Both the position numbers and the translations under genes were made by a program. This document shows, in pieces, positions 1-32,000 of a stretch of 32,000 nucleotides of DNA; within the stretch, counting starts at the first letter, position 1, and the number at the start of each line of letters is the position of its first letter. Origin of the DNA: Promethearchaeota archaeon (GTDB taxonomy: Archaea; Asgardarchaeota; Lokiarchaeia; Sigyniarchaeales; Promethearchaeaceae). The notes below the pieces were generated by a model. That model did not search any database. It was given only the letters and a program-made list of their open reading frames with translations, and had not been told where the DNA came from. Where the stretch lies: contig JAFGBS010000019.1 in the NCBI GenBank assembly GCA_016933055.1, positions 120,001 through 152,000 on the forward strand, in the 5' to 3' direction.

Positions 1-2825
1 GTATACGCGTATACTTGATAGGTCTTTCCCTCCGCTGGGGAGCCCACTAAATTGGTATCTAGTAGGTATTGTTCGATGTTTCCAGGAGATAGAACATAAT
101 TATGGTTTTGTGCTAAGTTGGAACGATCATATCTAACTCCATCAATTTCGAAGTGCTTAATATTGACTACACTTTCTCCGGTATTTTCTATCTGTAACTG
201 GAAACCCAGATATCCATTAGATAAAACACTCGAATATTCTCTATTGATACTCAATGAGTAGGTTGGGACATCTACTACCAATTTTGTGTCCGATGAATTG
301 GAAAATTCATATTTCAAACCATCAAATTTATCCGCTTCTGCAATTATGGTTACATTATAGCGATCGTTTAAGTTCCAAGTGGTTTCCGTATCTACCCAGA
401 TAGTCTTTGTTTCCTCAGCCTCAATTACGGTATCATCATCTTCAATAATAAAATCGTATTCTTCATTGTTCAATTTCACGGAAGTAATGGTAATATCTCG
501 CTCTCCAGTATTTACAACTTCTACATTGGCTAAACCATTGGTCGACAACTGCGGATTTTGCACTTCAAATGAGGATTCCAAGGCAGTATAATCCATTTTA
601 TAAATTTTTACAAGGTGATTTGAAGAGAAATAATATTTCTGGAATACTTTAAAATCATATTCTCCGTCAGTCGGTATGTGATCAGACCAGAGTTTGCCGT
701 TATCATCTCTTCGAGGACTTCTTCCCTCTGCTTCATTTCCACCAATCATTTGGGCATATTGGCTCGCCAAATAACTATAATAGGTACTAGTTTGCTGTAA
801 TGGCATCTTTGGGGAACTGAGGTCGGTGGGTTCATCGTAAAACATTAGTCTCACTAATTGGGAGTTGAACCATTTATCTTCATACATACCTGAACTTGAG
901 TTGATGTATTCGTCTTCATTAAATACAGAAATAATCTCTCCTTGCTCATCTCGATACCAATTATCTTTTGCAAGCCCCCACGATTCATATCGTGTTGTAT
1001 AATCATTACAGATTCGAAGCATCCATGGCCATTTACCCTCGTCTCCTCCAATCGAATTTATCATAAACCCAAAGAAGACAAGTACATAATCTGCACCCAA
1101 TCGTTTGAAAATTTCTGCGCTATAAAGCTCATTGGATTGCATCATAGCCATACCTGTGAGACCGAGACGTGTATGATTGAGAGTTGCATTATCATTTACA
1201 GTAGTGACATTCCCTAAAACAGTTAACCAATACCCATAATCCCACCACGATACTACAACTGTTCCCGGTGGTAAATTTTCTCGCACAAATGAGAGGGATT
1301 CTTCCCAGTCATGTATTTGATTAAGTGTTACTAATTCGCTATATGACATTTGATCAATAGAAACGGTTGTGGCATGGTTAATTTGTGCAAAAAACATAAA
1401 TCCGACTAGTATAAATACCACTACTCCTTCTGCAGCACTCAATGTTTGACGGATTTGCCGTTTTCTTCTCCTTGTGATGGTCTGTTGTTTTTGCATTAAG
1501 GAACCAAAAAATTTCAGAACATAGGTCAATCCATACGCACCGATCAAAGAAAGTGCAGGGGATAACAGTAATATGATTCGAATCATTGAACCGGTAAAAT
1601 AAAGCAAAGTCAAAGCGAATACTAGCATTAAGATATCCTCTTCCCGGTTTCGTTTGATCGCAAAAAATACTCCCAGTGGTGTTAAAATAACGGGAATTAG
1701 AGTGTTATAGTAAAATACTGACCAAGGGGAGGGTTTATGCTCCCCAACGGATGCCACAAGATTGATTGCTTGTCGAATGGTAGGATTTAAGATACTTGTC
1801 GCTCTTGAGCTTAAACCGAATGGAAGAATTTCAGGAGCTACCCAAAATATTATCCCGAAAACAAGTAAAGCAGGAATAGTTCCCCACTTGATAACATTCC
1901 AGATAATTTTATAAATTTTGGGATTCTTTGTTTTTTGAACGTGTAATATATGATATCCAATCATAAAAAAGAGGAAAAGAACGGGAATTGCAATTTCCAT
2001 ATCATTTAATACGGTTGTTGATGGTGAAAATGTTGGATTTACCATATATACCAATACACCCGTTCCAACTGATCCAATATATGCTACTAATAATCTTGCC
2101 GAATATTTTCCTATCAGTATCATTATCAAGCAAGCTAAAGGTAGGAGGAGAAAACCAAATGTTAGACCTCCCCAACTCAAAGCAAGAATTCCTAGGAAGA
2201 TACCGGATATTATCGAGTTATAAAATTTATCCGTTTTTATCGCGCGGATGAAAAATAAAAACAGCATTAAAACGGAAAACACTCCAATAGTTTCATTATC
2301 AAAGAATCCCGCAACTGTACGTTGTATATGACCGGGGCTAAATGCGATAAAGAATGCTGCGAGTAATCCACAACGGGGGTCCAATACCTCCTTTCCGAGA
2401 TAGTACATAGCCAAAATGGTAAATCCTCCCATAATGGCAGGCCAAAAAAATGCAACCTCGTATAAGGTTACTTGAATTCCAAAGAATGTTAAAATATTGT
2501 ATAAGATTGCTGTGGCAAATACTAGTCCAGGGCGCAAGTTAAAGCGGTCGATTCCCTCGGGAAACCAGCTCTGGAATGAACGCCAATGAAAAAAATCGTA
2601 CACTCCATTCTCTACGAGATATTCGGTAGTATGATATTGAATCCATGGATCGAAAGCTTTAATCAATGGAGCACCTCTAAAAATTGGGCTTAATCGGATT
2701 AATACTCCCATTGCAATGATGACTATTAACGCAATAAAAACAACAACGGAATCGCTACGCACTCGCACAGAAGTTTTCATACGATCCCAAATATCTGTGA
2801 ACCATTTCTGGACTTTTTTTACCAT
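1..2825 (-). CDS. aglB: Oligosaccharyltransferase AglB/STT3, 3'-truncated by the window edge (>940 aa)
   Basis: Manual translation from ATG at 2825 (MVKKVQKWFTDIWDR...) stays open to base 1. Motifs: AFDPWIQY, GFFDNETIG, ASVGEHKP, SWWDYGYW (WW codons at 1242-1247), GGDEGKWPWMLRI (DK motif). Multi-TM N-terminal half. Absent from the ORF track because no stop lies in the window. Confidence 0.97.
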   Translation of the reverse strand, partial: MVKKVQKWFTDIWDRMKTSVRVRSDSVVVFIALIVIIAMGVLIRLSPIFRGAPLIKAFDPWIQYHTTEYLVENGVYDFFHWRSFQSWFPEGIDRFNLRPGLVFATAILYNILTFFGIQVTLYEVAFFWPAIMGGFTILAMYYLGKEVLDPRCGLLAAFFIAFSPGHIQRTVAGFFDNETIGVFSVLMLFLFFIRAIKTDKFYNSIISGIFLGILALSWGGLTFGFLLLPLACLIMILIGKYSARLLVAYIGSVGTGVLVYMVNPTFSPSTTVLNDMEIAIPVLFLFFMIGYHILHVQKTKNPKIYKIIWNVIKWGTIPALLVFGIIFWVAPEILPFGLSSRATSILNPTIRQAINLVASVGEHKPSPWSVFYYNTLIPVILTPLGVFFAIKRNREEDILMLVFALTLLYFTGSMIRIILLLSPALSLIGAYGLTYVLKFFGSLMQKQQTITRRRKRQIRQTLSAAEGVVVFILVGFMFFAQINHATTVSIDQMSYSELVTLNQIHDWEESLSFVRENLPPGTVVVSWWDYGYWLTVLGNVTTVNDNATLNHTRLGLTGMAMMQSNELYSAEIFKRLGADYVLVFFGFMINSIGGDEGKWPWMLRICNDYTTRYESWGLAKDNWYRDEQGEIISVFNEDEYINSSSGMYEDKWFNSQLVRLMFYDEPTDLSSPKMPLQQTSTYYSYLASQYAQMIGGNEAEGRSPRRDDNGKLWSDHIPTDGEYDFKVFQKYYFSSNHLVKIYKMDYTALESSFEVQNPQLSTNGLANVEVVNTGERDITITSVKLNNEEYDFIIEDDDTVIEAEETKTIWVDTETTWNLNDRYNVTIIAEADKFDGLKYEFSNSSDTKLVVDVPTYSLSINREYSSVLSNGYLGFQLQIENTGESVVNIKHFEIDGVRYDRSNLAQNHNYVLSPGNIEQYLLDTNLVGSPAEGKTYQVYAY

Positions 2826-3038
2826 TGTAATCCCTTGTTAGATATCGTAGAAAATCCTTTTCATTTCTACTTGGTTAGGTTTTCAGATGAAGAGCTCTTT
2901 TTAAGATATTTGGTAACTATCTCGAATTATTCATTAACTCATTTATTGGGTAATAAAATCCATACAGTTAGATGATAAATTTGAATTAGAAAACCGTGGA
3001 AACGCAAACATTTAATCAATATTTTAATAGTCCTAGTT

Positions 3039-3431
3039 ATGCCTACGATTCATCCCCCATTGGTAAATGCTCCAATGAAATTAACAGTTGATAATGAGGA
3101 GATTTCATTGATTCAATTTATTTACGATATAATTCTCAACCAAAATTTGGAATTATTCATTTTACTTAAGCGAATTCCCACCAAGGAAGAAATTCAGAGT
3201 TTTCAATTGACCATCCGACCCCAATATAATCCTGATGGCAATATCATAACAGCAATCTCGAAATCTTCTATGGATCCAATTGCATTGGTTACCTTGTTTA
3301 TTAACGAAAAACGAGTAGGATTAAAACAATTCGTTCAAAATATCATATTTGGGATAAATTTTGGCATAATTCAGACACTGGAAGGATATACGGGCAAAAT
3401 TGAAGAAATCCAACTTACTTACAAAAAGTAG
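3039..3431 (+). CDS. Hypothetical protein with two tandem copies of a MobB C-terminal-like domain
   Basis: Internal repeat MKLTVDNEEISLIQFIYDII...EEIQSFQLTI / VTLFINEKRVGLKQFVQNII...EEIQLTY. Resembles from memory the C-terminal extension of archaeal MobB proteins. Confidence 0.55.
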   Translation: MPTIHPPLVNAPMKLTVDNEEISLIQFIYDIILNQNLELFILLKRIPTKEEIQSFQLTIRPQYNPDGNIITAISKSSMDPIALVTLFINEKRVGLKQFVQNIIFGINFGIIQTLEGYTGKIEEIQLTYKK

Positions 3432-3529
3432 TGTTAGAAAGCAATCACCAAAAGTCTTTTCAAGGACGGAATTGAATTATTGCGTTACTCAGGCGCCTAA
3501 AAGTAGATTTTCCATTTAATGGGATAAAA

Positions 3530-4393
3530 ATGACAATCAAAACCAACTATATTTTGTTTAAAACATTTTACTTAGGTGATGACTATTATGGGTCACAACG
3601 CCAACCGGATTTGCTGACGGTTGAGGGGGCGATCCTTAAAGCTTTACATAAAAAAGGATATCTCAGTGATGCTCATTACGAGGATCAGATAATACACAGT
3701 GCGGGGCGAACAGATGCAGGAGTGCATGCTCGAGCAATGACTTACGGATTTTTCAACCAACGAGAGGATTTTCATCCCATGGAAGTAAATACCGCTTTAC
3801 CTGATACAATCTTAATCTGGAGTGCCACTAAAATTCTGGTAATAAATGAGATTCCTACGATCCACCCCCGATTTCAAGCACTTCAACGTCAGTATAAATT
3901 CTTCGTTCAAGATGTCAATCAGAAGCTCAATACTTCCTTGGTTCGGCGAGTTGTCACTCAATTAACCGGAACCCATGATTTTCGTAATTTTGCAAAAACG
4001 CATCCGAATACCAATACTATCAGGACAATTGACAAAATTGAATTTCAGAGAAAGCAACATATATGGGAGTTTGACTTTCAAGCAAAAAGTTTTCTTTGGA
4101 ACCAGATTCGGAAAATGATGCGTGTAATCCTGGAAGTTGGTAAGTCAAATTGGTCATTCGATGTTGTTCATTCATTATTGGATCCAAATAATACCTCTTA
4201 TGCAACTAAACTTGAACCGTTGGCGCCAGAAGGGCTGATCTTATGGAATATTCTTTATCCCTCAGGTGTTAAGTTTCAAAATTGTGAAATTTCCGTACAA
4301 AAATTGAATAATTTGGTAAGTACGTGGATTCAATATCATCAGGTACGAGAACTATTCCTAAAACAAATACAATCATCCTTCAAGCAAACATAG
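3530..4393 (+). CDS. truA: tRNA pseudouridine(38-40) synthase TruA
   Basis: Y.G.DYYGSQRQP, AGRTDAGVHA (catalytic Asp), GTHDFRNF, AKSFLWNQIRKM, LAPEGLIL. Confidence 0.96.
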   Translation: MTIKTNYILFKTFYLGDDYYGSQRQPDLLTVEGAILKALHKKGYLSDAHYEDQIIHSAGRTDAGVHARAMTYGFFNQREDFHPMEVNTALPDTILIWSATKILVINEIPTIHPRFQALQRQYKFFVQDVNQKLNTSLVRRVVTQLTGTHDFRNFAKTHPNTNTIRTIDKIEFQRKQHIWEFDFQAKSFLWNQIRKMMRVILEVGKSNWSFDVVHSLLDPNNTSYATKLEPLAPEGLILWNILYPSGVKFQNCEISVQKLNNLVSTWIQYHQVRELFLKQIQSSFKQT

Positions 4394-5332
4394 TTTCGCC
4401 AATAGAGCATTTAATTGGACCTTTTCGGTTGCTCCTCGACTTAATCGATACTCAATTTGACTGAGAATTCGAATTATGCGCATTTTGATTAGTTCTTCCA
4501 ATTCCATGTCATATACTTCTGTATGCATTTGGGAAAGTAAATTACGTGCACTCAATCCATGTTCCAACGTAAGAGTATCTAATATAGATTTGGCTTCCAT
4601 GAGTTTACCCTTGAGTGCCGTATGAATCATTCTTCGTATATCTTCGGGAGATATTCTCCCGGCAATCTTGAATACGATCTCTTCTTGAATAGTGTTATCT
4701 ATGGAGGAGCTAGCTTGAAGATAATTAACTGCTCGACGCAAATCTCCATTCGCCACATAAATTAATGCTTGCAATCCCGAAGGTGTAAGGGTAATTTTTT
4801 CTTGTTCGGCGACATATTCAATTCTTTTTCTTATGTCTTCCTCGGTCAATTTGCTGAAACGAAATACTACGCATCTAGATTGAATCGGTAATATAATCTG
4901 ATTCGAATAATTGCAGATCAGAATCATTCTACAAATATGGGTATAATTTTCCATTGTCCGACGTAATGCTTGTTGAGCAGCGCCGGTCATATGGTCAGCT
5001 TCATCTAAGATAATCACCTTAAAGGGAATCTCTTCAATCACTATCGTTTTAGCAAATTCCTTAACGAGTGTTCGGATAACATCAATTCCCCGAGCATCAC
5101 TCGCATTTAATTCAAGATACGTCTGATGATGTTTCATTTTACCCCTTTGAATATCTCTTACTAGCGCCAAAGCAGAGGTCGTTTTTCCCGTACCCGCCGG
5201 TCCCGCAAAAATCAAATGAGGCATTGTAGAATCTGCAACGAATTTTTTTAAGCGTCCTACGATTTTTTCTTGACCAACCACATCCTGTAAATGGCGTGGG
5301 CGATATTTTTCAACAAATGGTTGCTCGATCAT
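4373..5332 (-). CDS. rfcS: Replication factor C small subunit
   Basis: PFVEKYRP, Walker A GPAGTGKT, ELNASDARGID, Walker B ILDEAD, SRC motif; 319 aa, no intein. Confidence 0.98.
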   Translation of the reverse strand: MIEQPFVEKYRPRHLQDVVGQEKIVGRLKKFVADSTMPHLIFAGPAGTGKTTSALALVRDIQRGKMKHHQTYLELNASDARGIDVIRTLVKEFAKTIVIEEIPFKVIILDEADHMTGAAQQALRRTMENYTHICRMILICNYSNQIILPIQSRCVVFRFSKLTEEDIRKRIEYVAEQEKITLTPSGLQALIYVANGDLRRAVNYLQASSSIDNTIQEEIVFKIAGRISPEDIRRMIHTALKGKLMEAKSILDTLTLEHGLSARNLLSQMHTEVYDMELEELIKMRIIRILSQIEYRLSRGATEKVQLNALLAKLCLLEG

Positions 5333-5447
5333 GGTTCCATTCTAACCCTCAGTATATGGCTGTAATTTACTCCACATTTAAATCTTTACTGCGTCGACCG
5401 AACTAATCCAAACAAATTTATTTTTGGTAATACGATTGTATCACGAG

Positions 5448-6749
5448 ATGGCAAATACAAACATTACAAAAATCAAAAGCCGATGGATTCTAGATTCACG
5501 CGGAAATCCTACCGTAGAAACGGATGTATATTGTGGAGATATTTGGGCACGTGCAGTTGTTCCCTCTGGCGCATCTACTGGTGAAGCGGAAGCGTTGGAA
5601 CTCCGAGATGGAGGGAAAGCGTTTTTAGGCAAAGGCGTAATGAAAGCGGTACAAAATGTGAATGATATTTTAGCACAAAAATTGCAGAAATTCGATGTGT
5701 TAGATCAAGAAAAAATTGATGCCGAGATGATTGCAATTGATGGTTCCGATAATAAAGGCAACTTGGGTGCAAATGCCATACTATCAGTATCTCTTGCTTC
5801 AGCACGACTTGCTGCAAAATTGAGCAACAAACCTTTATATCAATACATTTATGAGATTGCGTACAAAAAAACTACTGAACGATTCTTAATCCCGATACCT
5901 CAAAGTAATGTATTAAACGGGGGAAAGCATGCCGGATCTAATCTATCCATTCAAGAATTTATGATTCTCCCCGTTGGTGCCAAAAACTTCAGCCATGCAG
6001 TCCAAATGGTTGCCGAAACTTATCAATTTCTCAAAAAAATTCTAACGGAAAAATATGGGAAATCTTCCATCAATGTGGGGGATGAAGGGGGTTTCGCACC
6101 AAATCTACAAACTACTCGAGAAGCATTGGACATTATAATTGCCGCTATTGAAAATGCAGGATATACACCGGGATTGGATTTTGTATTGGGACTAGATGCA
6201 GCAGCAAGTGAGTTCCATCATAATGGCCTGTATAATATTGATGGGAAGAAATTGAATGAACCCGAGTTGGTGGAATATTTCCTTCAACTTGTGGAAGAAT
6301 ATCCCTTGAAGAACATAGAAGATCCTTTTAATGAAGAATCCTTCGAAGCGTTCGCAGAATTAACCCGAAAGGTACGAGATGTGAATATTGTAGTTGATGA
6401 TTTGACTGTCACGAATGTTAAACGCCTACAAAAAGCCATCAATATAGGAGCGGGAAACTCGTTATTGCTAAAGGTCAATCAAATTGGAACATTAACCGAG
6501 GCTATTTCTGCGGCAATGTTGTCAATGAAAAATTATTATAGTGTGGTTGTATCCCACCGATCGGGAGAGACTTGTGACAACTTCATCAGTGATTTAGCTG
6601 TGGGATTGTGCAACGGGCAAACGAAAATTGGTGCACCATGTCGTTCGGATCGAAACTCAAAATATAATCAATTACTACGGATTGAAGAGGAACTTAACAT
6701 GAAGGCGACGTTTCCAAAAACCTTCAAGGATTGGAGAAACTTCATATAA
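5448..6749 (+). CDS. eno: Enolase (phosphopyruvate hydratase); likely start ATG 5448, ORF track starts at TTG 5424
   Basis: ILDSRGNPTVE, VPSGASTG, GGKHAG, QEFM, GDEGGF, LDAAASEF, IEDP, LLKVNQIGTLTE, VSHRSGET, KYNQLLRIEEEL. Confidence 0.98.
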   Translation: MANTNITKIKSRWILDSRGNPTVETDVYCGDIWARAVVPSGASTGEAEALELRDGGKAFLGKGVMKAVQNVNDILAQKLQKFDVLDQEKIDAEMIAIDGSDNKGNLGANAILSVSLASARLAAKLSNKPLYQYIYEIAYKKTTERFLIPIPQSNVLNGGKHAGSNLSIQEFMILPVGAKNFSHAVQMVAETYQFLKKILTEKYGKSSINVGDEGGFAPNLQTTREALDIIIAAIENAGYTPGLDFVLGLDAAASEFHHNGLYNIDGKKLNEPELVEYFLQLVEEYPLKNIEDPFNEESFEAFAELTRKVRDVNIVVDDLTVTNVKRLQKAINIGAGNSLLLKVNQIGTLTEAISAAMLSMKNYYSVVVSHRSGETCDNFISDLAVGLCNGQTKIGAPCRSDRNSKYNQLLRIEEELNMKATFPKTFKDWRNFI

Positions 6750-7443
6750 TCCTTTTTTTTTCCATTTTGTACACATCTGCCATAATTTCTTTTCGTTTTT
6801 TTTTATGAAATGCGTAACTACTTACCAGAACAATTTTTTGGGAATGGATTGTGCTAGTACCCCACCCATTTCTCTCAATGAAGCGCTGGATGAAGCTCCT
6901 GGTTTTAGGATTTGAAAGATGAAGAGAATAGATTGTATCACTTATCTGCATTGCGAGGTTTAAGAAAGGACGGTCAGCATTTTTTGAGTGAACACCAAAG
7001 GGAGGATTCATAATACAGATTATATTGCATTCAAGTTGATTGCACGCTCTCGACTTATATGCATTTATTCGATTGATAAGCTCTGAAATCTCTTCAGGAT
7101 GGATCTTGGCGATATCACACTGAATGATTTCGACATCATCTAATAGGTCCAAAGTGTCAGCATTATTAGTAAGAACTTCTATCGCGCTTTTGTCTATTTC
7201 AAAAGCATACACCCGTTTTGCGCCTAATAATAAAGAGCTTAGCCCTAAACGACCAGTACCCGCACCCAGATCAAGAATAATATTATTTGCTATATCCCCA
7301 TTATCCACTGCAACATAGTATAAAAAATCTACCGTGCTGACTGCGTCAGTCACGTATTGCTCTAATCTAATATCTGGAGACTCAAATCCTTGCATGGATT
7401 GAACTATAGAGATTAAATTCTTCTTTTTGATAGGATACTTCAT
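6742..7443 (-). CDS. METTL5-family SAM-dependent N6-adenine RNA methyltransferase (COG2263-like)
   Basis: LEQYVT N-terminal motif, motif I LDLGAGTG, motif IV NPPFG; next to csl4 as in many archaea. Confidence 0.9.
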   Translation of the reverse strand: MKYPIKKKNLISIVQSMQGFESPDIRLEQYVTDAVSTVDFLYYVAVDNGDIANNIILDLGAGTGRLGLSSLLLGAKRVYAFEIDKSAIEVLTNNADTLDLLDDVEIIQCDIAKIHPEEISELINRINAYKSRACNQLECNIICIMNPPFGVHSKNADRPFLNLAMQISDTIYSLHLSNPKTRSFIQRFIERNGWGTSTIHSQKIVLVSSYAFHKKKRKEIMADVYKMEKKRII

Positions 7444-7562
7444 TTTCGGTTAATTTTTTTAGGTTTGGTTAATTTTTAAGCTTGTAATTGGTACCAAGAA
7501 AACAATAAGTTTTGGAAAAAGACAAATTTTCTCTTGAGAAACTACAAATTCGTGAGATTTAT

Positions 7563-8138
7563 ATGACTGAAGTTAAAGAAGGACATTTCGTGATGATAGG
7601 AGATTTTATCGCCGGTGCAGAAGAATATGTGTATGAAGATCCATCCCGCATTCATGAAATTGATGGAAAACTTTACGCATCCATTTCGGGTAAAATCCAT
7701 ATTGATCCCGTAAAACGTACAATAAATGTTGAAAATGATAAGATTGAATCCCGTGAAGTAAAACCAGGTGATTTAGTGGTAGGCCAAGTGGAATTCATGC
7801 GAAGATATACTGTTGGCTTGCGCATTTATATTATTAATGATCGTCACATCTTCGATGGGTCCTTATATGGCAATATTCATATTAGTAACATCAGCAAACA
7901 ATATACCGAGAAAGTAGAGGAAGCCTATAAAAAAACCGACATCGTGAGGGCTCGGGTCGTTGAACAATGGAATGATGAATTTGAATTAACGACAGATGCT
8001 CCTGATTTAGGTGTAATCTCGTGTTCTTGCAACATTTGTGGAACTACCATGAAAAGAACTGGTAGGAGAAATGTTGAATGTCCTTTCTGTGGAAATAAAG
8101 GATTGAGAAAATTATCGGATGATTTTCTCTCCGAATGA
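7563..8138 (+). CDS. csl4: Exosome complex RNA-binding protein Csl4; likely start ATG 7563
   Basis: N-terminal GDFIAGAEEY domain, S1 domain (VKPGDLVVGQV...G.IHISNIS...YKKTDIVRARV), C-terminal Zn ribbon CNICG...CPFCG...RKLS. Confidence 0.93.
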   Translation: MTEVKEGHFVMIGDFIAGAEEYVYEDPSRIHEIDGKLYASISGKIHIDPVKRTINVENDKIESREVKPGDLVVGQVEFMRRYTVGLRIYIINDRHIFDGSLYGNIHISNISKQYTEKVEEAYKKTDIVRARVVEQWNDEFELTTDAPDLGVISCSCNICGTTMKRTGRRNVECPFCGNKGLRKLSDDFLSE

Positions 8139-8167
8139 TATTCGTATTGCACTTGGAGAAAGAAAAA

Positions 8168-8476
8168 ATGGCAAAACATTCCAAAAAGAAAATACATTTC
8201 ACTTTTATTGACCTCTCGGAAGCCGAAGCTTTTCTTGAATTAGTACAACGGAAAAAGATGTATGCAAATGTTACGGCAAATTTTTTTCCATCGGGAAAAT
8301 TAGAATTAACACTGGTCGGATCTCCTGAGAACATCAAATTCAGTATCCAAAAACTAAAAAAATTACGTAAATCTCTTATACAATCCCCAAGTAAGATTAA
8401 TACATTTTCAGAAGATGAAAGTGAGGACATAGATCTTAAATTACAATTGAAAAAATTAAAATTTGAAGAATCCTAA
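8168..8476 (+). CDS. Short DUF2067-like protein (N-terminal part only); alternative start ATG 8135 overlaps the csl4 stop
   Basis: IHFTFIDLSEAEAFLELVQR...KLELTLVGSPENIKFSIQKLKKL resembles the DUF2067 N-terminus from memory; sits between csl4 and rpoL, the usual position of that family. Confidence 0.55.
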   Translation: MAKHSKKKIHFTFIDLSEAEAFLELVQRKKMYANVTANFFPSGKLELTLVGSPENIKFSIQKLKKLRKSLIQSPSKINTFSEDESEDIDLKLQLKKLKFEES

Positions 8477-8522
8477 AAACATTCTAATCTAATTTGAATA
8501 GTTGTTATTATCTTTAAGAGAA

Positions 8523-8930
8523 ATGGGTACAATGGCAGAAGAAAAACCTAATAAGATCGAAACCGAGGAAAAAAAGGAAAATTCGGAAGAGTTGGAAAAC
8601 GATGATGATTTATTATCATTGGAAGAAGAAGAGGAAGAGCAGCTTAAAGACTATAAACACCTAAAAGCACGGTTGATGGACCAGAAGAAAGATACGTATC
8701 GTATAGAATTTATTGCTGCTTCTCACGGATTTCTTAATTATTTGACAAATATTCTCCTTACGGAAAATGAAGTAGAATATGCGGCATATAAAAAAACTAC
8801 CTTGGGAAATCCCATCATGACCATTATTACAGATGGATCTACTCCGATAAAGAAAATTCTCCAAAATGCATGCAAAAAAATAGATGATGAATTAAAAGCT
8901 ATTCAGAATGCATTTAAAGCTGAATTTTAA
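8523..8930 (+). CDS. rpoL: DNA-directed RNA polymerase subunit L (Rpo11) with acidic N-terminal extension; start at ATG 8523 or 8532
   Basis: YRIEF...SHGFLNYL...EVEYAAY...P.MTIITDG...C-terminal helix; synteny with csl4. Confidence 0.85.
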   Translation: MGTMAEEKPNKIETEEKKENSEELENDDDLLSLEEEEEEQLKDYKHLKARLMDQKKDTYRIEFIAASHGFLNYLTNILLTENEVEYAAYKKTTLGNPIMTIITDGSTPIKKILQNACKKIDDELKAIQNAFKAEF

Positions 8931-9322
8931 GTAAGTGTCTTTTTTTCTGTTAATTTTACAATAGCAAACGTGGTGACAAGGTCTATTATTAATCCGTAGC
9001 CAATACCGGCAAAAAAATACGTCAATGTAACTGCTTGTTGTAAAAATGAAAAACTTACAGAAATTAAGGCTCCTAATAGTACACCTCTTAGTACGGCTTC
9101 GATAATTCGATACTTCTCGTTCAAGAAATGGAACTCACCGGCAAATCCAATTACTAATCCCATTATCAAGCGATTATACCATGCTCCGAGTAAATAAATC
9201 GAAGCACTGGGTAAGGGAGATGGTGGCATACGCATTCTTACACCAAGAATACAAAAAATCCCCAAGAGCGACCCTAATAGGGTACTAATCAAAGTTCGTA
9301 GGTATATTTTCTTCATATGCAT
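8927..9322 (-). CDS. Hypothetical 4-TM membrane protein
   Basis: Four hydrophobic Gly-rich segments (LLGSLLGIFCILG, YNRLIMGLVIG, GVLLGALIS, GIGYGLIID). Confidence 0.7.
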   Translation of the reverse strand: MHMKKIYLRTLISTLLGSLLGIFCILGVRMRMPPSPLPSASIYLLGAWYNRLIMGLVIGFAGEFHFLNEKYRIIEAVLRGVLLGALISVSFSFLQQAVTLTYFFAGIGYGLIIDLVTTFAIVKLTEKKTLT

Positions 9323-9423
9323 AAGATACCCTAGTGGTTTTTAATTCTCCCGTTTTACTAAAAAAAGTGTTAATGAAAATATTTGGATGATAGGGATATC
9401 ATAAATGAGAGGTAATAAAGAGA

Positions 9424-9855
9424 TTGAGTGAGTATTCTAAATTGTTGGAAGGAATAGAATCTATAGAAATTGCCGCAAAACATAAAGGATTAGCTAAATT
9501 GGGGGATGAGATAGTAAATATGGTCTATTCCCTTGGTGTATCATTATTTTTAACCCATCCGACGGGAGAAAAAGTCAATGCCAGTATTTTAGCTGAATCC
9601 ATGAAAAGATCCGGATTACGACATCTCGCAAAATCACGGGCGAATGCCCATTCTATTGCAGATAGCGCTGAAGCTATTATAGCATACGCTTTCTTACAGC
9701 AAAAAATAACAATATCAGAGTTAGTAGAGAAAATCCTTCATGGGATTGGAAAAAAGGATTATCCATGGCAAAACACTCAAATGAAGCGAGAAGCCGATAT
9801 TAACGCATTAACTGAATTATTGTTTTTCATTAAATCTCTATATTTTGCCGATTAA
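9424..9855 (+). CDS. Archaeal stand-alone ribonuclease III-like protein (no dsRBD)
   Basis: KGLAKLGDEIVN...PTGEKV...ADSAEAIIAYA matches from memory the small archaeal RNase III-like family; GD and DxxE acidic motifs present. Confidence 0.75.
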   Translation: MSEYSKLLEGIESIEIAAKHKGLAKLGDEIVNMVYSLGVSLFLTHPTGEKVNASILAESMKRSGLRHLAKSRANAHSIADSAEAIIAYAFLQQKITISELVEKILHGIGKKDYPWQNTQMKREADINALTELLFFIKSLYFAD

Positions 9856-9905
9856 GTATTATATTTTAAAGGGAAATACATCGTCTAATTGAGGATGATT
9901 ACAGA

Positions 9906-12035
9906 ATGAACCAACCGCTAGGGTATACTGGGAAAATATTATGGGTTGATCTAAGTACCAAAGAAATTCGTGAAGAATCGCCCGAGGAAAAGATCTATCG
10001 TTTTTATCTGGGAGGATATGGATTAGGTGTATATTATGTGTATAATCATATCAAACCCAGTTGTGATCCTTTAGGACCGGATAACATACTCGGTTTTTGT
10101 CCCGGACTGTTTACAGGAAGTGCTGCTCCCATGTCAGGAAGGTATGTTGTCTGCGCAAAAAGCCCATTAACTGGGAAAGGAATCCGGAAAGACGGTTCAA
10201 CAGGGACAGGGGGATGGGGGAATGCAAATTCTGGGGGTAAGTTTGGACCTGCTATACGAAGAGGAGGCTTTGATGGTATATTTTTTAAGGGAGTATCAAA
10301 ACAACCAGTATATTTATTGATTCATAATAATTCTATTACTATCGAACATGCAGATGAAATATGGGGCAAAGATTGTGTAGAATCTGAGGAATTTCTTAAA
10401 AATAAGCACGGAAAAACATGTGAGGTTGCTTCCATAGGTCCAGCAGGAGAAAATTTAAGTTTAGTTTCGGGAATTGTTACGGATGAAGGTCGTATTGCAG
10501 CTCGTAGTGGATTAGGGGCAGTAATGGGATCCAAAAAACTGAAGGCAGTTTGTATTTCAGGCAAAACTCAAATGCACTATTATGATAAAAAACGAATGCT
10601 TGAAATGGCCAAAGCATATGGAAAAACGATCCAATCTTATGTCAAGAGTAAAATAATGAATAAGTTCATTCCCATGTTAGATTACATAACACCGCTATCT
10701 AGAATCTTGAATATCGATATGCAAAGTGCGGGGGGGTCGGGAGAAAGTTTAGCAAGAATGACAACGGTAGGTCTTGGTGGATCGGGTCTGGGTACAACTA
10801 TATCTAATGTAATGAGCTCTCAATCCGGAGATTCCCCGGTTAAAAATTTTAAAGGAGTCGGACATAAAGACTTTCCCATGAAAAAGGCTATGAAATTACG
10901 AGGAAAACGCGTGAAATCTTTTATGAAAAAGCGATATGGATGTTTTGCCTGTCCTGTACGATGCGGTGCCATTTTAGAATATGAGGGGTTACCATATTCA
11001 AAAAAAACGACCCACCGTCCCGAATATGAAACCACAAGTTCGTTTGGGTCGTTGATTTTATGTGATGATTTAGATGCATTATTCAAAATCAACGAATTTT
11101 TAAATCGAGTTGGTATGGATTCCATCTCTGCAGGGAACATTGTTGCTTATGTGATGGAATGCGTAGAGAAACATATATTAAATCAACAAGATTTCAAATG
11201 TTCAAAATATTCTGAAGGATTTTTACCCACATGGGGGGACTCCGATGCAGTATTATCATTATTGGAATTGATCGTAAACAGAGAAGGAATTGGTGATACA
11301 TTAGCGGACGGTACCTTATTAGCTTCGAAAAAGATTGCAGGGACATCGGAATTTGTTATGCATTGTAATGGACAAGAATTACCTATGCATGACCCTCGCT
11401 ACAATCCCAGCATCGGATTGACTTATATTACAGACCCTACGCCCGGTAGGCATACAGCAGGAACAATGGATACCGAAGGGGGTTTGGGATTGAATTATTT
11501 CATTAAAGAAATTGATTTCGAAAATTCCAAGGATCCCGAAGAAAAAGCCAGTTTATCAGCAAAAGTGGTACAATTCCATCAAGTATACGAAGCACTAGGA
11601 ATTTGCATGTTTGCAGTCAATTTCGCTCAATATCCGTTACTTGAATTCATTCAATCCGCTACGGGATGGGAAATAACTCCATCCGAAATACTGAATATTG
11701 GACATCGCATTCAAACCCTACGACAAATGTTTAATGCCAGAGAAGGAGCGATCCGACATGAAATTAGCCAACGGGTTATCGGAAATCCTCCTCTCACTAA
11801 AGGTCCAACAAAAAAAGTAAGCTTGGATTTGGAGATAATGGCACAATCCTATTATGAAGAAATGGGTTATGCTAAAGATGGACTCCCCTTAGAAGAAACC
11901 TTGAGAAACTTAAAATTGGATTTCTGTATACCTGATTTAGCAATATCTGAAGGTACTGCCAAACCATTAGTAAATCAATGGTTGGAGAAAGAAGGAAAAA
12001 CCGCCTATTTCGGAAAAAGATATAAAAAAGAATAA
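9906..12035 (+). CDS. aor: Aldehyde:ferredoxin oxidoreductase family (tungsten/molybdopterin, 4Fe-4S)
   Basis: GYTGKILWVDLS, KSPLTG, SIGPAGENL, AARSGLGAVMGSKKLKA, CFACPVRC, EYE, GMDSIS, ELPMHDPR, GICMF. Confidence 0.95.
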   Translation: MNQPLGYTGKILWVDLSTKEIREESPEEKIYRFYLGGYGLGVYYVYNHIKPSCDPLGPDNILGFCPGLFTGSAAPMSGRYVVCAKSPLTGKGIRKDGSTGTGGWGNANSGGKFGPAIRRGGFDGIFFKGVSKQPVYLLIHNNSITIEHADEIWGKDCVESEEFLKNKHGKTCEVASIGPAGENLSLVSGIVTDEGRIAARSGLGAVMGSKKLKAVCISGKTQMHYYDKKRMLEMAKAYGKTIQSYVKSKIMNKFIPMLDYITPLSRILNIDMQSAGGSGESLARMTTVGLGGSGLGTTISNVMSSQSGDSPVKNFKGVGHKDFPMKKAMKLRGKRVKSFMKKRYGCFACPVRCGAILEYEGLPYSKKTTHRPEYETTSSFGSLILCDDLDALFKINEFLNRVGMDSISAGNIVAYVMECVEKHILNQQDFKCSKYSEGFLPTWGDSDAVLSLLELIVNREGIGDTLADGTLLASKKIAGTSEFVMHCNGQELPMHDPRYNPSIGLTYITDPTPGRHTAGTMDTEGGLGLNYFIKEIDFENSKDPEEKASLSAKVVQFHQVYEALGICMFAVNFAQYPLLEFIQSATGWEITPSEILNIGHRIQTLRQMFNAREGAIRHEISQRVIGNPPLTKGPTKKVSLDLEIMAQSYYEEMGYAKDGLPLEETLRNLKLDFCIPDLAISEGTAKPLVNQWLEKEGKTAYFGKRYKKE

Positions 12036-12111
12036 AAACGGTATCACGCGTGTGGAATATCCCAAATAAGGCAGTAAATTATTTTCCAACAGGTATTTAA
12101 CGACAATTCTC

Positions 12112-13518
12112 CTATTTCCTTTCCTTTAGAACACGATACGCTTCCCAAATGGAATTAAATCCGATATCTTCTCCCCATCCATATGCTGAAACATAATCTC
12201 CTATTAAAAAACAATTATCTATTCCCGGAATCTGGGTTTTGGGTCGAATATCTTTGTATTGGGTTGTGCTAATGAATGTATTATCTACCAGTTCATGTAC
12301 TTTAACCCGTTCAAATTCAAGATTTTCCTTAAGTTTCGGATACATGGAATAAATTCTGTCTTTTAATTCCGTTATTCGTTTATCCAAAAAGTCCGAATCT
12401 TTAATGTTATCGGGATGTACTGGGGAGAACACCGTAAAGAGGAGTTTACCAGGCGGTGCAACTGAATCTTCCACGTTAGAGAGAAAAATACCGTATGCAT
12501 CCGGATTTTCAATATACAATAAACTGCGACCTTTATAGGGACGATTAGATACTGCAATATCCATCGAAATGCCAGAAATTGGTAACAATTTATCGATGAA
12601 ATTTCTGATTTCTGGATCCAATAGGTTTTCATTTTCTTGCTCAAATAATCGAGGTATACGTTTCGGTGGTAAGGCTAAAACGAAATTTCTCGCTTGATAT
12701 TTGCCCTTGTCCGTGATTAACACTCTGCCTTCAATGCGATTTTCATCATTTTCTTCAAATAGAATTTGTTTGGATTCGCATTCCAACAGTATTTTTCCAT
12801 TCCGTTGAATCACTTCCACAAACCGATCGATGATCGTTTGCCAACCTCCTTCCGGATACCCGAATAAGACCGGTTGCTTGGAACTCCATTTTATCGCCCG
12901 TAAAACTTCTCCTGCAGACACCAGATCTGGGTAAGGGCAATACATGAGAGCTCCTGCAGCCAGTTTTAAATAATGAGCAGAGGTCTCATTCATTTTTTTA
13001 CTTTCGTTAAATTCTTGAAGAGATTTATCACACATATCTTCATAAGTGCATTTAAACCCGCTTGTGAAAATCCGAATGAGTTTCCATACTCCAAAATAGT
13101 CGCTTTTGCGCATCTGATTAATATTTCGGGGTACTGAGATCCATCCTTGCTTAAAATACTTCAATTTGGATTGTTCATAAAGATTCGGTTTTAGTTTTTT
13201 GGTTTCTTCCTTACCTAGATATAAATGATAATGACGGATCGGATGAATCATAATTCTTCTGTAATTTTCATGTTTCATAGCGCGTAAAACATCATTTAAG
13301 GGATTCTTCCATCCAAACTTCAACAAATGATAAGGCTTTTCATCCAAAATGAACCCCTTTTTCTGGGTAGTTCGTGACCGCCCTCCGACTTCAGATTCTT
13401 TTTCTACTAATAAAACACGAGACCCCTCAAATGAGAGTAATGCTGCCATTCCAAGTCCAGTTAAGCCTCCTCCGATTACAATATAATCCCACACTTCATC
13501 AGATTCTGCATTATCCAC
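12112..13518 (-). CDS. FAD-dependent oxidoreductase, phytoene desaturase/amine oxidase superfamily
   Basis: IVIGGGLTGL...VLLVEK...VGGR dinucleotide-binding motif, YPEGGWQ, C-terminal FLIGD; substrate unknown. Confidence 0.85.
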   Translation of the reverse strand: MDNAESDEVWDYIVIGGGLTGLGMAALLSFEGSRVLLVEKESEVGGRSRTTQKKGFILDEKPYHLLKFGWKNPLNDVLRAMKHENYRRIMIHPIRHYHLYLGKEETKKLKPNLYEQSKLKYFKQGWISVPRNINQMRKSDYFGVWKLIRIFTSGFKCTYEDMCDKSLQEFNESKKMNETSAHYLKLAAGALMYCPYPDLVSAGEVLRAIKWSSKQPVLFGYPEGGWQTIIDRFVEVIQRNGKILLECESKQILFEENDENRIEGRVLITDKGKYQARNFVLALPPKRIPRLFEQENENLLDPEIRNFIDKLLPISGISMDIAVSNRPYKGRSLLYIENPDAYGIFLSNVEDSVAPPGKLLFTVFSPVHPDNIKDSDFLDKRITELKDRIYSMYPKLKENLEFERVKVHELVDNTFISTTQYKDIRPKTQIPGIDNCFLIGDYVSAYGWGEDIGFNSIWEAYRVLKERK

Positions 13519-13740
13519 GATAATCGCCTTGGTTTTTTACGAAATTGAAAACAACAATCCTTACTTAATTGTAGGTTCTTTGGATTTATATATATGAGGT
13601 TCTTTTGGGTGATGGGAGTGCAATGGGAGAAAAGTAAACTGAAGTGTACACCTTGAGATGGATCCTAAAATTGTGACCTTAAAAGAATGTCGTATGGTTG
13701 TGCACTGAAGAGAAAAAAGAATTGAAAAAAATGATGTATT

Positions 13741-15045
13741 TTATGTTCTTATTCCAAGAACTACGCCGACTGCTACTGTTCTACCCATATCTCGAACAGC
13801 AATTCTTCCAAGCTCCGGAAAGTCCTTGAAATTCTCAATACACGCTTTCTTAATGGGAGAGAGTTTGACTACTGCTGCATCATTCTTCTTTAAGAATTGT
13901 GGATTTTCTTCGGTTACTTGGTTCGTTCGTGGATCTAATTTTTTAGATAATTCCACGAATTTGAATGCAATTTGTAAGGTATGGGAATGCACAACAGGAG
14001 TATATCCCAATGCAATAGCGGTGGGGTGGAAGATTACAATAATCTGTGCTGTTATATTCTCGCCCGGGTTAACAACGTTGCATGGTTTACCCGCATGACT
14101 AACAACATCTCCTCGATGGAAATCTTTAATGGTAGCGCCTCGGACATTAAATCCTATGTTATCACCCGGAATTGCTTCGTTCTGACTTTCATGATGCATT
14201 TCAATAGAACGGACTTCACCAACGAAACCTCCCGGATTGACCATTACTTTATCTCCCACTTTCATAACACCTGTTTCAACACGACCAACTGGTACAACTC
14301 CTGCACCCTTGATTTTATATACATCTTGAACGGGGAGACGAAGTTCTTTATCCGTTGGTTTTTCAGGAACAGAAAACTTGTCTAAAGCTTCCATTAAGGT
14401 TGGTCCTTTATACCAATCCATTTTAGAGGAGCGTTCCACTAAATTGTCACCCTCAAGGGCTGATACTGGTACAAAATTAATGTCATCCGTTTTGTAACCA
14501 ACAATTTTCAGTAGATTTTTGGTCTCTGCAACGACTTCATTATATCTGTCTTCTTTATACCCCCATGAGTTGTCATCTGCTTTATTAACAGCAACGACAA
14601 GCTGTTTGACACCAAGTGTTTTAGCAAGGAAGGCATGCTCTCTTGTTTGACCGATATCACCGATTCCAGATTCAAATTCACCTTTTTTACCTGAAACTAC
14701 GAGGATGGCTGCATCTGCTTGTGAAGCCCCGGTAATCATATTCTTAACGAAGTCCGCATGACCGGGAGCATCAATGATTGTGAAATAATAATTTCCGGTT
14801 TCGAACTTTCTAAAAGTGAGGTCAATTGTAATACCACGTTTACGTTCCTCTTGTAGGGCATCGAAAAAGAATGCATACTTCCAAGATTCACGGTCAAGGT
14901 CTTTTGCAAGCTTCTCCAATTCTCTTGCTTCACGGTCTGTAACGGCTCCAGCCGAAACAAGAACATGACCCATTAGCGTGCTTTTTCCATGGTCAATGTG
15001 ACCAATGACCACCAGATTCATGTGTGGCTTATCTTTTTTAGACAT
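13741..15045 (-). CDS. tuf: Translation elongation factor EF-1alpha
   Basis: GHIDHGKST, ERKRGITID, DAPGHADFVKNMITGASQADAA, GQTREH, NKAD, LRLPVQDVYKI, GRVETG, PGDNIGFNV, LGRIAVRDMGRTVAVG. Confidence 0.97.
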   Translation of the reverse strand: MSKKDKPHMNLVVIGHIDHGKSTLMGHVLVSAGAVTDREARELEKLAKDLDRESWKYAFFFDALQEERKRGITIDLTFRKFETGNYYFTIIDAPGHADFVKNMITGASQADAAILVVSGKKGEFESGIGDIGQTREHAFLAKTLGVKQLVVAVNKADDNSWGYKEDRYNEVVAETKNLLKIVGYKTDDINFVPVSALEGDNLVERSSKMDWYKGPTLMEALDKFSVPEKPTDKELRLPVQDVYKIKGAGVVPVGRVETGVMKVGDKVMVNPGGFVGEVRSIEMHHESQNEAIPGDNIGFNVRGATIKDFHRGDVVSHAGKPCNVVNPGENITAQIIVIFHPTAIALGYTPVVHSHTLQIAFKFVELSKKLDPRTNQVTEENPQFLKKNDAAVVKLSPIKKACIENFKDFPELGRIAVRDMGRTVAVGVVLGIRT

Positions 15046-15050
15046 ATTAA

Positions 15051-15137
15051 CACCAATAACTACGTTAATGTAATTTATTCTTTAGTCTAGAGTGACTATT
15101 ACCCTTTTTCTATACATGCTTTTTTAATAAATTTTCG
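15051..15137 (-). promoter_or_regulatory. Probable tuf promoter (BRE CGAAAA 15137-15132, TATA TTTATTAA 15131-15124) and SD-like GGTG (15054-15051)
   Basis: Minus strand reads CGAAAATTTATTAAAAAAG about 80-90 nt upstream of the ATG; GGTG lies 5 nt before the ATG. Confidence 0.6.
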
Positions 15138-15274
15138 AAATCTCACGATACAAATCGCTAATTTTCAGCTTTGGGTAACTATTAGCTAGCACGATCTCTA
15201 ATAAAGTTGTAGGTATAAAATTGAATTTTAATTACTTCCACAACCGTCAAAATAGAATAAAGCAGACAAAATCC

Positions 15275-15733
15275 TTAATATCGATTCAATCGTTGTAGAA
15301 CCGCATTTAATCTGGAAAGGTCAATTTTATTATGGTGATAGATTCGAACGGGAACAATAGCACGAGGGCGGATGCGGTCTCGCAACACAAATTCATTACC
15401 ACATCGGGGTTTAGGAATCATTAAATCGGGATTAAACACACGCACGATGTGAATATAAAGAGTAATATAACCTCCGTGTTGTAGACATTTCTGAACATGT
15501 CGACATTGCTTATTGCGAATTTTTCCGATTGTCCAATCAATCCATACCTTGATTTCCCGTCGGGGACATAAAAAAACTAGTGCTTGATTCCGATCCTCCT
15601 CAGAATCGTAACAATAGGTAGTTCGATAGGGTTGTAAGAACTTCCGTGGTTGTGTAGATATATGGAATAAGTAGGAATACAGTTTAGATTTCTTGGTTTT
15701 TCTCTTTCGAGTGTGTTTCTTTTTGTGGGACAT
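15275..15733 (-). CDS. Basic hypothetical protein, putative ADP-ribosyltransferase-like fold; start ATG 15733 (ORF track starts 15763)
   Basis: K/R-rich N-terminus, then LFHIS...LQP...VFLC...YIHIVRV...NEFVLRDRIRPRAIV, an ART-fold-like strand pattern judged by eye. Confidence 0.45.
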   Translation of the reverse strand: MSHKKKHTRKRKTKKSKLYSYLFHISTQPRKFLQPYRTTYCYDSEEDRNQALVFLCPRREIKVWIDWTIGKIRNKQCRHVQKCLQHGGYITLYIHIVRVFNPDLMIPKPRCGNEFVLRDRIRPRAIVPVRIYHHNKIDLSRLNAVLQRLNRY

Positions 15734-15911
15734 ACGTGAAGAGTCCCCAAGATAACAGAACAAAAACAGCCATTATTCAAATAATAGGCATCTTCTGATT
15801 AAAAACTACGTATTAGAACACCAATTCTCCGTTAATTTTTAATTTTATAAAACAACCAAGAGGAAATTACTTATTTTCTCTTTTCTTTATGGTAGTACCG
15901 AGGGATCAGAC

Positions 15912-16817
15912 ATGCTTACACAATTGCATTTACTCTTGACTTATACGTGTAATTATGAATGTGATCATTGCTTTTTATATTGCAATCCCAGTTCCAAGGG
16001 CACATTTACCTTAAAACAAATTCGTCACATATTAGATGAAGCATTTAAGATAAAAACCATCGAATGGATATATTTTGAGGGTGGTGAACCTTTTTTATAT
16101 TACCCATTGCTGGTAGAAGGAGTAAAACTGGCGAGGGACTACGGATTTAAGGTAGGAATTGTTACAAATTCATATTGGGCAACAAATGAGGAAGATGCTG
16201 AGCTTTGGCTACATAATATCGCAAAAAGTGGCGTTACGGCAATGGAAATCAGTAATGATGATTTCCATTTCGTTGACGATGATAGAAACCTTCCCATAAT
16301 TGCTCAAAAAGTAGCGGAAAAACTGAGAATACCCTCAATAAGTACTATTACGATTGATAAACCTGAGATTGATTTGCATTCTAAGGAAGCAAAAAATAAA
16401 GGGAGTGCCATTATGAAAGGAGGAGCAGTATTCCGCGGACGGGCAGTAGAAAAACTTATATTTGGATTACCAACTCGCCCGTGGGAAACTTTAAATGAAT
16501 GTCCGTATGAAGACTTAGAAGGATTAGGGCGAGTTCATTTGGATTCTTTCGGAAATGTGCAAATCTGTCAAGGATTAAGTATCGGAAATTTTCTCGAAAC
16601 TCCCTTAAACGAGATAATCAGGGATTATGATCCGCGTAAGCACCCTATTTGTGGTCCGCTACTTGAGGGGGGTCCCGCGCAACTGGTCAGACAATACCAT
16701 TTAGACCATGAATCGGAGTATGTGGATGAATGTCATTTATGCTACCTTATGCGAAAAAGTCTGATTGATAAATTTCCCAAATTCCTTACCCCGAGACAAG
16801 TTTATGGTCTCGAGTGA
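15912..16817 (+). CDS. Radical SAM protein of unknown function
   Basis: CNYECDHC (CxxxCxxC), FEGGEPFL, VTNSYWA, extra C-terminal Cys (CPYE, ICQG, PIC, ECHLC). Confidence 0.9.
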   Translation: MLTQLHLLLTYTCNYECDHCFLYCNPSSKGTFTLKQIRHILDEAFKIKTIEWIYFEGGEPFLYYPLLVEGVKLARDYGFKVGIVTNSYWATNEEDAELWLHNIAKSGVTAMEISNDDFHFVDDDRNLPIIAQKVAEKLRIPSISTITIDKPEIDLHSKEAKNKGSAIMKGGAVFRGRAVEKLIFGLPTRPWETLNECPYEDLEGLGRVHLDSFGNVQICQGLSIGNFLETPLNEIIRDYDPRKHPICGPLLEGGPAQLVRQYHLDHESEYVDECHLCYLMRKSLIDKFPKFLTPRQVYGLE

Positions 16818-18022
16818 TTGTTCTGATTTGTGGTTTGCAATTGCAAATTTAGATTACTCTTTGGTTTAGTTAAGATTAATGTGATTGATGCGCATATAGT
16901 AAAACCACTCAGAATAAGCACTGTCGGATGAATTCCGAAGATATCAGTAATATATCCCCCAAATATATACAGTATTGATAATATAAATTCTTGGACCATC
17001 ATTAAAATAGATAAAATTGTAGCTCGGATCTGAGATTTCGCATATTTATTGATATAAGTATCAGCGAACACCCATCGGAAATCTCGAGAGATATACAATA
17101 CAATAACTACGAGTATAATGCTTGGAACTCGAAATAGACCCATAAGGAGCAATCCCAGGGAATGGACAGTGACAATAAATAGGAAGGATCCCGTTTCTCC
17201 TAACAGCTTCTCAATTCGGTGAGATTGTGAAGCAGTCAAGCTGGCTAGTCCATAAATTATAGGGAAAATGAATTTAAATGACTCTTCCCGAAATCCAATT
17301 TCAAGGAGGTATGCTTGAGAAAACACATCATTATAAATTGAAAGGGGCACATTCATCGCAATAATGAACATAATACCCCATAATACATGTTTTTCATGGA
17401 GGGTAAATTTAACTCCCCTTTCTATTTTTTTTATATAATTCTTAAATGTGTAATCCAGTTTTTGCTTTTCTGGTTCCTCCATAGTGATAATGACCCCACT
17501 TGACAGGATCCATAATCCTCCCATGAGACACCATGGAAGACGCGGATTAACAGAGAATAAGATTGGTCCCAAGAAACCACTTATCACAAGTGAAACCACA
17601 CTAAAAATGTTTGCACGACCAGATATTTTTAAATATTCTTCCTCTCGACCAATCTGAATGACCGAATCGTACATCATGGCACCTCGTGCGTTAAATAGGA
17701 ATGAATCTCCAATTGCCCAAAATATATATCCCAAGATAAAAATCCCATAACTGCTACTAAGACCTATAATAATCATGCTAAATCCTGTAAACAAAGTACC
17801 TAACAAAACACTGACCTTTCTACTAATTAGGTCACTAAATGCTCCGCAAGGAATTGTTAAAATAAAAAGTAAGGCTGCAGCAATACTTTCTAAGGACCCC
17901 AGTTGAGTGAATGAGATCCCAAATATTTGGAAATATAGGATAAATATTGGGAGAATGAACCACCATCCTTGGATAAATAAAAGCAGGTAGTTCTTCCAAA
18001 TATTATCCTTTAGATTGGGCAT
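16802..18022 (-). CDS. MFS transporter
   Basis: About 12 TM segments, loop motif GAFSDLISRK, EEYLKISGR. Confidence 0.9.
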   Translation of the reverse strand: MPNLKDNIWKNYLLLFIQGWWFILPIFILYFQIFGISFTQLGSLESIAAALLFILTIPCGAFSDLISRKVSVLLGTLFTGFSMIIIGLSSSYGIFILGYIFWAIGDSFLFNARGAMMYDSVIQIGREEEYLKISGRANIFSVVSLVISGFLGPILFSVNPRLPWCLMGGLWILSSGVIITMEEPEKQKLDYTFKNYIKKIERGVKFTLHEKHVLWGIMFIIAMNVPLSIYNDVFSQAYLLEIGFREESFKFIFPIIYGLASLTASQSHRIEKLLGETGSFLFIVTVHSLGLLLMGLFRVPSIILVVIVLYISRDFRWVFADTYINKYAKSQIRATILSILMMVQEFILSILYIFGGYITDIFGIHPTVLILSGFTICASITLILTKPKSNLNLQLQTTNQNNHSRP

Positions 18023-18065
18023 TTTTCTAGGATTAATGGAGAAAGGGATGCTTTAAAACACTCGG

Positions 18066-18095
18066 AAAAAAGGAATAAAAAATAAAAAATAAAAA
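18066..18095 (-). terminator. Oligo-T tract terminator after the hydrolase gene
   Basis: Minus strand directly after TAA reads TTTTTATTTTTTATTTTTTATTCCTTTTTT. Confidence 0.55.
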
Positions 18096-19838
18096 TTATT
18101 GATAAAGATACATGAATCTCTCCATGTAATACAAAAATATTTGGTTATAATACCCTTCAAAAAACATATCCGATACATGCACTGCAAAATAGAAAGGTAA
18201 AGTTGCACACGGTCTACTTGCAGAATCATAAGCATCTTGGAGTAATTGTGTTTCTTCAGGTTCTACCTCGTGATCCAAGTTTCCTTGAAAAATTAAACAA
18301 GGTGGCGAGGTGGAGTCCACAAGCTTAAAGGGTTCCAATAATTCGGGGGAACCTGCTATTTCTCCCACAGCCCCTTGAACCCAAGGATAAAAAGGAATAA
18401 TCCCTTTTACAGCAAATGATGATTCTAGTCCTCCATAGAATGTATAATTGGCGTGTACTAATGTAAATCCGGTGGTAACTGTAAGTAATCCCCCTGCTGA
18501 TCCTCCAGATATAAATACGGAATTGAGATTGGCTCCATAACTGTTGTTGTTTAATAAATATTGCATAAATTCTCCCACATGGCGCATAATATCATCAATC
18601 GTGAAATTTCCCATAACATGGGAAGGAGTTAAGGCATTTCCCGTGGGGATGGGTTCAGCTGAGTAAAGACCATATTGAACATCAAATACTACATATCCTT
18701 GAGAGGCAAAATAATAGTTCATCTTCTGCATATTCGGCAAACCCTTATCATACCACTGAAGCGAACCTCCATGGAATCGAATTAAAGTACTATTCTTCCC
18801 TGGTAGTAACGTTGTGTTACGCGTAGGCATGTACACATCAAAATACAATGTTATATTTTCGTCCTTTGGTTCTCCACTCAAAGATCCATTATAATATAGA
18901 ACATCTCTTTCCACCACGTAATCATTAGGATGCATACCTAAGAGGTATTTCGAGAACGAATAGGGAGTACGAGTCATATATTTCTCGTCAGCTGAGGGGA
19001 TGGATTGCCAAGAAGAACCAAAAGCAGTTGTAAATCGATTGTTTGCAATCACGATTTCAGGGGTTGTCATCGTAGCAGGAATCAAATGAACTGCAGAAAT
19101 TGCTAATCCAATTGTCAATACGGAATAGAAGTACACCTTCTTTCTCTTGGGGATTAACCGCAATGCCAGAATCGTTGCAGTAATGAAAAAAATTGCTAAA
19201 TATAATGCACACTCAGAAATGAAATATTCCGCAATACTAAGTGCACTTAACCACATAATTTTCCCTGTAAAAATCGTTATACTAGTATAAACACCTAAAC
19301 TAAGCAATAGAAAACACACTATTTGTCCGATAATTGCACCTACTCTCTGCATCTTAGTTCGTTCGGTGACCGGATCACTAGTTACTCGAGTTTCCTCAGT
19401 AACCTGTTTAGTTGCGAAAATTGAGTAAATCGTCCCCAGCACCAACATACCAAAAAAGCCTCCCATGTTGAGAAGTAATCCGGCGATATTGTCTCTAAAT
19501 GAGGGTTCATACTCGATTTGAACTAACACATTTCCCCCTAGCATTAATAATACAGCTAAAATCGCATAAACCAAATACACCACTGAAATTATTCTTAAAC
19601 CATTTTGTGTCTTCCTTGGAACGGTCTCAATGCGATCATGATTTAACGTTATGATCCAATTAAAGAGAAAAGTTACGAATAACACAAATCCTAATACATT
19701 GGAAACATAATCATAGAATCGAAAAATATAATAGAAGATTCCAAACACTATGGATATAATATTAAGAGTTAGAGTAGTGTAGATAAAGTTCCGATACATC
19801 AATTTTTTGTTAACAGATTTTTCTTCCATGGTTTTCAT
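18096..19838 (-). CDS. Multi-TM membrane-anchored alpha/beta hydrolase (esterase/lipase)
   Basis: About 7-8 N-terminal TM helices; C-terminal FDVYMP, FHGGS, nucleophile motif GGSAGG, QGNLD (Asp), HVSD (His). Confidence 0.88.
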   Translation of the reverse strand: MKTMEEKSVNKKLMYRNFIYTTLTLNIISIVFGIFYYIFRFYDYVSNVLGFVLFVTFLFNWIITLNHDRIETVPRKTQNGLRIISVVYLVYAILAVLLMLGGNVLVQIEYEPSFRDNIAGLLLNMGGFFGMLVLGTIYSIFATKQVTEETRVTSDPVTERTKMQRVGAIIGQIVCFLLLSLGVYTSITIFTGKIMWLSALSIAEYFISECALYLAIFFITATILALRLIPKRKKVYFYSVLTIGLAISAVHLIPATMTTPEIVIANNRFTTAFGSSWQSIPSADEKYMTRTPYSFSKYLLGMHPNDYVVERDVLYYNGSLSGEPKDENITLYFDVYMPTRNTTLLPGKNSTLIRFHGGSLQWYDKGLPNMQKMNYYFASQGYVVFDVQYGLYSAEPIPTGNALTPSHVMGNFTIDDIMRHVGEFMQYLLNNNSYGANLNSVFISGGSAGGLLTVTTGFTLVHANYTFYGGLESSFAVKGIIPFYPWVQGAVGEIAGSPELLEPFKLVDSTSPPCLIFQGNLDHEVEPEETQLLQDAYDSASRPCATLPFYFAVHVSDMFFEGYYNQIFLYYMERFMYLYQ

Positions 19839-19950
19839 CGTTTTAGTGATGTACTAGTTTTTTCTACTATTTTAATCTAGTATCCATTTGAATATCGAAC
19901 TATATCTGGAAGTTAGCAAGCTGGGAGAAGTATAATGAAATAAAAATAAG

Positions 19951-20025
19951 CGGGTCCGACAGGATTCGAACCTGTGACACTCGGCTCCGAAGGCCGATGC
20001 CCTATCCTGGCTAGACTACGGACCC
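19951..20025 (-). tRNA. tRNA-Arg(UCG), intronless, CCA not encoded
   Basis: GGGTCCG/CGGACCC acceptor stem, TCGGC-CT-TCG-GA-GCCGA anticodon arm, ACAGG-TTCGAAT-CCTGT T-arm; 75 nt. Confidence 0.97.
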
Positions 20026-20102
20026 ATGGCTATTATTACTAATCTCAAAACCAAGAGAAAATAATAAATGACGTGAAATAAATCTTTCCACTCTGAAGCC
20101 CG

Positions 20103-20435
20103 TTATTTAGAGTTTGATGTATTGTGATCCCGTTTTTTCTTCAAAAAGTCGGGAACCATCTTTGGTAAACTGAGTATGTTCTCTACAACGTTTTGAGTCA
20201 GATTTTTCCCTAAGGTCTGCAAACTTTCATTTAAGGACTCCACTTGAATTTCAAACACCTTTGCTAATTTGTTTACGGATTCTGTGAGATTGTGTAGTTG
20301 TTCTTTGAGGTTTTTCGTTTCATTTTTGAATTCGCTTAAATCTTGTGACATTGTATGAATTGAGACTTCTAATTTCCCTGTAGTTTTTTCTAGTTGTTGC
20401 ATTTTCTCAGTGAGTTTGTTAATTCCAAAGGGCAT
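20103..20435 (-). CDS. Small coiled-coil hypothetical protein
   Basis: Continuous heptad pattern over about 80 aa, basic KKKR near the C-terminus. Confidence 0.65.
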   Translation of the reverse strand: MPFGINKLTEKMQQLEKTTGKLEVSIHTMSQDLSEFKNETKNLKEQLHNLTESVNKLAKVFEIQVESLNESLQTLGKNLTQNVVENILSLPKMVPDFLKKKRDHNTSNSK

Positions 20436-20599
20436 AACATACAGATGACGCCGAAATTAAAAAAAATTTCTGGGATTGTTAATTTAGGGGAATTTTTCGA
20501 ATTGAATCATAGTGGATTTTGTCGGAACTTTCTCCGTGTTTTAGAACCCTATTACAAATGGCAGGTGTGATGCTTATCGTTGAAGTTCAACCCCAATTA

Positions 20600-21457
20600 A
20601 TGGAATGGCGGCAAGTTAATTTTAAACACAAGAAGATTGTCGAAGTACCACGACCATTCATTAAGTGGGTAGGCGGAAAACGGCAACTAATACCTCAATT
20701 AACGCAACATTTTCCGAAAAATTTCAATAAATATATTGAGCCTTTTGTTGGAGGAGGAGCTGTTTTTTTTTATTTACTTCCGCAGAAAGCAGTATTAATT
20801 GACAATAATCCCGAACTGATCAACGCCTATCAAGTAATCAAGCATAAGGTAGAGGAATTAATCGAATCCCTTAAATATCACGTAAATATGAAAGAATATT
20901 TCTATAAAATTCGGAGCATTGACCGAGATCCCGTCCAATTTAGGGATTTGGACAAAGTTGAACGGGCGTCACGCACAATTTATCTAAATAAAACCTGCTA
21001 TAATGGATTATATCGGGTGAATAAGAAAAATCAGTTTAACACTCCCTTTGGTCGCTATAAAAATCCGAAAATTTGTGATGAACTAAATTTACGTGCAGTA
21101 AGTATCGCTCTTAGAAATGTTAAGATCCAACTGGAAGATTTTGCTAGTTGCATCGAGAGTGCAAAATCCGGTGATTTTATTTATATGGATTGCCCTTATC
21201 ATCCTACCAGTGATACCGCAAATTTTACCAGTTATACGATGGAGGATTTCGGTACAGGGGAGCAAAAAAGGCTTAAACAGGTATTTAAACAATTGGATTC
21301 CAAAGGATGTTCCGTGCTATTAAGTAATTCGTATACTCCTTTCATTTTAGAATTGTATAATGAATTTTCGATTCACATTTTGCACGCCACTCGGGCGGTC
21401 AATTGCGATCCCTCAAAACGGGGAAAAATTCAAGAAGTTCTAATCTCTAACAAATAG
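20600..21457 (+). CDS. dam: Dam/DpnII-family DNA adenine methyltransferase (orphan); likely start ATG 20600
   Basis: PFIKWVGGKRQL, YIEPFVGGGAV, YLNKTCYNGLYRVN, FNTPFGRY, motif IV as DCPY, LLSNS, EVLISN. Confidence 0.92.
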   Translation: MEWRQVNFKHKKIVEVPRPFIKWVGGKRQLIPQLTQHFPKNFNKYIEPFVGGGAVFFYLLPQKAVLIDNNPELINAYQVIKHKVEELIESLKYHVNMKEYFYKIRSIDRDPVQFRDLDKVERASRTIYLNKTCYNGLYRVNKKNQFNTPFGRYKNPKICDELNLRAVSIALRNVKIQLEDFASCIESAKSGDFIYMDCPYHPTSDTANFTSYTMEDFGTGEQKRLKQVFKQLDSKGCSVLLSNSYTPFILELYNEFSIHILHATRAVNCDPSKRGKIQEVLISNK

Positions 21458-21476
21458 AAATTTTTTAAAGGATTTT

Positions 21477-21950
21477 ATGACATTCCTCCTTATGCCCGAT
21501 AAAGATCGGATCGAATTGATTTATACATGGATTTATTCCATCAGCACAATGGTCATTAGTGGGATTTCAGTCATTCTTTTATTTGCAACTAAATTTGTGC
21601 AATGGAAATCCACAAGTATCGTTCAGGTTCGTCTTAGTTCCGAGTTTCGTTTATCCGTTCTAGTTATTCTTCCCTTAATTCTTGGATTTGCTAGTACAGG
21701 TACTCTTTCCGGAATGATTCTGTTTATGAAAAATGGCGATAAGGACAAATGGAATTTACTAATATTTTGGGTATCACTCGGGATCCTCACTGCAACAATA
21801 ATAGCGGGAGGTGCTTTTTTGATTGCACTTTCCGCCATAACCACCAGCTGGTTTTATGGTACTTCATTTATTGGAAGTTTGATAGGTTCCTCTGGAATTG
21901 CCCTAAGTTCCTTTTTGTTTTATAAGATCAAAGATGAAATTCGTACATAA
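21477..21950 (+). CDS. Hypothetical 4-TM membrane protein
   Basis: Four hydrophobic segments; starts 19 nt after dam. Confidence 0.65.
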   Translation: MTFLLMPDKDRIELIYTWIYSISTMVISGISVILLFATKFVQWKSTSIVQVRLSSEFRLSVLVILPLILGFASTGTLSGMILFMKNGDKDKWNLLIFWVSLGILTATIIAGGAFLIALSAITTSWFYGTSFIGSLIGSSGIALSSFLFYKIKDEIRT

Positions 21951-21992
21951 TTATTTCATAAAATTTTAATTTATCTGCAGCAATCATGCGTT

Positions 21993-23450
21993 ATGAATCA
22001 AAAACACCCTCTTATTCTTGAAATTAACACATTACCATGGTTATATCACCTCTCCCAAAAAGAACAGAAAGAAATCACGCTTAAAAATATTCCAACAGAA
22101 ATTTTGGATGAATTCCGTCATTATAATGCAATATGGTTAATGGGTGTATGGGAAAGAAGTGAAGAGAGTGTCAAGATTGCTAAGGAGCATATTGGGCTCC
22201 AAGGAGAATATAAATCCGCGTTGCCCGATTTTTCCAAAGAAGATGTAATAGGTTCTCCTTATGCTGTAAAAAATTATGCCCCCGACTTTCGAATTGGGGG
22301 AAAAGAGGGTCTAAAAGCATTCCACGACACCCTAAGATATCTTGGGAAATCCTTAATTCTAGATTTTGTTCCAAATCATACGGCAATAGACCACCCTTGG
22401 GTGAAAAGTCACCCCGAATATTATATACAAGGAGATTTCAACGATCTATTAGAAAATCCCGATTTATTTGTAAAAATTTCAAGCAAATTATATGCACATG
22501 GAAAAGATCCCTACTTTCCTCCGTGGACGGATACCTTACAAGTAAATGCGTTTTCTGAAGATTATAGAGACCAGACGATTAGAACTCTTCATGAAATTCA
22601 ACAATATTGTGAAGGTGTTCGATGTGATATGGCAATGTTATTGGTAAGTTCGGTATTTGAAACAACATGGGGAAAATATGTCCCTAAGAGTCAACATACC
22701 GAATTTTGGAAAGAAATTATACCTTCCATCAAACAGAATAATTCGAATTTTAAATTTATCGCAGAAGTATATTGGGATATGGAATGGGAATTGTTACAAC
22801 AAGGTTTTGATTATTGTTATGATAAAACCTTATATGATCGATTATTATCCGATCCTCCCCGATCCATTCGATCTCATCTTCAAGCAGATTGGGACTATTC
22901 TACAAAATTAGTTCGATTTATTGAAAATCATGATGAAAAACGTGCCATTTCCTCATTTGGATTAGAAGAATCCATGTGTGCCGCTACTATTGCTATGTGT
23001 CTCCCAGGTGCGCGTTTAGTTTATTATGGTCAACAATTGGGATTCCGAACCAAATTGCCTATTCAACTGCGAAGATGGTCTAAGGAGGAAGAAAATACGA
23101 AAATTAAGCATTTTTATGAAGAGTTACTTTCTATTGTTCATAAATATCTCACAGAGAGTAATTTATGGAACTTAGGACGAGCCACAAAAAAAAATACTCC
23201 TGAATGGGAAAATCCCATGGTCTCGTATTATTGGAATCTCAGTGGATTCCTAATATATGTGATAGTAAATTTCTCTTCCCAAAATGTCAATTGTGTCTTG
23301 GATTTAACTTCTCATCGACAAGATATCAGCTATGAAATCACATCTTTGTTACACCGAAATGCCGAAAAGTTAGAATGTACTCTAAATAATCCAGTGCTTG
23401 AATTAAATTTTGATCCATGGGGCCTTCAGATACTAAAATTATCTTATTAG
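21993..23450 (+). CDS. GH13 alpha-amylase-family glycosidase, cytoplasmic
   Basis: GSPYAV, LDFVPNH, nucleophile RCDMA, acid/base AEVY, ENHDE; no signal peptide. Confidence 0.92.
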   Translation: MNQKHPLILEINTLPWLYHLSQKEQKEITLKNIPTEILDEFRHYNAIWLMGVWERSEESVKIAKEHIGLQGEYKSALPDFSKEDVIGSPYAVKNYAPDFRIGGKEGLKAFHDTLRYLGKSLILDFVPNHTAIDHPWVKSHPEYYIQGDFNDLLENPDLFVKISSKLYAHGKDPYFPPWTDTLQVNAFSEDYRDQTIRTLHEIQQYCEGVRCDMAMLLVSSVFETTWGKYVPKSQHTEFWKEIIPSIKQNNSNFKFIAEVYWDMEWELLQQGFDYCYDKTLYDRLLSDPPRSIRSHLQADWDYSTKLVRFIENHDEKRAISSFGLEESMCAATIAMCLPGARLVYYGQQLGFRTKLPIQLRRWSKEEENTKIKHFYEELLSIVHKYLTESNLWNLGRATKKNTPEWENPMVSYYWNLSGFLIYVIVNFSSQNVNCVLDLTSHRQDISYEITSLLHRNAEKLECTLNNPVLELNFDPWGLQILKLSY

Positions 23451-23505
23451 ATCATTTTTCGTTTTATCCTTATTTATGAAATGGGTATAATTGGACCCAC
23501 AAACC

Positions 23506-23572
23506 TTTAAATACTCTTTATCAGATACTATTCATAATATAGTATTCTATGAGTAACTCTTGAAAATACTAT
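23506..23572 (+). promoter_or_regulatory. PadR operon promoter: TATA TTTAAATA (23506-23513), palindrome ATACTAT-N7-ATAGTAT (23525-23545), extra half-site ATACTAT (23566-23572)
   Basis: Read directly from the sequence; the palindrome lies where the start site is expected downstream of the TATA box. Confidence 0.65.
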
Positions 23573-23587
23573 TTAACACAAAAGTGA

Positions 23588-24166
23588 TTGAAATTGATTA
23601 AAAGAATTAAGCATTATGACTTGGATCCCGATAAAAAACAGGAATATCTGTTCACTCGGGAAGATTTTCGCAGTTATGTCGAAAACTGGGAGTCAGAACT
23701 ACTACGAGGAATCTCTACTCTGGCTGTTCTGGCAGTGATTGATTCTAGTGATTCTGGAAAGGGAAGATATGGATATGACATTTTAAATGAACTGAAGACT
23801 CAGACCAACAACATGTTGATTTTAGAAGAAGGAAACTTATATCCAACGTTACGAAAATTAAAAGATGCAGGGATATTGGAAACAAAAGAAGATTACGAAG
23901 GGAAACGGAAACGTATTTTTTACCGATTAACCGCGTATGGGAAATTAGTATATAGTCATATCAGCGGAGCCTTTTCTAAATTAGTTGAATCTATGTCGGA
24001 GATGATAAAGATTGATGTACAATTAAAAACCGAAAAATATATCTATTGTCCAAATTGTAGTATGCGTTACTCGGATAGTGAGTTAGAAAAAGGTCAACAA
24101 TACTGCAGTGCATGCGGTTTTCACATAGCCGAATTTGTTAATCAATTATATGAAAGAGGTAAATAA
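23588..24166 (+). CDS. PadR-family transcriptional regulator with C-terminal zinc ribbon
   Basis: YGYDIL, EEGNLYPTLRKL, RKRIFYRLTAYGK winged helix; CPNC...CSACG. Confidence 0.9.
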   Translation: MKLIKRIKHYDLDPDKKQEYLFTREDFRSYVENWESELLRGISTLAVLAVIDSSDSGKGRYGYDILNELKTQTNNMLILEEGNLYPTLRKLKDAGILETKEDYEGKRKRIFYRLTAYGKLVYSHISGAFSKLVESMSEMIKIDVQLKTEKYIYCPNCSMRYSDSELEKGQQYCSACGFHIAEFVNQLYERGK

Positions 24167-24167
24167 A

Positions 24168-25238
24168 ATGAGCGAACTATCAAATCAAAAGCAATTAATA
24201 CAAGAATTTTTGAAAGAAGTAAAAAATAAGCTACCAGGATGGTTAAAAGATAATAAATCCGAATTACAAGACGTTCTAAGCGAACTAGAAACTCACATAT
24301 GGGAAAAGTCTGAGGAAATTGCTGGAGCTCAAGAGGTGCAAGTGCATCATATTGAACAAGCAATTCAAGCGATGGGTAATTCTCGAGATATTGCAGCGGA
24401 ATATAAAAAGCGGGGAACCCCAAAAATATGGATATCTAAAGAGTTGTTCCCAGCTTATCTAAAAACATTGGGGATTGTAATTGGAGTAATAGTTGGAATA
24501 AATATTATCGGATTCATAATTAATGTTTTGGAGAATCCGGGAGACAATTCCGTCTACAGTGATCTATGGAGTATTTTCTCCGCTTCGTGGGGAGCATTAT
24601 TCATAGTTACCGTCATTTTTGTAGCACTGTCTGTTGAAGGTTATTTGCCTGAGGATTTTAAAAAAGCAAAAGGCAGATATCAACTCAAATCTATCCCCTC
24701 GGATAAAGCCGATACACTAGAAAAACTTGATAGACAATGGGAAGAAAAACGACCCAAACAAGTCAAACCCCCATTAAAACGTGGGGAGTTACTTGTAGGG
24801 GGGATTATTGCACTCATCTTTGGAATTATAATGCTAGCTCAAGGACCGGGTATTTCTAACTATTTAGGTCCAGAAATGTCCCGATGGTTACAAATAGCAG
24901 GTCTGTTCACTATCATCGGAGGATTCATTAAAGTAAACCAATCCATTATTGACTTGACCAACTACACTGCTCAACGAATTTTGATCATAATGGGTACAAT
25001 CGTTGATCTGGTGTTTATTCCATTCCTATTGAAATTAGGTGAAGCCATCTTAAGTGTTCCTGTGGTACATGCATTGCAGGTAACAGATCTGGAAGTCTAT
25101 AATGCTATTGGGTTGGCGTTTAAGGTGGTCATCGGTGTATCGATATTTGGGACGGTAATTGGAACGATCTCTAATATCTATAAAGTAATCACGCTTCAAA
25201 TGAAATTTGAAGAGTATTTCCGCTATTCTGAAATCTAA
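24168..25238 (+). CDS. Membrane protein with N-terminal HAAS-like domain (PadR partner); likely start ATG 24168
   Basis: IQEFLKEVKNKLP...DVLSELETHI...AIQAMGNSRDIAAEY followed by about 6 TM segments; starts 1 nt after the padR stop. Confidence 0.8.
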   Translation: MSELSNQKQLIQEFLKEVKNKLPGWLKDNKSELQDVLSELETHIWEKSEEIAGAQEVQVHHIEQAIQAMGNSRDIAAEYKKRGTPKIWISKELFPAYLKTLGIVIGVIVGINIIGFIINVLENPGDNSVYSDLWSIFSASWGALFIVTVIFVALSVEGYLPEDFKKAKGRYQLKSIPSDKADTLEKLDRQWEEKRPKQVKPPLKRGELLVGGIIALIFGIIMLAQGPGISNYLGPEMSRWLQIAGLFTIIGGFIKVNQSIIDLTNYTAQRILIIMGTIVDLVFIPFLLKLGEAILSVPVVHALQVTDLEVYNAIGLAFKVVIGVSIFGTVIGTISNIYKVITLQMKFEEYFRYSEI

Positions 25239-25240
25239 AT

Positions 25241-26365
25241 TCAATAGATTCTATTCTTTTTATTTAATATTTCTGTTTGGATAATGTCTTTTAATTTAGG
25301 TAATGCATGGATATAAAACTGTTTCCAACCAGAGCACAAAGAAGAAAGGGATGATGGACGGGTCCAATCGGAATACCCACGAAACTTCTGGCAATCCCCA
25401 TTACATAATAACAAGTAATCACATTTCCTACATATTTCAGAATATTGAGATTTCTGGGATGCAAATTTTCTGAATATTTCGGAATTGAGTAATTCTTCCC
25501 ACGTATTTTCCAAGATGTTTCCTATTTTCAAATCATCCTGTACAAAGAAATCACAGGGATATACATCCCCATTTGCTTCAACGACAAAATATGTATTACA
25601 TGCTTTTCCCATCTGGCATATATTGTACCTCCCATACACAAGATATTCAATCACTGAATCAAAATGACGGATGGACACGCGATGAATATCATCCTTTACC
25701 CATTCATCAAAGATATCGCACATGAATTTACCCCATTCTTCCCCCGAAATGGCATACGGCTCAAGTTTGTTGTCCTTATTCCATTCAACGCAAGGGATAT
25801 ATTGATGATAATAGAAATGTTGATTTTTAAGATATCGATAGACTTGTTTTGCACGTCTTACATTTGCTTGAGTGACCAATGTCAAAATATTGAATTCTAC
25901 TTGATGTCTTTTAAGAATATTAATGCCACCCATAACCATATGATGAGTAGGTTTTCCATCTTGAGTTTTTCGATATTTATTATGAATTTCTGGAGGTCCA
26001 TCAATACTTACTCCAACGAGAAAATGATAGTTATAGAATAATTTCGCTAACTCCTCAGTTATAGCGATACCGTTCGTTTGGAATCCGTTTGCTACTTGAC
26101 TACCTGATTTACCATATTCTTTTTGATATTTAACAACATTTTGGTAAAATTCATAACCCATTAAGGTGGGTTCGCCACCTTGGAATGCGAACCCGTATAC
26201 TGGTTGTGGCGTTGCCATATAGGACTTCACAAGATGCTCCAATACCTCATTCGACATTCGTGGTGATGGCTTATGAGGATCTAAATGATCGAGATAAAAA
26301 CAATAATCACATTTTAGGTTGCAACTTGCACCTGCGGGTTTGATGAGGAGGGAAAAGGGACGCAA
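25241..26365 (-). CDS. Anaerobic sulfatase maturase-type radical SAM/SPASM enzyme (TTG start)
   Basis: LLIKPAGASCNLKCDYCFYL, FQGGEPTL, QTNG, GVSIDGP, SPASM CQMGKAC...GDVYPCDFFV...CRKC...CNGDCQKFR. Confidence 0.93.
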   Translation of the reverse strand: MRPFSLLIKPAGASCNLKCDYCFYLDHLDPHKPSPRMSNEVLEHLVKSYMATPQPVYGFAFQGGEPTLMGYEFYQNVVKYQKEYGKSGSQVANGFQTNGIAITEELAKLFYNYHFLVGVSIDGPPEIHNKYRKTQDGKPTHHMVMGGINILKRHQVEFNILTLVTQANVRRAKQVYRYLKNQHFYYHQYIPCVEWNKDNKLEPYAISGEEWGKFMCDIFDEWVKDDIHRVSIRHFDSVIEYLVYGRYNICQMGKACNTYFVVEANGDVYPCDFFVQDDLKIGNILENTWEELLNSEIFRKFASQKSQYSEICRKCDYLLLCNGDCQKFRGYSDWTRPSSLSSLCSGWKQFYIHALPKLKDIIQTEILNKKNRIY

Positions 26366-26391
26366 AGGACATTACTCCATAATTTAAAAAA

Positions 26392-26514
26392 TGGTGGGAG
26401 GGGGGCGATTTGAACGCCCGACCACCCGGTCCCAAACCGGGTATCATACCAAGTTGTCCCGATCGCGCCCAGTTTTCATAAAACCTCGGCACACATCGCC
26501 TAGACAACCCTCCC
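26392..26514 (-). tRNA. tRNA-Pro(UGG) with encoded CCA and a 46-nt intron in the D-loop (position 15/16)
   Basis: Exon 1 GGGAGGGTTGTCTAG (26514-26500); exon 2 CTTGGTATGATACCCGGTTTGGGACCGGGTGGTCGGGCGTTCAAATCGCCCCCCTCCCACCA (26453-26392). Spliced product is a 77-nt cloverleaf. Confidence 0.93.
26454..26499 (-). other. Non-canonical tRNA intron with relaxed bulge-helix-bulge junction
   Basis: GCGATGTGTGCCGAGGTTTTATGAAAACTGGGCGCGATCGGGACAA. Exon GTCT pairs with intron GGAC, 3-nt bulge AG/G, inner helix CGAT/ATCG, then an imperfect hairpin. Confidence 0.88.
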
Positions 26515-26627
26515 GCGGAATATTTTGGATTTAATTTCATGAATCTTGAATATCACGGTTAGAGTACATTTCCTACACTCCATAAAAACTAAAAAGTTTT
26601 TCTTTTGAAAGCGAGAAAAATGGGAAC

Positions 26628-27611
26628 TTATCTTCGTTTTGACTTCTTTAGAAAGTCTTCTACATCTATCCCAATATTCTTATGAATATATTCATGTAAA
26701 AATTCGATTTTATGTTTATCTTTTTCAATATTTCCTAATTCCCGAGCAAGATTGGACTGATTCTTATATTTCCATATTACATTAATGTATTCAGTTACCA
26801 CATCAATAAATTCGAGATAATTTTTTCGGAATATCAAAATTAGATCCATTTCCCCCAATCCCTTTTTTTTTAATATTGATTGGATGAGCTGTTTTTCATA
26901 GGTTGCAGTGTAATATTTCTGCTTAGTCCAACCCCGATTGTCCACATTAAAGGTTGAAAATTCAATTTCAGAATTATTGGGGTATTTATTAGAAATGTAG
27001 AGATCAGTGTAGGCATTTAATTCGCTTGTAACATGAATTGGAATTAAACTCTGAACCAATCCTCCCAACTTCTTGGTTAGGAAATCATCACCTACAAGAA
27101 CAAGTTTATGATTTGCCGCATGTCGTAATACTAACGAAAGGTTATCTAAATTAATTAACTCAATTGCTCCTTGGAGAGTTAAGGTTTGTCGAGTAGTAAG
27201 ATCGACTGATTCCTCCGCTGCTTGCGCACGATATACTTCTTTTTGAGTATCTGTTATTTCCTGGAAGGAATCAAACACAGTGTACTCCCCGTTATGATTA
27301 ACGAGTTCCTGATTATACTCCTCAATAAACTGATTCAAAAGGGGGATGAGGAAATGCATTTTAATCAGATCATCGGAATCCTCTTGATCCGATATACAAA
27401 TCCCAATTAATTGTTGTTTTGTCGTGTAAAGCCATTTACGATTTGCGATTACCATAGTCCGAATTTGTCCTTCTCCAATAGATTCTGCAAAATTTCGTAT
27501 AGCGGATATAAAACCTGACAAAAGTGAGAGATCCGTATGATTTTTCCCTTCATAATCACGACTGAATAAATAATCACCTGTTTCAGAAATTATAAGGAAA
27601 TGTTGGATCAT
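26628..27611 (-). CDS. Longin-domain protein with DENN-like C-terminal region; start ATG 27611 or TTG 27656
   Basis: HFLIISETGDYLFSRDY...LLSGFISAIRNFAESI...IRTMVI...WLY...IGICISD...LLNQFIEEY is a longin/sigma-adaptin-like pattern. The C-terminal assignment is tentative. Confidence 0.7.
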   Translation of the reverse strand: MIQHFLIISETGDYLFSRDYEGKNHTDLSLLSGFISAIRNFAESIGEGQIRTMVIANRKWLYTTKQQLIGICISDQEDSDDLIKMHFLIPLLNQFIEEYNQELVNHNGEYTVFDSFQEITDTQKEVYRAQAAEESVDLTTRQTLTLQGAIELINLDNLSLVLRHAANHKLVLVGDDFLTKKLGGLVQSLIPIHVTSELNAYTDLYISNKYPNNSEIEFSTFNVDNRGWTKQKYYTATYEKQLIQSILKKKGLGEMDLILIFRKNYLEFIDVVTEYINVIWKYKNQSNLARELGNIEKDKHKIEFLHEYIHKNIGIDVEDFLKKSKRR

Positions 27612-27666
27612 TGGCTTAACACTGTTTAATATTGATAGGTATGATCCACCATCCAAACTATCTTAA

Positions 27667-27701
27667 AGGTTTTCCTTTAAAAAATTTTTAAAAAAAAACC
27701 T
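27667..27701 (-). repeat. 35-nt inverted repeat between the zinc-ribbon gene and the longin gene
   Basis: Minus strand AGGTTTTTTTTTAAAAA-T-TTTTTAAAGGAAAACCT; 15 of 17 arm positions are Watson-Crick and the other two are U-G. Confidence 0.6.
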
Positions 27702-27711
27702 AAAATAGTTC

Positions 27712-28263
27712 TCATCTACTAAGGGTCGATCCACAAATGCTGCAATGGGTTAGATCTTCATCTATTTCTGCACCGCATGCGGGACAGAATTGCACTATAG
27801 ATCCCGTAACAATCAGATTGGAATTATCTGGAATTAATTTCTCTTCCGTAGCACGCTTTTCTCCATCGAGATCCACCTGACGTGCGTATGTTATAATTTT
27901 AAGGCTCTGACCACAATTTTCGCAGAAATCTCGTCTCTTAGCACGTTGATTACATTTTGGACAATACCAAAATACACGAGCACCACAGTCATCACAATAT
28001 TTTTTACCACGATACACTTGTTTTCCGCAATTTGGACAAATTCTAATACCATTTCGGGCGTAATGAATCGTATAAAATAAAGAGCCAAGCCAAAATGGAG
28101 CAAATGCAATATTTGCCACCACCATAGCAGTAATATATTCACGTGATCCAGCCGGGATTGAAAAAACTAATACAAAACCAATTCCTACTAAAATCCACCA
28201 TATTGTGGCAAAAGCTCGACTTGGGTATCTATTTTTTCTTTTTTCATTTCGATTTTTTCCCAT
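27712..28263 (-). CDS. Membrane-anchored multi-zinc-ribbon (double zinc ribbon-type) protein
   Basis: Two N-terminal TM helices, then six CxxC pairs: CPNC, CDDC, CPKC, CENC, CPAC, CSIC. Confidence 0.8.
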   Translation of the reverse strand: MGKNRNEKRKNRYPSRAFATIWWILVGIGFVLVFSIPAGSREYITAMVVANIAFAPFWLGSLFYTIHYARNGIRICPNCGKQVYRGKKYCDDCGARVFWYCPKCNQRAKRRDFCENCGQSLKIITYARQVDLDGEKRATEEKLIPDNSNLIVTGSIVQFCPACGAEIDEDLTHCSICGSTLSR

Positions 28264-28411
28264 GAGAATTCCTACCTAGATTTAATTTAAAAAATATCTT
28301 ATCTCACCATAAATTTTATTCGCTAAATAAATAGATTTTATAATCCAAATTTTAGCAGACGGATAATAAGACAGACTTTGTAACTCATCACCTATCTAGT
28401 ATGCGGTATCA

Positions 28412-30550
<2,139 letters not shown>

Positions 30551-32000
30551 CTATTTTTTGCGTAAGAATTGTTTTAACTTAGCAATATCCCATGAGTTTA
30601 TCACGTCTTGGGATTCAATCCATCCTCTTCTTGCTTGATTGATTCCGTATTTCATATATCGCAATTGCCCTCGGGTATGAGCATCCGTATTAATTGCAAT
30701 TTTCACCTTATATTCTTTACTCCGCTTCAAATTGATAGCGTTCAAGTCTAATCGATGCGGTTGTGCATTACATTCGATTGCGACCTGATTTTTTTGCGCT
30801 ACCTCGAAAATTTTTTCAAATTCTATTTCCGATGGATTGCGTTCATTAATAATTCGATTTGTTGGATGAGATAGTATATTGACTGGTGTTCCGTCTATCG
30901 CTTTAATAACTCGTTGAGTCTGTTCGGAAATAGGAAGGGTGAGGTGGGTATGAATAGATGCCAAGACAACATCTAATTTATCTAAAACCGAATTTGACAA
31001 ATCTAAAGTTCCGTCTTTTTTAATGTCCACTTCCATTCCCTTAAGCACGGTTATATTTTTATAAATCTCATTTAGTGAGTCGATTTTCTGGATTTGCTTA
31101 TCTAATTTTCTCTCATCCATTCCACCCGTCATTGCCATAGATTTACTATGGTCGGTAATCGCGATATAAGCGTATCCTAACTCAATTGCTTGTTGAATCA
31201 TTTCCTCAATGGTATTATTGCCGTCAGTATAACTTGTATGCATTTGTAGGTCTCCTTGAATTTGATCAAATGAAATTAATTTAGGTAGAGCATGGTTCTT
31301 TGAGGCTGTTATTTCCCCTCGATCTTCACGCAATTCTGGAGGGATCCAATCCATATCTAAAAGAGTGTAAATCTCAGCTTCATCTCGACCTGCGATCCAA
31401 TTTTCTTCTTTCCGTGCCTCTGAAGAAGATATTCCCGTTGGTTTTTTGAAGACACCATATTCTGACAAAGTAAAATTCTCAACCAGTGCTAACGACCGTA
31501 GATGGATATTATGAGCTTTAGATCCCGTGAAATATAATAATGCTGCACCAAAATTCTTCGGTTCTATGATGCGAAGATCAACTCGGAAATTGTTTTTCAA
31601 TACTGCAGAAGCCTTAGTTTTACCTGCAGAATCTACTTTTTCAATCCTATTCCAAGTTGTAAAGTATTTCATGACTTCGGGGGCACTCGTCGCCGTAACT
31701 AAGACATCTAAATCACCCACAGTATCTTTTCGTCTACGATAGCTTCCAACCATTTCAAATTGTTGAATTTTTGCATTTCTCTTAAGAAATTCAGTTAAAT
31801 CTTCGGCAATCGCATCGGCATCAGATAATAGTAATCGATTTTTCCAATTTCGATATTTCTGAATTCCTTCCAAGATATTTTGCTCAGTTTTTTTCCCTAT
31901 TCCCCCAATAGTCCTTAAACCTCCGTTTTTTGCAGCGGTTTCTAACTGGTCCACAGTGGTTATATCTGCCTTCTTCCAGATACGATTCACTGTTTTTGGA
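30551..32000 (-). CDS. polX: DNA polymerase X family-PHP fusion, 5'-truncated by the window edge
   Basis: Frame open upstream of GTG 31990 (PKTV...). VGSYRRRKDTVGDLD, VDLR, YFTGSKAHN; PHP motifs DLQMHT, TDHS, SHP, NTDAH. Confidence 0.96.
   Translation of the reverse strand, partial: PKTVNRIWKKADITTVDQLETAAKNGGLRTIGGIGKKTEQNILEGIQKYRNWKNRLLLSDADAIAEDLTEFLKRNAKIQQFEMVGSYRRRKDTVGDLDVLVTATSAPEVMKYFTTWNRIEKVDSAGKTKASAVLKNNFRVDLRIIEPKNFGAALLYFTGSKAHNIHLRSLALVENFTLSEYGVFKKPTGISSSEARKEENWIAGRDEAEIYTLLDMDWIPPELREDRGEITASKNHALPKLISFDQIQGDLQMHTSYTDGNNTIEEMIQQAIELGYAYIAITDHSKSMAMTGGMDERKLDKQIQKIDSLNEIYKNITVLKGMEVDIKKDGTLDLSNSVLDKLDVVLASIHTHLTLPISEQTQRVIKAIDGTPVNILSHPTNRIINERNPSEIEFEKIFEVAQKNQVAIECNAQPHRLDLNAINLKRSKEYKVKIAINTDAHTRGQLRYMKYGINQARRGWIESQDVINSWDIAKLKQFLRKK

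Follow-up and report, generated by a model that had tools for sequence, protein, structure and literature searches.

The window, i.e. the whole 32,000-nt stretch of DNA analysed here, corresponds to contig C27:120001-152000 of a 3.76-Mb, 36-contig, 91%-complete genome. On its minus strand, between a gene for a 342-aa protein (26628-27656) and a radical-SAM gene (25241-26365) that lie on the same strand, it carries a tRNA-Pro(UGG) gene at 26514-26392. The gene is interrupted by 46 nt between tRNA positions 15 and 16, and the coordinates and the strand assigned to it by an earlier reading of the letters alone (the sequence-only reading) are correct throughout. The interrupted gene is, judging by its sequence, very likely the working tRNA-Pro(UGG) of a Lokiarchaeial (Asgard) archaeon. 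Its features, listed along the direction of the gene, are the following:

26500-26514, minus strand: exon 1 (15 nt, GGGAGGGTTGTCTAG), containing the acceptor 5' strand, U8, U9, the D-stem 5' strand, A14 and G15.
26502-26505, minus strand: 5' strand of the central helix H, exon nucleotides 10-13 (GTCT), with 4/4 pairs to intron nucleotides 41-44, one of them G-U.
26499-26501, minus strand: 5' bulge A14 G15 / G (intron nucleotide 1) with the predicted cut after 26500; a 3-nt bulge in the MFE fold of the precursor.
26454-26499, minus strand: non-canonical intron of 46 nt at tRNA positions 15/16, the excision of which gives tRNA-Pro(tgg) in ARAGORN.
26495-26498, minus strand: 5' strand of the inner helix h', intron nucleotides 2-5 (CGAT), seen in the folds of intron and precursor and in the covariation.
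26460-26463, minus strand: 3' strand of the inner helix h', intron nucleotides 37-40 (ATCG), stacked directly on H.
26456-26459, minus strand: 3' strand of the central helix H, intron nucleotides 41-44 (GGAC), part of a GGGACAA intron end that is the same in the AMARA-1 relative L086.
26453-26455, minus strand: 3' splice-site triplet A45 A46 / C16 with the predicted cut after 26454; AA/C follows directly after GGAC.
26392-26453, minus strand: exon 2 (62 nt), containing the rest of the D-loop and D-stem, the anticodon arm, the variable loop, the T arm, the acceptor 3' strand, A73 and CCA.
26432-26434, minus strand: anticodon UGG (positions 34-36), from ARAGORN on the spliced sequence and from direct reading.
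26392-26394, minus strand: encoded CCA at the 3' end of exon 2, from direct reading.
26386-26391, minus strand: T6 run adjoining the encoded CCA, from direct reading.

Joining the two exons yields a 77-mer that ARAGORN identifies as tRNA-Pro(tgg) and in which direct reading finds a 7-bp acceptor stem, a CCCGG/CCGGG anticodon stem, G37, A73 and a UUCAAAU T-loop. The cloverleaf that was expected to appear upon excision of the 46 nt is thus confirmed by the program as well as by reading its stems, the UGG anticodon, G37, A73 and CCA. After splicing the D-arm reads TTGTCTAGCTTGGTATGATAC, exactly as in the intron-less orthologue L017, and G15 is able to form the Levitt pair with C48. Exon 2 shares 81-88% identity with the Pro(UGG) genes of relatives. 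Judging by its sequence and position, the T6 run directly after the CCA is likely an archaeal transcription stop.

The two exon-intron boundaries are embedded in a motif that represents the relaxed HBh' form of the archaeal bulge-helix-bulge (BHB). Past CGAT the inner helix h' is interrupted by a 1-nt bulge and then continues with 6 and 2 more base pairs, so that the intron hairpin totals 12 bp; the 3' splice site lies on the opposite strand, 4 bp away from the 5' site and two bases past H. Both the 3-nt AG/G bulge and the CGAT/ATCG helix leading into a hairpin, as described in the sequence-only reading, are present in the MFE fold of the precursor. The outer helix had been claimed to be missing, and indeed the bases upstream of G10 can form 0 bp with those downstream of C16, so that the motif is not of the strict canonical hBHBh' type; without an outer helix it is therefore classed as relaxed. 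A further proposal, a 6-bp pairing of exon nucleotides 8-13 with the intron end GGACAA, stands only in part: the pairing occurs in the MFE fold of the precursor, where U9 and U8 are possible partners of the two A's that precede the 3' cut, but the BHB ruler gives GTCT/GGAC only as helix H, and the last two pairs correspond to the 3' bulge. As the terminal AA can pair with U8/U9, the 3' site does not lie in a defined bulge in the predicted fold. The same predicted fold sequesters the D-stem 5' strand, in agreement with the idea that the intron would disrupt folding of the D-arm until it is spliced out.

The junction was chosen by identity of the resulting D-arm with that of orthologues and by the BHB ruler, because ARAGORN tolerates almost any deletion: it accepts nearly any 46-nt deletion in the D region as Pro(tgg) and is unfit for choosing the splice offset. 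In an offset scan, offset 15 alone restores the D-arm of the orthologues together with a 4-bp H and a contiguous h' (at least 4 bp). Among shuffled introns, an H of 4 bp combined with an h' of at least 4 bp was obtained in 0.23% of trials (P about 0.002), and when the intron was moved along the mature tRNA a 4-bp H was found at 3 of 67 positions. With the spliced cloverleaf, the offset test, the BHB ruler and the shuffle control all in its favour, the proposal of a 46-nt intron at 15/16 with a relaxed BHB is upheld.

We compared Pro(UGG) in 60 relatives and found it to be mostly intron-less. Seven Pro(UGG) genes carry D-arm introns elsewhere, at 17/17a, 21/22, 22/23 or 25/26, and in all seven the D-arm is restored by the very offset that has a 3-4-bp H (4 bp except in L029), with both cuts in register. 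The geometry of the 5' bulge is identical in every D-arm intron compared. The regularity of the other boundary bears on the question whether a real intron might be processed in a different manner, an alternative to which we give a slim chance: the 6-bp helix would create a bulge-helix-loop substrate, with the 3' cut moved or made by another nuclease and the junction shifted by at least one base. Such processing could be suspected from the pairing of U8 and U9 with the terminal AA in the MFE fold, from the lack of an outer helix and from the report that relaxed motifs often arise by chance if the boundaries are uncertain (bioRxiv 10.64898/2026.10.13.758758, section 2.4). However, of all junctions only 15/16 recreates the D-loop AGCUUGGUA shared by all intron-less orthologues, along with G15 as the partner of C48, and the 3' cut falls exactly two nucleotides past the 3-4-bp H in 8/8 of the intron-bearing genes compared first and in 7/7 syntenic orthologues.

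The 15/16 architecture itself is also found in other Asgard archaea. A pattern search in 400 genomes of the phylum yielded the tRNA-Pro(CGG) of one family (L034-L036) and, in a second family (L047, L048), a tRNA-Pro(UGG) with two introns. Another 18 tRNA-Pro genes came from a pattern scan of JGI metagenome contigs; an exact scan of JGI metagenome contigs for exon 2 of the window gene gave no match. The central helix in the other 15/16 lineages has 3/4 bp (e.g. GTCT/GGAG), and in the window gene 4/4. For the analysis of covariation we used 13 distinct exon-1-plus-intron sequences, including the window gene and L086, a set that comes from few lineages and is not made up of independent cases. The first four pairs of h' are formed in 52/52 cells of these 13 introns, with 3-4 pair types per position; when the partner strand is slid by 1-3 columns, 29-38% of the cells pair. 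As h' was absent from the search pattern, this covariation is not circular. One small-genome Asgard lineage (L064, L068, L072, L073, L076, L078 and others; G066-G068) has a 15/16 intron in both Pro(UGG) and Pro(CGG), and its Pro(UGG) carries a second insertion in the variable/T-arm region.

In its unspliced form the gene escapes common annotation tools, as the sequence-only reading had anticipated for standard scans. Default ARAGORN makes no call, ARAGORN with introns allowed (-i) miscalls the gene as tRNA-His(atg), and Rfam at its gathering score reports nothing, its tRNA model matching only the 3' part (26395-26460) with 24.2 bits against a gathering score of 29. A scan of 26300-26620 by Rfam E-value returned the partial tRNA and one chance lncRNA match, and no known small RNA within the intron. 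A spurious 77-aa ATG open reading frame (26307-26540, minus strand) spans the whole tRNA gene and may end up annotated as a hypothetical protein where a gene caller has missed the tRNA.

How much the organism depends on the gene can be judged from its other proline tRNAs. No second Pro(UGG) was found in the 91%-complete assembly by BLAST of the locus, ARAGORN, Rfam, a search for the Pro anticodon arm or an intron-tolerant scan that looks for a T-arm plus acceptor pairing, and no Pro(CGG) gene by BLAST, ARAGORN, Rfam or the intron-tolerant scan. Thus the intact Pro(UGG) that, according to the sequence-only reading, would mark the interrupted gene as a disrupted copy was looked for and is absent from this assembly. 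Besides the window gene, a Pro(GGG) with two introns (C28:70932-71064) is the one proline tRNA found. In long open frames CCA makes up 31% and CCG 12% of the proline codons (together 43%), and the interrupted gene is the sole decoder of both in the assembled genome. Because default finders miss or mislabel this sole CCA/CCG decoder, automatic annotation would report an essential tRNA as missing. The intron has no paralogue in the genome, where only chance matches of 11-17 nt occur.

These observations also bear on a very improbable alternative, namely that we are dealing with a non-functional copy, a tRNA-Pro inactivated by a 46-nt insertion while proline decoding is provided by another gene. 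If so, that other gene has to be an unassembled one, which is possible in a genome that is 91% complete, and the failure of standard tools to recognise the window gene would fit as well; yet no other Pro(UGG) or Pro(CGG) was found for codons that amount to 43% of all proline codons. Also against this alternative, the insertion sits exactly at the position given by the BHB ruler (P about 0.002), both exons are intact and match their orthologues, and an intron with compensatory changes has been kept at this very site by a congener.

Further tRNA genes of the window genome are interrupted as well. At C36:712-819 (plus strand) a gene called 'Pro(agg)' by ARAGORN is a tRNA-Gln(CUG) with a D-loop intron; with this case and the tRNA-His(atg) label of the window gene, the labels given by ARAGORN -i are unreliable in this genome. 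At C17:505254-505356 (plus strand) we find a tRNA-Phe(GAA) with a 29-nt intron at 17/17a and H = CTAG/CTAG, missed by ARAGORN and matched partially by Rfam. A 169-nt candidate tRNA, probably Trp(CCA), lies 1.6 kb past the end of the window (C27:153592-153760, plus strand); it has a perfect acceptor and T-arm, contains at least two insertions and is found by neither ARAGORN nor Rfam.

By inference from sequence the window genome belongs to an AMARA-1 species (Lokiarchaeia). At the syntenic locus, the same-genus genome G001 is identical in sequence to GCA_004524545.1, an assembly that a published GTDB table lists as Lokiarchaeia, order CR-4, family and genus AMARA-1, and both neighbours of the tRNA gene are present in G001 with 81% and 76% amino-acid identity. 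Further AMARA-1 orthologues were gathered from contigs encoding close homologues of the upstream 342-aa protein (81-85% identity). They include L086 (GCA_016839385.1), an independent assembly of a congener, with a 31-nt intron exactly at 15/16 that ends in the same GGGACAA as the window intron and has a different, 10-bp h'. That the insertion is an assembly artefact or a chimera of the metagenome-assembled genome has a negligible chance, given that the source run contains all sampled words of the stretch, that L086 independently shows the same architecture at the syntenic locus and that the flanks are syntenic with those of congeners at 76-81% amino-acid identity.

Six other AMARA-1 lineages (L084, L085, L087/L088, L089, L090 and L091) carry an intron at 22/23 with H = TGGT/GCCA, and the BHB ruler fits all seven syntenic AMARA-1 orthologues. 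No AMARA-1 lineage examined has both the 15/16 and the 22/23 intron in one Pro(UGG) gene. In the case of L086 and L091 the mature tRNAs are identical (77/77) and the intron positions differ. In two of the 22/23 lineages (L087/L088 and L090) the gene contains, further downstream, a second insertion whose start lies within the anticodon stem, on its 3' strand (following ...GGGACCG), so that the congeners differ in the number of introns as well as in their position. In a marine-sediment run (X2) we found a 702-nt contig with an exon 2 identical to that of the window gene, the match ending exactly at the exon-intron boundary; it has 66 nt where the window has 110 and, judging by these lengths, may come from an intron-less relative.

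In a tree of the upstream protein, L086 groups with L091 (support 90/93) and the window with L084 (80/88), and no other groupings are resolved. The two carriers of the 15/16 intron are not recovered as a clade; constraining them to form one costs 25 log-likelihood units and is not rejected (p-AU 0.07). Local alignment of the intron cores gave no significant similarity, neither for the pair of 15/16 introns (p 0.65) nor for 15/16 against 22/23 introns (best p 0.09); since some pairs of 22/23 introns are likewise unalignable, the cores cannot separate shared origin from independent gain. That the introns were actively relocated within AMARA-1, rather than passed on by plain descent with loss, is an idea that we regard as rather unlikely. 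As a candidate route, the intron would reverse-splice into other BHB-competent sites within the same D-arm, and the cDNA would then recombine; if true, relocation would make this locus a natural system for studying how archaeal tRNA introns arrive, a question left open by a census of 2026.

The surroundings of the tRNA gene have features of their own. A block of about 45 nt (AAAAGAAAAACTTTTTAGTTTTTATGGAGTGTAGGAAATGTAC; window 26564-26612, minus strand), located in the spacer that separates the tRNA from the stop codon of the 342-aa gene, is conserved in 9/9 syntenic AMARA-1 loci and in the X2 contig, the flanking spacer being unalignable. It sits 50-75 nt upstream of the tRNA 5' end and has no Rfam match; a possible reading is that the upstream gene has its hairpin terminator here, combined with a BRE/TATA promoter that gives a long tRNA leader. 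On the downstream side, L086 and L090 have a HAAS-domain gene in the opposite orientation in place of the radical-SAM gene, and the tRNA thus marks a synteny breakpoint.

The sequence-only reading had supposed that this lineage possesses a splicing endonuclease of broad specificity. The genome encodes two EndA homologues. The first (189 aa, L002:1453-2022, minus strand) has both EndA domains and is closest to catalytic subunits of heterotetrameric crenarchaeal enzymes, with 3p1z_B (A. pernix EndA alpha, E = 2e-40) as the best match, followed by 2cv8 and 2zyz_B. It keeps the catalytic Tyr/His/Lys triad, with the motifs FAVY, GIDH and VKKK conserved in comparison to A. pernix alpha, and its catalytic His aligns with the residue mutated in 3ajv; the lysine of the L1 loop is retained as well (VRKPK versus VEKPR of A. 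pernix, Lys44). The second homologue (242 aa, L003:1129-1857, plus strand) also has both domains, with Tyr replaced by Phe and His by Ser relative to M. jannaschii EndA, and fits a structural, non-catalytic beta subunit. A crenarchaeal-type EndA with triad and L1 lysine, accompanied by a putative non-catalytic paralogue, agrees with the supposed broad specificity as far as sequences allow to judge. The nearest named EndA homologues, with up to 87% identity, come from MAGs labelled 'Promethearchaeota archaeon', and a gene for RtcB is present in the genome. EndA of the L1-loop (αβ)2 type, which is present in Asgard archaea, cleaves HBh' D-loop introns in vitro (PMC5829648); according to section 2.6 of bioRxiv 10.64898/2026.10.13.758758, no Asgard EndA had been assayed.

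Considering the gene anatomy, the geometry of the motif, the covarying helix, the set of splicing enzymes encoded and the lack of a further copy in the assembly, all of which are observed, we estimate a probability of roughly 0.9 that this is the sole Pro(UGG) gene and that it is spliced from a precursor at 15/16 by the genome's EndA and RtcB. Transcription, cleavage and ligation are the steps that we infer. The gene would be transcribed as a precursor containing the 46-nt intron between positions 15 and 16, in which the D-stem 5' strand (G10-U13) would pair with intron nucleotides 41-44 to form the 4-bp central helix, with the 12-bp intron hairpin stacked upon it. A heterotetramer-type EndA, composed of the catalytic L1-loop alpha and the non-catalytic beta subunit, would then cut both sites, the 5' one in the AG/G bulge and the 3' one four base pairs off, after AA. 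Finally, RtcB would join the exons, and the D-arm could fold afterwards.

The sequence-only reading had left undecided whether such introns are reported in Asgard archaea; in fact, non-canonical D-arm introns and the matching EndA are already published. Kaneta et al. 2018 (PMC5829648) described L1-loop (αβ)2 EndA across Asgard together with non-canonical and multiple introns, and incomplete Asgard tRNA sets suggested undetected disrupted genes. According to Valentin-Alvarado et al. 2024 (PMC11291895), introns interrupt 92-95% of the tRNA genes in Atabeyarchaeia/Freyarchaeia and frequently occupy non-canonical positions; in Supplementary Data 4 of that study the first intron of Atabeyarchaeia-1 tRNA-Ser(GCT) begins 15 nt into the gene, and several others begin 17 nt in. 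A motif-free census (bioRxiv 10.64898/2026.10.13.758758, October 2026) reported that tRNAscan-SE missed 30% of the intervening sequences, half of them in the D-arm. In this census the enrichment at BHB boundaries was six- to ten-fold, and most genomes encoded two EndA paralogues; introns were gained repeatedly, and positions change state repeatedly, also between close relatives. Since the Asgard literature thus already contains this class of intron, the enzyme and even a case that starts after nucleotide 15, the novelty of the window gene is low. According to the published picture, it is the L1-loop EndA that allows Asgard archaea, as well as TACK archaea, to tolerate introns outside the anticodon loop.

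With the published Asgard D-arm introns the window intron shares the Asgard host, the non-canonical position, the escape from annotators, the BHB-type motif and the two-paralogue EndA. However, those studies centre on Atabeyarchaeia/Freyarchaeia (Freyrarchaeaceae and Jordiarchaeaceae in the preprint), whereas the window gene belongs to the less heavily interrupted Lokiarchaeia genus AMARA-1. The pre-tRNA-Glu(UUC) of Methanopyrus kandleri likewise has a D-loop HBh' motif, which is cut efficiently in vitro by the L1-loop (αβ)2 EndA of A. pernix (PMC5829648). It differs in tRNA, phylum and intron position (20b/21 versus 15/16) and co-occurs with a canonical 37/38 intron (PMC5829648); also, the M. 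kandleri intron is experimentally verified and the organism's own EndA has no L1 loop (PMC5829648), while the window intron is known from sequence. Aeropyrum pernix pre-tRNA-Thr(UGU) contains a D-loop intron as well, in an organism whose APE EndA has the crenarchaea-specific (L1) loop (PMC3241643, as cited in PMC5829648). Here the host is a crenarchaeal thermophile, the intron position is another one, and splicing was shown in living cells as well as in vitro (PMC3241643, as cited in PMC5829648).

For Thermoproteales (Sugahara 2008 and Fujishima 2010, as summarised in PMC4090602), BHB-dependent introns are described at many positions, including 20/21, 22/23 and 25/26 in the D-arm; 15/16 is not named in the short position list given for this group in PMC4090602. 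There, according to the same source, different tRNAs share related intron sequences, suggesting transposition, whereas the window intron has neither a paralogue nor a detectable similarity to the introns of relatives. Set against these systems, the window gene adds a well-supported Lokiarchaeia example to the published Asgard picture. The sole point that goes slightly beyond the published accounts consulted here, and this in a modest way, is the 15/16 versus 22/23 polymorphism among syntenic congeners, which provides a compact case for intron turnover.
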